A stretch of 64,000 nt of DNA from Candidatus Marinacidobacterales bacterium. GTDB lineage: Bacteria; Acidobacteriota; Vicinamibacteria; Marinacidobacterales; SMYC01. Location: assembly GCA_965224085.1 (NCBI GenBank), contig CBDCYI010000004.1:128001-192000 (forward strand). The letters are read 5' to 3'. This document shows positions 1-64,000 of this stretch, one piece after another; positions within the stretch are counted from its first letter, which is position 1, and every line of letters starts with the position of its first letter. A program made the translations under genes and the position numbers. A model generated the notes under the pieces. That model was given only the letters and a program-made list of their open reading frames with translations, was not told where the DNA came from and did not search any database.

Positions 1-2
1 GA

Positions 3-536
3 ACCATCTCTGGAGGCAAGAATTACCGTGACTACCTCTTCAAGAATGACGGCGAGCGATTCGTCGACATAACTCCCGAACTATTGGAGAAACAAGAGGC
101 CGATCACGGCGCACAGTGGGCCGATTTTGACAATGACGGCGATCTGGATTTGGCGCTTACAGGTTTCGGCATGCACCATATCTTCCAGAATCTTCTATCC
201 GAGGGAAAAGGCCGCCAATCACTTCAAATTTTGGTGCTCGATGCACATGGACGCTACACTTATCCGGGCTCCGAAGTAAGACTCTTTGAATCCGGCACCA
301 GGAAACTGCTGGGGATGAAAATTCTCGATACCGGATCCGGATACAATTCTCAGAATGCCATGCCGGTTCACTTTGGTTTACCAAACGAGGCGCTGGTCGA
401 CGTTGAAGTTACCACTTTGACCAAGAACGGAAGAAAGACGGCTGTGTTGTCACGTGTTGATCCTCGAGAACACACTGGTCGCTGGCTTGTCGTAAAAGTG
501 GACGACGAAGGAACCTTGATGAACCAGACACGCTAG
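3..536 (+). CDS. ASPIC/UnbV (CRTAC1-family) protein with FG-GAP-like repeat, 5'-partial
   Basis: Frame is open from the window edge. Contains WADFDNDGDLDL and GSGYNSQNAMPVHFGL motifs. Confidence 0.85.
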   Translation, partial: TISGGKNYRDYLFKNDGERFVDITPELLEKQEADHGAQWADFDNDGDLDLALTGFGMHHIFQNLLSEGKGRQSLQILVLDAHGRYTYPGSEVRLFESGTRKLLGMKILDTGSGYNSQNAMPVHFGLPNEALVDVEVTTLTKNGRKTAVLSRVDPREHTGRWLVVKVDDEGTLMNQTR

Positions 537-697
537 TCCCCTGGAACAGAGGTTCGTGGCCTAAAGCTCGAGGTCATTTTGTGGGCTCGCAAGGCGTGAC
601 GACGAAGTCATATTGGGATATTTCGAGGAGAAACAACGCAGCCAGCGCGCAAAAGGGCCCGAGATTTAGGTTACGAATCTCTGTTCCAGGGGACTAG
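533..697. mobile_element. MITE-like 165-bp element with ~38-bp imperfect terminal inverted repeats, CTAG at both ends
   Basis: Left end CTAGTCCCCTGGAACAGAGGTTCGTGGCCTAAAGCTCG versus reverse complement of right end CTAGTCCCCTGGAACAGAGATTCGTAACCTAAATCTCG. No ORF inside. Confidence 0.75.
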
Positions 698-783
698 GCA
701 GGCAAGCACTAGCATGCTCCTTGCTCGCTGGCTCATGCAGGTCTCGTGAATGCTGTATCCGATGGATGACGTGTTCGCGCGTA

Positions 784-1135
784 TCAAGCCAACGTCCCGA
801 GGACCTTCAGCAGATGCTGGACATCGCTTTCGTTGTTGAACAACGAGATCGACACGCGGGGTAGTCCGGAAGCGTTCCCGCGGCTTGCCCGTGGCCATAG
901 CGATCCGCCTTCAGCCAGCCGAGGTGCTCTTCGAGGACGTAGAACGGTGCTGCGCCCCAGCTCGACAAAAGCCACTTGTAGGAGTTGGTTCCGGCGAAGT
1001 CGATCCGATCTCGTGGAGATCGACTGGGAATTGACCGAATGCTTGAATCCCATCGGCGTAGAGGTAAGAACCCTTACTGTGCGCAAGCTCGGCAAGCATG
1101 CGAATCTCCTGGCGAAAACCGTTCCGGTTCGACAC
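784..1135 (-). pseudogene. Class V aminotransferase (cysteine desulfurase-like) remnant, frameshifted and internally deleted
   Basis: Pieces in three frames: YLYADGIQAFG, DFAGTNSYKWLL (PLP-lysine motif) and RVSISLFNNESDV. Confidence 0.75.
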
Positions 1136-1318
1136 CCAGGGGGTCGGAGGCGGCGGAAAGTGCCGTCGCGCGAGCCGAGGGCATGGCGGCCAATCCAGCC
1201 GCGCGAGCCCAGTTGCGCAGACCGTGGCCGTTTGATATTCTCATTATTCATCGCGAAGATGAACCGAGGTTCGCAGCGAGACCCCCTCCTCGACGGGCCT
1301 TCGGGGGGGGGGAGTCGA

Positions 1319-3049
1319 ATGTACGAATCCCACTTCAATTTAAAGGGGTATCCGTTCCGGGCCACGACAGAGCCCGATCTTATTTACGAGAGCGCCGGAC
1401 TACGCGACGCCCTCAACCACTTCACCTACGCCATCGACAGCGGCGAGTCTTTCGTCCTCCTCACAGGAGAGGTCGGATGCGGCAAAACGACGGCTGTTCA
1501 GGCGTTCCAGCAGAGACTCGATGGCGACGTCTTGATGGCGACCATCAGTCACGCGACCCTGGACGTAGACGAGATGTTGCATGACGTCGCGGTCCGATTC
1601 GGCATCTCCGTCGATCCGGGGATTACCAAACCGCGGCTCGTCGCTCACCTCAAGAATCTCTGGCGGAGGCGAAAAGAATCGGGATCATCATCTCTACTCG
1701 TGCTAGACGAGGCACAGCTATTGAAACCCGCGTTGCTTGAGGAGCTGAGACTCCTCTCGAATCTAGAGCACGGAGGCGCACGGCTCATTCATGTGTTCTT
1801 GGTCGGGCAGCCGGAGATCGAGGACCGTTTGCGGCAGCCCGAACTGAGACCTCTCCGGCAACGCATCAGCCTGAGGTACAAGTTGAAGCCACTGGACTTC
1901 GAAGAGACAAGGCGGTATTTGATTCATCGACTGGTTGCGGCGGGTGCCGTAAGCCCGTCCGATCTGTTCACGTCAGCGGCCGTCTTGGCGCTGCACCACC
2001 TTTCTCAAGGCCTCCCCCGCGAGATCAACGTCATCGCGGGACACGCGATGCTGAACGCCTATGTGGACGGCGCGCAACACGTCGAGGCGGAGCACGTGCA
2101 GTTGGCAAAGAGCGAGTCCGGGTTCGAGGGCGTCGCGGAGTCGTCGCCTCGCCCCGTCCCCACGCCGTCAGCCACGGCGGCACCGGAGCTCGAACCCGAG
2201 CAAACCGCCGCTGATAGACCGCTCCCGGAAAGTACGGGCGCGGAGCTTCGTCCAGAGGGATCTCTTCAGACTGTTCCGCAAGCGGCGGCAGAGCTCGAGC
2301 CCGAGCCCGAGCCCGAGCCCGAGCAGGAGCTGGTCGAAGAGACCGTGGTCGCCTCGGACGCGCCGACGGCCGAACGCCCCACAGTGTATGTCGGCGTGGT
2401 TGTGATGGTCGGTCTCGTGGCGGTTATCTTTAAGCTGTCACTGGCAACGTCTTTGTCGCGGGAAACGCTGTGGCAGAGTTTCCCGTCGGTCGCATCGCCC
2501 TCGTCCTCGAATGGCGCGCGGCAGGCTCCACCGGTGCCGGATGCGTGGAGCGTCGCGAACTCGGTTCGGGATCGACCGGCGCCTCCCGCGCCGAGGTCGC
2601 CACCACCGCCCGCAGAAATTCCTGTGCTCGCGTCCGAGCCAGGCTACCTCACCGTCGTGGTCGAGCCGTGGGCGCGGGTCGCGATCGACGGCAACGCGGT
2701 CGGAGAAACACCGCTCGCGCCACTCGAGCTCTCCGCGGGCACGCATAGCATCGTGCTCGAAAACGATCACATCGTGGGCGTCATCCGTGACGAAGTCGTC
2801 ATCGAATCGGGTGCGAGGATGACGAAGCGATACAGTTTCGGCGACACGGGCTACCTGAGCCTCGCGGCTACACCCTGGGCCGACGTCGACGTCGACGGTC
2901 GCTCGATCGGTCAAACTCCCCTGGCACGAGTCGCCGTGCCCGAAGGGTCGCATTCCATTCGATTCGTCCACCCCGAGCTCGGAGAGACCGAGCGCGAAGT
3001 CATCGTCGTCTCCGGGCAAACCACGCTCGTCAAAGTACAATTGCAATAG
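1319..3049 (+). CDS. ExeA/GspA-like AAA ATPase with Pro/Glu-rich linker, TM segment and C-terminal PEGA domains
   Basis: Starts MYESHFNLKGYPF. Walker A GEVGCGKT, LDEAQ, VGQPE, GLPREIN, and two PWA.V..DG...G.TPL repeats. The ORF-track start at 833 is over-extended. Confidence 0.85.
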   Translation: MYESHFNLKGYPFRATTEPDLIYESAGLRDALNHFTYAIDSGESFVLLTGEVGCGKTTAVQAFQQRLDGDVLMATISHATLDVDEMLHDVAVRFGISVDPGITKPRLVAHLKNLWRRRKESGSSSLLVLDEAQLLKPALLEELRLLSNLEHGGARLIHVFLVGQPEIEDRLRQPELRPLRQRISLRYKLKPLDFEETRRYLIHRLVAAGAVSPSDLFTSAAVLALHHLSQGLPREINVIAGHAMLNAYVDGAQHVEAEHVQLAKSESGFEGVAESSPRPVPTPSATAAPELEPEQTAADRPLPESTGAELRPEGSLQTVPQAAAELEPEPEPEPEQELVEETVVASDAPTAERPTVYVGVVVMVGLVAVIFKLSLATSLSRETLWQSFPSVASPSSSNGARQAPPVPDAWSVANSVRDRPAPPAPRSPPPPAEIPVLASEPGYLTVVVEPWARVAIDGNAVGETPLAPLELSAGTHSIVLENDHIVGVIRDEVVIESGARMTKRYSFGDTGYLSLAATPWADVDVDGRSIGQTPLARVAVPEGSHSIRFVHPELGETEREVIVVSGQTTLVKVQLQ

Positions 3050-3057
3050 GAAGCGCG

Positions 3058-3753
3058 ATGCTACGCTTCTGGATCCTGGGCGTTGCGGTCTCGGCTCAAA
3101 GCTTCGAGCTCGCACTCGACGAAGGCATCCGACGATATTGGAACGGGGAGTACGAAGAGACCATCCTCGTTCTCGAGCCCGCGTGCAACTTGAATGCGAG
3201 CTCGGGCGAGAAGCTCGAGTGCCACAAATACATCGCGTTCAGTCACGTCGCGCTCGGCGACGATAACGAGGCTCTCCGGCAGTTCGGCCACAGGACGCTC
3301 GAGCTCGATCCGACCAACGTGCTTGCGCGCTAGTACCGCGAGCTGTGCGTGGAACGGATGCGCATGAGCGAAGCGCGTGCGATCGCAAACGCTCATGAAC
3401 CACCGCCGACGCCCGAGCCCGTCGCCGCTTCCAAACCCGCGCCCGAGCCCGAAGACAAAGTGTACCGGCTCACCAGCGACATTACCCGGCCCGTCCTCGT
3501 CCAGCGCGTTGCGGCCGAATATCCACGAGCGGCGCGTCTTCGCCGGGTCGAAGGCTCCGTCGTCCTTTCCGTCGTGATCGATCGAGACGGATGGGTCACC
3601 CAGTCAAAAGTCATCCGTTCGGTCAGCGAGAGAGTGGACCAAGCTGCACTCGACGCCGTCGAAGCGTGGCGCTACCAACCGGCCACACTGAACGGCTTCC
3701 CGGTGGCGGTGTACCGCAACATCGAGCTGAGCTTTCACTTAGAAGACGATTGA
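3058..3753 (+). pseudogene. TPR-like plus TonB C-terminal (energy transducer) gene split by an in-frame TAG at 3331-3333
   Basis: ORFs 3058-3333 and 3349-3753 share a frame. TonB-C motifs YPRAARLRRVEGSV and AALDAVEAWRYQPA. Confidence 0.7.
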
Positions 3754-3765
3754 TCCGTCCAACAC

Positions 3766-6093
3766 TTAACGGCAAAAGGCTTCCACGTCAACCGGGTTTT
3801 CCCCCCCGTGGAGCGCGATTCTGACGACGGCGATCGCGCGGCGATCGCCGCGCCCTACCGTGCGGATGGGTTCGACCGAAACATCGAGCTCAGCAGTCGA
3901 CGAAGACGGCACCTTCAGCTCGCGCTCGAGACCCGGGCCGCTCACCGTCACGCCGTGCGAGCCACCGGTGCCGTGGAACCTCAGGCGTGGTGCGCGCGCG
4001 CCACAATCGGGAAGCGCGACATAGAGCGGCCGGGGACTTCGAATCCGTGCCGCGCCGGTCCCAGGCCGCCCTCGGATCCAGTCTCGAGGTTGGCTCCAGG
4101 CGGATGCGAGGCTTCCCACCGCAACGACCATCGCCACGACAGCGGCCGCGAGCACGGTCGGCTGCGCTCGCCATCCTCGCCCCTCCCACATCCACACGAG
4201 TCCGAAAACGAGCACCAAGAAGACGGGATAAGCGCCTCGCTGCCAGACAGATTGCGCGGTGCCCACCGAGCCCAAGACGGGCGACGGATCGACCACTCCG
4301 GAAGCGAGAAACGCCGGTCGATCATAGACGAAGTGCCGCTCCGTCAACATGCTCTGACCGATCCAGAAACCCCCTGCGGCGACGAAGGCCAAGGCCGTCC
4401 AGCGAAGCCGCCGCATTTCCGGGTCGCGCAGCCACGCCGCCAGGCAGAGTGCCATCACCGGAACGAGAGGAACGAGGTAGCGCGCGGGAGGCGCCCAGGC
4501 ACCCAAGCCGCCCTGGTCGTGGGACGCAGCCGTGAAGAGGTACGGTACGACGATCACGAGGCCTAACCCGAAAGCGAACGGCGACTGCCGGCGAAGCGCC
4601 CAAGCACCGGGAAGAGCAAACAGATAGAGAGGCGAATAGACGAGAAGTCCCTCGGCGCGATCCAGAAGAAGGTAGTAGAGACCCGGCAGAGTCTCCTGGT
4701 TGAGAAAGGTCGCTCCGCGTGGATAGCCTCTCGCCACCCACAGGGCGTCGGGCAATAAACTGCCGCTGATGTGAAAGACGTAGAGGCACTGAAGGCCCAT
4801 CCCGAGACAGGAAAGTGTCAGAGCCCACCCGAACAACTTCCATCCCGCTTTCGATCGAAACCCTTTCCAACAGTAAGCGAGCAACAAGACGCCCCAAATC
4901 GGCAGGTACTTCGTGTGAAGCCACGGAAGGAGCGCTCCTGAAAGACCGAAGGCGATCGCCCACCGGAGCGTGAGTCGTGTGGAGAGGACCGCGATGAGCA
5001 TCAGCGTGATGCAAATCGTCGCCGTGACTTCTGTATAGACCTGGAAGTGGTAGAAGAAAAGCGGCGGCGTGACACCGATCGCGAAGGCCAAGCCGACGCC
5101 GCCTAAGCGGCTCCCGATCGCGGGCTCGACGAGCCGGGCGACCGCGAGTGTACAAAAGGTCCCGAGGAGCAAACACGTGAAGAGGGTAAAGACGAGCCTG
5201 TCAGGATTCACGAAAGTATCGACCGCCATCGACGGGGTCAAGAGAAAAGGAAGGCCCGGCAGAAACACGTAGAAGGTTCCGCCCTTTCTTCCCTCGAGTA
5301 CCGGCCCGCCGATCCATTCGACGCGCCCTCTTGGCTCGATCCCGAAGATGGACTTCGCCGCTTCGTAAGCGGTCCCGATCGTCGCCGGTATCCAGGCGGC
5401 GACGTGGGTCAAAGCCCGGGCTGGATCCGGCCGCTTCCCGATGAGCTCTTCCGCGTTTCCGACATCGGCATCGCCGTCATGCAACAAACTGGCGGTGATG
5501 CGCACATATCTGGGCTCGTCGCCCGTGCCCCAACGCTCGTCGTAGGGTTGGGTGAAACGTCGCTCGGGAATCGAGGCAAGAAGCGTCGCCAGGAGTCCGA
5601 GAACAAGTCCCAGGAACGCGAGCCGCGAGCCCGAGACCCGCCTCCATCGATCGCGATGGGCGTCGAGAAAAGGCGCCAGGAATGTGACCTTGAGATAGAT
5701 CGCGCATGCCACGACGAGCGTGGCGATCCAGGCTCGCGCATCCACGACGAGCCACCAGCCGATAAATGGAAGCGGAGCTCGACCTGGGACCAGAACGGGC
5801 ACATATATGAGCAGGAGAACGAGCGGCGTATACGTCCGCACCGTCTCACGGAACGCGACCCTCCATTCCAGACCCAGAACGCGCCGGTAAAAGAGCGACT
5901 CTCCCATCCATAGCGCGGAGAGCACGAGCACGAGAACTATCGAGGTCTGGAGCCCACGAGGCGGGAGAAGCAGTGCGGGCGCCGAAAGCAATATTTGCGG
6001 CTGTGCCCGGTAGAGCGGCTCGACGAGATGGCTCAGCCCGAATGCGATCAACCCGCCGATTATCAGGAACGCGCGCACGACCCAGCCCATCAC
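3766..6093 (-). CDS. Polytopic membrane protein, GT-C-type glycosyltransferase-like
   Basis: GDEPRY motif after the early TM helices, YTEV, GLLVYSP, RYLVP; many TM segments. Confidence 0.65.
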   Translation of the reverse strand: MMGWVVRAFLIIGGLIAFGLSHLVEPLYRAQPQILLSAPALLLPPRGLQTSIVLVLVLSALWMGESLFYRRVLGLEWRVAFRETVRTYTPLVLLLIYVPVLVPGRAPLPFIGWWLVVDARAWIATLVVACAIYLKVTFLAPFLDAHRDRWRRVSGSRLAFLGLVLGLLATLLASIPERRFTQPYDERWGTGDEPRYVRITASLLHDGDADVGNAEELIGKRPDPARALTHVAAWIPATIGTAYEAAKSIFGIEPRGRVEWIGGPVLEGRKGGTFYVFLPGLPFLLTPSMAVDTFVNPDRLVFTLFTCLLLGTFCTLAVARLVEPAIGSRLGGVGLAFAIGVTPPLFFYHFQVYTEVTATICITLMLIAVLSTRLTLRWAIAFGLSGALLPWLHTKYLPIWGVLLLAYCWKGFRSKAGWKLFGWALTLSCLGMGLQCLYVFHISGSLLPDALWVARGYPRGATFLNQETLPGLYYLLLDRAEGLLVYSPLYLFALPGAWALRRQSPFAFGLGLVIVVPYLFTAASHDQGGLGAWAPPARYLVPLVPVMALCLAAWLRDPEMRRLRWTALAFVAAGGFWIGQSMLTERHFVYDRPAFLASGVVDPSPVLGSVGTAQSVWQRGAYPVFLVLVFGLVWMWEGRGWRAQPTVLAAAVVAMVVAVGSLASAWSQPRDWIRGRPGTGAARIRSPRPLYVALPDCGARAPRLRFHGTGGSHGVTVSGPGLERELKVPSSSTAELDVSVEPIRTVGRGDRRAIAVVRIALHGGENPVDVEAFCR

Positions 6094-7955
6094 TTCAATC
6101 CTGTTTCCCGCCTCGCCCGGACCAAGAGCTCCACGGCGAAGACGAGAAAACCCAAAGGGATGAGGAGCTCTTTATATTCGGTGACGTCCCAGTATCGAGA
6201 GAAGTTGCCAACGATCAGGAGCTCCGCCTGGATGGCGACGAGCGAAATAGGAAGAAGAGCGTAGTAGATCTTGTCAGTGATACCGCCTACTCCTTTGCGG
6301 AAGAAGAGCATAGCGTAGTACAGGCAGACGATCACGGTGGCATAGAAGAGCCACTGAACCAGAGGGAAACCCCACGTATCGTAGTTGAACGCCGAAAGGG
6401 GTGCGCTCGCGAAGGCGACCGCAATGGACGGGATGACGAACTGCATGACCGAGAATCGGCGAAGAGACGAGCTGCGCTCCTGCACGAACGGCACGAGTAT
6501 CAGAAAGACGGTGGCGAGCGAGTAATAGGCTTGTTCGAAGAGGTCCGTCGCGATGTTGTGCAAGTTGGTCTCCGCCTGGTCGTTCTCGAGAAAGGGAGTT
6601 GGTGACTCGAACCCGACGATGCGTTGGCCCCAGGATATCTCCTCGCCGCCGATCACGAAGAAGACGAAGGCGAAGGCGGCGGCGACGAACGCTCGAAACC
6701 GCGCCCCTCTTCGCCGGAAGAGCCAAGCGCCGGCAACGGCAAGAGCCGTCGTCAGGAAAAGCAGAACGGCCGACGCGTTCTCGATGAGCCCGTCTTCGCG
6801 TCCCAGCATCGAAAAAAGCTCGGCATCGTGCGCGTGGAGAAGAGCGAAGCCGAGCGGTACGAGCAAGAGAGGCCACCGAGCCACACGAAAGGAGTCACCG
6901 GGCCAGGCGACCGCCGAGGCGCCTCCGGCTGCCCACGAGCGAAGGTGAATGAACCGGACGAACCACGCCGCGCTCGCCAGCAATAGCAATGAACGAAGCA
7001 CGTCCGGTGGATCGAAAGTCGGTCCCAGGCGCCGGTCCGGAGTGCCCCAAACCGTTATGTCCAACACCGGTACGGCGAGCCCGCACCCCAGGGCAAGGAA
7101 GACGGCCGTACGCGAAGGGCTCGGCCCGAGCGCCGGCTCATCAGCGGCGAGTCCACTCACGTGCTCCATTCCGCGGAGCAAGAGTCCACAGCCAAGGCAC
7201 CACCAAACGGTTCCCAGGAGAAGAGACAAGACGATGCGCCAAAAGGCACGGCGGCGCTCGGGCGCCGTCAGGCGATCCGCCGAGTCCGCGACATGGTGCT
7301 CGAGTCCGAGGATCTCGAGAAAAGCCGGGCTGCTCCAGCGCAGCGCGAGGTGGGCTGGTCCACGTTCCTGCTCGTAGCGCATACGGAACCGATGCATTCC
7401 CGCATCGAGATGGAGCTCTTCCTGCCCGAATGCCGCTCCTTGGACCACGGGCGTTCCATCGACCCAAAGGGAGCACCGGTCGTCGCAATCGGTCTCGAAA
7501 CGATAAACACCGGCCCGTGGCGCCGAGAGCACGGCGATCAGCTCGAGCCCGACGTCACGCCGACGTCGGGCCACCCGGTTCAGGTCTTTGCGGCTGTCGA
7601 GCCGAAGCGCGTCGACGAGGACGCGCCGCGCTCGACCAAGCTCTTCCGCGAAGGGACGATAGACCCGGACCGTCTTTTGAGGGGTGATTCTCACGACGCT
7701 ATCTCGCCACGCCGAGAGCGGCCAGACGACCACGAGCAGCCCCACTACGAGAACGGTCATCGGCCATTGTCGCAGCCGTTTTCGTGACGGCCCGACGAGG
7801 AAGGCGGCCGCCGTCAAGAGGAGACCAAACCACCATAGACTTACGTCCGGGACGCCCGGGCCGAACCGCACGTCGTGTCGCCCCGCGACCCGCAGCAAAG
7901 CGAGCACGGCTAGCAGAAACCAAAAGAAACGACTCGTACGACTCAGAGGGAACAT
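6090..7955 (-). CDS. PA14-domain-containing membrane protein
   Basis: PA14-like segment GVYRFETDCDDRCSLWVDG...G.H..R.RY.Q..G. The C-terminal TM domain has EDGLIEN, EEISWGQR and ETNLHN. Confidence 0.7.
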   Translation of the reverse strand: MFPLSRTSRFFWFLLAVLALLRVAGRHDVRFGPGVPDVSLWWFGLLLTAAAFLVGPSRKRLRQWPMTVLVVGLLVVVWPLSAWRDSVVRITPQKTVRVYRPFAEELGRARRVLVDALRLDSRKDLNRVARRRRDVGLELIAVLSAPRAGVYRFETDCDDRCSLWVDGTPVVQGAAFGQEELHLDAGMHRFRMRYEQERGPAHLALRWSSPAFLEILGLEHHVADSADRLTAPERRRAFWRIVLSLLLGTVWWCLGCGLLLRGMEHVSGLAADEPALGPSPSRTAVFLALGCGLAVPVLDITVWGTPDRRLGPTFDPPDVLRSLLLLASAAWFVRFIHLRSWAAGGASAVAWPGDSFRVARWPLLLVPLGFALLHAHDAELFSMLGREDGLIENASAVLLFLTTALAVAGAWLFRRRGARFRAFVAAAFAFVFFVIGGEEISWGQRIVGFESPTPFLENDQAETNLHNIATDLFEQAYYSLATVFLILVPFVQERSSSLRRFSVMQFVIPSIAVAFASAPLSAFNYDTWGFPLVQWLFYATVIVCLYYAMLFFRKGVGGITDKIYYALLPISLVAIQAELLIVGNFSRYWDVTEYKELLIPLGFLVFAVELLVRARRETGLK

Positions 7956-7980
7956 GGAAGGTAGCCGCGGCGTATGGACA

Positions 7981-9678
7981 TCATCGAAGCGACGATTCGA
8001 GGCCCCGCGATTTTCGTGCATGAATCTGGAAGATCCCGATCTCCTCGACGAGCTCGAAACGAGAACGGATATAGCGCCGTGTCCGGGGAAGCTTGGAAAG
8101 TCGCCTCTTCGTTCCCTGGAAAGAATCCTTTTCCAGTATCACGTGTTTCACATCGTTCGCGACAAGCTCTCTCACGATCCGATGGTCCAGCGCCGGGTCG
8201 TGGTGGTCGCTATAGGTGAGCCCCGGATGGAACCAGACGAGAGGTTGAGGGGGCACCTTGCCCGAGAGCCCGTACATTACGGTGAAGTCCGGGAAGATGA
8301 AGAAGTTGCCTTCCACGCTTTGAAGGAAGGCCGCGAGCTTGTCGACGTCGTCGACCGAGATCTCGTGCGGCGATCGGCGCGCCGCCCGCGTGGGAATGCC
8401 CCACCTTACCGGGGCGAGCGCCTTCGAAACGACGTCCTCGCGAAACTCGGAGCGCCAGAAGATGTCGTGCGCAATACGCGACTGCGATACCTCCCATCCT
8501 TGCTGGATTAGCAGGAGCGCCGCGGAAATCGCAAGTACAGGAAGCAGGGCCAGCCGCACGCTGTCCTTCGAGCTTGCCTCGGCGACGACGACGCCCGAGC
8601 CCGTCTCCACGAGATCGCGAACGAGGAGCGCGCCGAGCGCCAGTATGACGCCGCCGAAGGGAAACCCGATCTCCGGCTCGTTCAACGTGACTTGATTGAA
8701 GAGCGCTTGTAACAGATAAAGGGTGACGACGGTCGTGGCTGCCAGGATCCCGGGTTCTCCCAGACCGGAACGCTTCACCAGACGGAAGCGCGCATGGATC
8801 ACGAGAGCTGTGGCGGCGGCGAGGAAACACGCGAGCACCACGGCCCGGTTGGCGCCCGCGGCGGAAAATTCTTCTAGCAAGAAGCGGTGAAACGTCGCGC
8901 CGGCGATCCGGCGCATCCCTTCTTCATGGGGGATGACGAAGAAGTAAATCCAGAAGTTGTCTGGATGCGAGAAGCGCCACAGCCACGCTCCGAAAACGAG
9001 CCCGACGGCCGTGAGGCCAGTAAGAAACGACCCGAGAAAGCGGAACCTCGTCCGAACACCCCCCGGTGCCGCGACGACGATGATGGCGGTGCAGGCCGCC
9101 ACCGAAAGCAATCCCGCGTTCTGCTTGCTCAACAACGCCAGACCGGTCATCCATCCCGAAGCTCCCACGAGAACCGCGGTCCAAACGCGTTTCCGCTCGG
9201 CAAGCCTGAAACCGTAGAACAGGAGCAGGGACGCGAGAAAGTGAAATAGAAAAGCGGTTTGCTCGAACCAGGGTGTGCCGAGCGGAGGATAGAACCAAAA
9301 CGCGGTGACCGCGGCCGCGAGCAACGCGTAGCCAAAGGATTCGGGATAGATGCACCGCACCCACAGATAAGCCGAGAACACGGCCAGCAGATTGGCTATG
9401 GCCGCGTGCAGGAGGTACGCAGAATAGTTTACCGAGAACAGCTGGAAAAAAATTCCTTGAATCCAAAACGGAACAGGTCCAGTAGGAATGAAGAAGTCCA
9501 GGTAGGGGATCTGGCCGAGGAAGATACGGTACCCGCCATCGAAGAGGATGGACTGATCGAAAGCGAGGAAGCCACGACTGCCGCTATCGAAAACGAACTC
9601 TACGGAAACAAGAGCGAGCGCACCGAGGCCCAGAATGTGAACGATCGCCTTGAAGATCGCCTTGAAGAGTCCGCGCAT
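7981..9678 (-). CDS. Polytopic membrane protein, ArnT/PMT-like GT-C family
   Basis: FDQS...GQIPYLDFF and LLSKQN motifs; multiple TM helices. Confidence 0.65.
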   Translation of the reverse strand: MRGLFKAIFKAIVHILGLGALALVSVEFVFDSGSRGFLAFDQSILFDGGYRIFLGQIPYLDFFIPTGPVPFWIQGIFFQLFSVNYSAYLLHAAIANLLAVFSAYLWVRCIYPESFGYALLAAAVTAFWFYPPLGTPWFEQTAFLFHFLASLLLFYGFRLAERKRVWTAVLVGASGWMTGLALLSKQNAGLLSVAACTAIIVVAAPGGVRTRFRFLGSFLTGLTAVGLVFGAWLWRFSHPDNFWIYFFVIPHEEGMRRIAGATFHRFLLEEFSAAGANRAVVLACFLAAATALVIHARFRLVKRSGLGEPGILAATTVVTLYLLQALFNQVTLNEPEIGFPFGGVILALGALLVRDLVETGSGVVVAEASSKDSVRLALLPVLAISAALLLIQQGWEVSQSRIAHDIFWRSEFREDVVSKALAPVRWGIPTRAARRSPHEISVDDVDKLAAFLQSVEGNFFIFPDFTVMYGLSGKVPPQPLVWFHPGLTYSDHHDPALDHRIVRELVANDVKHVILEKDSFQGTKRRLSKLPRTRRYIRSRFELVEEIGIFQIHARKSRGLESSLR

Positions 9679-9837
9679 CGAGGTGGTGCGCACGCTCGTG
9701 CGAGCTCGAGTGCGCGCGTCATTATGTATCGGAGAGTGCGACTCCGCCAGCGCCCCGTTAAGGCAAGGCGCGAAAAAGTGGCCACAGTGTCTATTCCGAC
9801 AGTTTGCTCAGCGTCCAGCGACCCGTGATGGTAGCGT

Positions 9838-10218
9838 TCAGTCCGGCGGCGGGAGCACCACCGGTTTGCCGTGCGGCGTGCGACGATAAGCGTCCACCCA
9901 CGCCTCTTTGCGGGCGTCGAGCTCGGGAGAGTCTGCCAGCCCTTTGGCGGCGACGAGACGCTCGAGCGTCGCGACCCAGTGGTGGTAGTAGCGCGAGCCG
10001 TCGTCCGTCTCGCCGCGATCGGCCGCGGCTTTCAGCTCGTCCGCGAGCGCACCCGCCCACTCCTTCCAGGTGAAGTGGCCCTGCTCGGAGAGCTTGACGG
10101 CAAGCGCGAATGCCTGCGCTTGCCACGGCTCGGCGAACACCGGGCCCTCTTCGTCTCGGGGCAGAGGCGGCAGCGCGTCGAGCCGCTCCGCGTCGACCGC
10201 GAGATCAGACCGGCTCAA
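9838..10218 (-). CDS. Nitrile hydratase accessory (activator, P14K-like) protein
   Basis: PVFAEPWQAQAFALAVKL and YYHHWVATLE; lies directly downstream of the beta-subunit gene. Confidence 0.9.
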   Translation of the reverse strand: MSRSDLAVDAERLDALPPLPRDEEGPVFAEPWQAQAFALAVKLSEQGHFTWKEWAGALADELKAAADRGETDDGSRYYHHWVATLERLVAAKGLADSPELDARKEAWVDAYRRTPHGKPVVLPPPD

Positions 10219-10849
10219 GGTAGTCCTCCCACATCTCGACGTAGATGGAGTCGCGCGCCGACCCGCGCTCGTCCCAAAGCTCCCGCGCGCCGAACCGCAC
10301 GGTGTAGACCTCTTGACGCCGTCCGCCGAGACTGATTCCGTTCTCGTCAGTATCTTGCAGGCCGAACACCCCTCGCTGCTTGAACACCGTTCCTCTTTTG
10401 CCTCGGGTGTAGCGCGGCAGGCGGGTGTGACCGCGGGGATGGAGGTTCCGGACGCGCACCGGATCTCCAGGACGAAATCGCGGACTCGGGTCGTTCTCGC
10501 GCGCCGCTCCGTCGTTGGGAACTGCGGGAAAGAGCTCGGGCGGGGGCCGATTCGGATCGGCCGTTCCCCTTTGAAGCTCCTCGGGCGTCACGAGCTCGGC
10601 CCGGAGCAGACGGGTCGTGAGCATCGCGAACCATTTCTCGTAGTAAGACATGCGAAGGTACTCGGCAGCGGGAATGCTTTCGATCGCCCACCTAAAGCCG
10701 ACCCAGGTCCGGCCGCGGCCCCAGCGCCCGACCCCGCGCAGCATGGCGTAGACCCGGCGCTCCCACGGCTCATGAAACACCGGCTCGTGCGCCTCCCGCT
10801 CGATCGGCCCCATGCCGTCCATCCCGCCCATGTCGTGGATGCCGTTCAT
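10205..10849 (-). CDS. nthB: Nitrile hydratase subunit beta
   Basis: [31 protein letters not shown]. Confidence 0.95.
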
Positions 10850-11589
10850 GAGTCGTCTCCTCTTCGAGGCGCTTCGAGTTGCGCCACTCCAATCATCGAG
10901 TCGCGCGAGACGATCTCGACGAGTTCTTCTTCGGTCATGCCCTCGGTGCCGGGCGGCCGTTCCGGCAGAACCATGTAGCGGAGCTCCGCAGTACTGTCCC
11001 AGACTCGGATCTCCACGTCGTCCTCGAGCGCGACCCCAAACTCCTCGAGTACCCTACGTGGATCGATCACCGCACGCGAACGATAGGGCGCAGACTTGTA
11101 CCAAACCGGTGGGAGACCCAGCGTAGACCATGGATAGCACGAGCACAGCGTGCAGACCACGAGATTGTGAACTTTGGGCTCGTTCTCGACCACTTCCAGA
11201 TGCTCTTGCTGGGGCCCTTCGAAACCGAACTCGGCGATGGCCTCGCTGGGCCGCTCGAGAAGCCGACGTTTGTACACGGGATCGACCCACGCGCGGGCAA
11301 CGACGCGGGCGCCGTTTCGCGGACCGACTTTGTTCTCGTACATATCGACGATCGCATCGAGCTCCGCCGGGTCGACCATATCTTTTTCGACCAACACGGT
11401 TTCGAGCGCTCTGACGCGCAGCGCAATGTCGGCAGGCACGACCTGATGCTCGTGATCGTGCTCCTGTTTTTGGGATGCGTCTTGCTCAGCGGAGGCGTCG
11501 TCTGTTTTTCCGACCATCGCCGCAGCCGTCGCCGCCGCACCGGTCAGAAACTTCCGTCGCCCCACGGAACCTTTCTCGTTCGTGGCCAT
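10846..11589 (-). CDS. nthA: Cobalt-type nitrile hydratase subunit alpha with Tat-like N-terminal extension
   Basis: [10 protein letters not shown] metal motif (Thr/Tyr indicates Co type). N-terminus contains GRRKFL. GGAG RBS upstream. Confidence 0.95.
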
Positions 11590-11829
11590 TTCGGATGCTC
11601 CCCGGTTCGGTTCGGATTATACCTTCCACGCGCATTCCTAGGTGATCGAGATGACGCATTGCTCGAGTCCTTCCGATTCGGACGCGTAGCGCTGGAACGT
11701 GAGCCGCGCCAACTCGCCGCCGGGCGGCATGAATGCCTGCTCCGCCAACATGCGCTCGACATAGTTTGCCCGGTAGGTCACGTACGTTCTGTTGGGTTCT
11801 CTACGTTTGGCACCAAGTTGGCACCAAGC

Positions 11830-13045
11830 ACTGGGCGATGATGACAAGGTCCTCGAGAATCATATCGAAGCGCTTCGTGTTCGCGAGGAGATCGGGCAGC
11901 GGCAAGCTCAATGTACCAGCCTCATCAACCTCGGGAGGCTATACCTACGTAGGATGGAGGTCGACAAAGTTCTCGCAGTGCTCGAGCGATCGCTCGCGAT
12001 CGCCTGCGCCATCCAGTCGAGACCGAAAATCTATCAATCCCATCAAGCTCTTTCCGAGGCCCACGAGCTCCTTGGCGACACTGCGGAGGCACTCAAGCAT
12101 CACCGCGAGTTCCAACGGGTCAAGGAAGACGTGTTCAGCAATGACGCGAGAGCCCGCTTGAAGAATCTTCAAACCGGCTTCGAAGTGGAGAAGGCCGAGA
12201 CGGAAGCCGAGATCGCGCGGCTGAGAAACGTGGCGCTGAAGGACACGAACGAGCAATTGGAGAAACTACTGGAGGAGTTGCGGCCTACCCAGGCCCAGCT
12301 CGTTCACTCGGAGAAAATGGCCGCCCTCGGAAAATTGGTGGCGGGAATCGTTCATGAGCTGAATAGCCCAATCGGGGCGATACGTACCGCCAATGATGTG
12401 ATCTCTCGACGTATCGGCAAGCTCCAGGGCATCTTCGAAACGACGGACCGGCTCGATGAGTCGCAGACCCGTACCATGCGAAGCGCGTTCGGGCTCGTAG
12501 ACGGCGATACGGACGTGATCGCCAGCGCGGCGGCGCGTGTCACGACGCTCGTGCGGAGTCTCAAGAACTTCGCCCGTTTGGACGAGTCCGAGTTTCAACG
12601 TGCCGACATTCGCGAAGGTATCGATAGTGCGCTCGACCTATTGAGCGGTGAGCTCGAAGGCCGTGTGGCAGTGATCCGAGCGTACGACGATGTCCCCAAG
12701 ATCCTGTGCTACCCCGGCGAACTGAACCAAGTATTCCTCACTCTTTTGACCAACGCCGCGGAGGCCATCGAAGGCGAAGGCACCATCCGAATCCACGCCG
12801 GCCAAGAGGAAGATTCGGTCTACGTTCGTATTGCCGACGACGGGATAGGCATCCCCGCAGAAAGGCTCGAACGACTCTTCGAGTTCGATTTCACTGCAAC
12901 CGGCTCGCGAATCAAAATGGGCGCTGGATTGGTGATCGCGCGCAACATCATCCACAAGCACCGCGGCGACATCGACGTGCAAAGCCAGGCGGGAGTTGGC
13001 AGCACTTTTGCCATTCGTCTCCCCAAGACTCCGCCCGAAGCGTAA
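11830..13045 (+). pseudogene. TPR-containing sensor histidine kinase, 5'-truncated
   Basis: H-box LVAGIVHELNSP, N-box LLTNA, G1 DDGIG, GSTF. No credible start codon; begins at a tandem-repeat junction. Confidence 0.75.
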
Positions 13046-13125
13046 CTGCCGGACTTAGCCCACGACCTCCCAAAACACGCGCGCTTCCCCGTGAGCCTTT
13101 CCCGATTGCAGTGTGGTGGGAAGTG

Positions 13126-13703
13126 TCATGGGTGGGTCGCTCGAAGGGCTGACACGAAGTCGTAGTCTTCGAAGCGAGGTTTGCGCATCTCCTGATGGAA
13201 GCGTCGCGCACTCCAGGGCCACAAGGTAGGGACGCCATCCTCGTCGAGGTACCAGCTGTTGCATCCCGTCACCCAGACGGTGCCTTCCATCGCTTCGAGC
13301 AGACCCCTGTGAAAGGCCTCAGTCGCCTTGCGCGTTGGCACGAGCGCCATTTCTTCTGCTGCCAGGATCTTCTCGAGGCACCGCATGATGTAAGAGGCCT
13401 GCGTCTCGGATACGTCGATCACGGACATGTTCCCGATCGAGCTGTTCGGTCCGCACATCATGAAGAAATTCGGGAACCCGGGAATCGTGATCGAGCGATA
13501 GGTACGCGTTCCGTTCGCCCACGCCTCCTTCAGGGTCGAGCCGTCGGCGCCCACGACCTGATCGACCCCCCACTCATGCGCGTGAAAGCCCGTGGCCAGC
13601 ACGAGCACATCCAGCTCGTATAGCGTTCCATCTGCCGTCACGATACCCCGCGGTTCGACACGCTCGATGGGGTCGACGACGAGTCGACGTTGTTTCGCTG
13701 CAT
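13126..13703 (-). pseudogene. Flavin-containing (Baeyer-Villiger-type) monooxygenase, C-terminal fragment
   Basis: DVLVLATGF, PGFPNFF, GCNSWY. The N-terminal Rossmann part is absent. Confidence 0.8.
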
Positions 13704-14926
13704 GGTTCGACGGCTCTGGCGACCTCGGTTCGCGGGTTCGCGCATGGGAGCGAGAGCAGTATGCGATCCACGTGCACGATCCGAACGACATCGAAGCGGC
13801 CGCGTTCTACGCGTTGTCGCATCTTTCGTCGGGTCTGTTCGCGAAAGACCCGTTGCAGCATCGGAGAGAGGCAGGCGCTCTTCTGGAAAAGCTGATGGAG
13901 CGCGCCCCGAAACACCCGGGTGCCATCCACTATTTGATTCACGCTTATGACGACACGGCCTTGGCGTCCCGCGGTGTCGACGCCGCACGAGCTTATGACG
14001 TCATTGCGCCTGACGCTCCCCACGCACTTCACATGCCTTCCCACATTTTCGTTCGCCTCGGGATGTGGGAGGAAGACGTCGCATGGAACCGTCGCTCGGC
14101 GGCCGCCGCGCTCCGCTTGCCCAAGATCGGCGGGCTCGTTTCGAATCACTACCCTCACGCCTTGGACTACCTCGTCCATGCGCTGCTGCAGCGCGGTGAG
14201 GACGAGGCCGCGCGCGCTGCCGCGGACGCGCTTGCAAACAATGGCGACTACGAGAGCGAACAAGGCGTCGCTTTCGCACTGGCGGCCGTGCCCGCGCGCG
14301 ACGCGCTCGAGAGACGGCGTTGGACCGAGGCCGCGGAGCTCCCCGTCCGTTCGCCCGATTCCTTTCCGTGGAACGACTATCCCGGGATCGAGGCGGTGAG
14401 CTGGCACGCACGCGGTCTGGGAGCGGCACGCTCCGGCCGGAGCGCCGTCGCGCGGGAGGCCATCGACGCCCTGGATACCCTCCACCAGCGGGTCGCGGGG
14501 CGCTCGTCGGAGTGTGACTGGGGCGGCAACATCGACGCGCAAGGAACCACGATCGCCGCGTGGCTCGCGTTCGACGACGACCCGTCCGCTGCGCTCGAGC
14601 AGATGAAGCGTGCCGCGGAGATCGAGAACGGCGAGCGAAGCTGCACCGGAGTGGAATGGATCATGACGGTTCCCGCGATCGAGCTCCTCGGCGACATGTA
14701 CGCGGAGCTCGAGAGTTGGGACGACGCCCTGCGGGTCTACGAAGAGGCCCTCGCACGACTGCCCAACCGGCACAACAGCTTGTACGGGGCCGGAAGGTCC
14801 GCGGAGGAAATCGGCGATTCGGAAAAAGCGCGTACTTACTATCGTCACCTTCTCGACATCGTCGGTGATGCGGGCGCTGATCGCGAGACCGTTCGCGCGG
14901 CGCGGAATGCACTTTCGCCGCGCTAG
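13697..14926 (+). pseudogene. TPR protein, 5'-truncated
   Basis: HPGAIHYLIHAYD and APHALHMPSHIF motifs. Abuts the monooxygenase fragment head-to-head. Confidence 0.7.
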
Positions 14927-15077
14927 TGGTTCGTCTCAGAGGTGATGTTAACGAGTAAGCGGTAGAGCTGGGCCGCAACCATAGGGGCGAATCTTTACTG
15001 GGTTAATCCCGAGTACGTTCGACTGTTCCCTTCAAAGAAATTTCGTCACTCGGGCGATTCCTATAGTCCTTGAAAAA

Positions 15078-15154
15078 TGGCGCGCCCTGGGCGATTCGAA
15101 CACCCGACCTACAGATTCGTAGTCTGTCGCTCTATCCAGCTGAGCTAAGGGCGC
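15078..15154 (-). tRNA. tRNA-Arg(ACG)
   Basis: GCGCCCTTAGCTCAGCTGGATAGAGC...ACAGA-CT-ACG-AA-TCTGT...GTTCGAATC...GGGCGCGCCA. Confidence 0.95.
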
Positions 15155-15177
15155 GTCATGCGGTAGGTGAGAGGGCG

Positions 15178-15206
15178 ATCCTAACAACACCGTCCGGGGG
15201 CGTCAA
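15178..15206 (-). promoter_or_regulatory. Sigma70-like promoter of tRNA-Arg
   Basis: TTGACG-17 bp-TAGGAT with extended TG. Confidence 0.6.
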
Positions 15207-15246
15207 GAGAGCTCGCGTCGACGTAGAATCTCCCAGGGGAGGAACC

Positions 15247-15690
15247 ATGCCGAAGCCATTGTTTTGGGTGGTCGCCGCTTTTGCGGTAGGAGTGTCGGTA
15301 AGCTCGCAGCAGGAGCGCTACGTCCCCTCGACCGACCAGCTCGTCGTGGAGCTTTTCGTCGATGACCTCGATCGCTCCATTGCCTTTTATCGCGACCTCG
15401 GTTTCCTATTCGCGCGGCGGGACGAGACGTTTGCCGAGCTCTCGTGGGAAGGCCACCTTTTCTTTCTCGATGCGACCCAGCCGTCGCCGGACGCCCACAC
15501 CACCGCTGGTAATCTCCGCATCATGGTCGCCGACGTAGACGCGCATTGGAAGCCGGTGCAGGGCTCGGGAGCGCGCGTGCTCAAGCCGATCGACGATCGT
15601 TATTACGGTCTGCGCGATTTCACGATCGCAGACCCCGATGGCTTCGGCATCCGCTTCGCGACGCGGCTCGAGGAACCTAAGGCGCCCTGA
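15247..15690 (+). CDS. VOC/glyoxalase family protein with predicted signal peptide
   Basis: DLDRSIAFYRDLGF and YYGLRDFTIADPDG. Confidence 0.85.
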   Translation: MPKPLFWVVAAFAVGVSVSSQQERYVPSTDQLVVELFVDDLDRSIAFYRDLGFLFARRDETFAELSWEGHLFFLDATQPSPDAHTTAGNLRIMVADVDAHWKPVQGSGARVLKPIDDRYYGLRDFTIADPDGFGIRFATRLEEPKAP

Positions 15691-16132
15691 TCGGGCGGAA
15701 GGCGAACGTTTGAACGCCTTCGTCTCCGTCGATTCGCGCGGTAAGGCTTCCGTCCTCGCCCAATCGGTAGCGGATGATCTTGGGATGGTCGTGCTCGGGG
15801 TTCTCGAACACGGCGCTTTCGCGTTCGAGCTTGGTGAGCTTGAAGTCCGTTCCCGCTCGCCCGTTCGGCTGAGCGACGTAGTAAACGCCCTCGGCGCGGA
15901 CTTCGATGCGTAGAAACTCGAACCCGACGGCTTTGTCACCGACCACCGTTCGGGAAACGCCGAGCATCATCCCGCCGGCCGCTTTTGTCCAGCGCTCCTC
16001 GATGACGGCTCGGCCCATCTCGCCGCGCCATCCTCCTGCGAGCCAGCTCAGTTCCGCAAGATCCTCCTGGGCGCCCGCTCGCCCACAAAGAATGAGACTG
16101 ATGACGCCAAGCGCGAGCCAAGGACCTTTCAT
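15677..16132 (-). CDS. DUF6265-like secreted protein
   Basis: LSWLAGGWRG and FENPEHDHPKIIRY; signal peptide. Confidence 0.75.
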   Translation of the reverse strand: MKGPWLALGVISLILCGRAGAQEDLAELSWLAGGWRGEMGRAVIEERWTKAAGGMMLGVSRTVVGDKAVGFEFLRIEVRAEGVYYVAQPNGRAGTDFKLTKLERESAVFENPEHDHPKIIRYRLGEDGSLTARIDGDEGVQTFAFRPIRAP

Positions 16133-17052
16133 GTCCCGACCTCCGGTTCGGTCATGCCTTCGGCCAAATAGGCGTAAGCCATTTGAGGTGTATTGAAGGC
16201 ATAACCAAGCTCGCCTTTGGAATCGACGAGGACGATACCGCCCCGTCCTTGCGTCCGCGACTCGAGCATGCGCACGGCTTGCTGAGCCGCTTCTGCGGGG
16301 CCGAGTCCCGATGTGATCGAATCGACCGCTCGCAGCGCCAACACGACCCGCAGGATCCCTTCCCCCCAACCCGTCGACGAGCCGGCCCCTCGGCGGTCAT
16401 CGGCATAGAGCCCAGCGCCTATGAGCGGTGAGTCCCCTACGCGTCCTGGAAGCTTCAGGAGCGATCCGCCCGTTGAAGTCGCGGCGGCGACGTGGCCGTG
16501 GGCATCGCAGGCCACAGCGCCAACAGTATCCGCGGGCCCTCCGACTTGGTCGAGTCCGCCTGACTTCGACACTTGCTTCGCTCTCTCGTAACGCTCCCGC
16601 TCGCGCTCCACGATGAGGGACTCGGGCGAGCATGTCGCGACCCCCCATTCTTCCGCGAAAGCCCGCGCGCCGTCCCCGACCAACATGACGTGGGGAGCGC
16701 TCTCCAGAATCTCGCGCGCGAGTGCTACCGCATGCACCACGCCGGTCACGCAAGCCACAGCCCCAGCCTTCAAATCCGCGCCGTTCATGATCGCTGCGTC
16801 AAGCAGTACTTCGCCCTCGGCGTTCAGGACGGCGCCGCGGCCCGCGTTGAAGGTCTCGTCGACCTCCATGTGCTCCACTGCTTTTTGGACCGCGTCGAGG
16901 GCGGAGCCGCCCGTGAGCAAGGTCTCGAATCCCGCCATGGAGGCTCGATGGACGCCTTTTTTGTGCGCCTCACGCTCGACTTTGGGAATCGCCCACGCCC
17001 CTCCATGGACGAAAATGGCCGGACGCGCTTTTCGTTTGGAAGGTCTGTCCAT
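16129..17052 (-). CDS. Isoaspartyl peptidase/L-asparaginase (Ntn hydrolase)
   Basis: VHGGAW, DTVGAVA, ATSTGG, GRVGDSP. Confidence 0.92.
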   Translation of the reverse strand: MDRPSKRKARPAIFVHGGAWAIPKVEREAHKKGVHRASMAGFETLLTGGSALDAVQKAVEHMEVDETFNAGRGAVLNAEGEVLLDAAIMNGADLKAGAVACVTGVVHAVALAREILESAPHVMLVGDGARAFAEEWGVATCSPESLIVERERERYERAKQVSKSGGLDQVGGPADTVGAVACDAHGHVAAATSTGGSLLKLPGRVGDSPLIGAGLYADDRRGAGSSTGWGEGILRVVLALRAVDSITSGLGPAEAAQQAVRMLESRTQGRGGIVLVDSKGELGYAFNTPQMAYAYLAEGMTEPEVGT

Positions 17053-17101
17053 CCTCTGCTCACCCAAGAAGACACGCCGCTCGAAGGTAACGATAGTGGC
17101 T

Positions 17102-17177
17102 TGGTAGCGCTACGGGGATTCGAACCCCGGTTTGATGGCTGAGAACCACCCGTCCTAGTCCCCTAGACGATAGCGCC
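17102..17177 (-). tRNA. tRNA-Glu(CTC)
   Basis: GGCGCTATCGTCTAGGGG...GGTGG-TT-CTC-AG-CCATC...GTTCGAATCCCCGTAGCGCTACCA. Confidence 0.95.
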
Positions 17178-17199
17178 ACTGCCAAGCAGTACGAAAAAA

Positions 17200-17228
17200 A
17201 AATTAGCACAGGGGCACGGAGCTGTCAA
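17200..17228 (-). promoter_or_regulatory. Sigma70-like promoter of tRNA-Glu
   Basis: TTGACA-17 bp-TAATTT with extended TG. Confidence 0.65.
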
Positions 17229-17343
17229 TTTAGTCGGGCCCGCGTCACGGTCGCAAAAGTCACTCAAGATGCTAAGATAAAGGCCAACACCAACAATTCG
17301 GTGAGTTTCTTCCCAGGGGCATCCCTCTGGCGGCCTCGACTCG

Positions 17344-20196
17344 ATGCTAGACGATCTTCGCAAACGTTTCGGTAGCCTCATTTCCGGTAGGGTCTCGGTA
17401 GTCGAGGAAGAGCTCGCCGACGGGCCACGAGAGCTCTCGCCCCAACAAGGGCAAAAGAAACGCGCGGTCGAAGCCCTCCTTCTGGCACGGCGCGAGTCCC
17501 AGAAACGGGAAGCGCGGCTCATCCTCACCGAGCGGATCCATAACCGCGCCGCCATGCTGCTGAACGAGATTCGCACCGACTTGCTGCAGAGGGTCCACGG
17601 GCGGATCGAAGAGGAGAATCAAAGCGAATCGTTGCACAATCTTCTAGAGGTAACGCTCGATCCCGCCTTCACAACCCGTCTCGATGCCGAGATCGACGAG
17701 CTAACGAAAAAGCTGCTCGAGACGATGAAGTCAGAGCTGGCCGGCGAGCCCGACGCCGCGCAGTTGTTCCCTAAGCCCGATGCCTTCATCACAGAGCTCC
17801 GGAAGTATCGAGACGACATCCTCCGCAAGCATCTTCTCCAGCAGATCGAAGTTCTAGCCCTCCCCACTTCGGCGCAAGCACTCCCTCTCGAGCCCGGCGA
17901 CGCGCAAGTGCTGATGGAGCGGATCGCCGAATGTTGGACGAGCTGCCGCGACGCGCTGGACAAATTCTTTCGCTCTGTCGAGATGGTGCTTCTTTCTGGC
18001 GCTAGAAGCGAGATTCGGCTTGAACCCGATCTCATTCGGAGCCGGCTGGTCGCCGCGCAATATCGCAACGGCTACCAGGTGCTCGACGAACGGTTCCGGC
18101 GCCTTTTCGGCGAGGCCGCCCAGCTCCAGACGAGCACGGAGCCAACGGACAACGAACGTGCGGCGCTCGACGGACGTGTCGTTAACGAGGTCATCGTCCC
18201 ATTGGCCTACTTCATCAGGGAGCGTCGCGAGCCCGAGCCGCGGGAAGCCCTCGCGAGCCGCGCAGAGCTTTTCCGCGATATCGTCGACAAAGTCGTCGCG
18301 GTACCGGATCCGATGAATCAGACCGCCGAAGCGGTCAAACCGCTGCTTCGAAAAAGCGTGGCGCATGCGCGCCCGCTTCTGCAGGACTATTCCTACCTGC
18401 GTACCGTTTTTGAAAGCTTGAATCCCGCCGCCATCCATCGCACGACGGCCCTGCTGAAAGTGTTCGAGACTCTGGTGCAGTCCGAGCTCGATGAAGATTC
18501 TCTCGAGTCCCTCGAGAACGTCATCCGTTTGAATCGTGCTCAGTACCGACTGCTCCAGCACCTAGAAGGTGATTACGATGCGAGTTTGCGGCGTCTACAG
18601 CCTCTCGACCGCGTCGATGACGAAAGCGCCGCTGTGATCGCGAAGGCCATCGAGGAGTCCGCACCCCCCGCGGAGCTCTTGGAAGACGTTTTTACCGTGC
18701 TCGGATATTTAACGCTGCCTGACGCCGTGCCCGAGAAACAAACGCAACTTTTGCGTCGTATTGCAACGTTCGCGCTCACCCCCGAGGAGCTCGGCTCGCA
18801 ATACGCACTCTACCGGGACAAAACGACATCGACCGAGGACCGTGCCCGCATCGCGCAAGCACTCTTCGAACGCCTCGGGCCAAGCGCCCTCGGACATGAC
18901 GAACGCCAGGCGCGCCTCCGGGCAACCCCTCTGCCGATCGATCTAGCAAAAGCGCTCATGGCCATCGGCTACCGGCCCGACGACAAGGATCGGCTAACGG
19001 CATTCAAAGAGGAAGTGCGTAGCGCCGTCGAAGACGGCGACACTTCCAAGCTGGCCAAGGCGGTACGGGACATCGAAGAGTTGAAAAAGGCGGTCGAGCG
19101 CGAGCGCATCCAGCTCGGCGCAACCGGCACCAACGGCGACCCCTATTTCGTAGAGATCTGGCTCACGGAGTCGGGTGCCATGGTCGGGCTGATTTTCTTT
19201 CAGGAAAAGGGCTTCGGACCGAGTCCAGTCGAGACCGTGAAGCTCAATCCGGACAAAGGCAACCGCAAAGAGGCCGAAAAAAAGCTCAGGCGCCAGCTCA
19301 AGAATCAAGCTCTAATCTATCGGACGTTTTATACGTTGTTCGCGCACGACCAGCTTCTCCACAAAGACCAGCGGCGAACGCTCCCTTCTTTCGTCAAGAA
19401 ACTCTTCGAGCCCGTCGTGCCCAACCGCCATCTCCTGCTGTCGCGCATGCGTTACGCCAAAGAGCTCGTGGAGCTCATAGATTCGTTCGTCGAGCTCATC
19501 GTGAACAGCGAGACTTCAGCGGCCAGGGAGGGCAAAGCCGCACGCCAGGTTCTCGGCGGGATCTCCAAGAAACTGACCGAGCTCGTCGCGTCGACGGAGA
19601 AAGCTCGGGACCATGCAAAACTTTCCCGAATCTTGAAAGAGTACGACCGAGCGCTCAAGTATCTGAACACTGCCGTAATCCACTCGGTGAACCCGTGGCT
19701 CGAGCGGCAAACCGCGGAGCTATCGACCGAGTTCGAGTTTCGCAAGAACGAAGTGCTCGAGGCGGTGCGCGAGCACACAGCGCATCACGGCATCGACTGG
19801 GAGCGCGACGTCGAAAGCTTCGAGGCGCACGGTATTCGAGGGACGTTAGGCTGCCGTTCGCTCATGCGTCTATCGGATGGATCGTCGAAAGTCGTCCTCC
19901 TAAGCTATCACCGGCAGCGCCAAGCGTGGCAGGTACGCCATCTCGGGCCACGCGTCACTGACGTCGTGCGCGACGCGCTCCGGGCAAAGGGCAAGAGCCT
20001 TCCCGACGACTACGACGAGAAGCGTGAGCAGCCCACGTTCAGCCTCGATGAGCAGTCTTGTCGGTTCTTCATGCTCAAGCGCGAAGTCACGCGAGTGGAG
20101 GCCACGCTCGTGCTGGATGGAAGCCGCCACGAGAACCCATGGGATGTCGTTTTTCTAAAATACAACGACGAGGTTCTGGTGGATCGTAGTACATAG
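17344..20196 (+). CDS. Large hypothetical protein (950 aa), charged and helical-looking
   Basis: Long uninterrupted ORF with protein-like composition; no motif recognised. Confidence 0.8.
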   Translation: MLDDLRKRFGSLISGRVSVVEEELADGPRELSPQQGQKKRAVEALLLARRESQKREARLILTERIHNRAAMLLNEIRTDLLQRVHGRIEEENQSESLHNLLEVTLDPAFTTRLDAEIDELTKKLLETMKSELAGEPDAAQLFPKPDAFITELRKYRDDILRKHLLQQIEVLALPTSAQALPLEPGDAQVLMERIAECWTSCRDALDKFFRSVEMVLLSGARSEIRLEPDLIRSRLVAAQYRNGYQVLDERFRRLFGEAAQLQTSTEPTDNERAALDGRVVNEVIVPLAYFIRERREPEPREALASRAELFRDIVDKVVAVPDPMNQTAEAVKPLLRKSVAHARPLLQDYSYLRTVFESLNPAAIHRTTALLKVFETLVQSELDEDSLESLENVIRLNRAQYRLLQHLEGDYDASLRRLQPLDRVDDESAAVIAKAIEESAPPAELLEDVFTVLGYLTLPDAVPEKQTQLLRRIATFALTPEELGSQYALYRDKTTSTEDRARIAQALFERLGPSALGHDERQARLRATPLPIDLAKALMAIGYRPDDKDRLTAFKEEVRSAVEDGDTSKLAKAVRDIEELKKAVERERIQLGATGTNGDPYFVEIWLTESGAMVGLIFFQEKGFGPSPVETVKLNPDKGNRKEAEKKLRRQLKNQALIYRTFYTLFAHDQLLHKDQRRTLPSFVKKLFEPVVPNRHLLLSRMRYAKELVELIDSFVELIVNSETSAAREGKAARQVLGGISKKLTELVASTEKARDHAKLSRILKEYDRALKYLNTAVIHSVNPWLERQTAELSTEFEFRKNEVLEAVREHTAHHGIDWERDVESFEAHGIRGTLGCRSLMRLSDGSSKVVLLSYHRQRQAWQVRHLGPRVTDVVRDALRAKGKSLPDDYDEKREQPTFSLDEQSCRFFMLKREVTRVEATLVLDGSRHENPWDVVFLKYNDEVLVDRST

Positions 20197-20233
20197 CGTT
20201 GCTTGACGACACCTTCCTGGCTTAAGATCCGTC

Positions 20234-22801
20234 GTGTCGCAAAGGCGCGCTCTGCTTCTCCTGACGTTCTTTATCAGCGGAATCGCGGCGCTCATTTTCG
20301 AGCTCGCGTGGACGCGACTTCTTCTACTCTCCATGGGAACGACGGCCACGGCCGTTGGCATCGTGCTCGGCGCCTTCATGAGCGGGATGGCGCTCGGAAG
20401 CACTTTGAGCGGACATCCTCGAGTTGAGAAGCTCAACCCCGTCTTGACCTTCGCCGCGCTCGAAGCGTTTATCGGAATCTACGCACTCGCGTCACCGATG
20501 ATTCTAGGCGCTGTTGGGAATGTCGCCGGCCAAGAGCTTCGCTTTTTTCTCGCACTCGTGTCTTTGCTCCCTGCGACGGTGGCCATGGGCGCTTCGCTCC
20601 CGGTGCTCGTGCGCGCTCTCTCCGCCTCCGGGGGTGGTGCCATCGCCGTGAGCCTGGGGACACTCTACGCCGCCAATACGGCGGGCGCGGTGCTCGGACC
20701 GCTGCTCGCGGTCTTCTGGCTCTTCCCGAGCGTCGGTCTCACGGCGACACTTTGGGTCGGTGCCGGCCTCGATTTTCTTGTCGCGACGACACTCGTTGTG
20801 GCACATCGTCGTTTCTCGTCACCTCCCGTGCACGCAGTTGAAGGGAAGCGGAGCCCGGTGTCGTGGCTCGTGCTCGCCACAGTCGCGATCTCGGGTGCGA
20901 GCGCCATGGTGTACGAGGTCGCTTGGGGGCGCACGCTTTCGATGGTCTATGGCTCTTCGGTCTACGGCGTCTCGATCATGCTCTCAACTTTTCTGCTCGG
21001 CATTACTCTAGGCGCCGGGCTCGCGTCCTATCTCCTGTACCGCCATCCGACAGAGCAACCGCTGCCACGACTGTCCAAGACCCTCGTGGCCTCGGCTACG
21101 CTCGCCTTTTTTAGCCTCATCATCGCGAGGAGCCTCCCGTTTCTTTTCTTGAATTTATACACGTCGATCGAGGCCCGAGAGGGCACGCTCTTTCTGTCGC
21201 AGTTCATCATCGCAGCGCTTCTCATGCTCCCGTCAACCATGGCGCTTGGGGCCACGCTCCCGCTTGCCGCCGATGCCCTCCCCAAACCACGGAGGAGCGC
21301 CCACGTTGCCAAACTCTATAGTTGGAACCTCATCGGCTCGGCGTCCGGCGCTATCACCGCCTCAGTTTTGCTCCTAGCGAGCTTAGGCGTCGACTTCACG
21401 ATACGAGGCGCCGCCGTCGTGGCGCTCGGCATGGCCATCCTGCTCCTCACGCGCTCCGGCCGGTTCTCCGTCCCCACCGCGGCGATGGCGGGCTCTTTCA
21501 TCCTCATCATCCTCGCGCTCGATCCGAGCGGCGCGCGCGTCATGAAGAGTTTCGGCGTTTATAGCGGAGCACGAACCTATGCGAGTTACGAGATCGGACA
21601 GCTGCGCGACATCGTCGCGAGCCACGAGCTGCTCTATTATCGTGACGGCCCGACAGCGACGGTCGCGGTGCAACAGATCGAGCGCTTTCGTCTTCTGAAG
21701 ATCAACGGCAAGACGGACGCTTCGAATGGGCCGGGTGACGTCGCGACGCAGCTTCTTCTCGGTCATCTGCCGTTTCTCCTGAAGGACGCGAAGCGGATCG
21801 GCGTGATCGGCTGGGGAAGCGGTATGACCGTCGGCGCCGTGCTGCGGCATTCCGTGGAGCGTGTCGATGCGTTCGAGATCGAGCCGGCCGTCATCGAAGC
21901 GTCCCGTTTCTTCGAGCCCTTGAATGGGCAACCCCTCGACGACGAGCGCGTCGTGCTCGTTCTCGCCGACGCGCGCAACCAACTACAGCGTGGCGAAAGC
22001 ACCTACGATGTCATCATCTCGGAACCTTCGAATCCTTGGATCACCGGCGTTTCCAATCTATTCACGAAGGACTTCTTCGAGATCGCCGCCGAGCGTCTCG
22101 AGCCCGACGGCCTCCTTTGCCAGTGGTTTCACCTCTACGGCATGTCCGAAGAGTCGACGCGCTCGCTCATCGCGACGTTTCGCGAAGTATTCCCGTACGT
22201 CATCGCGTTTCAAGATCGCGACCTCATTCTCATCGGCGGCCGCAACCCTCTCGAGCTCTCACTCGATCGCCTCGACGCGTTCTATCGCGACCCGGAGATC
22301 CACGAAAGCCTGACTCGCGCGGAGATGCAATATCCGAGCGACATCCTCGCGAGCATGACGCTCGACGCCGACGGCACCGCGGCGTTTTCGGATGGCACGA
22401 GGCTCAACACCGATGACAACATGTATCTTGAGCTTCAGGCGCCACGCTCCTTGTATCGTGACAACATCGAGGCGATCCTCGTCACCATGCGCGAGCATCC
22501 TCCCAATGTCCTGGCGCACCTCACCGATGTGGAATCCGAGACCGAAGTGCGGCTCGAGCTCGCGGCGTCCTACTTCACCGCGGAGCGGCTCGAGGAAGCG
22601 CTCGTGCAAACGGAAGAGGCCGTCGCGATCGAATCCTCTTTCGAAGGGCAGAAGCTACGGGGTCAAGTTCTGCAACAGCTCGGGCGTGACGACGAGGCGA
22701 AGGCGGCGCTGCAGCACGCGCTCGACGAGGGCGGCGACGATGCAGGACGCCGCTTCGTGGAGGCGATGCTGCGCGCGCTCGACGCCCCCGCGGGTCCCTA
22801 G
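20234..22801 (+). CDS. Fused MFS/spermidine synthase family protein
   Basis: SGIAALIFELAW, LYAANTAGA, IGWGSGMT, DVIISEPSNPW. Confidence 0.9.
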   Translation: MSQRRALLLLTFFISGIAALIFELAWTRLLLLSMGTTATAVGIVLGAFMSGMALGSTLSGHPRVEKLNPVLTFAALEAFIGIYALASPMILGAVGNVAGQELRFFLALVSLLPATVAMGASLPVLVRALSASGGGAIAVSLGTLYAANTAGAVLGPLLAVFWLFPSVGLTATLWVGAGLDFLVATTLVVAHRRFSSPPVHAVEGKRSPVSWLVLATVAISGASAMVYEVAWGRTLSMVYGSSVYGVSIMLSTFLLGITLGAGLASYLLYRHPTEQPLPRLSKTLVASATLAFFSLIIARSLPFLFLNLYTSIEAREGTLFLSQFIIAALLMLPSTMALGATLPLAADALPKPRRSAHVAKLYSWNLIGSASGAITASVLLLASLGVDFTIRGAAVVALGMAILLLTRSGRFSVPTAAMAGSFILIILALDPSGARVMKSFGVYSGARTYASYEIGQLRDIVASHELLYYRDGPTATVAVQQIERFRLLKINGKTDASNGPGDVATQLLLGHLPFLLKDAKRIGVIGWGSGMTVGAVLRHSVERVDAFEIEPAVIEASRFFEPLNGQPLDDERVVLVLADARNQLQRGESTYDVIISEPSNPWITGVSNLFTKDFFEIAAERLEPDGLLCQWFHLYGMSEESTRSLIATFREVFPYVIAFQDRDLILIGGRNPLELSLDRLDAFYRDPEIHESLTRAEMQYPSDILASMTLDADGTAAFSDGTRLNTDDNMYLELQAPRSLYRDNIEAILVTMREHPPNVLAHLTDVESETEVRLELAASYFTAERLEEALVQTEEAVAIESSFEGQKLRGQVLQQLGRDDEAKAALQHALDEGGDDAGRRFVEAMLRALDAPAGP

Positions 22802-22897
22802 CGTCCCCGCCATACGGGATCCTCGCGCGTCCGGGAATACCGCGAGCGGGTTAACTCCGAAGATAGGGCGTGTGCTATTTTCCCGATGAGGTCGAAC

Positions 22898-25800
22898 ATG
22901 AAAGCCAAATGCTCGTTGTTGAGTCTCGTGCTCGTTTGCGCAGGTGCTGTCGCGGTGGAGGCTGCCGGCGCGGTAGAGGCGTCGCTCTTTCAAAGCTTTC
23001 GCTACCGGCTCATTGGCCCGTTTCGGGCGAGCCGAACCGTCGGCGGCGTGGGCATCCCGACGCAGCCGAACGTGTTCTTCGCCGGTGTGAACAATGGCGG
23101 CGTATGGAAGACGGACGATTTCGGCCGCACGTGGAGGCCCATCTTCGACGACGCGCCAACGGGATCGGTCGGCGATCTCGCGGTATCGCCGTCTCATCCG
23201 AATGTCATCTACGTCGGCACGGGCGAAGGTCTTCATCGCCCCGACCTCGGCGTCGGCGACGGGATCTTCAAATCCATCGACGGCGGCGACACGTGGGAGC
23301 ATGTTGGGCTTTCGGACGTACAGCAGGTCGGCCGGCTCGTCGTGCATCCAACGGAACCCGACGTGGTCTTCGTCGCTGGCCTCGGGCACCCATACGGGCC
23401 GAACGACGAGCGCGGTGTCTTTCGTACCACGGACGGTGCCACGACCTGGAGCAAGGTGCTCTGGGTCGACCACAACACGGGCGCCACCGCGGTTGAGCTC
23501 GACCCGAGCGACCCGCGCACAGTGTACGCGGCTTTGTGGGAGCATCGTGAAGGGCCGTGGGAGAACGCGCGCTTCTCGGGCACCGCTACGGGTCTCTACA
23601 AATCAACGGATGGCGGCGATACATGGGTGCGGTTGAGCGAAGGCTTGCCATCTGAGAACTGGGGACCGCTTTTCATCGGCATATCACCAAGCAACGCAGA
23701 CCGACTATACCTGACGGTCAGCGCCCGCGGCGGGGGAGGCCTTTTCCGCTCCGACGATGGCGGCGCGAGCTGGACGCAAACTTCCGACGATCCGCGACTC
23801 GGCGGTGACGTGCGGGTCCATCCCGAGAATCCCGACATCGTGTTCGTCGGCACGATCGCCGCGTATCGATCGGACGATGGAGGCCATACGTGGACGTCGA
23901 TCAAAGGCGCGCCGGGCGGAGACGACTATCAACGCATCTGGATCAATCCAGAAAATCCCGACATCATGCTCTTCACTGCCGACCAGGGGGCCACGATCAC
24001 GGTGAATGGCGGCCGCACGTGGAGCTCCTGGTACAACCAACCAACCGCGCAGCTCTACCACGTGTCGACGGACAGCCAATTCCCTTACTGGGTGTATGGC
24101 GGCCAGCAGGAAAGCGGCGCGATCGGAACGGCGAGCCGCGGCAATGGTGGCCAGATCTCCTTTCGTGACTGGGTGGGCATCGGGGCCGATGAATACGCCT
24201 ATGTCGCGCCGGATCCACTGAACCCCGACATTATTTATGGAGGGCGCGTGATGCGCTTCGACAAACGCACCGGACAGACGCAGAACGTGGCGCCAGAAGC
24301 GCTTCGTTCGGGGAAGTACCGCATCCTGCGGACGATGCCTCTCGTGTTCCACCCGGCCGAGCCACGCCTGTTGCTCTTCGCGACAAACGTGCTCTGGAAG
24401 ACGACGAGCGGCGGCCAGCAGTGGGAGGTGATGAGCCCGGACCTTTCCCGGGAGCGACCCGAAGTCCCGGAGAGCATCGGTGACTTTTACACGACCGAAT
24501 TCGAAACGATGCCACAGAGGGGCGTGATCTATGCGCTCGGCCCGTCGCCTCTCGACGTCGATACGATTTGGGCGGGCACGGATGACGGGCTCGTACACGT
24601 GACGCGGGATGGCGGCAAGACTTGGCGCGACGTCACGCCGCCGGAGCTCCGTGCATGGGACAAAGTCTCTCAAATCGACGCCGGACATTTCCACGTCGAC
24701 ACCGCGTATATCGCCATCAACGCGATTCGGCGCGACGATATGCGGCCGCATATCTACCGTACGCATGACGGCGGCGCCACGTGGACGCGTGTCGTGAACG
24801 GTCTGCACGAGATGGGCCCCGTCAACGTCGTGCGCGAGGACCCGAAGCAGGCCGGACTCTTGTTCGCGGGAACAGAACGCGAGACTTACTTCTCGGGCGA
24901 TGACGGCGACACGTGGCAATCGCTTCGGATGAACATGCCGGCCTCTTCAATCCGAGACCTCGTCATCCACGATAACGACCTCGTCGTCGGAACCCACGGC
25001 CGCTCGATCTGGATCCTCGACAACATCGCGCCGCTGCGCGCGCTCGGCGAGGCACAGGACGCCGAGGGCGGCTTTCTCTTCGCGCCGCCGACGGCAACGC
25101 GCGTGCGCTGGAACATGTTTGGCGACACACCGCTTCCACCCGAAGAGCCTGCCGGCGAGAACCCGCCGGACGGAGCCATTCTGGACTACGTCCTTGCCCG
25201 AAGCGCTTCCGAAGTCACGCTGGAAGTCTTGGAGGGGAGTGAGTTGATCCGGCGCTACTCGAGCCAAAATGCCCCTGAAGAGGTGACTCCAACCTCGCTC
25301 CGGCACCCGACCTATTGGATTCGTCCGCCCCAGAACCTCGCCACCGACCCCGGGCATCATCGCTTCGTCTGGGATCTCCGTCACACACCTCCGCCAGGAA
25401 GCGGAAGGTCCTTCGCAATCGCCGCCGTTTACGGGCGCACCCCCGTAAGCCCGGCGGGCCCGCTCGTCCACCCGGGCATCTATACGATCCGCCTCACCGT
25501 CGATGGGATTGTTTCCGAGCGCGAGCTCCGCGTTCGCATGGATCCTCGGGTTGAAATCAGCGATGAGGCGCTGAAGCTTCAAACCGAGAACACGATGGCG
25601 TGCTACCGAGGTTATCTGACGGCACAAGATCTGCGGGAGGCGATCGAGACCGCATCGCTCGCGGAAGGGGCACAGGAGGCGTGGAGCACACTTCGCGGCG
25701 CGCGCTTACCTGGCGCCGCCGACACGCTCTACGGCAGCATTTACGAAACATCACCTGAAGAAGAAACGGTGACGGGACTCCAGCAGAAGTTTCTCTACAT

Positions 25801-25915
25801 GATGACGCTGCTTCAGCAAGCGGATGCCCGGCCGACCGCGCAAGCGATCCGAGCTGTAGAGCAACTTACTGGGACGCTTCAGGCTCTCTCCCAACGCTGG
25901 GCCGCGATGCGCTAG
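22898..25915 (+). CDS. Secreted VPS10/sortilin-like BNR-repeat (glycosyl hydrolase-like) protein
   Basis: Many SxDGGxTW Asp-boxes; signal peptide. Confidence 0.9.
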   Translation: MKAKCSLLSLVLVCAGAVAVEAAGAVEASLFQSFRYRLIGPFRASRTVGGVGIPTQPNVFFAGVNNGGVWKTDDFGRTWRPIFDDAPTGSVGDLAVSPSHPNVIYVGTGEGLHRPDLGVGDGIFKSIDGGDTWEHVGLSDVQQVGRLVVHPTEPDVVFVAGLGHPYGPNDERGVFRTTDGATTWSKVLWVDHNTGATAVELDPSDPRTVYAALWEHREGPWENARFSGTATGLYKSTDGGDTWVRLSEGLPSENWGPLFIGISPSNADRLYLTVSARGGGGLFRSDDGGASWTQTSDDPRLGGDVRVHPENPDIVFVGTIAAYRSDDGGHTWTSIKGAPGGDDYQRIWINPENPDIMLFTADQGATITVNGGRTWSSWYNQPTAQLYHVSTDSQFPYWVYGGQQESGAIGTASRGNGGQISFRDWVGIGADEYAYVAPDPLNPDIIYGGRVMRFDKRTGQTQNVAPEALRSGKYRILRTMPLVFHPAEPRLLLFATNVLWKTTSGGQQWEVMSPDLSRERPEVPESIGDFYTTEFETMPQRGVIYALGPSPLDVDTIWAGTDDGLVHVTRDGGKTWRDVTPPELRAWDKVSQIDAGHFHVDTAYIAINAIRRDDMRPHIYRTHDGGATWTRVVNGLHEMGPVNVVREDPKQAGLLFAGTERETYFSGDDGDTWQSLRMNMPASSIRDLVIHDNDLVVGTHGRSIWILDNIAPLRALGEAQDAEGGFLFAPPTATRVRWNMFGDTPLPPEEPAGENPPDGAILDYVLARSASEVTLEVLEGSELIRRYSSQNAPEEVTPTSLRHPTYWIRPPQNLATDPGHHRFVWDLRHTPPPGSGRSFAIAAVYGRTPVSPAGPLVHPGIYTIRLTVDGIVSERELRVRMDPRVEISDEALKLQTENTMACYRGYLTAQDLREAIETASLAEGAQEAWSTLRGARLPGAADTLYGSIYETSPEEETVTGLQQKFLYMMTLLQQADARPTAQAIRAVEQLTGTLQALSQRWAAMR

Positions 25916-25959
25916 AGGAAGGTCGCTTCCACGAACGATTCCACCCTGTCGGAGAGTCA

Positions 25960-26079
25960 CACCGTGGATTTCGAGGGCGAGCCATCCACTTCATTGGTCG
26001 TGACGACCCTATTCGCAACGAGGAAGTCGCAGGCAGACCGAAAGATCTCGCGGACGTTTCACGATTGCGCAACGAATAG
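25960..26079 (+). pseudogene. C-terminal fragment of a nucleotidyltransferase-like (TA-associated) protein
   Basis: IHFIGRDDPIRNEEVAGRPKDLADVSRL*, resembling the K..GR.KD..D motif. Confidence 0.5.
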
Positions 26080-26214
26080 CTCAAAAGCCCCGGAGCAACA
26101 GGGCGTTCCAGCAGAACACCATGGCGCCGAATGCGCGTAACTCTTGGTTACGCTCGCTTCAACCCAGGTCCTCAACTGAGGCGTCATTTCAGCGAATCTC
26201 GTCAGGATTTCTTT

Positions 26215-26327
26215 GTCATGGTTCGATGGGCGGCACGGCGATGACGTCACCGAAGTCGCCGCCGTCTTAAGATAACTCGCCACACTACCGAAGGCTCTGT
26301 GCCGTCCGCTCGATCTGATCGTTATCC
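26215..26327 (-). repeat. Degenerate attC-like site
   Basis: GGATAAC...GATCGAGCGGACGGC just after the ParE stop codon; imperfect partner arm GCCGTGCCGCCCATC; R' box decayed. Confidence 0.5.
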
Positions 26328-26343
26328 CGTTTCTGCAAAGACG

Positions 26344-26500
26344 CTAGGCCTTCCAGTGGACGTCCTCCCGGTGGAGATGGACTACTGCGAAGACGCTGAT
26401 CTTGCTGCCACGAACTCGGTAAAAAACGCCGTAGGGAAAGTGCCGCGTGATTGCGTGGCGGATATTGCGGTGAAGAACCCGATACTGCTCAGGGTTCGAC
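26344..26500 (-). pseudogene. RelE/ParE-family toxin, C-terminal fragment
   Basis: NPEQYRVLHRNIRHAITRHFPYGVFYRVRGSKISVFAVVHLHREDVHWKA*. Confidence 0.8.
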
Positions 26501-26502
26501 TC

Positions 26503-26588
26503 GAGCGGCGGCACTGCGAGGGCGTTGACGAAACCTTGACTCTATCAAGTCGTTTTGCGTCTTCACGAAGGCTTGGTGCCGTCCGCTC
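26503..26588 (-). repeat. attC-like stem lacking R boxes
   Basis: GAGCGGACGGCAC...GTGCCGCCGCTC stem with one extra base; similar to the other attC-like arms. Confidence 0.5.
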
Positions 26589-26682
26589 AAACTCAGAGAT
26601 CCTCATACAGGCCCCCTCCCGCGTACTCCCAGCATTGGGAGTACGCTAGGGAGGATTCAACTCACCTAAAGGAGAGAGCCTG

Positions 26683-27557
26683 ATGAGATTCTACAATACG
26701 AGCCACTTGTATTACTGCGGCATCGACCTGCACGCGAAGTCGATGTACCTGTGCGTGCTCGATCAAGAAGGCAAGACCCTGCTCCATCGCAATTTTCCTA
26801 CGCAGCCCGAGATCTTCCTCAAGGCCATCGCGCCTTTCGCGAAGACCTCGTCGTCGCAGTCGAGTGCATCTTCACTTGGTATTGGCTCGCCGACCTTTGT
26901 GCCCGCGAGGGTATCGCCTTCGTACTCGGTCATGCTCTGTACATGAAGGCGATTCATGGTGGCAAGGCGAAGAACGATCGTATCGACGCTCTCAAGATCG
27001 CTACGCTTGTTCGCGGTGGCATGTTGCCGCAAGCCTATGTCTATCCACAGAAAATGCGCTCCACGCGCGACCTGCTTCGCCGTCGACTCACCTTGGTCAG
27101 ACAACGAGGCGAGCTTTTAGCCCATATTCAAAACACGCACCATCAGTACAATCTGCCAACGCCCAAGGCTCGTATCAACAACCGGTGCAATCGCGAAGGC
27201 ATTGCAGAAGAATTCTCCGATGCTGCTGCGTCCAAGAGCGTTGCCGCAGACATCGAGCTCGCCGGGCACTACGACGCGCTCATCAAAGACCTCGAGCTCT
27301 ATCTCACCGCTCAGGTCAAAATTCATGACCAGGACAACTTCCTCGGGCTTCGCTCCATCCCCGGCACCGGCAAGGTCCTCGCCTTGACCTTCATCTACGA
27401 GATTCACGATATCGACCGATTCGAGCGTGTACAAAACTTCGCTTCCTACGCCCGATTGGTCAAGTGCGAGAAAAGCTCCGCTGGGAAACGAACTGGTTCC
27501 GGCGGCAATAAAATCGGCAATGTCCACTTGAAGTGGGCTTTCTCAGAAGCCGCTGTC
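26683..27557 (+). mobile_element. IS110-family transposase pseudogene (frameshift near 26835, 3'-truncated)
   Basis: CGIDLH, AVEC, KNDRIDA, SIPGTG, SSAGK, KWAFSEAAV, then an abrupt change of sequence. Confidence 0.9.
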
Positions 27558-27803
27558 AGGGCATCGGCTTTTCGTTCGGGACTTCGCTGGTGCTGAGGCT
27601 ACCGCAATGTCCGCAGCACCGAGTGCCATGCCAGATTGCAGCCTCGAACCATTTGGTTGCCGCTTCATCGGTCGGGAACATGTCCATGAGCTGAACAACG
27701 GTTATGCCTTCCCGGTGCCCTCGCCCTGGGGAGTTGTATCGCGTCATCATGATCGTAGAATACACGATCACGGGCGCCTTGTCAAGCGTTTCTTATAATT
27801 CCC
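27556..27803 (-). mobile_element. IS1595-family left-end remnant (terminal repeat, promoter and N-terminal Zn-ribbon of the transposase)
   Basis: GGGAATTATAAG end, TTGACA-17-TATTCT, then MFPTDEAATKWFEAAIW...CGHCGS. Confidence 0.75.
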
Positions 27804-28227
27804 TTTCCGTTCGTGCATGCAGGTTCTCCTTTCGGAGGCCCCACAGGGTCTTTCCGGAGGGGGAACCTAGCACACGCCGGATCGCTCGAAGCTCTTCGGG
27901 TCACGCCGCCAGAGGCGGCGCGTTTATTAGCGGACTAATGTGTTTCTAGTGCCGCAGGATGCTCGATATCTTGCACCGTCAACGTGAAACCTTACCGATT
28001 CACTTAGATCTCGACGGCTGAGCCTCTATAGGAGTTTGGTACAGAGCTTTCGTTTCAACGTACCAGCAGTCCTGAAACGAAGTCAGAGCTATTTCCGCGA
28101 GCATTCGACACTCTTGCTCAGGTACGAGACCGTGCCTTCGCCGAGATCTGCCTGTTGACAAACGGGGGCCTGATAGGGGTTAGACGACTCCCTCATCATG
28201 ATGACTCTGCTCCGTCGGGTTGCCGAA

Positions 28228-28434
28228 CTAGTCGCTGTTGCTCTCGAACTTGGCGATGAGTTCGCGAACGGCAGGCAAAAGCTTGTTCGGGACCTCGACG
28301 AAAGTTTGCGTCGAGCTATCGTGGGCGGCCTCATCCTCGGCGACTGCCTCCTCTTCGCTCTGACTTTCATAATGTGCGAGCAATTTTCGCACCCGAGCCT
28401 CGTCCCAGCCCGATGGGAACTCGCTTTGTTTCAT
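28228..28434 (-). CDS. Small acidic putative antitoxin
   Basis: FPSGWDEARVRKLLAHYESQSEEEAVAEDEAA; overlaps the end of the upstream toxin-like gene. Confidence 0.7.
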   Translation of the reverse strand: MKQSEFPSGWDEARVRKLLAHYESQSEEEAVAEDEAAHDSSTQTFVEVPNKLLPAVRELIAKFESNSD

Positions 28435-28671
28435 CGTCTCTTCCTTCGGCGTCTACGATATGCCAGAAGCGGCTTGCCCTTGAGCTCGTACGCGGTGATC
28501 ACGAAGACGCTGTCCGCGTCAAGGTCCGGAACGTAGATGACCCGAAGGTAACGACCGGCTTCGGTTTGCCCGATGGCGACTCGAGAACCTCCTCGACCTC
28601 TTCTTCGACACATCGTGATCATAAATGTGAGGCCGGCCTGTGGCTGGGCCGACATAGAACCGAACCCTCAT
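28431..28671 (-). pseudogene. BrnT/DUF4258-like toxin, frameshifted
   Basis: MRVRFYV...PHIYDHDV / EVEEVL / AIGQTEAGRYLRVIY...FVITAYEL lie in different frames. Confidence 0.65.
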
Positions 28672-28729
28672 TTACTTCGATTGTACCTCGACCGGTCGGT
28701 GTCCCGCTGCGTAGGCGGGACTCTAAGTC

Positions 28730-28850
28730 GTCTAACGTGGCGATGAGCGGCGAGGCCGGCGCCACCAAGAATGCTTCGCCTTCCAGAGAGGCAACTTTTG
28801 GCTAGTTCTCAAACGGAGAGGGCCGCGTCCGCTCGATCGCCGTGTTACGC
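28730..28850 (-). repeat. Integron attC site (121 bp)
   Basis: Minus strand GCGTAAC-ACGGCGATCGAGCGG...CCGCTCATCGCCAC-GTTAGAC. Extra C in the 5' arm. The upstream gene's TAA lies inside R''. Confidence 0.8.
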
Positions 28851-29086
28851 GGGCACTCTAATGAGCGAGTGCAGAAACTCCGGGGCGAAGTCGGCACCGT
28901 TTGGCCATGTCACTGTGTGCAGATCCGGATGCACCTGAAAGAACGAAACGTCTGCACATCCCGAAGGGGCTCAAAAACTGGACCAGTCAACTCGCCCCGC
29001 AAGTCGACTTCTCCTTCTACGCCGTCGGTGAAACGGAGCCACAAAACAAAGTCTCGTACATACCGTGCTTCCTCAAGTCGTACCAT
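28845..29086 (-). pseudogene. DUF2442 antitoxin-like protein, frameshifted near 28935
   Basis: LWLRFTDGVEGEVDL...GPVFEPL / TVTWPNGADFAPEFLH. Confidence 0.8.
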
Positions 29087-29091
29087 AGTCG

Positions 29092-29337
29092 TTACTCCAG
29101 CGGTTCGATTGGCTCCAGAGGCTCGCTCTTGCGCGCGCGTTCCCAGTTGGACTCGAGTTCGCTCCTGTGCAACTCGTACCATTCCAAAACATGGCGAAGA
29201 GCTCGTTTCGGAAACTTCCCGGTGACAACGCCTTCTGCTATTTCCACCGTGACCTCATATTCACCGTACTTCGCGTGAAAATGCGCTGGTCCATGATCGC
29301 GATAGTAAATCGCGATGACGATCCCGAGAAAGCGATT
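29092..29337 (-). pseudogene. DUF4160 toxin-like protein, start lost and 3' frameshift
   Basis: RFLGIVIAIYYRDHGPAHFHAKYG...VLEWYELH..EL..NW. Confidence 0.8.
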
Positions 29338-29417
29338 AAATCAACCCCCGGAAAGGGACACTGAAACTAGAATACCGCGTCCAGCGTGGATCGTGCGAGC
29401 CACACGCGGTCCTCCTC

Positions 29418-30587
29418 TCATCCCAGCTCCCCATACAGCTCGATCAGCTCGTGGACGCGCGTCGACCACGAAAATTCCCCTTCCGCGATCCGGCGGCCTT
29501 CATGGCCCCATTCGGCCAGCATCTCGCTCTCCGTGACGGCCGCGGCGATCGTGCGCGCGAGCGCGTCGACGTCGGCGGGTGGCACCAGGATCCCGGAAAC
29601 GCCATCGATGATCTTGTCGGGGATGCCGCCGACGCGCGTCGCGATGATAGGCTTGCTGTGCGCCATCGCTTCGAGCGTGACCATGGAGCTTCCTTCGTAT
29701 CGTGTCGGGTGGACGAATAGGTTCGCCCGTTTGTAGAGCGCGTGGAGTTGCTCGTCGGAGGCGGAGCCCACGAGCGATGTCTTGGGACCAATGCCTCGCT
29801 CGTTTACGACGCGCTCGATCGTCTTCCGCTCCGGACCGTCACCGACGAGGACCCACTTCCAATGCTCCGGCATCTCGTCCCGAATCTCACCGAGCGCGGT
29901 CGCCAGATCCGCAAAGCCTTTGTTCGCTTCGAGGCGGCCGACGGATAGCAGCAAGGTGTCCCGCGCGTCAAGCTCGAGCACGGACACATCGCCGTCGGAT
30001 CTTTGATCGATCTCCTCGATGTCGATGGCGTTGGGAATCACTGCGATTTTTTCCGGCTCGACGCCGAGTAGCCTCCGCACCTCCTCCTTCATCGAATGGT
30101 CCGGGGCAATCACGCGCGCCGCTCGGGAGGCCGCATAGCGGATCGCGTTTCGGAGCGGGAAGTAGGCAGCCCGCTTGAGGGCCGTCGTTTTGAACTCTTC
30201 CATCCCGTGCGGGTGGAGCACGAGCGGCGCGTGTTTTTCGACGCTGAGTCTTGCGTAGCCGAAACCCGCGCCACCGTCCGCTTGGACGATGTCGGGCTCG
30301 AAAGATCCGATGAGCTCGCGCGCGGCGCGCACGCTCCAGATCAAGTAGTTCGTGTTGCGTTCGAGCACGACGAAGCCGGGACGGCGCGGCCATGGGAGCA
30401 TACGAGACGAGGTGAACGTAAAGGTCTCGTCGCGCGGCTCCGAGAACTCTTGAACGGGCGGCGTCGTGAAAACCCGCACGTCGCAGCCAGCGCGCTCGAG
30501 GTAGCGCTTGAGCGCCGCGGTGTGCCGCTCCAGTCCACCATGGCCGTGCAACGGGTGGATGGCGCGCGTGAGAAGAGCGATCTTCAT
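29418..30587 (-). CDS. Glycosyltransferase family 4
   Basis: GRLEANKG, EGSSMVTLEAMA (EX7E), VGGIPD. Confidence 0.9.
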   Translation of the reverse strand: MKIALLTRAIHPLHGHGGLERHTAALKRYLERAGCDVRVFTTPPVQEFSEPRDETFTFTSSRMLPWPRRPGFVVLERNTNYLIWSVRAARELIGSFEPDIVQADGGAGFGYARLSVEKHAPLVLHPHGMEEFKTTALKRAAYFPLRNAIRYAASRAARVIAPDHSMKEEVRRLLGVEPEKIAVIPNAIDIEEIDQRSDGDVSVLELDARDTLLLSVGRLEANKGFADLATALGEIRDEMPEHWKWVLVGDGPERKTIERVVNERGIGPKTSLVGSASDEQLHALYKRANLFVHPTRYEGSSMVTLEAMAHSKPIIATRVGGIPDKIIDGVSGILVPPADVDALARTIAAAVTESEMLAEWGHEGRRIAEGEFSWSTRVHELIELYGELG

Positions 30588-31777
30588 GGCGCACTCACGC
30601 TTCGGTAGAGAGCTTCGATGCGCGGCAGCACCGCCTTCTCCGAGAAGACGACCTCTGCGCGGGCTAAAGCACCTTGGCGAAGTCGCTCGGCGAAGGCCTC
30701 GTCGGTGAGCACGCGAGCGAGCTCTTGGCCGAGGGCTTTGACGCCCGTCCCCAAAACACCGCTCTCTCCATGCACCACGAGCTCGGCGCTGCCGCCCGTG
30801 GGCTCGACCACGAGCACCGCGCCGACGGCGAGGCCGTCGAGGAGCACGCGCGAGAGTGGCTCTTGCCATCGCGATGGGAAGAGCACGGCGTCCGCGTGCT
30901 GCATCAACGCGCGGGTTCGCTCTTCGTCGACCCAGCCGAGCCAGGTGACGGTTCGGCCGATCCGCTCCGCTTCGCGCCGAAGCTCAGCCGTCATGCTCCC
31001 GGAGCCTGCGACCACGAGCGGTATCTCGGTCTTGGCCGCTTCGAGGACCGGGAGCAAGCGATCGGGTGCTTTGTTCGGCTCGAGCTTCCCGACGAAAAGG
31101 AGATAGCGATCGGGCAGGTCGCTTGGTTTCTCGAACGACGTGTCGAGCTCGCTCGAGAAATTGGGGATGACCTCGACCTCGGCCCCGGCCTTCTCAATGC
31201 CCGGCAGAGACCGCGCCACATGGCGGCTCACGGCCACGACCGCTCCCGCTTCCGCAAGAAGCGTTGCGCGCCTTTGAAGCTCGGCGCCAATGAAGGGCGG
31301 AACGAGCGGTGTGAGCGGCCACATCCACGGCCGCCGGCGGCCCGCGCAAACGACGCGGCGTGCGTAACTGCATCCCGGGCATGCGTTTGTGCCCGAGAGC
31401 ATCGTCGACCAGATACAGCTCGGCCAGTAGTCGCGCACCGTCACGACCATTGGGAGGCGTGGGGCCGCGAGGCGTGTCGCGATGGCAGACAGCCAGTGCT
31501 GCGCGTGGACGAGGTCCCACGCCTCTTCACCGAGCTCGCGCTCGAGTCCATGGGCATAGGCCGTCTCGCGAGCGCGGCTTCCCATGCGCGCGGCGGGGAT
31601 CGCGACTTCGGAAACCGCAACACCGTCCCATTCCGTCTGGTCGTTGGTCTCACGCCGCGCCACGACGACCCGCACACGATGCCCCCGCCCGGCGAGCGCG
31701 CTAGCGAGCGTCGCCGTCGATCGGCCGCTACCTCCTCCGCCAGGTGGAAACACATCCGTCGTGAGCAAGACGTTCAT
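30584..31777 (-). CDS. Glycosyltransferase family 4
   Basis: VGKLEPNK, PSRWQEPLSRVLLDG. Confidence 0.88.
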   Translation of the reverse strand: MNVLLTTDVFPPGGGGSGRSTATLASALAGRGHRVRVVVARRETNDQTEWDGVAVSEVAIPAARMGSRARETAYAHGLERELGEEAWDLVHAQHWLSAIATRLAAPRLPMVVTVRDYWPSCIWSTMLSGTNACPGCSYARRVVCAGRRRPWMWPLTPLVPPFIGAELQRRATLLAEAGAVVAVSRHVARSLPGIEKAGAEVEVIPNFSSELDTSFEKPSDLPDRYLLFVGKLEPNKAPDRLLPVLEAAKTEIPLVVAGSGSMTAELRREAERIGRTVTWLGWVDEERTRALMQHADAVLFPSRWQEPLSRVLLDGLAVGAVLVVEPTGGSAELVVHGESGVLGTGVKALGQELARVLTDEAFAERLRQGALARAEVVFSEKAVLPRIEALYRSVSAP

Positions 31778-32910
31778 CGCTTCCCTATCATCTCTTTCAG
31801 GATACGATCCAGGGCTTCGCAATGCAGTTGCCAACTGAACTGCGCCACGACGCGCTCGCGCCCGGCGCGGCCCATGGCCTGGGCCCGGTCGCGGTCTTCG
31901 AGAAGCGACCCGATCGCTCGCGCCATCGCATTGACATCGCCCTCTTCGAGCAAAAGACCTTCCTGTTCCGGACGGATGATGGCGCGCAGGGGCGGCACAT
32001 CCAACGTGACCACGGGCATTCCCATCGCCATGTATTCGAAGATCTTGAGCGGTGACCAGTAGAAGCCGAGCTGCATCTGCCCGAGCTTCTCGGGTCGATA
32101 CGGCGCGACGCCGACGTCACCCCATCTCAAATAGCCCGGCATCGCTTCGTAGCCAACGGCGCCGGTGAAGAGAACGCGGTCGCGAAGACCGAGCTCGTCC
32201 GCGAGGCGCCGTGCTGGCTCCCATGAAGGCCCCGCGCCAACGAAGAGAAAGAATGCTTGCGGCAACTTCTCCGCGGCGCGCACGAGAGCGTCAGCGCCGT
32301 GCCACGGGCGAAAGCTTCCCGAGAACACCACGACCGGCCGACCCTCCGGAATATCAAGCGCGGCAGGCTCGATCTCGGGGTGGAACCGCTCTACGTTCGC
32401 GCCCCAATTCAACTGATGCACTTTCTCGGCGGGGACGTTGTCGGGAATGATCGACGGGAGCGGCGTAACGATTGCGTTAGACTTTGCCGCCACCTCGTCT
32501 CGGAGACGACGCATGGGCCGGACGAGAAGTACATTGTCGAGAAAGCTCTTTAGTGAGCCGCGATGCTCCTCCAGCGGTGAGTTGACCTCTAGAAGCGACG
32601 GGATGTCACGCTCATGCGCAGCTCGAATCCCTTCGCCACCAAAGTTGTAGTAGCGCTCGAGGACCGCGTCAATGCCGAATCGAACGAGAAGCTCGGCGAC
32701 TTGGCGTCGCGCGGTCCATCGGAAAGCCCGGTGCTCCAAGAGCATCGCGCTCGGATGAAGCGTGAATGCCTCTCCGGACCCATGGCCGAGCGCGACAACG
32801 TGAACTTCGTGCCCGAGCGACGCGAGACCGCGGGCCACTTCCTCGACGTGCACGGACCCGCCGGTGCGTCCCGGCACTCTCTGGTCGGAAGCGACGTAAA
32901 GAAGGTTCAA
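31774..32910 (-). CDS. Glycosyltransferase family 4
   Basis: GSFRPWHG, SPLKIFEYMAMG; TTG start overlapping the upstream stop. Confidence 0.88.
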   Translation of the reverse strand: MNLLYVASDQRVPGRTGGSVHVEEVARGLASLGHEVHVVALGHGSGEAFTLHPSAMLLEHRAFRWTARRQVAELLVRFGIDAVLERYYNFGGEGIRAAHERDIPSLLEVNSPLEEHRGSLKSFLDNVLLVRPMRRLRDEVAAKSNAIVTPLPSIIPDNVPAEKVHQLNWGANVERFHPEIEPAALDIPEGRPVVVFSGSFRPWHGADALVRAAEKLPQAFFLFVGAGPSWEPARRLADELGLRDRVLFTGAVGYEAMPGYLRWGDVGVAPYRPEKLGQMQLGFYWSPLKIFEYMAMGMPVVTLDVPPLRAIIRPEQEGLLLEEGDVNAMARAIGSLLEDRDRAQAMGRAGRERVVAQFSWQLHCEALDRILKEMIGKR

Positions 32911-33992
32911 ACCGCCTCGAGCAGCAAGAAAAACGGCCCGGTGCGCACCCGCCCAAAGAGCATCACATCGAGCTTCATCAACTGCGATGCGACCGTCAAC
33001 GGCGCGTGCGCCCAACGGCCGATTTCGGGCTTCGTCGAAACATAGTCGTGATCGTGCCCATCATGACCATCCCCATGGTGATGCGGCGCCTTCTCCCGGT
33101 CTACTTTCTTCTTCGCACCGCCAAAGAAGTTGTGCTCGATGAGCGGCAGCATGAGGTCTTCGAAGACGGCCTTGAAGACAACATTGTAATAACGGATGCC
33201 AGCGATGCGGAAACCGGCGCGCACGAGCACGTCGGCGAGTTGCTCGTAGCTTCGAAGCACGTTTTGATGATCGGATTTTCGCTCGCGTTCCGGCGCGTTG
33301 TCGACGAGGCCTCTTTGGTCGAGCCAGCGCACGGTCTTGTTAACGCCGCGTTGAAACGCCGCGAGCCGCGAGCTCATCATCACGTGCGAGTACAAGAAGA
33401 GCTTCCCGCCGGGTCTCAGGACGCGCCGTGCTTCGGCGAGCATCGCATCGACACCTTCTTCATCGAGGTGCTCGAGGACATCGAGCGAATAGGCTTTGTC
33501 GAAACTCGCGTCCTCGAACGGAAGCAGGCGGATATCGCCGCGCGTCAGATCCACCGTTTTCAGAGGTTCGGGCGCGAAGTGCGCGCCGGCATCGATCCCG
33601 ACAAGCTGGCCGCAGCGCGGCCGCGTGAAGTAGACAAAGCGGCCGTTGCCGCAGCCGATGTCGAGGATGCGATCCTTGCTCGACGGCGCAAGCATCTTCA
33701 GCATCATGTCCATTTTGATCCGCGCGGATAGAAAGAGCGGGCGGATCGCGTCCGTCCGGTAAAGGAACGCTTCTTCCGCGTATTCCGTGAGGCTCTCGAA
33801 CGTATCGGCCGGTGGTCGCAAGTCGAGATAGCCTCGCTCCGCGAGCGCCGGAAAGAGGCGACGGCAGCTCGGGCATCGCATGCCTTCGCCATCCGGTTCG
33901 AGCTTGGGCGGTTCGAGCTTGGGCGCGCCGCCGTTCGCCTGGGCCCGACAGGCAGGACAGTGCAGCACGCTCTTCAAATATTCCGAGATCAT
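32907..33992 (-). CDS. Class I SAM methyltransferase with N-terminal CxxC..CxxC (Trm112-like) motif and His-rich loop
   Basis: CPAC...CPSC, ILDIGCGNG, RVLRPGG, HHHGDGHDGHDHD. Confidence 0.85.
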   Translation of the reverse strand: MISEYLKSVLHCPACRAQANGGAPKLEPPKLEPDGEGMRCPSCRRLFPALAERGYLDLRPPADTFESLTEYAEEAFLYRTDAIRPLFLSARIKMDMMLKMLAPSSKDRILDIGCGNGRFVYFTRPRCGQLVGIDAGAHFAPEPLKTVDLTRGDIRLLPFEDASFDKAYSLDVLEHLDEEGVDAMLAEARRVLRPGGKLFLYSHVMMSSRLAAFQRGVNKTVRWLDQRGLVDNAPERERKSDHQNVLRSYEQLADVLVRAGFRIAGIRYYNVVFKAVFEDLMLPLIEHNFFGGAKKKVDREKAPHHHGDGHDGHDHDYVSTKPEIGRWAHAPLTVASQLMKLDVMLFGRVRTGPFFLLLEAV

Positions 33993-35338
33993 TGCGGCTC
34001 GCCCCGGCCGCTTCCCGCGAGGTCATCGCGCGCCACGAAATAGCGGCTCACGACCGAGACCAACCGTGGGGGCACCTCGTAGATCTGATTGTGAACGATG
34101 TCGCGCCATACGAGACGCTGGCGATCCATCAGTCCGAGGCCGAACTGCACCATGAGCGCTACGTTCCACAGCACGACGGCGCCTGCGAGTGTGGCGACGC
34201 CGGCACGCCTGACGTGAGGCACGACGAGCGCGAAGAACGCCGCTCCCCACACGGCGAAGATCACGGTCGCTCCAACGAATCGACGTGCGCCAAAAGCCCC
34301 CGCTTGCGTCCATGAGTCCACTGCCCCGGAGATCCAGACTTGCGACAAGAAACCAAGAAAGAGTGCTAACCCCGCCTCGCGCTCGCGGCGCAGAAACATC
34401 AACCCGCCCGCCGTGAACAACAGGAGGACCGGGCTCCAAAAATAGAGGCCATGTTGGGGAGAGAAGAGGACTTGAAAAAAATGCGGCGAGTACCACGCCA
34501 TCTTGTTTTGCACGTGCGACGATGGCAGCGGCTCTCCGTTCAGAATCTGGTACACGACGAGCTGGGGGAGGAAAACGAGAAAAGCGGCGAGCCCGAACGC
34601 CGCGAGCCGCTTCACGCGATCGTCCATCGCCACCGCCGGGACGAGCGCAGCCACCGCGAAGAACAGATCCTGCAAGCGCACGAGCGCCATGAGGCCCGCC
34701 GACGCGCCCCAAACCGCCCAGCGGAACGCGCTCGGCCGGACCCGCACCCAAGCTCCGAGACTGAAGAAGACGGCGACCGCAAACAAAGAAGCCGCGTGGC
34801 TCATTCCGGGTGCGATGTACATGTAATAAGCGACAGGGGTGCCCCACCAAAGGACGAGGATGGCGACGAGGCAGACGAAGGGCTCGGCGAAGCGGCGGGC
34901 GAGCCGGTAGCTGAGGAAAAGACCGATGGCGCCATAGAGCGCGGAGGCGAGGGTGACGGCCAGCCGGTAAGTCTGCGACATACCGTCCGCAGCCACATCC
35001 ACACCGTGGCTTCCGACAAAAACGAGCCCGGCATGCGCCGCAAGGTAAAAGGGCGACCAGAGCGCGGCCGTGCCGATCTCGCCGAAGTTCAGCTTCAAGC
35101 CGGTTGCCGTCTCGCGGTCGAGGAAGGTCTCCTTGAAACCTTGCCGGCCGTCCGGATCCTCTTCGTAGAAATGGGTGTACTCGTCGGCAAAGTCGAGGTC
35201 CCCGTCGAAGAGCACCGATGGTAAATAAGAGAAATATTCCACCGCGTCCGATTCGGAGATCCGAGGGCTCACGAGAACGAGCGAGCCGAGCAGCAGCACC
35301 CCCAAAACGAGCTCCGTTTTGTCCCGGAAGATCTTCAT
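33989..35338 (-). CDS. GT-C-like polytopic membrane glycosyltransferase
   Basis: SDAVEYFSYLPS..FDGDLDF, HGLYFWSP, FGARRF. Confidence 0.65.
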   Translation of the reverse strand: MKIFRDKTELVLGVLLLGSLVLVSPRISESDAVEYFSYLPSVLFDGDLDFADEYTHFYEEDPDGRQGFKETFLDRETATGLKLNFGEIGTAALWSPFYLAAHAGLVFVGSHGVDVAADGMSQTYRLAVTLASALYGAIGLFLSYRLARRFAEPFVCLVAILVLWWGTPVAYYMYIAPGMSHAASLFAVAVFFSLGAWVRVRPSAFRWAVWGASAGLMALVRLQDLFFAVAALVPAVAMDDRVKRLAAFGLAAFLVFLPQLVVYQILNGEPLPSSHVQNKMAWYSPHFFQVLFSPQHGLYFWSPVLLLFTAGGLMFLRREREAGLALFLGFLSQVWISGAVDSWTQAGAFGARRFVGATVIFAVWGAAFFALVVPHVRRAGVATLAGAVVLWNVALMVQFGLGLMDRQRLVWRDIVHNQIYEVPPRLVSVVSRYFVARDDLAGSGRGEPQ

Positions 35339-36177
35339 GAGGACTTTCTGAGAAGGAGCTCCAAGTTACTAATAATGATGTTCTGGGTGAAGCCGTTCCG
35401 CTCCAGGGCGCTTCGCAGAAAGCCCGGAAGGTTCCGCATGAAAAAACCGCTCACATGGCGCTCTTCCTGCACGACATCGTAGCCGACTTTCTCGAGCCAC
35501 CGGTGGACCCCCGACACCGTCACTTTCTGGATCAGGTCGTCTTGTTTGGTCTCGCCGCGCTCTGCCATCAGCTTGAATGTGTTCGACTCTCTCGGCTCTT
35601 TCAGCCATTCCGGTCTTTTTCGGGCGATGTAGAAATTCAGCCGGAAGGCCCAGCTGCGAGGCAGCAAAAGATGGATCGGGATCGGGATACGCAGCCTCGA
35701 GAGGTGCGCGCCGGCAAAGCTGAGATACGGCGGGGTCTGAAGGAACAAAACGCCACCAGGCCGCAGCACGCGATGGCATTCCGCGAGATAGGACTCCGGT
35801 AAGTGCACGTGCTCGATGACCGAGTGGGAGAGCACGAGATCGAAGCTCTCCGCGGTGAATGGAAGCGCGGCGCCGTCCCCCTGCACGAAGCGCGCATTGC
35901 CGATCTTGCGCTCGCGCGCAAACCGCACACCCGCATCGCCGAACTTGTTCTTGATATCGAGCCCGACAGCCTGATCGCATTCCTCGGCGAACGAGACCGC
36001 GATGCCGCCGGAGCCGCAGCCCGCGTCGAGGACGCGGCCTTTCACATCGATACCGTCCCTTTCGAGCCGCTTCAGGATCTTGGCGCTGCGGTAGTACTCG
36101 AAGAGCGCGTAGTGATAGCTCGAGCGGAAGCGGATATCTCCGTGCTCGCGGATGGCATCGTTTTTGATCTCACGCAA
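35335..36177 (-). CDS. Class I SAM methyltransferase
   Basis: VLDAGCGSG, FDLVLSHSVIEH, RVLRPGG. Confidence 0.88.
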   Translation of the reverse strand: MREIKNDAIREHGDIRFRSSYHYALFEYYRSAKILKRLERDGIDVKGRVLDAGCGSGGIAVSFAEECDQAVGLDIKNKFGDAGVRFARERKIGNARFVQGDGAALPFTAESFDLVLSHSVIEHVHLPESYLAECHRVLRPGGVLFLQTPPYLSFAGAHLSRLRIPIPIHLLLPRSWAFRLNFYIARKRPEWLKEPRESNTFKLMAERGETKQDDLIQKVTVSGVHRWLEKVGYDVVQEERHVSGFFMRNLPGFLRSALERNGFTQNIIISNLELLLRKSS

Positions 36178-37300
36178 GGCAAGCCTCGTAGAGATCGAGA
36201 TAGGTCCGGACCGCGGTCGCCGGACGCAGCTCCTTGTCGATGCGCGCTCGCGTCGCTTCCGAGGAGCGTGCGGTGCGACCGAGCTCGGTGCGGATGACTT
36301 TGGCAAGTGGCTCGATTTGCTCCCGTGGCACGATGCGGACATCGTCGGGAAAGAGCTCGCTGAGCTCGATGCCTCCTGGGTGATCAGCCGAGACGATACG
36401 AAGGCCGGACGCCAGCGCTTCCGCCGCCACCGTGGGAAAGGCTTCGAGTCGCGAAGGCAGCACGAAGAGATCCGCAGCGTGGTAGTAACGCGGAAGCTCG
36501 CGGTTGTCGACGAGGCCGAGTAGCGTGACCACGCTTTCGAGCGAAAGCTCCCGGATCAAACTTTCGAGCTCGCCGCGGGATTCGCCTTCTCCCGCGATGA
36601 TGAGCTTGGCGTCGGGAAATTTTTGGAGCACGAACGGCATCGCCTCGACGAGAAAACGCTGGCCCGCCAGAGGATGAAGCCGCTTGACGTTGAGAAGAAG
36701 TGGGCCTTCGATGCCGAGCGCTTGGCGCGCTTTTCGGCGTTCGCCCTCGGTCGGCGCGCGAAAACGATTATCGACAGGTGGGTAGATGACCGCGGGATGT
36801 TTGGGGACGATGCCGAGCTCGATGGAGCGTTCGAGCAACAGCCGGCTGTAGAAGGCCACGTGCTCGGCGTTCTCGTTCATCCACAAGAACGGATCGATCC
36901 GGCGCCGCTGGTAGTGCCAGATCTCCGTTCCGTAATGCGTGAGGACGTAAGGCAAACCCCGCCCGCGAGCGATGGCCGCGGCTGCCTGGTTCATGAACGT
37001 GTTGCTGTGGATGTGCACGACGTCCACGTCGTGAAACGCTTTGCGCGCTTTGGCGCGGACCGCAAACCACGTCTCGAGCTGGCTCAACCGAAGCTTGCGG
37101 CTAAGACCGTTGCGCGGGCGCGGGATATAGTGGACGCCGGGGTTTTGGGGACTTTTTGCGGGACTGGGGTCGCGAGGCTCGAAGGCCATGAGCTGTACGT
37201 CGTGGCCGTCCGCGACGAGCCCGTCGTGCAAAAGCTGTGGCAAGAGCGCGTTGGCCGCCTGATCGGGCGGAAGGTGCGGGGTGACCATACATATCTTCAC
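36170..37300 (-). CDS. Glycosyltransferase family 4
   Basis: ADLFVLPSRLEAFPTVAAEALASG. Confidence 0.88.
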   Translation of the reverse strand: MKICMVTPHLPPDQAANALLPQLLHDGLVADGHDVQLMAFEPRDPSPAKSPQNPGVHYIPRPRNGLSRKLRLSQLETWFAVRAKARKAFHDVDVVHIHSNTFMNQAAAAIARGRGLPYVLTHYGTEIWHYQRRRIDPFLWMNENAEHVAFYSRLLLERSIELGIVPKHPAVIYPPVDNRFRAPTEGERRKARQALGIEGPLLLNVKRLHPLAGQRFLVEAMPFVLQKFPDAKLIIAGEGESRGELESLIRELSLESVVTLLGLVDNRELPRYYHAADLFVLPSRLEAFPTVAAEALASGLRIVSADHPGGIELSELFPDDVRIVPREQIEPLAKVIRTELGRTARSSEATRARIDKELRPATAVRTYLDLYEACLA

Positions 37301-38292
37301 GCGTTCACCCAAGCCTCTCGGAACCCGCAGAAGGTCGCGCCGCGTGCGCCGTTTTGCGTCAGAAAGGCCAAAAGCGTCTCGAGCTCGCGATAGAACCGGT
37401 CCACGTCGTCCTGGGTCTGGTTGTACGGGCTTCCGCCCGGAAGAAGCTCGCTCGAGTGAAAAATGATGTTCGCCGTGGGCGCCTCCCCATCCAAGACACG
37501 TCGTGCGAGCTCGAGCATGTCTTCGGTCTTGGAGTAGGAAGGTCGAAGCCAGATCGGTCGTGTGATCCGGAGAAGCCTCAACGCGCGGCGAAACTGATAG
37601 GCGGGCGTGACATCGGCATAGGCCGTTTGCAAGATTCGTGGCCATTTGCGATCGAGCGCGCTCGTGATGGGGATTTCGAGAAGTGTGCTCTCGCCCGCGC
37701 GCCGTGGATCTTCACGGCTCAAGAAATACGGCACGAGGGGCGCCCCCGCGAAAGACGGACCGCCTTTGCGCTTCTCATTGAAGAACGGATCGACGCTCGA
37801 GTCCACGAGATAGCCTTGCTCTTCGAGGATCCCCACTTGCCAACCCGTGAAGCCGTTTCTTCCGGCGCGATAGGACACAGGCGCCTGGTGCGCGATCTCC
37901 GCGACCGCAACGGTCAAGACTTTCAGCTGCGCGCGAAAGTGCTCGGGCGACAAGTTCAACGGGTACAGATGCCCGTCGACGAGCGGCGGCGTCGACCACG
38001 GATGATGATGGGTCGCGATCTCGGCGCGCCCCGTTTCCGCGAGCTCGCGCAACACTTTCTTGGCGCCGTCATCCACCGCCATCTCGTGCGTCACAAGATA
38101 GGTCGGCGGCACGCCGTAGCGATCGCAGAGCTCTTGAAGGCGCGGAAGCTCGTACACGTTGCGCACCGGGAGCGCCTTACGCGCGTTCGGCTCCCACTGA
38201 TTGTCAGCCTCGGTATCGACTCCGAGAAGGATGCGCGTGTCAATCTTAGCCTTAGTCTTAGCCTTAGTCTCAGTCTCAGCCTCAATCTCCAT
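37297..38292 (-). CDS. Polysaccharide deacetylase (WalW-like)
   Basis: VDTEAD, PTYLV, HHHPW, YRAGR, DSSV, FHSSEL. Confidence 0.85.
   Translation of the reverse strand: MEIEAETETKAKTKAKIDTRILLGVDTEADNQWEPNARKALPVRNVYELPRLQELCDRYGVPPTYLVTHEMAVDDGAKKVLRELAETGRAEIATHHHPWSTPPLVDGHLYPLNLSPEHFRAQLKVLTVAVAEIAHQAPVSYRAGRNGFTGWQVGILEEQGYLVDSSVDPFFNEKRKGGPSFAGAPLVPYFLSREDPRRAGESTLLEIPITSALDRKWPRILQTAYADVTPAYQFRRALRLLRITRPIWLRPSYSKTEDMLELARRVLDGEAPTANIIFHSSELLPGGSPYNQTQDDVDRFYRELETLLAFLTQNGARGATFCGFREAWVNA
38241..38290. repeat. Degenerate hexanucleotide tandem repeat at the 5' end of the deacetylase gene
   Basis: TTAGCC/TTAGTC/TCAGTC/TCAGCC units, encoding EAETETKAKTKAK. Confidence 0.6.
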
Positions 38293-39401
38293 CACGCTTC
38301 CCGATCCTGATCGGAATCTCCGAAGGTAACGTGCCAGCGGGACGTGTCGCGGAAGAACCTTTCGTCGACGTGGTCGCTTCGGATGCGCACGCAAAACTGC
38401 ATCGGGCTTTCGAGCCGCATGAAGCCTTTGTTGGCGAGCCGCGAAGCGATTCGGCGATCGAAAGTGAAGGTCTGCATGCGTGCCGCGCCCCGCTCGCGCG
38501 CCCAAGCGAAAGCCTGGTCGAGTAGAGCCCCAATCGTGGCTTTGTCCTCAGGATGCGCCAGCAGGTCGACGAGGAGGGCGAGTGGGACGCTGTTTCTCTC
38601 CGTCATCCGCAGTACGATGTAGCCCGAGAGCTCGCCGTCTCGGTGCGCCTCGAAGACGTCATAGCTGACGTGCGGTACGCGGTGGTACTTCCACTCCAGG
38701 TAGCGCGCCTTGCGTTCAGCAATGAAGTCGAAGTTGGGCGCGACGCGCTCCCACAGAGCGTCGTAGGCATCGTCGAAGGGTTCCATGACCGCACGCGTCT
38801 CGATCGTGGCGCGCACTCGGGTCTTGCGCTCAGGAAAGACGAGCCAAAAGAACAAAGACACGAAGGGCGCGAGCACGGCCGCGACGGCCGCGCCGAGACG
38901 GCGTGTGAGAAGGCCACGGACGTCGAGCACTTTCGAGAAGCACGGCACCGGGCCGACATCCTCCCAATTCAGCCTCTTGAAAAGCGTATAAGAGGAGACC
39001 GACAAGCCCAGCCCGAGCGAAGCCTCTACTTGCTGGTCCCAGTACAGAAACAGCCGCGAGCCGATGCCCTTTCGCTGGAGGTTGGAGCCAACCATGACGT
39101 CCATGCCCCAGGAGGCTCGCAGGATCTTGCCCAGAACTTTGAGTCGAACCGGCATCGTCGCATATTGGCCGAGCACCCGATCACCTTCTTTGGCCACCCA
39201 GATTTCGGGGCCTTCAGGCGGGCAGTTCGGGTTGTCTTCGTACTGCCATCGCCAGCGCTCGCGGCTGTTCTCGGTGGCTTTCGCGCCAAAGACCTCTCGA
39301 TACATGGCTTCGAGCGGGCCTCGATCCGCCTCCGAGCGTCGCGAGATCGCGATTCTCTCTCCCGGGCGGCTTGCGGCCGTCATCGTCGGTGCAGAAGACA
39401 T
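38292..39401 (-). CDS. GNAT-family N-acetyltransferase (two GNAT-like halves)
   Basis: WRWQYEDNP, DVMVGSNLQRKGIGSRL, YLEWKY. Confidence 0.8.
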   Translation of the reverse strand: MSSAPTMTAASRPGERIAISRRSEADRGPLEAMYREVFGAKATENSRERWRWQYEDNPNCPPEGPEIWVAKEGDRVLGQYATMPVRLKVLGKILRASWGMDVMVGSNLQRKGIGSRLFLYWDQQVEASLGLGLSVSSYTLFKRLNWEDVGPVPCFSKVLDVRGLLTRRLGAAVAAVLAPFVSLFFWLVFPERKTRVRATIETRAVMEPFDDAYDALWERVAPNFDFIAERKARYLEWKYHRVPHVSYDVFEAHRDGELSGYIVLRMTERNSVPLALLVDLLAHPEDKATIGALLDQAFAWARERGAARMQTFTFDRRIASRLANKGFMRLESPMQFCVRIRSDHVDERFFRDTSRWHVTFGDSDQDREA

Positions 39402-39453
39402 GGTCGAAGAAGAAGATCCTAGCACGAGGCTCGTGCTGGGGTCGGAAGCCGGC

Positions 39454-39648
39454 CTAGTCCGGGGGCATGACGAGAGCGAGGATTACATAGACGAGGATGC
39501 CGGGAAAAGCGGCCGAGCAGATCGAGACCAGCACGTAGGCAACCCGGACAATCGTGGGATCCCAACCGAGCCATTTGGAAAGGCCACCGCAGACACCGAG
39601 GATCATGCGATCGCTGCTGGAGCGCGTGAGCCGATTCGAGCTCGTCAT
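39454..39648 (-). CDS. PspC domain protein
   Basis: LTRSSSDRMILGVCGGL...DPTIVRV. Confidence 0.9.
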   Translation of the reverse strand: MTSSNRLTRSSSDRMILGVCGGLSKWLGWDPTIVRVAYVLVSICSAAFPGILVYVILALVMPPD

Positions 39649-39710
39649 CTCTCGAGAAGATTACCACAAGCAGTTGAACCTGGGGCCGGCGTCCTTTACT
39701 CTCCCGTTTC

Positions 39711-39989
39711 ATGGGCTGCCTCGTGGGTTGCGTCGCACTCGCCTTCCCCCGTTTGGTGCTCTTCTTCATGTTCCTCACGAGCAACTATATCGGCCGCGCT
39801 TACGAAACGAACCTCTGGCCGGTGGTGGGCTTTCTCTTCATGCCGCTCACGACGATTGCTTATGCCTGGGCGGTGAACGCGAATGGCACGGTAACGGGCG
39901 CCTATCTCGTCGTAGTGGTCATCGCGGTCCTAATGGATCTGGGGACGACGGGTAACGGCGCCCATCGTGGCGCCAAGCGGTGGGAGTAG
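39711..39989 (+). CDS. Small hypothetical membrane protein
   Basis: PRL...GFLFMPLTTIAY; hydrophobic helices. Confidence 0.7.
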   Translation: MGCLVGCVALAFPRLVLFFMFLTSNYIGRAYETNLWPVVGFLFMPLTTIAYAWAVNANGTVTGAYLVVVVIAVLMDLGTTGNGAHRGAKRWE

Positions 39990-40874
39990 CTACTGGTTCG
40001 GGAAGAAATTCAGCCCCGTCACGAACGAGACGATCACGGCGATGGCGGTGAGCGCGATGCACACGACGGCGAGAAGCAAGTGGTCGCCTCGCTCCGGCTT
40101 TAGCGGGTCGAGAAACTTCGCCACAAAATAGCCGCCCACGAGCCCGCCGAGGTGAGCCTGGTTGTCCACGCCGCGCATAACGATCCCGAAGACCGCGAAC
40201 ATGATGGCGTAGAACTTCATCTGCTGCTCGAGGGCGGAGCTTCCCGTGCGCCGGCTGTAATACCAGAGCGCGCCTAGGAGCCCAAAAACCGAGGCGGACG
40301 CCCCGATGGTCAGCTGCGCTCCCGCGAGACCCACGAAGGATAAAAGCCATCCAAACGGTAAATAAGGATAGATCAGCATCGCCGCGCTGCTGAACGCGAA
40401 GCCGGTGATACATGCCACGGTATAAATGATGATCATCCGGCCCGCGCCGTAATACTCCGCGACGGCGGGCGCGAAGCTTCGGACGATATACATGTTGAAG
40501 CCAATATGCATGATCCCGCCATGAAGCCACCCCGCGCTCAGAACCGTCCACCAGCGGCCGAGCTCGAAGACGGGGATCTGGCCGCTCGCCCCGAAGATAA
40601 AGAGCGCGTTGGTGCTCGGGCTCAGCATGTTCATGAACCCGCCCATCTGGATGCCGGAGGGGTCCACGGCGAGCGTCGCGATGTAGAGGAAGACGGAGCC
40701 GGTGATGACGAGCTTGACGAAGCCCATGTCGCGGCCGAGCGCACGGATGGCGCCCCCGAAACCCCACATGCTGGGATTACTGCGCCCGCAGTTGAAGCAC
40801 GTCTCGTCGTTCACGCCGACGAGCTGGCCGCACGAGGAACAAAGGACGGATCCCGACTTTTGTCGTTCGAACAT
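39990..40874 (-). CDS. Rhomboid intramembrane protease with N-terminal Zn-ribbon
   Basis: CSSC..CFNC, HGGIMHIGFN, GASA, AHLGG. Confidence 0.92.
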   Translation of the reverse strand: MFERQKSGSVLCSSCGQLVGVNDETCFNCGRSNPSMWGFGGAIRALGRDMGFVKLVITGSVFLYIATLAVDPSGIQMGGFMNMLSPSTNALFIFGASGQIPVFELGRWWTVLSAGWLHGGIMHIGFNMYIVRSFAPAVAEYYGAGRMIIIYTVACITGFAFSSAAMLIYPYLPFGWLLSFVGLAGAQLTIGASASVFGLLGALWYYSRRTGSSALEQQMKFYAIMFAVFGIVMRGVDNQAHLGGLVGGYFVAKFLDPLKPERGDHLLLAVVCIALTAIAVIVSFVTGLNFFPNQ

Positions 40875-41024
40875 CTTTGGTGGCATTCTAGCAGGCAAAA
40901 GAGAATTTCACTCGCCTGGGTACTTTCGAGTGAACGAACGATTTCGGTCACTCCCCGATGACCTCCGCCCACGCGGGCGGTGCCCTTGCTGTCAAATTGA
41001 GCTGGTGACTGACAGAATGGTCCA

Positions 41025-41729
41025 ATGAAGACCGATGCGCCAAGCTACCACGGCTATCGATTTCCACCGGAAATCATCAGCCACGCCGTCTGGCTCTACC
41101 ACCGATTCTGCGTGAGCTTTCGAAACGTCGAAGAGCTGCTTGCTCAGCGAGGCATCACGGTTTCCTACGAAGCGATCCGACTTTGGTGCATCAAGTTCGG
41201 GCCGGAATACGCTCGGCGACTGAAGCGTCGGCAGGGTCGCCTTGGTGACACGTGGCACCTGGACGAGGTCTTCATAAAGATACAAGGCGAACGCCAATAC
41301 CTCTGGCGCGCGGTAGACCAAGATGGTGATGTGATTGATATCCTCGTCCAGCCTCGCCGTGATCAGAAAGCCGCCAAACGATTCTTCCGCAAGCTGTTGA
41401 AAGGGCAAGGCCGTCCGCCCTGGCAGCTGGTCACCGACAAACTGAGAAGCTACAGCGCCGCTCACCGCGAGGTCATGCCGTCCGTCGTCCACGACACTGA
41501 CCAGTACAGAAACAACCTAGCCGAAGTCTCGCACGAACCGACGCGACAACGGGAACGACAGATGCGGAAGTTTAAAACTCCTGGGCAGGCGCAACGATTC
41601 TTGACCGTGCATGGACTCGTGCAAAACCTCTTTCGCGTCGGACGGCATTTGTTGCAAGCGCATCATCATCGGGAGCTACGAGACCGCGCTTTCATCGTCT
41701 GGCAGGAGGTAACCTGTGCCGTCCGATGA
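41025..41729 (+). CDS. IS6-family DDE transposase
   Basis: YRFPPEII..AVWLY, WHLDEV, YLWRAVD, VTDKL, NNLAEVSH. Confidence 0.95.
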   Translation: MKTDAPSYHGYRFPPEIISHAVWLYHRFCVSFRNVEELLAQRGITVSYEAIRLWCIKFGPEYARRLKRRQGRLGDTWHLDEVFIKIQGERQYLWRAVDQDGDVIDILVQPRRDQKAAKRFFRKLLKGQGRPPWQLVTDKLRSYSAAHREVMPSVVHDTDQYRNNLAEVSHEPTRQRERQMRKFKTPGQAQRFLTVHGLVQNLFRVGRHLLQAHHHRELRDRAFIVWQEVTCAVR

Positions 41730-41790
41730 GAGCAAAGGAAATCAGCTCGACGCAATAGGTTCGCTCGCTCAACGTCAACTAATAAGAAAC

Positions 41791-43029
41791 TCAGGGTGTA
41801 GCGTTGGCAAGAGGTGTGAGAGTGACGTCAAAACCGAGCTCCCTTAGGCGTCGTGTCATTCGTATTGTGAGCTGTTCCTTGTCGCGTTGATGGAAGTAAT
41901 CGGCACCCAGTTCCCGGTATGGAATCTCATTGTGGAGCATGTAGTAGACGGCGGTGATGATGGAGGCGGCGACGGCGACGACAGCTTTCTTGGGGCCCCG
42001 ACGAGATTTGAGCCGGAAGAACTGGGCACGCAGATAGCTGTCGCGCTTGCGGCTTGCCGCCCAAGCGGCTTGGACAAGAGCGGTCTTGAGCCATGGAGCC
42101 CCTTTGCGGGTTTTCTGAGAAAAGCGTTTACCGGCACTCTCATGAAGCCGTGGGCATAGACCGGCCCAAGAGCGAAGGTGTCCGGCCGTTGGGAATGCCG
42201 AGACATCGGGTCCGATCTCGGCGACGAGAATGGCCGCCGTGGCTTCACTGATGCCCGGGATCGTCACCAGAAGCTCGACGGCCGATCGAAAAGGGCGCAG
42301 GCTCTCTGTGATACGGGATTCGAGCGCGCTCACTGAGGCTTCAAGCTGCTCGATATGATTGAGATGAAAACCCAACAGGAAACGATGATGGTCGGTAACG
42401 TAGCCCTCGAGCGCTGCGCTCAATTCCTGTTCAGTGGCTTTGAGTCGGCTTGAGCCCAGCTCACTCAGCTTGTGAGGGTCGCTTTCTCCCGCAATGATCG
42501 CTCGGAGAATCGCCCGCCCGCTTACTCCCAAAATCGTGCTAATCACGCTCGTCAATTTGATGTTCGCGTCTTCCAACGTCTTTTGAATTCGCTGGGTCTC
42601 CCGAGCGATTTCTCGAACGAACTGCTTTCGCGTTCGGGTCAGCTCTCGCAGTTCCTGGATCGGCGTTGGCGGAACGAAGCTAGCTCGAATGAGACCATGG
42701 GCAAGCAAATCCGCTATCCACAAGGCATCACTGATATCGCTCTTACGACCCGGCATGTTCTTGACGTGGGCCGGTTGTGCCAACACCAACTCAAAATGAC
42801 CTTCGAGCACATGCCACACCGGCTTCCAATACACTCCGGTCGCTTCCATCGCTACAATCGTGCAACCGCACTGCCCCAGCCAATCCAACATTTCCAGCAA
42901 TTCGCTCGTGGCCGTGCCGAACACACGCGTCTCGCGCACCACCTTCCGCTTCGTCGCTACCCGCACGCAAGCCGTAATCGATTTCTGGTGGACGTCCAAT
43001 CCGGCGCATCGCTTATGAACCACTCTCAT
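41791..43029 (-). CDS. IS110-family DEDD recombinase/transposase
   Basis: GLDVH, MEATG, RKSDISDA, TIPGIS, SWAGLCP..ESAGK. Confidence 0.95.
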   Translation of the reverse strand: MRVVHKRCAGLDVHQKSITACVRVATKRKVVRETRVFGTATSELLEMLDWLGQCGCTIVAMEATGVYWKPVWHVLEGHFELVLAQPAHVKNMPGRKSDISDALWIADLLAHGLIRASFVPPTPIQELRELTRTRKQFVREIARETQRIQKTLEDANIKLTSVISTILGVSGRAILRAIIAGESDPHKLSELGSSRLKATEQELSAALEGYVTDHHRFLLGFHLNHIEQLEASVSALESRITESLRPFRSAVELLVTIPGISEATAAILVAEIGPDVSAFPTAGHLRSWAGLCPRLHESAGKRFSQKTRKGAPWLKTALVQAAWAASRKRDSYLRAQFFRLKSRRGPKKAVVAVAASIITAVYYMLHNEIPYRELGADYFHQRDKEQLTIRMTRRLRELGFDVTLTPLANATP

Positions 43030-43044
43030 CGCAGCCTCCTTCAC

Positions 43045-43205
43045 GTCGCACCGGCGTGGAGCCCACGAACTTGTAATCTAATAGACGCGCTCAACTATCC
43101 CAGCTGGAATAGAAAACGCAATTTGGGGTACGCGCAGGACTCCCAGCCAAACTTGACAACGGGCTCAGTCGCACCAACGTTAAGCCGACCTCTGAGCCGG
43201 TGCCA
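43045..43205 (-). ncRNA. Putative IS110 bridge/seek RNA region
   Basis: Contains TTGTCAAGTT (equals target flank plus core) and TATTAG (equals donor end plus part of core). GGCTCAG/CTGAGCC, GCACCGGC/GCCGGTGC and ACGCGC-type complementary segments. Boundaries approximate. Confidence 0.6.
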
Positions 43206-43272
43206 CCTTCACAGACTACCGCGTTTCATTCATTCGGGGTGGCCGTCAGGCCGTGGAAAACTTGACAATACC

Positions 43273-43374
43273 GTCATGGGTCACCTTGTCTTCGGTGCCA
43301 TTCTGGGCGGCAGCTACGGGTGGATCTCGATCCCGGCGTGCTCCTCTTCAGGACTGGCAGCCGAGGCGCCCTGA
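43273..43374 (+). pseudogene. C-terminal fragment of a membrane protein abutting the IS6 IRR
   Basis: VMGHLVFGAILGGSYGW...*; N-terminus missing. Confidence 0.5.
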
Positions 43375-43459
43375 CCCGAGTAGATCGACCCCCTGGACAT
43401 CAGTCCGAGGGGTCGACTTCCCCCTCGAGTTTCGAGGACCAAACACGGTAGAGAAAAAG

Positions 43460-44221
43460 ATGATTCAAAACGAGGACCAACCGACACGACTTCGTTGCTC
43501 AGAAATCTGGGGCGGCATTGGGAATACGGATCTGGATGTTTCTACCAGACCAGTGACGACGAGCTTATTCTCCAGCGCATCCGATAGCGACAGCGGCGGT
43601 GATGTTTATTACTTCAGTGTCTGCTCCCGCAACACGATCGTTCGGATCGCGATGGCCGACGTGATGGGCCACGGACGTGCCGTGAGCACGATGAGTCAGT
43701 GGATGTACACCGCTCTCGTCGAGAGCATGGACAGCATCCATAGTAACGACATACTCGGCGATCTCAACCGCCTTGCCAACGAACGAGGTCATGAAGCCAT
43801 TACCACAGCGGTAGTGTTCAGCTTCCGGGTCGACAACTCCGAGCTGTACCTATCGTATGCGGGGCACCCGCCCGTGTGGATTCGCCGGCACAGGGAGGGC
43901 GTGTGGCAGCCGCTTGCACAAAAGCAACAGACTCAGCCAATGAACCTCCCGCTGGGTATGTTTCCTGGTACCAAATACAGCCAGCAGCAGCTTCGCCTCG
44001 ATTCGGGCGACCGAACTTTGGTGTTCACCGACGGCCTCATAGATGCGCCGAGCAAAAACGGCCAGCCTTTCGGTCACGAGCGGCTTCGAGCCGCTCTGGA
44101 AGAGGCTGGCGGCGGGACTCTGTTCCACCTCAAACAAAGTGTTCTCGCGGCCGTGCGCTCGCATACCGGCGGCTCCCTTGGTCACGACGATTTGACGCTT
44201 ATTGCGGTAGATGTGCATTAG
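43460..44221 (+). CDS. PP2C/SpoIIE-family phosphatase
   Basis: GGDVY, ADVMGHG, AGHPP, FTDGL, DDLT. Confidence 0.9.
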   Translation: MIQNEDQPTRLRCSEIWGGIGNTDLDVSTRPVTTSLFSSASDSDSGGDVYYFSVCSRNTIVRIAMADVMGHGRAVSTMSQWMYTALVESMDSIHSNDILGDLNRLANERGHEAITTAVVFSFRVDNSELYLSYAGHPPVWIRRHREGVWQPLAQKQQTQPMNLPLGMFPGTKYSQQQLRLDSGDRTLVFTDGLIDAPSKNGQPFGHERLRAALEEAGGGTLFHLKQSVLAAVRSHTGGSLGHDDLTLIAVDVH

Positions 44222-44233
44222 CGGCGGCTCGAA

Positions 44234-45658
44234 TCACTCCGCTCCGAGCTCGTCGATACGGAACAACCGACCCGCGCGCATGACGTGAGTAACGTTGCGA
44301 AGATGACGGATATCTTCGAGCGGATTCTCCGCGAGCACAATCAGATCCGCGATCTTGTTCGACGCGACGACACCTATGTCGTCGCGGCCCATCGCTCGCG
44401 CGCCATTTCTCGTCGCCATGACGATGAACTCGTTCGACTCGATGCCCGCGGCGTGCATCGCTTCGATCTCGGCATAGACCGATGGACCATGGAACGTCCC
44501 GGGATTGCCCGCATCGGTGCCCATCGCGATGGGGATGCCGGCACGGTGGACCCGGCGGAGGTTCTCGACTTTGCGCTCGTAGGATTCAGCAAGTCGCTCA
44601 CGGTAAGCGGCGAAATCGCGTTCGAACGTCCGCACCTCGGGATGGTCCACGAGGCTCGGACTTTCGAGGACCCGCCGCCTCGTCGCGATGTCGATGCATC
44701 CGTTCGGATCGTCGAGACTCGGCGCGGCGACGCCTTTGACGGCTTCGAACATGTTTAAATAGCCGTCGCTGACCATGAGGGTCGGCGTGTAGATCGTTCC
44801 CGCCTCTTTCGCCAGCGTCAGAAACTCGTCGTCCACGAGTTGATCGTCGACGCCGTGGACGAGGAGATGCGTGCCTTCACGCAATACGACTTTCGCCTCG
44901 CGCAAGCTCGTCGCGTGGTCGATCAGCGGAAGGTTCTTGCGGCGCGCCTCGTCCGCGACGGCTATCACCCGGCCATCGATGTCCTCGCGCTCGCCTTCGC
45001 GCACGCGAAGAAACCAGACCTTGATTGCGTCGGTCGCCCGCGACGCCATGTAGCGCACGGCGGCGCGTCCCGCCTCTTCGTCCGACAACAAGATCATCTC
45101 CTGCTCGCCGGGCAGATTCAGCTTTTCCCGTGGTGCATGCGTGATCAACGGGCCCGCGGCGGCGACGTGCGGCGACATTGGTTCGCGCTCGGCCGGAGCA
45201 CGCAGCTCCCATGACCAAGGAAAGCCGCCGACATCGAAGACGCTAGTGACGCCCGAGCACAGGTACGAGCGATAGTAGCGGCTCGGGTTCGACTTGAGCT
45301 GGGCTTGGGTGACGTCGAACGGATGCCGATCGCGAAGGTCCAGCGTGTCGGGGCGTCCCTCGAACCAGCCGGTTTGAGCGAAGTGCACATGCGCATCGAC
45401 GAGCCCGGGAAGAACCCAAGACCCCGACGGCAGTGCGACGACGAGAGCACCCTCGGGAGCAGCGCATGCGTCGCGCGTGCCGGCGCAGACGATCTGCTCA
45501 CCCCGCACCACGATGCGCGCGCTCGGCACCGGGGCCGCCCCCGTTCCATCGAAGAGCGTCCCTCCCTCGAGAATAAGAGCCGCGTCTTCGGTCTCTGCCG
45601 GAGCTCCGACGGCAACGATACAGACGACGAGAAGAGCCACCGATACACACTGTTTCAT
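44234..45658 (-). CDS. Amidohydrolase family protein, secreted
   Basis: PGLVDAHVH, GTDAGN; signal peptide. Confidence 0.9.
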   Translation of the reverse strand: MKQCVSVALLVVCIVAVGAPAETEDAALILEGGTLFDGTGAAPVPSARIVVRGEQIVCAGTRDACAAPEGALVVALPSGSWVLPGLVDAHVHFAQTGWFEGRPDTLDLRDRHPFDVTQAQLKSNPSRYYRSYLCSGVTSVFDVGGFPWSWELRAPAEREPMSPHVAAAGPLITHAPREKLNLPGEQEMILLSDEEAGRAAVRYMASRATDAIKVWFLRVREGEREDIDGRVIAVADEARRKNLPLIDHATSLREAKVVLREGTHLLVHGVDDQLVDDEFLTLAKEAGTIYTPTLMVSDGYLNMFEAVKGVAAPSLDDPNGCIDIATRRRVLESPSLVDHPEVRTFERDFAAYRERLAESYERKVENLRRVHRAGIPIAMGTDAGNPGTFHGPSVYAEIEAMHAAGIESNEFIVMATRNGARAMGRDDIGVVASNKIADLIVLAENPLEDIRHLRNVTHVMRAGRLFRIDELGAE

Positions 45659-45675
45659 GTCTATCTCCGGACGAT

Positions 45676-46086
45676 TCACTCTGGAAGTAGATCGAGACCA
45701 ATCGGCTTTCTTAGAGCCTCGAAGTGTCGACGATCCGTGGTTGCGATACGCCGCAGCTCGAGAGTTTCTGCCAAGGCAACGACCGCTGCGTCCACGAAAC
45801 CGAGCTCGAGATCCTCGAATATCTCGTTCAGCTCGAGAACGCGACGATAGGCATCGCGCGGCAGGTCGGCAACGAAATAGGAGCCGTCTACCAAGCCCTT
45901 GTAGAAGGTCTTGCGCGCGGCGCTTCCAAGTCGGGAACCGAGAAGATGATCGACCTCGGGAATGACGGGCGCCGGCACAATCAGCTGACCCGGCTCCTTT
46001 TTCAAGAGATCCGCGCTGCGCCGATGCCACGCGTCACTCCGATCGTAGAACGCGTAAAGAACTCCGGTGTCGAGGATGATGGGCAT
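45676..46086 (-). CDS. PIN-domain (VapC-like) toxin
   Basis: ILDTGVL, GFVDA, TTDRRHF. Confidence 0.9.
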   Translation of the reverse strand: MPIILDTGVLYAFYDRSDAWHRRSADLLKKEPGQLIVPAPVIPEVDHLLGSRLGSAARKTFYKGLVDGSYFVADLPRDAYRRVLELNEIFEDLELGFVDAAVVALAETLELRRIATTDRRHFEALRKPIGLDLLPE

Positions 46087-46322
46087 CAATCCTTCGACTC
46101 ACCGAAACCGGACTCCGCAAGCACTTCGTCCACACGCCCGGCGGTATCCGAGAGGCCGCTCGCGAACTCTCCTTCTCCCGGCGGAAGCTTCCCGGGTCTC
46201 TTTTCCAGGTACTCGCGCAGAGCTTCCCTGATGATCTCCGCCATCGGCGTTTTCCGCTGCATGGCTTCGAGTTGCAGACGGACTTCGAGCTCCGGATCCA
46301 GGTATATCGTCGTCCGCTTCAT
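46086..46322 (-). CDS. Ribbon-helix-helix (CopG/VapB-like) antitoxin
   Basis: MKRTTIYL...AEIIREALREYL. Confidence 0.88.
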   Translation of the reverse strand: MKRTTIYLDPELEVRLQLEAMQRKTPMAEIIREALREYLEKRPGKLPPGEGEFASGLSDTAGRVDEVLAESGFGESKD

Positions 46323-46347
46323 ATGTTTATGTTAGCATAAGCATATG
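46320..46347. promoter_or_regulatory. Palindromic operator of the TA operon
   Basis: CATATGTTTATG-TTAG-CATAAGCATATG, overlapping the antitoxin start codon. Confidence 0.65.
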
Positions 46348-46430
46348 GTATATCGCGAACCGCGTCGTTGTTCGAATCTGAGCTGAGTGCATGGCTAGCA
46401 CTATTTACTCGCACAGGAGCGTAGTGACTT

Positions 46431-46925
46431 TCAGAGATCGACCTCGAACGTGACGCCGCGTTCCGTCTCGTAATCGACGAGTTGGGTCGGGTTCGGGTCG
46501 ACGTTCAAAATGACGAAGCTCGCTCCCGGGGGCGAAAGTATGTAGCGATCGAGCGAATGCCACGTGCCGATCTTGTATACAAAACCCTGTGTCCCGTCGA
46601 TCAGGAACGCATGAACGTCTTCAGGCTCGGGGATGGCTTTCGGGTCGTTCAGGTTCGTGGGGGCCGCGACGGCGACCACCGCGAGCGAGCCCGAAAGCGG
46701 CACGAAGGTCTGGGTGACGTTGAAATGCCTTTCGAGCTCCGTGAAAGTGCGGCCTTGGTAGGGCTGCCAGATGACGTCGAGCGTCGGCCGGCCGTCGATC
46801 TCGCAGGGCGCCGAAAAAAACTCGCGTTGCTCCGCCGGCATCGACTTTGCCTCCATGACTTCCCCAAACGGACGGAACGACTCCGCCGTCATGACTTCGA
46901 CTTTGAGCTTGTGAACTTTTGTCAT
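46431..46925 (-). CDS. Ureidoglycolate lyase-like cupin
   Basis: T.ESFRPFGEV, LERHF..TQTFVPL, G.WHS. Confidence 0.8.
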   Translation of the reverse strand: MTKVHKLKVEVMTAESFRPFGEVMEAKSMPAEQREFFSAPCEIDGRPTLDVIWQPYQGRTFTELERHFNVTQTFVPLSGSLAVVAVAAPTNLNDPKAIPEPEDVHAFLIDGTQGFVYKIGTWHSLDRYILSPPGASFVILNVDPNPTQLVDYETERGVTFEVDL

Positions 46926-46937
46926 GGTATCCTCCCG

Positions 46938-48341
46938 TTAGAAGGGCCCAAGCGCGATGGATTGCGCGATGACCACCCCGATGACCGCCGTCGCGAGCAC
47001 GATCCAAAAAAACGGCCAGTAGAATTTTAGCCACGTCGCGAAGCTCACGCGGCCGATCGCGAGCGTCGCCACGAAATAGCCGGACGTGGGGAAAAGAATA
47101 TTGGTGATGCCGTCGCCCCAATGGGTCGCGAGCACGACGACTTGACGCGTCAGCCCGACAAGATCCGCCATCGGGAGGAGAATCGGAAGCGTGATCAGGC
47201 ATTGACCGCTCCCCGACGGCACGAGAAAGTTGAACACGGTCTGTGTGAACAGAATCCCAACCGCCGTGAACGCTCCGGGAAGCGACTGGACGACGCTTGC
47301 GATGTGGAACACAAAGGTGTCGAGAATATTGCCTTCGACCATAATGACCGAGACGCCACGCGCCACCCCGACGATCAGAGCCCCGACGAGCATCTCCTTG
47401 AGCGCGCTGTTGAAGTTGCGGCAGATTTCGTTGACCGCGTGCCCCACGACCAGGGACGTGACCACCGCCATGGCGACGAAAAGGCCCGAGATCTCCTCGA
47501 AACTCAGACCGAGTCGCAGGATCGCGACGACGATGGCGATGAACATAATGAGTGCAGCGGGCGCAGCAAAGCGTTGACGCTCGGTGAATCTCTGTTCAGT
47601 TTCTCCCTCCGCGGCGAGCTCCGTCCGGAGCGCCGCATCCACCGCCGCGTTCAAACCCGACTCGGGATGCGCGTGCACTTTTCTCGCGTAGCGCATCACG
47701 AAAGCGATGGAGAAGAGCTCGACTGCGAGAAAGGACAACGCGCGATACCAAGCGCCAGAGAACATCGGGAGCTGCGCCAGCATGTGCCCGATGCCAATCG
47801 TGGAGGGCGCGCTAATCCCGAACGCATAGCCAAGCGAGGACGAGAGCAGCACGAGCGCCGCCGCCGTCACGGAGTCATAGCCGAGCCGAAGCATGAGCGG
47901 AAGCACGATCGGCAAATACGCGATGCTGAGCTCCGGCGTTCCGATGAAGGCCGCGGTCAGCCCAAAGACTCCCATGAGCGCCGGGATCAAAAGCTCGATC
48001 CGACCGCCCATCGAAATCATCAGACGTCGAACCCCTAAATCGATGACGCCCGTGCGGCGCAGCACGCCGACCGAACCACCAACGAGAAGTGTCAAGAACA
48101 CGACACTCGAAGCGTCGCTGAGACCTACGGGTATCGCCGTCACGATATCCATGAACCCGACAGGCGTCGACTCGATCACGTGGTACGAGCCCGGAACGAC
48201 ACTCTCGCGGCCGTTCGGCAACACGATGCGCTCGTAGCTTCCCGCGGGCACGATCCACGTGAGAGCCGCGACAACGAGGATGAAGCCGAACAGCACGACA
48301 TAAATGTCGGGAAGCTCGAAGCGCGCCCGCGCCACCGTCAC
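46938..48341 (-). CDS. YfcC/DcuC-like transporter
   Basis: LTWIVPAGSYER, VPSGSGQ, GDGITN...PTSG. Confidence 0.88.
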   Translation of the reverse strand: MTVARARFELPDIYVVLFGFILVVAALTWIVPAGSYERIVLPNGRESVVPGSYHVIESTPVGFMDIVTAIPVGLSDASSVVFLTLLVGGSVGVLRRTGVIDLGVRRLMISMGGRIELLIPALMGVFGLTAAFIGTPELSIAYLPIVLPLMLRLGYDSVTAAALVLLSSSLGYAFGISAPSTIGIGHMLAQLPMFSGAWYRALSFLAVELFSIAFVMRYARKVHAHPESGLNAAVDAALRTELAAEGETEQRFTERQRFAAPAALIMFIAIVVAILRLGLSFEEISGLFVAMAVVTSLVVGHAVNEICRNFNSALKEMLVGALIVGVARGVSVIMVEGNILDTFVFHIASVVQSLPGAFTAVGILFTQTVFNFLVPSGSGQCLITLPILLPMADLVGLTRQVVVLATHWGDGITNILFPTSGYFVATLAIGRVSFATWLKFYWPFFWIVLATAVIGVVIAQSIALGPF

Positions 48342-48709
48342 GCGGTCCCCCGCGCGTAGCGCCGAACGACGAAGGCGTAGAGGGCTACGTTCGCGACCAG
48401 AACGAGCGCGGCCAGCCCGAACTGCACGTTGCGCGTCAGCGCTTCGGGATAGATGACGGGCAACAAATAGTGCTCGACGAAGCTCGTCTCGTAGCCGCGC
48501 TCCCCCGCCAGGCGACGGAGCCAATTTTCGAGCGGTGTCAATGGGCACGTCCAGCCGCCAAGCTCGATGAGAACAGCCCACACCGCCGCAGGTAAATGCG
48601 CCCACAGGAGGCGGGGCCAGCGGGCCACGAGCAGCCCGCCCAGTACGATAAAAAAGATGAAGGCGAGGTGGATCGCCAACGTCAGGTCAGCAAGTGCGGA
48701 TGGGATCAA
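48338..48709 (-). CDS. DUF2784 membrane protein
   Basis: HLAFI, HLPA..W, CPLTPLEN.LR, FVEHY. Confidence 0.88.
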   Translation of the reverse strand: MIPSALADLTLAIHLAFIFFIVLGGLLVARWPRLLWAHLPAAVWAVLIELGGWTCPLTPLENWLRRLAGERGYETSFVEHYLLPVIYPEALTRNVQFGLAALVLVANVALYAFVVRRYARGTA

Positions 48710-49611
48710 CGCGCGTACACCACCTTGTCGCCTACGATGGTCGTGAGCACGCGGATGTCCCGAATGTGCTCCTCTACGACGCTCAGCGGGTTCTCCTCGA
48801 GCACGACGAAATCTGCGCGCTTCCCGACTTTGATCGATCCCTTCAAATGATCTTCGTGGTTTTGCCACGCCGCGTCGATCGTTACCGCGCGCAACGCTTC
48901 GCGCGCGGTGATACGTTGCTCCGGGCCGAGCACTTTCCCAGACGTCGTGATGCGGTTGACCGCGTCCCAGACGAGCTGGAGCGGTTTGACCGGTGTGACG
49001 GGCGTGTCGTCGTGCACGGTGAAACGAATGCCGCGATCGACTGCGGATTTCAGAGGGCTCAAGCGCGCCGCGCGCTCGGGACCCATGAAGATGTCCCGGT
49101 GGCGATCGCCCCAGTAGTAGGCGTGGCCAACGAAAAAGGATGGGCTGATGCCGAGCTCTTTGATCGCGTCGAGCTGATCCTCTCGGGCCATTTGGCAATG
49201 CTCGATTCGGTGGCGCGCGTCTTCACGAGGAAAATCCTTTTGCGCTTCGCGATAGGCGTAGAGGATGTCGTCTATGTCGTCTATGTCGTCTATGTCGTCC
49301 ATAGTCTCGATGCCGCCGATCGGCGGGCTGTTCAGGTCCACGCTGAAAAGCGCCACCCGACCCGAGCCCGGGAAGTGGTCGTGCGCCGCGTAGAGGCCAG
49401 GAAGGAGCACCGCCCCGTCGAGGTCGACATGCTTCGTTTCCGGGCCCGCCATCGCCTCGATGGTTGCGTTGTCTCCCACCGCAACGATCTTGCCGTCGTC
49501 GACGGCGACTGCCTGCGCCTCGGTTGCGTCCGCGTCCATCGTCACAACTGTCGCGTTCAAATAGACGGTGTCCGGGCTCAGAAGAGCCAGCAGCAAAGCC
49601 CACATGGTCAT
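48706..49611 (-). pseudogene. YtcJ-like amidohydrolase with a large in-frame internal deletion
   Basis: N-part (PGLYAAHDH) joined directly to C-part (RHRIEHCQ, GSIKVGKRADFVVL). Only 301 aa; the junction is a 9-bp tandem repeat. Confidence 0.7.
49265..49299. repeat. 9-bp tandem repeat ATGTCGTCT, ~3.9 copies
   Basis: Read directly from the sequence; encodes DDIDDIDDIDDI. Confidence 0.9.
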
Positions 49612-49617
49612 CGCGCA

Positions 49618-51342
49618 CTACCCTTCGAGGTGTTTGTAGTGGTCCAAGTGGCGCACGGGCTTGCTGAGTGCGTCCCGCCGGAACGGTTCGGCAAGCACGT
49701 TCTCGCCCCCCTCGATCACGGCTTCGATGACGCACGGTTTCTCCGAAGCCACCGCCTGCTGCACAGCATCTTGAACTTCCTGATAGTCCTCGACGCGAAT
49801 CCCTTTCGCACCCATGTCTTCAGCAAGCCGCGCGTAGCTAGGGCTCTTCGAAAGGTCGGTGCCGACGAAGCGATTGTCGTAGTAGTCGATTTGGTTCTTC
49901 TTCTCGGCGCCCCATTCGTGATTCTGGAAAATAACGGCGATGACCGGGATGTCCTCGCGCACCGCCGTCATGACTTCCGAGAGCCCGCTGATGCCCCATG
50001 CGCCGTCGCCTTGGAGCGCGAAAACCGGACGCCCCGGCGCGCCGATTTTCGCGCCGAGCGCGGCGCCATAGGCGAAGCCGCAATTGCCCCAGGAAAGCGC
50101 GGGGAAGAACTGCCGGGGGCCGGTGAACTTCAAGTAAGCGTTCGACATCGAGCAGTTGTTGCCGACGTCGGTCGTGACGATGGCCGCCTTCGGGATCGCG
50201 GCCGCGAGCTCGCGCAAAAATCGCCTCGGGTGCATGAGCTTCGCCGTCGACGACGAGGTGGACTCGAGCTCTTCGTCCCAAGAGCGTCGCGCGGCTTCGA
50301 CCTCGTCCATGCGCTCACGATTGGGCACGAGCTCCCATCCGCTTCGAAGCGACGAAAGGAGCTCGGCCGCGAACGCGCGCGCGTCGGCGAGCACCGCCAT
50401 CTCGACCCGTTGGGTCAAGCCGAGCATCTTCGGATCGATGTCGACTTGGATGACTTTCGCGTCTTTGGGCCAATACTCGATGTCGTATTGCGGCAGCGTG
50501 CCGAAAGGACCGAGCCGGCTGCCGAGCGCGAGCACAACGTCGGCCTTCCCCATCGTGCGCATGGCAGCTTTCGATCCGCAATAGCCGATCGGCCCGACAG
50601 AGAGCGGATGGTCCGCAGGAAACGAATCGTTGTGCAAGTAGCTATTGACGACCGGCGCCGACAGGTGCTCAGCAAGCGCACGGGTCTCATCGACAGCATT
50701 TCCCATCGAAACGCCGCCGCCCGCAAGGATGACGGGATAGCGAGCCTTCGCAAGAAGCGCCGACGCTTCTTCGATCTGCTCCCGCGGCCCCGCGCCACGC
50801 GCAAGTTCCGGCGTTTTATAGATCTCGTCTTCACACGACCCGTAGAAATAGTCCCGCGGAATGTTGAGTTGGGTCGGACCGTTCTCGGCCTTCGCCATGT
50901 AGAAGCAGCGCCGTGCGAGCTCGGCCATCCGGTCGGGCCGGTTCAAGCGTACTTGATACTTCACGCTCTTTTCGAACATCGACATTTGGTCGAGCTCTTG
51001 AAAGCCGCCTTTGCCGATCCCGCCTGAGCCCGTCTCGGGCGTCAGCGCCACAACCGGCGAGTGCGCCCAAAGGGCGGCTGTGACCGCGGAGACGAGGTTG
51101 GCGATCCCAGGCCCGTTCTGAGCAATGCACGTCTGCGGGCGGCCGGTGACGCGCGCCAGGCCGTCCGCAGCATGCGCCGCCGCCTGCTCGTGAGCGACAG
51201 AGATGAAGCGGATGCCCGCATCGGGAAACAAATCGAGCGCGTCCATGAACGCGGAGCCGACGAGCCCAAAACAGACCTCGACGCCTTCGGCGCGCATGGT
51301 TTCCACGAGAGCTTCGCTCGGCGTCATCTGGAGCTTTGCCAT
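49618..51342 (-). CDS. xsc: Sulfoacetaldehyde acetyltransferase (ThDP-dependent)
   Basis: MTPSEA.VE, GSAFMD, AQNGPGI.N, GYCGSKAAM, FGTLPQY, GDGAWG, WGAEKKNQ, EPFRRDA. Confidence 0.92.
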   Translation of the reverse strand: MAKLQMTPSEALVETMRAEGVEVCFGLVGSAFMDALDLFPDAGIRFISVAHEQAAAHAADGLARVTGRPQTCIAQNGPGIANLVSAVTAALWAHSPVVALTPETGSGGIGKGGFQELDQMSMFEKSVKYQVRLNRPDRMAELARRCFYMAKAENGPTQLNIPRDYFYGSCEDEIYKTPELARGAGPREQIEEASALLAKARYPVILAGGGVSMGNAVDETRALAEHLSAPVVNSYLHNDSFPADHPLSVGPIGYCGSKAAMRTMGKADVVLALGSRLGPFGTLPQYDIEYWPKDAKVIQVDIDPKMLGLTQRVEMAVLADARAFAAELLSSLRSGWELVPNRERMDEVEAARRSWDEELESTSSSTAKLMHPRRFLRELAAAIPKAAIVTTDVGNNCSMSNAYLKFTGPRQFFPALSWGNCGFAYGAALGAKIGAPGRPVFALQGDGAWGISGLSEVMTAVREDIPVIAVIFQNHEWGAEKKNQIDYYDNRFVGTDLSKSPSYARLAEDMGAKGIRVEDYQEVQDAVQQAVASEKPCVIEAVIEGGENVLAEPFRRDALSKPVRHLDHYKHLEG

Positions 51343-51494
51343 TCGTTTTCTCCTTAAATGTAATGCTCGCGCGCTCCTCGCGCGCTCGCCCAGTGTGCCG
51401 TCGGCCCATTCGGGCCGGGCTCGCTCCGAGAGGCACTGCGCGACCACTGTGCTACAGTTCATCGCACGTTCGAGGTGGTCCCGTCAAGCCGGAC

Positions 51495-52100
51495 ATGCAT
51501 GAACAACGCGTAGAGCTCGAGAAATCACTTCGCCCGCTGCACGTCGCGTCGCTGGCACTCGGGTGCATCATCGGCTGGGGCTGTTTCGTTCTAGCCGGGG
51601 ACTTCCTTGCACGCGCAGGACCGCTCGGCGCCACCATCGGACTTCTCGCGGGCGCAGCTTTGATGCTGCTCATCGTCGAAAGCTATGGCCCGCTCGTCGA
51701 GCGATTCCCCGTCGCCGGCGCCGAGTTCGCGCACGCCTACTACGCCGCGGGGCGCTACCACGCCTACCTCTGCGGCTGGTTCCTGACGCTCGGCTATCTC
51801 TCGATCATCCCGCTGAACGCAACGGTGCTCGCGCTCCTCGGGAAATTCCTCGCCCCCGAGCTCTTCGCCCGCGGCCTCCTCTATAGCGTCGCAGGATGGA
51901 ACGTCTATCTCGGAGAAGTGCTCCTGGCGTCAACCGCGATCCTCCTCGTTGGTTACTTCAACTACCGCAGTGTCCGAAGCGTCGGCGTCTTCCAGCTCGT
52001 ACTCACGAGCGTCCTCGTTGGCACCGTTGTGCTCATCGCCATCGGCACTTTCCTATCACCGGGGAGCGCGGTCGAGAATTTTCGTCCATTGTTCACGTCC
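51495..52100 (+). pseudogene. APC amino-acid permease, 3'-truncated
   Basis: LGCIIGWG, PVAGAEF. Permease-like sequence ends at ENFRPLF, followed by unrelated sequence. Confidence 0.8.
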
Positions 52101-52211
52101 GGAGACATAAGCCATAGCGAGAAAGACGGCTCCCGTGCCGCTGGCTGCGTTTGCGAGGGTGAACAGATCGGCGACATGGAACGAGCGAATCATAGAGAAG
52201 CGGCGTGTCAC
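52097..52211 (-). pseudogene. N-terminal fragment of a PssA-like CDP-alcohol phosphatidyltransferase
   Basis: RRFSMIRSFHVADLFTLANAASGTGAVFLAM. Confidence 0.6.
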
Positions 52212-52286
52212 CCTTGGATCTTACGCGACTCGGGACGGGCCAACCAACTTCCGACATGAGCCCTCGAGGATCGCTCGAGTGACCTG

Positions 52287-52682
52287 CTAGGCCTCTTGAA
52301 CCTCGCGGCGAAGCTCAGCCGCTAGCTCAATCCCACTCAGCCCCAGAAGAATTACGACAAATGCCCAAAGAATCACGGCGCCATGCGGCGTCAGGTCAAG
52401 GCGACCAGAAAGCAACCAGGCGGCCAGCGCGATACCGAAGCAAGTATTGATGGTCAATGCCCCGCCCAGGCCAAGACCGCTGATCTTGGCCCCCCGTCGC
52501 GGGAGCTCCATGAGAAGAGCGACGCCAATACCAAACAAGACGGCGCCAAATAGACTCGGATAGAAACGGTGTTCGATTCCAGGAATCCCGAGCCAAGCAG
52601 TGAGTCGCATCGGTAAGACAATCAGAAGCCAGCCGAGAACTACGTTGCCAATGCCATCAACGACGAGAAGTTCCTTCTTCAT
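52287..52682 (-). CDS. Hypothetical membrane protein
   Basis: GGAGG RBS; four hydrophobic segments; FYPSLFGAVLFGIG. Confidence 0.7.
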   Translation of the reverse strand: MKKELLVVDGIGNVVLGWLLIVLPMRLTAWLGIPGIEHRFYPSLFGAVLFGIGVALLMELPRRGAKISGLGLGGALTINTCFGIALAAWLLSGRLDLTPHGAVILWAFVVILLGLSGIELAAELRREVQEA

Positions 52683-52805
52683 GATCATCCTCCTCATGGA
52701 TATATACAGCTCTGCTTGTCGGTTGTCACGTTCGCCGCCCGGAAAAGCCAAGCCGTGCTCGTTGCGTCGAACCGCCGAGGCCGGCATCATGGAGAAAGGT
52801 CTCCG

Positions 52806-53693
52806 ATGTTCGACCCCAGCAAAGAACAACGGCAAGGCGCTTGGATCGTACTGGCACTCTACGGTGCTGCGGCGGCTGTTCCGCCGCTCGCTTCTCACTG
52901 GATGACGCGCGAGCTCCACTCGGGCTCGGGGCCGCATAGCGGGATGGGCCTACCTTTGGTTCTGGGCGGCCTCGCGTTCGTCGGGCTGGCGAGCCTCGCA
53001 CTTGGGCTGGTGGGAACGATCCTCGTCATCTACGGGGCCGTTTGAATGACGATGCACGGGCCCGTCTATCTGCTGACCAGTCTTCTCGCCACGTTTCTGG
53101 CTCTCACTCCCGTCCTCATGGGCTGGAACGAGCTCAACGAGCCTTGTGCACGTGCCGATTTCGACCCCGGCGATTGCACGGCCTGTGCCGTGGAGGGAGC
53201 GTGTGTTCTGCCTTGGGGAGGCGCCTCCATCGGAATCAAATCGGTAGGGGAGTGCCGCTCCGAACGCCGACACGGTGAGTGGATTTTTCGTGACAAGGAA
53301 AAACACAAGATCGCGTCCTTTGCATTCGCAAACGGTGTGCGCCATGGGCCCTTCGAGACGAACACGATTCGCGGCGCTTACGCCAACGGATTGCGCGACG
53401 GCGATTGGTCGTGGCACCAATTCGAGCGGACCCAGAAGCTAGGCCGCTACGTCGAGGGACTGGCCGACGGACGCTGGGCATGCTTCGACCGCGTTGGTGA
53501 GGAGGAGCTCTCGTGGGTGCTCTTCGATCGGGGCGAAGTGTTGGAGGGAAATGGAAACGTCTATCTCGATGGATACATTGAGTCGGCGGTTAATGCGGCA
53601 GGGAAGCTCGTCCCGGCCGGCATTTTTTGCGACGATGCCGAGCCCTCCGACATGGTCTTCGGTCGCATGTTCGAGTTTCGATCGGGATCTTGA
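52806..53693 (+). pseudogene. Membrane-anchored MORN-variant repeat protein split by an in-frame TGA at 53043-53045
   Basis: ORFs ending at 53045 and starting at 53046 are in frame. Repeats NGVRHGPF, NGLRDGDW, EGLADGRW. Confidence 0.55.
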
Positions 53694-53789
53694 ACGAGCA
53701 TTCGAGCGACCCACTGTCTTGCGGTCACGACGCGCACGTGCTAGCGTGCCGGGAAGTGATGCGACCCATGATTGAGGTATAGCCCAGAC

Positions 53790-54077
53790 ATGAACTCGCT
53801 GGCGCGGTTTCGGCAGTCCCCACGGTGGCTGGTTCTGCTGATCGGCTTCGCAGCGCTAACGGTCACCACTGCTTCGCTCGTCCCTCACGACGCGGGCAAA
53901 AGCGAGGACTTGGATTGTCTCGTCTGCGGCGCAGGTCGCCAGCCACTTACCGCATTATCGGCCGTGTCTCTTGCCCAGCCACTTCTGGCCCTCACTGCAC
54001 CGACGCCCGGCTACCGGGTCATGTTTACGTGGGTCCCGGTCATCGGTTCCGGGTCGCCGCGCGCCCCTCCCGCGTAA
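53790..54077 (+). CDS. DUF2946-like leader peptide (TM, CxxC, C-terminal RAPP)
   Basis: PHD...DCLVC...SPRAPPA*, immediately upstream of a TonB-dependent receptor. Confidence 0.75.
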   Translation: MNSLARFRQSPRWLVLLIGFAALTVTTASLVPHDAGKSEDLDCLVCGAGRQPLTALSAVSLAQPLLALTAPTPGYRVMFTWVPVIGSGSPRAPPA

Positions 54078-54139
54078 CTCCCTCTCCACCCAGGCTCGCT
54101 TTCAGGTGAGTCGGGGAATTTTGAACAGGGAGTAGTTGT

Positions 54140-56434
54140 GTGAGATTTCCTATTTTGTTGTTGTCGACGTACATAGCGATCGGATTTGGATCCGACGCTC
54201 TGGCGCAGGACAGCGGAACCGTGACCGGTACGGTAACACTCGAGGCGACCGGTGAGCCCGTTCACGGGGCCGTGGTGCTCCTCATCGGCCTCGGGCAATT
54301 CACGACGACGGATGGCTACGGACGCTACACGATTGCGAACGTGCCACCGGGAATGTACCAACTGCTGGTCGAGCGGGAGCATTTGACGGCGGAGCGGCAA
54401 GACGTCACGGTTGGCGCGGACGAGGCCGTGGAGCTTTCGGTAACGCTAGCGCTCTCGCCCTTCCACGAACAAGTCACAGTAACAACGAGCGTTCGCGGTG
54501 AATCGACCGCGCTCGAGCAGTTCAATGCGGTCACCTCGCTGGATTCCTTCGAGCTGTCGAAGGACATGCAGGGAAACATTGGTGAAGCCCTCCAGAACGA
54601 GGCCGGAGTCGCGAAGCGAAGCTTCGGCCCCGCGCCGAGCCGGCCTATCATTCGCGGCTTCGACAACGATCGCGTGCTCATCATGAACGACGGGACCCGC
54701 ACCGGCGACCTCTCGAGCCAATCGGCCGACCACAACGTGACGATCGATCCAGCGAACCTCGAGCGCATCGAGATCGTCAAAGGGCCGGCAACCCTCTTGT
54801 ATGGATCCAACGCGGTTGGCGGCGTCGTGAACGCGATCAGTCCGCAGGACAGCTTCCGACGCTCGCAACCACAAGGGCTGAGGGGTCAAGTAGTGTTCGA
54901 CGCCGGCTCCGCGAACGCGCAGTTGGGCGGCAACGCCAACTTCAGGTATGGCAGCGGTCGGTGGATGGCGTGGGGCGGCGGCGGCACACGGAAGACAGGC
55001 GACTACGATACTCCAGCAGACACGGTCAAAAACTCCCAATCGGAACTGACCAATGGCAGCGTCGGCACCGGTTATTACGGGCCGCGGGCGTTCATGAGCG
55101 TGGGATACGGCATCGAGGACGGTCGTTTCGGCATCCCGGGGGCCGCCGAGCTTCACGGCCACGACGATGACGGTGAACGCGAAGACGAGGCGTTTTTTCT
55201 CGACAACGAGCAGCGGCGGCACAACCTCCGCTTCGACGTCGGCGTTCAGGAGCTGACTGATAGCCTCGGCGTCAACATTCTCAACTCCGCGCGCGTTACT
55301 ATTCAGCGCATCGACTACAACCAAAACGAGCTCGAGATCGAAAGCGGTGTCGAAAGCATTGGGACCACCTTCAACAACGACATCTATCTCCTCCGAGCGG
55401 AGCTCGAGCAAGCAAGGACGTCGAATCTATCCGGAAGGTTTGGTCTCTGGTACAAGAACCGCGACTACGACGTCATTGGAGCGGAGGCGCTCGCACCGCG
55501 CACCAAGCAGAACGCTCTTGCCGGCTTTGCTTATGAAGAGCTCACGGTTGGACCCGCCTTGACGCTCTCCTTCGGAGCTCGCGTCGAGCACAACGCCTAT
55601 GACCCACAAGCGCGGCTCGCGCCAGCTGAGTCCGACGGGCGCGATGAAGAACCCCCGCCGGCGATCCCTCGCTCATTCACTGGCTTGTCTGGCTCATTCG
55701 GACTGCGCTACGACTTGACGAGCTCGGCCGCGCTCGTCGGCAACATCACGACGTCGCACCGTCCTCCTGCGCTCGAGGAGCTCTACAACTTCGGTCCTCA
55801 TATCGGAAACCTCGCCTTCGAGGTCGGTGATTCGACGCTCGAGCACGAGCGCATCAATGGTCTCGACGTCGGCATCAAAGCGCGGACCAGCAGTGTCGAC
55901 GCGAACTTCAACGTTTTCTACTACGACATGGACAACTTCATGTTCTGGTCGTTCCAGGACGAGATCGTAGACGGGCTCCGGCTCGCGGAAATCCGGCAGG
56001 ATGCGGCTCGGTTCGTCGGGTTCGACGCGCAAGCGAATTTCCGGCTCAGCAAATTCCTGTGGCTCAAAGCCGGGTTTGGCCTCGTCAACGCCAAGCTGAC
56101 GGAAATCGACGAACATGTGCCGAGGATTCCCCCGTTTCACGGACGCGTGGAGCTCGAGATTCCTTGGAATGCCTTGACGGTCACCCCGGAGCTCGTCTGG
56201 TCGGCGAGTCAAGACAAGATCTTCAGCGTGGGCGAGACTGAAACGGACGGCTATGCTGCTTTCAACTTCAAAGTGCAGTACACGCTCGCGCGAACGCATT
56301 CGGCGCACATTTTCTCGGTCAACGCCTACAACTTGACGAACGAGCTCTACCGGATGCACACGAACTTCATCAAGGAGCTCGCGCCGGAGATCGGGCGCGG
56401 GATCAAGTTCACCTATTCGCTGCGCTTCTTTTAG
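54140..56434 (+). CDS. TonB-dependent receptor with N-terminal carboxypeptidase-regulatory-like domain (ZnuD-like metal uptake candidate)
   Basis: RPIIRG, DH, IEIVKGPATLLYGSNAVGGVVN, His/acidic loop, C-terminal Phe. Confidence 0.9.
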   Translation: MRFPILLLSTYIAIGFGSDALAQDSGTVTGTVTLEATGEPVHGAVVLLIGLGQFTTTDGYGRYTIANVPPGMYQLLVEREHLTAERQDVTVGADEAVELSVTLALSPFHEQVTVTTSVRGESTALEQFNAVTSLDSFELSKDMQGNIGEALQNEAGVAKRSFGPAPSRPIIRGFDNDRVLIMNDGTRTGDLSSQSADHNVTIDPANLERIEIVKGPATLLYGSNAVGGVVNAISPQDSFRRSQPQGLRGQVVFDAGSANAQLGGNANFRYGSGRWMAWGGGGTRKTGDYDTPADTVKNSQSELTNGSVGTGYYGPRAFMSVGYGIEDGRFGIPGAAELHGHDDDGEREDEAFFLDNEQRRHNLRFDVGVQELTDSLGVNILNSARVTIQRIDYNQNELEIESGVESIGTTFNNDIYLLRAELEQARTSNLSGRFGLWYKNRDYDVIGAEALAPRTKQNALAGFAYEELTVGPALTLSFGARVEHNAYDPQARLAPAESDGRDEEPPPAIPRSFTGLSGSFGLRYDLTSSAALVGNITTSHRPPALEELYNFGPHIGNLAFEVGDSTLEHERINGLDVGIKARTSSVDANFNVFYYDMDNFMFWSFQDEIVDGLRLAEIRQDAARFVGFDAQANFRLSKFLWLKAGFGLVNAKLTEIDEHVPRIPPFHGRVELEIPWNALTVTPELVWSASQDKIFSVGETETDGYAAFNFKVQYTLARTHSAHIFSVNAYNLTNELYRMHTNFIKELAPEIGRGIKFTYSLRFF

Positions 56435-57240
56435 CTTGGCTTCACTTGGTTTCTTAAGCGGTCCAGCCGCAGTCGATGGCGCTCGTCGAAAAGACGCCGC
56501 GCCGTCAACGCGACCGACACGAAAACCCCGAAACCCGTACCCGCGGCGACGAGAAACATGATCAAGATCTGATATTTCACCGCTTCGACGGGCGGACTTC
56601 CCGCGAGGATCTGTCCCGTCATCATCCCCGGCAAGCTCACGAGCCCCGCCGCGGCCATCGAGTTCAGGATCGGCACCATCCCCGTTCTTACGCTTTCGCG
56701 TCTAAGATCGAGCGTCGCTTCTTCCCGCGACTGGCCGAGTAGGAGCCGTCCCTCGAGCACGCGTTTTTCCCGATACGCCACTTCGGTGAAACGGCCTGTC
56801 CCGAGCGCAACCCCATTCATGGTGTTTCCGAGAAGCATTCCGAGAAGCGGTATCGCGTATTGCGGCTGGTGCCAAGGCGTCGCGCCGATAACGGCCACGA
56901 GCGCGAAGACCGTGATCGAGAACGACGAGATAAACATGGAGAGCGCCCCGACGGAAAAGCCCCAAGCGCCTGCGAGCGGTCGCGTTTGACGCGCCCGCAC
57001 TTCCCTTCCCGCGGCCAAGAGCATGACCATCGCGATGGCCACGAGCCAAAGGAGCTCTTCGCTCTCAAAGAGCGTTCTAAGCACGAACCCCACGAGCATG
57101 AGCTGTATCGTCGTGCGCGTTGCGGCCAATAGGATCGAGCGCGTCAGACCGAGCGACGACCATAGGCTGAGCCCGGCGAGCGCGAGGACGAGGCCGGCGG
57201 CGATGGCGAGGTCGGTGGCGCCGAGCGAAATGACTCCCAT
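56431..57240 (-). CDS. fetB: FetB/YbbM-like ABC permease
   Basis: QL..VG.VL, IP..GMLLGN.M, GLVSLPGMMTGQILAG, YQI. Confidence 0.88.
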   Translation of the reverse strand: MGVISLGATDLAIAAGLVLALAGLSLWSSLGLTRSILLAATRTTIQLMLVGFVLRTLFESEELLWLVAIAMVMLLAAGREVRARQTRPLAGAWGFSVGALSMFISSFSITVFALVAVIGATPWHQPQYAIPLLGMLLGNTMNGVALGTGRFTEVAYREKRVLEGRLLLGQSREEATLDLRRESVRTGMVPILNSMAAAGLVSLPGMMTGQILAGSPPVEAVKYQILIMFLVAAGTGFGVFVSVALTARRLFDERHRLRLDRLRNQVKPS

Positions 57241-57244
57241 GGTG

Positions 57245-57841
57245 TCAGGCCGCCACCAAAAGTCCGTCGCGGAGTTCAAAGTGGCGCGAGGCGACCCGTC
57301 GCGCTTGCTCGCGGTCGTGGCTCACCCAAATCACTGGTGCCTCTTTGCCGCGACAGAAGCGCTCCACGAGTGCTTCGACCCGGGCGACATTGTCGGCATC
57401 GAGGCTCGCGGTTGGCTCGTCCAGCAAGAGAGCTTCCGGTCCAATCGCGAGGAGCCGCGCGAGCGCGAGACGCTGGCGCTCGCCTGTCGACAACCGATGC
57501 ACGTCAAAGCCGAGAATGTCGCGATCGAAGCCGAGCGCCAAAAGCTCATCGCCGCTATATCCCGCGGGAAAGTGCGGTGCCACGTCGTCCGCCCACCACG
57601 CGCTCTCCGGCGGAAGCATACCGAGACGCCGTCGCCACTCCGGCGCGGGCGTCGCCGCGCAGGGCGTTCCATCGAAGCGCACACTTCCCTCGTGAGCGTC
57701 GAGGTCTGCGAGCGCTCGTAGGAAGAGTGTTTTGCCCGAGCCGGACGCGCCCATCACCGACACGCATTCGGAAGACTCGATCGTGAGGTCGATCGGACCT
57801 CTAGAGAGGAATTGCAGCGCTTGAATCTCGAGTCGGCTCAT
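57245..57841 (-). CDS. ABC ATP-binding protein (FetA-like)
   Basis: GASGSGKT, LSTGERQR, LLLDEPT, SHD. Confidence 0.88.
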   Translation of the reverse strand: MSRLEIQALQFLSRGPIDLTIESSECVSVMGASGSGKTLFLRALADLDAHEGSVRFDGTPCAATPAPEWRRRLGMLPPESAWWADDVAPHFPAGYSGDELLALGFDRDILGFDVHRLSTGERQRLALARLLAIGPEALLLDEPTASLDADNVARVEALVERFCRGKEAPVIWVSHDREQARRVASRHFELRDGLLVAA

Positions 57842-57865
57842 CACGACGAACTCTACACCGCCTCT

Positions 57866-57894
57866 TTGACAGCGCCAAAGCCCTCCCGTAGGCT
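57866..57894 (+). promoter_or_regulatory. Sigma70-like promoter, probably leaderless transcript
   Basis: TTGACA-17-TAGGCT; 8 nt separate it from the ATG; no SD sequence. Confidence 0.55.
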
Positions 57895-57902
57895 TTCGCG
57901 CG

Positions 57903-59291
57903 ATGCGAAAAACGGTCTATCTCGCCATCGGGGTCGCGGTCATGCTCGGTGTCTACATTCTGCCGGCGCCGCCGCCGGTGGGCGACGCCCAGCTCACCCT
58001 TGAAGGCAAAGCTTGCCTGGCCGTCCTCGCCTTCGCCGTGGTGCTCTGGATCTCGGAAGCACTACCCTTCGCCGTCACGTCGCTCTTCGTGCTTCTCCTG
58101 ATACCGGCGTTTGGCGTCGAAGACTATGCGGCCGTCGTACGCACCGGTTTCGGCAACCCTATCATTACGTTCTTTCTCGGTGTCTTGTTGCTTTCGGCCG
58201 CGTTCAGCCGCTCGGGTCTCGGCCCCAGGCTCGCGCTCAACATCTTGCGCCGGGTCGGCACTCGAACGGATCGCGTACTCCTCGGGTTCCTCGTCGTGGG
58301 CGCCGCGCTCTCGATGTGGATTACAGATATGGCGGTCGCGGCGATCCTTCTCCCGCTCGGGGTGGGTGTCCTGCAGGATGCCGAGCTGAAGCCTCTCGAG
58401 AGTAATTTCGGTCGGGCGCTCATGATTGCCTGTGCCTTCGGACCGCTGATTGGCGGCATCGCGACGCCCGCCGGAACCGGTGCCAACCCCATCGCACTCA
58501 GCTATTTCAAAGAGCTCGCGGGCGTCGAGATCTCGTTTCTCGAATGGATGCGCTACGGCCTCCCCGCCGCCGCTCTCATGATCCCCATCGCTTGGCAAGT
58601 GCTGCTGCGGATTTTTCCTCCCGAGCTCGAAAAGCTGCCCATGGACGCGTCTGAGCTCGAGAAAAAGCTCGCCGCCCTCGGCCCGCTTACGCCCGCGGAG
58701 CTCAAGACGCTCGCCGTGTTCGGCATGACCATCACGCTGTGGCTCGCGACCTCGCTTCCGATCCAGGGGGTCGCACTCTTCGGCGGCATCACGCTCTTCC
58801 TACCGGGGATGAACGTGATGGGCTGGAAGGACGCGCAGCGGGACGTCGACTGGGGCGGCATCCTTCTTATTGTCGCCGGCATCTCGCTCGGGATGATGGT
58901 CTACGAGACGGGGGCGGCGGAGTGGATCGCTCTGGCCTTGATGGGGCGCATGGGCGACGTCCCCGCGATCTTTCGGCCTTTTCTCATCGTGCTCGGCGTG
59001 GCGTTGCTGCATCTGTTCTTTTCCAGCAACACCGTGACGAGCACGATCATCATGCCCATCCTCATCGCACTCGCCGCGAGCCTTGCGCTCGACCCGTGGA
59101 CACTCGCGGGTCCCGCGGCGTTTACGTCTTCCCTAGCTTTCATCCTCGTAACCGAGAGCCCGACCAACGTGATCCCTTATTCCTCCGGCTATTTCTCGAT
59201 CCGCGACATGGCCAAAGCGGGGATCGTCATGACTTTCTTCGCCGCGATCTGCGTCGCGGTTTCCATTCTCGTCATGGGAGCGTTCGAATGA
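57903..59291 (+). CDS. DASS/SLC13 family anion transporter
   Basis: WISEALP, GGIATPAGTGAN, SNT, PTNVI. Confidence 0.9.
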   Translation: MRKTVYLAIGVAVMLGVYILPAPPPVGDAQLTLEGKACLAVLAFAVVLWISEALPFAVTSLFVLLLIPAFGVEDYAAVVRTGFGNPIITFFLGVLLLSAAFSRSGLGPRLALNILRRVGTRTDRVLLGFLVVGAALSMWITDMAVAAILLPLGVGVLQDAELKPLESNFGRALMIACAFGPLIGGIATPAGTGANPIALSYFKELAGVEISFLEWMRYGLPAAALMIPIAWQVLLRIFPPELEKLPMDASELEKKLAALGPLTPAELKTLAVFGMTITLWLATSLPIQGVALFGGITLFLPGMNVMGWKDAQRDVDWGGILLIVAGISLGMMVYETGAAEWIALALMGRMGDVPAIFRPFLIVLGVALLHLFFSSNTVTSTIIMPILIALAASLALDPWTLAGPAAFTSSLAFILVTESPTNVIPYSSGYFSIRDMAKAGIVMTFFAAICVAVSILVMGAFE

Positions 59292-60691
59292 CGACCGTCC
59301 AAGAAGTCGTAGCCCGCGCGCGAGGGGCGCAGCGGGAGCTCGCGAAACTCGACCAAGCAGGCGTCGACGACATCGTCACCGCAGTCGCTTGGGTTATGGT
59401 CGGAAACGCCGAGCGACTCGCCAAGCTCGCCGTCGAGGAGACGGGACTCGGCAATGTCGACGACAAGATCAAGAAGAACCGGCGCAAGACGATGGGTACG
59501 CTTTACGACCTACAAGGCGCCAAGTCCGTAGGCATTTTGAAAGAAGACCGAGAGCGAGGGATCACTGAAATCGCGAAGCCCGTCGGCGTCGTCGCAGCCG
59601 TAACACCAGTGACGAATCCCGGCGCGACGCCTATCAACAACATCATGATCACCTTGAAAGGACGAAACGCCGTCGTGCTGGCGCCACACCCGAAAGCCGA
59701 GGACACCTGCACCGAGCTCGTCCGTCTCGTTCACGATGCGCTCGATAAGTTGGGCGTGCCGCGCGACGCGGTGCAGCTTTTGAGCCTTCGAGCGAAGAAC
59801 AAACAAGAGAGCAAAGCTCGCGCTCAGGAGCTCATGGCGCTCGCGGATCTCGTCGTCGTGACGGCGGGTCCGGCCAACGTGCTCGCCGGCTATCGAAGCG
59901 GGACGCCCGCGCTCGGCGTGGGGCGCGGCAACGCTCCGGTGATCGTGGACGCGAGCGCGGATATCGACGCCGCGGCGGACAAGATCCTCCGGAGCGCGAC
60001 GTTCGACCACGCGACGAGCTGCTCGTCGGAGAACTCGTTGCACGTGGAGGCGTCGGTTTACGACAAAGTGCTCGCGGCACTCGAGGCGCGGGGTGCGTAC
60101 CTCGCTCGCGGCGAGGAAAAGTCGGCGCTCGAAGGGGCACTCTGGAAAAACGGCGTGCTCGACCGACGGCTTGTCGCACAATCCCCGGCCGCGGTCGCCG
60201 AGGCCGCCGGGTTGACGCACGAAGCGGCCGCGAAGGCCCGACTCTTTCTCGTCGAAGAAGAGGGCGTCGGGCCCGATTATCCATTCTCCGGCGAAAAGCT
60301 CGCTCCGGTCGTCAGCGTCTATCGATGGGAACGCTTCGACGAGGTGCTCGCGACGATCGACCGCATTTTGGACTATCAAGGCCTCGGCCATTCGGTCGGC
60401 ATCCACTCCCGTGACGACGAGCGCATCGAAACGCTCGCACATCGGGCCAAAGTCTGCCGCGTGCTCGTCAATCAAGCCCATTGCATCGGCAATGGCGGGG
60501 ATTTCGTGAACGGTCTCGACTTCACTTTATCGCTCGCCGCCGGCACATGGGGCGGGAACAGCACGTCGGACAACATTACTTATCGGCACTTTCTCAACAT
60601 CACCCGGCTCTCACGCCCGATCGCAGCCGAACCGCCGAGCGAAGCGGATCTCTTCGGCGACTACTGGGAGCGATTCGGTATCACGCCATGA
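59288..60691 (+). CDS. sauS: Acylating aldehyde dehydrogenase, SauS (sulfoacetaldehyde dehydrogenase)-like
   Basis: ETGLGNV.DK..KNRRKT.GTL, P.TNPGATP.N, FDHATSCSSEN, GEKL, HCIGNGG.F.NGL.F.LS...GTWG. Confidence 0.7.
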   Translation: MTTVQEVVARARGAQRELAKLDQAGVDDIVTAVAWVMVGNAERLAKLAVEETGLGNVDDKIKKNRRKTMGTLYDLQGAKSVGILKEDRERGITEIAKPVGVVAAVTPVTNPGATPINNIMITLKGRNAVVLAPHPKAEDTCTELVRLVHDALDKLGVPRDAVQLLSLRAKNKQESKARAQELMALADLVVVTAGPANVLAGYRSGTPALGVGRGNAPVIVDASADIDAAADKILRSATFDHATSCSSENSLHVEASVYDKVLAALEARGAYLARGEEKSALEGALWKNGVLDRRLVAQSPAAVAEAAGLTHEAAAKARLFLVEEEGVGPDYPFSGEKLAPVVSVYRWERFDEVLATIDRILDYQGLGHSVGIHSRDDERIETLAHRAKVCRVLVNQAHCIGNGGDFVNGLDFTLSLAAGTWGGNSTSDNITYRHFLNITRLSRPIAAEPPSEADLFGDYWERFGITP

Positions 60692-61746
60692 ACTTCGACG
60701 AGCAAACGGCGAAAGAGCTTCTCGAAGCGCGGGGGATCCGCATCCCGCGCGGCCGACTCGCCACAACTGCCGAAGTGGCAGCCGCAGTCGCGAGCGAGCT
60801 AGGAAAGTCGGTCGTGCTCAAACCACTGCTCCCGACCGGGCGACGCGGCAAAGCCGGGCTCATCCGCTTCGCCGAGGACGCGCGTGCGGCCTTGGCGGAA
60901 GCTGCGGATCTCTTGGCGCACGCGGAACGTCTCCGCGTTGAAGAGCGCGTGCCCATCGAGCGCGAGCTCTATGCCGGCATCGTCACCGATCGCAGCGCAA
61001 AATCGCCGATGATGATCTTCTCGCCGGAAGGCGGCGTCGACGTCGAGACGGCGCAGCACGTCACGAAGAGGCCCATCGATATACGGCGCGGCGTGAGTGC
61101 CTCCACCCTCGAGTCCTTTCCCGAGAACGTGCGCGCGGTGCTCGAGACGTTGTACGAAGCTTATCGGGCACTCGATGCCGATTTGCTCGAGATCAATCCC
61201 CTTGCTGTGACCACGGCGGGAGAGCTCATAGCACTCGACGCAAAGCTCGTCGTCGATGACAGCGCGCTCGCGCGACACGCGGAGCTGCCGCGGCCACCGA
61301 GCGAGGGCACGCCGCTCGAGAAAAAGGCGAGAGAGGCCGGCCTCTACTACATCGAGCTCGACGGCGATGTCGGGGTCCTCGCGAACGGCGCGGGGCTCAC
61401 CATGGCCACCCTCGATGCGGTGCGTTTTTACGGCGGTCGGCCCGCGAACTTCATGGAAATCGGCGGCGATGCCTATCGCAAAGCAAAAGAAGCTCTCGAG
61501 ATCGTTTTGGGGAATCCACGCGTTCGCAGCTTGCTCGTGAATCTTTGCGGCGCCTACGCCCGCACCGACGTGATGATCGACGGCTTTCTCACCGGCTGGC
61601 AGGCGCTCGCACCCTCTGTACCCGTGGTGTTCAGCATTCACGGCACGGGCGAAGCACGCGCGGTCGAGCTCGTCAACAAGACTCTCGGCCTCCAGCCTTT
61701 CGATGAGATGGACGACGCGGTCAAAGAGGCGATCCGCCGTGTCTAG
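60688..61746 (+). CDS. ADP-forming acyl-CoA ligase beta subunit (SucC-like; candidate sulfoacetate-CoA ligase)
   Basis: GRRGKAG, EINPL, LDAK, NGAGL.MAT.D, PANFMEIGG. Confidence 0.85.
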   Translation: MNFDEQTAKELLEARGIRIPRGRLATTAEVAAAVASELGKSVVLKPLLPTGRRGKAGLIRFAEDARAALAEAADLLAHAERLRVEERVPIERELYAGIVTDRSAKSPMMIFSPEGGVDVETAQHVTKRPIDIRRGVSASTLESFPENVRAVLETLYEAYRALDADLLEINPLAVTTAGELIALDAKLVVDDSALARHAELPRPPSEGTPLEKKAREAGLYYIELDGDVGVLANGAGLTMATLDAVRFYGGRPANFMEIGGDAYRKAKEALEIVLGNPRVRSLLVNLCGAYARTDVMIDGFLTGWQALAPSVPVVFSIHGTGEARAVELVNKTLGLQPFDEMDDAVKEAIRRV

Positions 61747-62614
61747 CGTTTTCGCGCAAGCGCCGAGAGTCGTCGTCCAAGGCATCACTGGACGCGAAGC
61801 GCGTTTCTGGACGGAGCGCATGATCGCCTGCGGGACGCCGATCGTCGCGGGCATAACACCCAAAAAAGGCGGTCAACACGTTGACGCCATCCCCGTTTAC
61901 GACAGCGTCGAGGAGGCGGTAGGGCAACACAGCGCGACGACATCGGTCCTCTTTGTCCCACCGCGCGCGGCGAAAAGCGCCGCAGTCGAAGCCATGGCCG
62001 CCGGGATCGAGACCATCGTCTTGCTCACCGAGCACATTCCGGTCCACGACACGATGGAGCTCCTCGCAGAGGCCGACGAGCGCGATGTGAGCATCCTGGG
62101 CCCGAACTCTCCCGGCATGGCCGTTCCTGGGAGCTACTTCCTCGGCATCCTGCCTGCGTGGGAGCCGACGATTTTCTCTCCCGGTCCTATCGGCGTCGCC
62201 AGTCGGAGCGGCAGTCTCGGTACGCTCGTTTGCGTCGAGCTCGTCCGGCGCGGTTTCGGACAATCCGCCTTTCTCGGCATCGGCGGCGACCCGATCCTCG
62301 GGACGACGTTTTACGATTGCCTCAACGCCTTCGAGGCTGACCCGGGAACAAAAGCCGTCGTTCTCCTCGGCGAGATCGGGGGCGCGATGGAAGAAGACGC
62401 TGCGGCGTTCATCGCGGAGATGTCGAAGCCTGTCGTCGCGTTCATCGGCGGGTCGAGCGCTCCAGAAGGCCGGAAGATGGGCCACGCGGGTGCGATCGTC
62501 GCGGGCAACAAGGGGACGGCGCAGTCGAAGATCGCAGCGCTCCGAGAGGCTGGGGCTCATGTGGCGGAGGTCCCCTCTCACGTGGGACGTCTCGTGGCTG
62601 AGCTAGCGAGATAG
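61739..62614 (+). CDS. ADP-forming acyl-CoA ligase alpha subunit (SucD-like)
   Basis: QGITG, GPNSPG, SRSGSL, GGDP, GEIGG, MGHAGA (phospho-His). Confidence 0.88.
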   Translation: MSSVFAQAPRVVVQGITGREARFWTERMIACGTPIVAGITPKKGGQHVDAIPVYDSVEEAVGQHSATTSVLFVPPRAAKSAAVEAMAAGIETIVLLTEHIPVHDTMELLAEADERDVSILGPNSPGMAVPGSYFLGILPAWEPTIFSPGPIGVASRSGSLGTLVCVELVRRGFGQSAFLGIGGDPILGTTFYDCLNAFEADPGTKAVVLLGEIGGAMEEDAAAFIAEMSKPVVAFIGGSSAPEGRKMGHAGAIVAGNKGTAQSKIAALREAGAHVAEVPSHVGRLVAELAR

Positions 62615-62690
62615 CAGGCTCGGAGTTCGCTAATTTCCTCTCAACTCTCGAACGACAGGTTTATTTACAATCGCCCAACGCAGTGGCAAG

Positions 62691-62972
62691 ATGGATGAAC
62701 CACGTTGTCCCTTGCCGCCCGCGCTTCCTACCTCCTGTCTCGCCCCCACTTTCCCTTGATCGCGGGCTGCGTTGCGGTGCTCTTCACCTTGCCTTCCGTC
62801 TGGAATGAGTGTCGCGGTGCTCGAGCTGACGGACGAAGGCTTGCCCAGGGAGGTCGTCTATCGATTCGACGTCCCTCTGGAAGACGCCTCGCTGCGATGG
62901 GTGTCTCTCGAGGGAGGCGTCTATATCCCCGCCACCCCGCCCGAAATCGGATCGTCGGTTGTCCTCGAGTAG
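62691..62972 (+). pseudogene. Remnant joining the N- and C-termini of a larger membrane protein
   Basis: Hydrophobic N-terminal piece (...VAVLFTLPSVW) followed out of frame by VLELTDEGLP...YRFDVPLED...P.IG....L*. Confidence 0.45.
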
Positions 62973-63104
62973 GGTCGGCCGGTCGCCGTGGCTCGACGCG
63001 CAAGAGCTATCGCCGAAGGCAAAGCAGATCGGCAGACTGTGTCTTTCTCCTCGCGAACGGTCTTCGACGCTCATACCGTCCTTGCAGATCCACGCTGAGG
63101 AGCT

Positions 63105-64000
63105 TCAGTTGCTCGGTCGCTCGTAGTTCTCGTGCACCGGTGGCAGGAACATCTGAGCGATAGCCTGCGCGTGCTTCCTGGAATCGAAGGGCAGCGCGTT
63201 CGCCTGTACTGCCACGACGAGATCGTATTCCGGGTAGTTCAAGACGACCGAGCGCGTCCCCTTCACCGTGCCGGTCTTGTTGATGTACCAGTGGCCTTTG
63301 GCGTCCTGATCGAGTTGAAATCCGAGCGCCATCTTGAAGTCCCGCTTCACCGTCTCGCCGTTTCGATTGAGCTGCATGACAGGGTCGACATGAACGGCGT
63401 ACATCGTGGCGAGCGTAGCCGGCTTCATTAGCGTGCCGTCGTTGAGCGCCTGACCGAACCGTACGAGATCTTCCACCGTGGACAGCATCCCGCCGCCGGC
63501 GTACTTGTAGCTGGGATCGACGTAGCGTACGTTGACGAGGAGGCCGCGCTCGTTCCGAACGTAGCCCCGGCCGCGTTTGTACACGATGCGCGAAGGGACA
63601 TCGAACGAAGAGCTCAACATTCCCGCGGGCTCCCAGACGAAGCGCCTCATGTACTCTTCGAACCGCAGGCCGCTCGCTGTTTCCACGACACCCTGTAGAA
63701 GGTTGAACGCGTGCGAGGAGTACAAATAGAGGGCACCCGGCTCGAACATCAACGGGTCGTCCCGAAAGTGCTCGATGGCCTCTCCGATGTCCTCGAAGTG
63801 GCGGGCCTCGAAGAGCCCGTGAGGGCCGAACTCACCGTCACGATAATGTCGAATGCCCGAGGTGTGCGTGAGGATGTGCTCCAACGTGATAGGGGCTCGC
63901 TTTTCCGGATAGCTCGGTACGTATTCCTGGATGCGATCGTCGAGGCTCACCTTTCCGCGCTCCACGAGCTGCATCACGCCGCCGACCGCCAGGACCTTGG
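63105..64000 (-). CDS. Serine hydrolase (beta-lactamase class C-like), 5'-partial
   Basis: LTHTSG, FEPG..Y.YSS, GGG..ST..DL.RF; runs off the window edge. Confidence 0.88.
   Translation of the reverse strand, partial: KVLAVGGVMQLVERGKVSLDDRIQEYVPSYPEKRAPITLEHILTHTSGIRHYRDGEFGPHGLFEARHFEDIGEAIEHFRDDPLMFEPGALYLYSSHAFNLLQGVVETASGLRFEEYMRRFVWEPAGMLSSSFDVPSRIVYKRGRGYVRNERGLLVNVRYVDPSYKYAGGGMLSTVEDLVRFGQALNDGTLMKPATLATMYAVHVDPVMQLNRNGETVKRDFKMALGFQLDQDAKGHWYINKTGTVKGTRSVVLNYPEYDLVVAVQANALPFDSRKHAQAIAQMFLPPVHENYERPSN

What the first reader, a model, noticed from the sequence alone, without database searches (positions are those of the whole stretch)
41777..43272. IS110 inserted inside the IS6 terminal inverted repeat and carrying its own guide-like copy of that target
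Seen: removing 41781-43262 restores the IS6 IRR (CGTCAACT|TGACAATACC), with core AACT at both junctions. The IS110 non-coding end contains AACTTGACAA (43150-43159), identical to core plus target flank (43259-43268). It also contains CTAATA (43078-43083), matching the element's other end (41779-41784). A TTAAC segment on the minus strand could pair, with one wobble, to the other target half. The unused IRL reads TGTCAAATT rather than TGTCAAGTT, which mismatches the core. Established: IS110/IS1111 elements use bridge/seek RNAs with target- and donor-binding loops, and IS4321/IS5075 target Tn21-family IRs. Inference: this is an RNA-guided element naturally programmed against the conserved IS6 IR, i.e. 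a parasite of another IS that probably immobilises it, and a readable natural bridge-RNA/target pair.
Basis: partly seen in the sequence, partly recalled or inferred. Interest (0 to 1): 0.85.

Follow-up and report, generated by a model that had tools for sequence, protein, structure and literature searches.

The report
Bridge-RNA IS110 aimed at IS6 ends
A small jumping gene of the IS110 type, which uses its own guide RNA to choose where it lands, sits inside the end of another jumping gene (IS6), and its guide segments match that end, so it is a clear natural example of an already known RNA-guided mechanism rather than a new one.

Summary
Window 41781-43262 is a 1482-bp IS110-family element on the minus strand. 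It splits the right inverted repeat (IRR) of an IS6-family element, with CT at both junctions.

The 10-mer at 43150-43159 is the element's long target guide. Across 52 relatives its TGTCA positions covary with the left flank (87-94% identity, MI 1.1-1.6 bits). A separate metagenomic set agrees (43 of 55 against about 2 when permuted). CTAATA(GA) at 43078-43085 is the donor guide. The TTAAC segment lies in the short second target guide.

The 12-mer target occurs 40 times in the genome against 0.3 expected, and 31 of those are IS6 IRRs.

- The core is CT, not AACT.
- The last two bases of the 10-mer mirror the element's own end, not the target.
- 10 of 22 insertions in this genome lie outside IS6-type tips.
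- Immobilisation of IS6 is not shown.

Additional findings:
- A second IS110-type element ("B") targets the other IS6 end, and a 66-bp derivative of it sits in this window.
- Miniature derivatives of the first element exist.
- The guide order is reversed relative to IS621.

Verdict: a new member of a known kind.

The parts
40919..40924 (+). Outer tip (GGTACT) of the left inverted repeat (IRL) of the IS6-family element. CT at 40923-40924 is the core used by the second IS110-type element (B).
   Evidence: plain IS6 copies read GGTACTGTCAAATTGA. Here the tip is separated from GTCAAATTGA by an insert.
40925..40990 (-). 66-bp miniature derivative of IS110-type element B inserted in the IS6 IRL, counted with one copy of its CT/AG core. 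The reverse complement reads TCAATTTGAC-AG-CAAGGGCACC...CACTCGAA-AG-TACC.
   Evidence: its ends resemble the LE start and RE end of the 1.69-kb element B; the same insert is in 13 of 27 full IS6 copies.
40991..41780 (+). Body of the IS6-family element: inner IRL (GTCAAATTGA, 40991-41000), transposase ORF 41025-41729, and the inner part of the IRR ending ...CAACGTCAACT. CT at 41779-41780 is one copy of the core.
   Evidence: DDE_Tnp_IS240, E 6e-38; 42 BLAST rows in the genome; 27 full-length copies.
41781..43262 (-). IS110-family element 'A', 1482 bp counted with one core copy (CT at 43261-43262). No terminal inverted repeats.
   Evidence: 8 full or near-full and 2 truncated copies at 98-100% identity in the genome, all bounded by ...ACT | ... 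AAAACT | TGACA.
41791..43029 (-). DEDD recombinase gene, 412 aa from ATG 43029, which aligns with the ATG of relatives. The longest ORF starts at GTG 43044.
   Evidence: PF01548 and PF02371.
41781..41792 (-). Right end (RE). The reverse complement GAGTTTCTTATT fits the conserved RE motif GTTTCnnnnn followed by the AG core. It is the left-donor sequence read by the donor guide.
43048..43203 (-). Structured core of the predicted bridge RNA (RNA positions 58-213, counted from the LE start at 43260). It has a closing stem P1, a target loop between P2 and P3, and a donor domain closed by P4.
   Evidence: 24 consensus pairs, 19 of them with compensatory changes, in 43 sequences.
43177..43184 (-). 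Short target guide (RNA CUUAACGU) on the 5' side of the target loop. UUAAC can pair with G+TTGA of the target's right half with one G-U pair, and with one G bulged before the U that faces the core A.
   Evidence: mean run of complementarity to the cognate right flank is 2.96 against 2.03 for permuted flanks, reached in 0 of 2000 permutations (n=51). In relative L062 it matches 10 of 10.
43150..43159 (-). Long target guide region, RNA UUGUCAAGUU: UUGUCA (43154-43159) equals the left target half, AG (43152-43153) is the core, and UU (43150-43151) mirrors the element's own LE start.
   Evidence: positions 103-107 against the flank, identity 0.87-0.94, MI 1.1-1.6 bits, 52 pairs; replicate, 43 of 55; the two bases after the core.
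43078..43085 (-). Donor guide, RNA UCUAUUAG. It equals the RE end plus core (TATTAG matches exactly).
   Evidence: positions 177-181 against the RE end, identity 0.85-1.00, MI 0.6-1.8 bits.
43193..43260 (-). First ~70 nt of the left end (LE). It lies almost entirely 5' of the guide-bearing core, overlapping only the 5' strand of P1, and carries no guide loop. It is retained in the 138-146-bp miniature derivatives together with the last 76 nt of the RE side (41781-41856).
43263..43272 (+). Outer tip of the IS6 IRR (TGACAATACC, the reverse complement of GGTATTGTCA), cut off from the rest of the repeat by element A.
   Evidence: In one search, contigs of other runs diverge into many different sequences exactly after 43272.

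Best explanation
Window 41781-43262 is an intact IS110-group insertion sequence that works by bridge-RNA-guided recombination.

Its 231-nt left end (minus strand, upstream of the recombinase gene) encodes a structured RNA with these guide segments:
- A long target guide, UUGUCA+AG, identical to the left half of the target plus the core, so it pairs with the bottom strand.
- A short target guide, UUAAC, complementary to the core G plus TTGA on the other side.
- A donor guide, UCUAUUAG, identical to the element's own right end plus the core.

Together the target guides specify TTGTCA-AG-TTGA, which is TCAA-CT-TGACAA on the window's plus strand. That sequence is positions 5-16 of the right inverted repeat of a high-copy IS6-family element, GGTATTGTCAAGTTGA. 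The element has recombined at the CT/AG core and left one core copy at each junction.

Shown: the family, the boundaries, the covariation of the long target guide and donor guide, the weaker support for the short target guide, the excess of the target in IS6-type ends, and the use of such ends in six genomes.

Inferred: that the RNA is made, that it is bound by the recombinase, and that the chemistry is that of IS621.

The element prefers IS6-type ends but is not restricted to them. All insertions share CT+TGACA, and about half also have the IS6 tip.
For: 1. PF01548 and PF02371 are present in the ORF. The upstream non-coding end is long and the downstream one about 10 nt.
2. There are 8 full or near-full and 2 truncated copies in the genome, bounded by ...ACT | ... 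| TGACA.
3. In 52 non-redundant element/site pairs from 80 relatives (52-65% aa identity), RNA positions 103-107 equal the flank in 87-94% (MI 1.1-1.6 bits). Positions 177-181 equal the RE end in 85-100%.
4. Independent metagenomic replicate: the guide 7-mer recurs 103-137 nt upstream in 43 of 55 loci, against a permuted mean of 1.98 and maximum of 8.
5. Short guide: mean pairing run 2.96 against 2.03, reached in 0 of 2000 permutations, n=51.
6. Consensus fold: 24 pairs, 19 with compensatory changes, in 43 sequences. The two target guides lie on opposite sides of one internal loop.
7. TCAACTTGACAA occurs 40 times against 0.3 expected, and 31 of these are IS6 IRRs. The rest are mostly ends of other elements with IS6-type tips.
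8. 12 of 22 insertions (5 of 9 full, 7 of 13 miniature) lie in IS6-type tips, against 60 of 451 CTTGACA sites. Binomial p = 5e-6, though not all events are independent.
9. The same element (94-99% nt) in five other genomes of the order has IS6-type tips at 6 of 7 LE-side flanks.
10. The IRL, whose core reads AA, is never used, whereas IS6-like ends reading TGTCAAGTTG are.
Against: - No RNA evidence of real weight. Only contigs were available. Two metatranscriptome runs of one study give contigs over 42908-43168, but DNA carry-over cannot be excluded.
- No Rfam family matched; the best E-value was 0.73, for an unrelated snoRNA.
- The single-sequence fold is no more stable than shuffles (z = -0.25).
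- The right-donor guide could not be located.
- The short target guide in this element needs a G-U pair and a bulged G. Its covariation with the right flank did not reach MI 0.6 in the column analysis.
- The order of the guides (short, top-strand-pairing guide first) is the reverse of IS621.
- Only 1 of 27 full IS6 copies carries the full element although 25 offer a perfect target.
- 10 of 22 insertions are not in IS6-type tips.
Confidence: 0.87

Rival explanations
1. The element is guide-directed, but the IS6 repeat is not an evolved target. The guide specifies only a short motif (CT+TGACA plus a few bases), and IS6 ends dominate among good matches simply because IS6 is multi-copy in this genome.
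For: - All 22 flanks share TGACA, but 10 of 22 lack an IS6-type tip.
- Only 1 of 27 IS6 copies carries the full element.
- Relatives commonly sit in other repeated sequences, for example the hairpin-like flanks of L064-L066.
- Durrant et al. state that IS110 elements often target repetitive elements (passage).
Against: - The match runs over 12 nt on both sides of the core: 40 genomic copies against 0.3 expected.
- Insertions are enriched about fourfold in IS6-type tips relative to CTTGACA sites.
- Six of seven LE-side flanks in five other genomes are also IS6-type tips.
- An independent second element is aimed at the same repeat.
Confidence: 0.1
2. The 10-mer in the left end is not a guide. 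It is a fossil of target DNA, for example captured by an earlier imprecise excision or a tandem insertion.
For: - The 10-mer equals the left junction over 11 nt.
- Tandem arrangements do occur: a miniature copy followed by a full copy at contig C4 27892-29512.
Against: - The same alignment column holds a different sequence in each relative, and that sequence matches that relative's own flank.
- The column sits on one side of a conserved internal loop, with compensatory changes in stems P1 and P4 (P2 and P3 are nearly invariant).
Confidence: 0.01
3. The main biological role of the insertion is to disable IS6 by splitting its IRR 10 bp from the tip.
For: - The IRR is physically split.
- The other repeat of the same copy is split as well, by the 66-bp derivative of element B.
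Against: - Nothing tested here bears on IS6 activity.
- The junction still reads GGTATTGTCAAGTT+TT, so 14 of the first 16 repeat positions are kept.
- IS6 copies with a plain IRL, a miniature-B insert or a full B insert have identical bodies, so insert-bearing copies may still spread or inserts may come and go.
- 25 of 27 IRRs are untouched.
Confidence: 0.15

Closest known systems
IS621 (IS110 group) and its bridge RNA (Durrant et al. 2024, PMC11208160; Hiraizumi et al. 2024, PMC11208158; passages read)
   Same: - DEDD plus Tnp-domain recombinase.
- Long non-coding left end upstream of the gene.
- Dinucleotide core present at both junctions.
- One long guide identical to the left half plus core (pairs with the bottom strand) and one short guide complementary to core plus right half.
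- A separate guide for the element's own right end.
- The target is a repeated sequence.
   Different: - Here the short top-strand guide lies 5' and the long guide 3' in the target loop. In IS621 the LTG (A50-U58) precedes the RTG (G77-G80).
- The core reads AG in the gene's orientation (CT on the other strand), against CT for IS621.
- The two bases after the core in the long guide mirror the element's own left end. In IS621 the handshake bases follow the short guide.
- The right-donor guide was not found.
- The recombinase is 412 aa.
- The target is an IS6 inverted repeat, not a REP.
[quoted passage not shown]
   Same: A DEDD-recombinase insertion sequence whose specific target is the terminal inverted repeat of another transposable element.
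   Different: - Different subgroup. [quoted passage not shown] Here it is upstream, and I saw no sub-terminal repeats (not searched for).
- The target is an IS6-family insertion sequence, not a Tn3-family transposon.
seekRNA elements ISEc11 (IS1111 group) and ISEc21 (IS110 group) (Siddiquee et al. 2024, PMC11187229; passages)
   Same: [quoted passage not shown] Natural re-direction between relatives is seen as guide replacement.
   Different: That paper states that the top-strand complement comes first in IS1111 seekRNAs and second in the IS110 type. This element has the upstream non-coding region of the IS110 type but the guide order described there for the IS1111 type.
ISPpu9 / ISPpu10 of Pseudomonas putida (search listings and abstract starts only)
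   Same: Multi-copy IS110 elements that sit in one repeated sequence family of their host.
   Different: Their targets are REP or intergenic repeats, not ends of another insertion sequence.

Membership tests
IS110 family, IS110 group (bridge-RNA elements) | Recombinase with an N-terminal DEDD/RuvC-like domain (PF01548) and a C-terminal Tnp domain (PF02371) | tested here: met
   PF01548 E 4.4e-28 (residues 14-160); PF02371 E 1.8e-23 (residues 257-340).
IS110 family, IS110 group (bridge-RNA elements) | Long non-coding end upstream of the gene and a short one downstream | tested here: met
   231 nt between the LE start (43260) and ATG 43029; about 10 nt after the stop codon.
IS110 family, IS110 group (bridge-RNA elements) | No terminal inverted repeats, and a short core sequence present at both junctions instead of a target duplication | tested here: met
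   CT (AG) at both junctions in this copy and in relatives. The ends AATAAG... and ...GGAAAA are not inverted repeats.
IS110 family, IS110 group (bridge-RNA elements) | Guide segment in the non-coding RNA that covaries with the left target flank | tested here: met
   52 pairs, identity 0.87-0.94, MI 1.1-1.6 bits; 43 of 55 against a permuted mean of 1.98.
IS110 family, IS110 group (bridge-RNA elements) | Guide segment that covaries with the element's own right end (donor) | tested here: met
   positions 177-181, identity 0.85-1.00, MI 0.6-1.8 bits.
IS110 family, IS110 group (bridge-RNA elements) | Second, short guides complementary to the right target half and the right donor half | tested here: inconclusive
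   The right-target guide is supported only by a run-length test (2.96 against 2.03, 0 of 2000). The right-donor guide was not located.
IS110 family, IS110 group (bridge-RNA elements) | IS621-type order within the loop: long bottom-strand guide 5', short top-strand guide 3' | tested here: not met
   Searches place the short guide 5' of the long one. The IS621 positions come from the passage. This argues against 'IS621-like in detail', not against family membership.
IS110 family, IS110 group (bridge-RNA elements) | Transcription of the RNA, a circular intermediate, and binding to the recombinase | not testable with these tools
   Only assembled contigs were available. A natural tandem copy mimics the circle junction.
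Rfam RNA families | Match to a curated covariance model | tested here: not met
   no match with E below 0.7 in 40500-43800. I do not know whether Rfam 15 holds a bridge-RNA family.
IS6 family (the target element) | DDE transposase of the IS240/IS26 type | tested here: met
   PF13610, E 6.3e-38.
IS6 family (the target element) | Short terminal inverted repeats starting with GG | tested here: met
   GGTACTGTCAAATTGA (left) and GGTATTGTCAAGTTGA (right), 14 of 16 positions alike.
IS6 family (the target element) | 8-bp target duplication (a feature recalled from memory, not from a call) | tested here: not met
   0 of 22 copies have identical 8-mers outside the two tips.
IS1111 group (IS4321/IS5075-like elements that target inverted repeats) | Sub-terminal inverted repeats of 11-13 bp and the long non-coding region downstream of the gene (passage) | tested here: not met
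   The non-coding region is upstream. It resembles these elements in its choice of target but is not a member of that group.

The most novel reading that the evidence does not exclude
IS6-type inverted repeats may serve as a shared landing pad for at least two separate bridge-RNA lineages, one for each end of the element.

Element A (412 aa) uses the core AG at repeat positions 11-12, which only the IRR has. Element B (475 aa, 38-39% identical over the N-terminal half) uses CT at positions 5-6, which only the IRL has. These are exactly the two positions at which the repeats of this IS6 differ within the first 16 bases.

Both lineages have produced guide-less miniature derivatives. Element A is found with IS6-type tips in six genomes of two families. 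This would fit hitch-hiking on IS6 (a safe site plus a vehicle) or mutual control of activity, rather than chance use of an abundant repeat.
Probability: 0.25. Interest if true: 0.7.

Novelty: new member of a known kind. Interest (0 to 1): 0.5.

Why it matters
This is a clean natural guide-target pair for a bridge-RNA recombinase outside the IS621 clade:
- The guides can be read directly from the sequence.
- They are confirmed by covariation in two independent sets of relatives.
- The genome supplies its own specificity experiment: 25 perfect but empty targets, a one-base core mismatch (the IRL) that is never used, partial-match insertions, and guide-less miniature copies that must be moved in trans.

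The reversed order of long and short guides, in a clade with thousands of members, is useful for anyone modelling or engineering these RNAs.

Biologically it extends the known habit of DEDD-recombinase elements of landing in the ends of other transposons to the IS6 family. In this genome two different elements address the two ends. It does not reveal a new mechanism.

Tried and rejected
Rfam scan of 40500-43800: only two chance-level snoRNA hits.

Single-sequence fold of the left end: z = -0.25, so the structure rests on the comparative fold only.

Column-wise covariation of the RNA with the right flank: nothing meaningful above MI 0.6. The short guide emerged only when anchored on the TGGTGC motif with a flexible register.

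Right-donor guide: inspected. Candidates such as CCCCAAAUUG, and the UCCACG shared by the LE start and the 3' strand region of P4, do not covary. Left open.

Closer relatives: the protein search showed 75-78% identical proteins in metagenomes.

Target duplications of IS6: 0 of 22.

IS6 body haplotypes against repeat state: intermingled, so nothing can be said on whether insert-bearing IS6 copies still move.

Sequencing runs: all were contigs.
- Two RNA-library runs of one study cover 42908-43168, and one of them also covers 43193-43272 (partly from a miniature copy). This does not show transcription.
- No joint informative for excision or circles appeared. The one joint listed (42856 to 42988) has 25 letters on its shorter side and low depth.

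Literature: searches returned nothing describing an IS110-family element in an IS6-family inverted repeat. This covers only the held library and those terms.

Full report
WHAT IS THERE

The window is contig C4 128001-192000 of a 6.87-Mb genome in 12 contigs. Between a rhomboid-family gene (39990-40898, minus) and a SpoIIE-type phosphatase ORF (43253-44221) lies one IS6-family element, and both of its inverted repeats are interrupted.

Its right repeat reads ...CAACGTCAACT (to 41780) and TGACAATACC (43263-43272). Between them sit 1482 bp (41781-43262) that carry a 412-aa ORF on the minus strand with PF01548 and PF02371, the two domains of IS110-family recombinases.

The restored repeat is not a guess. 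25 of 27 full-length IS6 copies in the genome read CAACGTCAACT directly followed by TGACAATACC.

COPIES AND BOUNDARIES

The genome holds 8 full or near-full and 2 truncated copies of the element at 98-100% identity. It also holds 15 stretches of 99-146 bp (most 138-146; two are truncated or tandem) that consist of the last 76 bases of the gene-distal side joined to the first 70 bases of the left end. In every copy whose left-end-side junction is preserved, the flank there begins TGACA, and most of the other flanks end in AACT.

Relatives from other phyla share only AG, in the gene's orientation, at both junctions. Their right ends follow the motif GTTTCnnnnnAG. The core is therefore the dinucleotide CT on the window's plus strand.

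THE GUIDES

I fetched 80 relatives (52-65% aa identity) from named genome records, aligned the 300 nt upstream of their genes and located their right ends.

In 52 non-redundant element/site pairs:
- RNA positions 103-107 (UGUCA of UUGUCAAGUU, window 43150-43159) are identical to flank positions -5 to -1 in 87-94% of pairs, with 1.1-1.6 bits of mutual information.
- Positions 177-181 (within UCUAUUAG, window 43078-43085) follow the element's own right end in 85-100%.

A second, independent set from metagenome contigs gave the same result without an alignment. The 7-mer at the guide position recurs 103-137 nt upstream in 43 of 55 loci, against a mean of 1.98 and a maximum of 8 when guides are permuted among loci.

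The two bases after the core in the long guide equal the element's own left-end start in 46 and 45 of 52. Where the left-end start and the target differ, they equal the left-end start in 37 of 41 and 33 of 38, and never the target. So the 10-mer parses as six target bases, two core bases and two bases that mirror the donor.

The 8-nt variable segment between GGTCGG and TGGTGC (CUUAACGU here, window 43177-43184) is complementary to core plus right flank in many relatives, 10 of 10 in L062. The mean run of pairing is 2.96 against 2.03 for permuted flanks, reached in 0 of 2000 permutations, n = 51. In this element UUAAC pairs with G+TTGA with one G-U pair, and one G is bulged before the U that faces the core A. 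Several relatives show the same extra purine.

STRUCTURE

The single sequence does not fold better than shuffles. The consensus fold of 43 sequences gives 24 pairs, 19 of them with compensatory changes (the same stems appear). The elements are:
- a closing stem P1 (RNA 58-65 with 206-213);
- a short stem P2 and a conserved hairpin P3, which enclose an internal loop with the short guide on the 5' side and the long guide on the 3' side;
- a stem P4 that closes the domain holding the donor guide.

In IS621 the long guide (A50-U58) precedes the short one (G77-G80) (passage). Siddiquee et al. state that the top-strand complement comes first in IS1111-type seekRNAs and second in the IS110 type (passage). 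This clade has the upstream non-coding region of the IS110 type but the other order.

I could not find the right-donor guide. No Rfam family matches.

THE TARGET

The guides together specify TCAA-CT-TGACAA on the plus strand. This 12-mer occurs 40 times in the genome against 0.3 expected from composition. 31 occurrences are right repeats of this IS6, and most of the rest are ends of other repeated elements with the same tip.

By a fixed criterion (left-end-side flank TGACA[AG]TAC or TGACAGCAATGG), 5 of 9 full copies and 7 of 13 miniature copies sit in IS6-type tips. Only 60 of 451 free CTTGACA sites are of that kind (p = 5e-6). Some events share flanks and are not independent.

The other 10 insertions share only CT+TGACA.

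The same element, 94-99% identical in DNA, occurs in five other genomes of the order, including another family. It has IS6-type tips at 6 of 7 left-end-side flanks.

The left repeat of this IS6 reads GTCAAATTGA, so its core would be AA. It is never occupied by this element, whereas divergent IS6-like ends that read TGTCAAGTTG are. That fits a requirement for the core G.

A SECOND ELEMENT AT THE OTHER END

The left repeat of the window's IS6 is GGTACT (40919-40924), then 66 bp (40925-40990), then GTCAAATTGA. The insert has CT at both junctions. Its ends resemble those of a 1.69-kb element ("B"), which is present in 7 full and 3 truncated copies. B's 475-aa product is 38-39% identical to the N-terminal half of this recombinase.

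- 8 of 10 B copies show the left junction TCAAnTTGAC-AG-CAATGG.
- 9 of 10 show the right junction ...GTCGAA-AG-TACC.

B therefore lies inside GGTA-CT-GTCAA of IS6-type repeats.

B's left end has the same motif frame as element A. AGGTACGA stands at the short-guide place, and UUUGACAG+CA at the long-guide place. These match GTACC and TTTGAC-AG of the left repeat.

Among 27 full IS6 copies, the left repeat is plain in 11, carries the 66-bp derivative in 13, carries full B in 2, and is otherwise in 1.

The two repeats of this IS6 differ at positions 5 and 12 of the first 16. Those are the positions that give B its CT core in the left repeat only and give A its AG core in the right repeat only.

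For B the guide assignment is by analogy with A and was not tested by covariation.

WHAT IS NOT SHOWN

Expression. Only contigs were available. Two RNA-library runs of one study cover 42908-43168, which does not prove transcription.

Immobilisation of IS6. The junction still keeps GGTATTGTCAAGTT. IS6 copies with plain and interrupted left repeats have identical bodies. 0 of 22 copies show 8-bp duplications. None of this decides the matter.

COMPARISON AND VERDICT

The element meets the family features tested: the domains, the end asymmetry, the core at both junctions, and the target and donor guides that covary. It differs from IS621 in guide order.

Landing in the terminal repeat of another transposon is known for IS4321/IS5075 of the IS1111 group. 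I saw that paper only as a title in the reference lists.

My searches found no report of an IS110-type element in IS6-family repeats.

I file it as a new member of a known kind, with the two-element arrangement at the IS6 ends as the part most worth following.

Noticed in passing
window 40925-40990: A 66-bp insert with CT at both junctions splits the left inverted repeat of the IS6 copy. Its ends resemble those of a second IS110-type element (B). The same insert is in 13 of 27 full IS6 copies.
   Followed up: yes
own genome, e.g. contig C9 576971-578647, C5 677639-679326, C5 1401638-1403325: Element B is about 1.69 kb with a 475-aa IS110-type product, in 7 full and 3 truncated copies at about 99.9% identity. 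Every copy with a preserved junction lies inside GGTA-CT-GTCAA of an IS6-type repeat. Its left end carries GGUAC and UUUGACAG at the guide positions defined for element A.
   Followed up: partly
own genome, 15 places, e.g. contig C9 751922-752067, C11 283237-283374: Miniature derivatives of element A (most 138-146 bp). They combine the last 76 bases of the gene-distal side with the first 70 bases of the left end and carry no guide loops. They are flanked by ...CT | TGACA like the full copies, so they are presumably moved in trans.
   Followed up: partly
own genome, contig C4 27892-29512: A miniature copy directly followed by a full copy in the same orientation. The junction between them has the same sequence as the expected circle junction, which would confound a PCR test for circles.
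   Followed up: no
own genome, contig C9 777607-778047 and about 40 other places: A further high-copy repeat: 377 bases at 99-100% identity, then a gap of about 95 bases, then 71 bases. In this copy it lies between ...CAACGTCAA of an IS6 right repeat and a miniature copy of element A. By eye it seems to encode a small transposase-like protein on the other strand; this was not tested.
   Followed up: no
own genome, contig C9 107158-107247 and C11 614737-614826: Pairs of IS6-type tips (GGTATTGTCAAGTTG) in inverted orientation about 90 bp apart. They look like miniature elements derived from an IS6-type element, and each offers two targets for element A.
   Followed up: no
27 full IS6 copies in the own genome: None of 22 testable copies has an 8-bp direct repeat outside its tips. 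Copies with different states of the left repeat have identical bodies.
   Followed up: partly
L032 (G005 contig C3 4289143-4293378) and L047: Element A is 99.5% and 96.4% identical in DNA in a genome of another family of the same order, which suggests recent horizontal spread.
   Followed up: partly
window 43253-44221: The listed ORF with a SpoIIE phosphatase domain starts inside the IS6 repeat tip. Its real start, or whether the IS6 truncated it, was not examined.
   Followed up: no
window 42908-43168: Contigs from two RNA-library runs (sponge metatranscriptomes, one study) cover the 5' part of the recombinase gene and most of the guide-bearing left end at 95-100% identity.
   Followed up: partly
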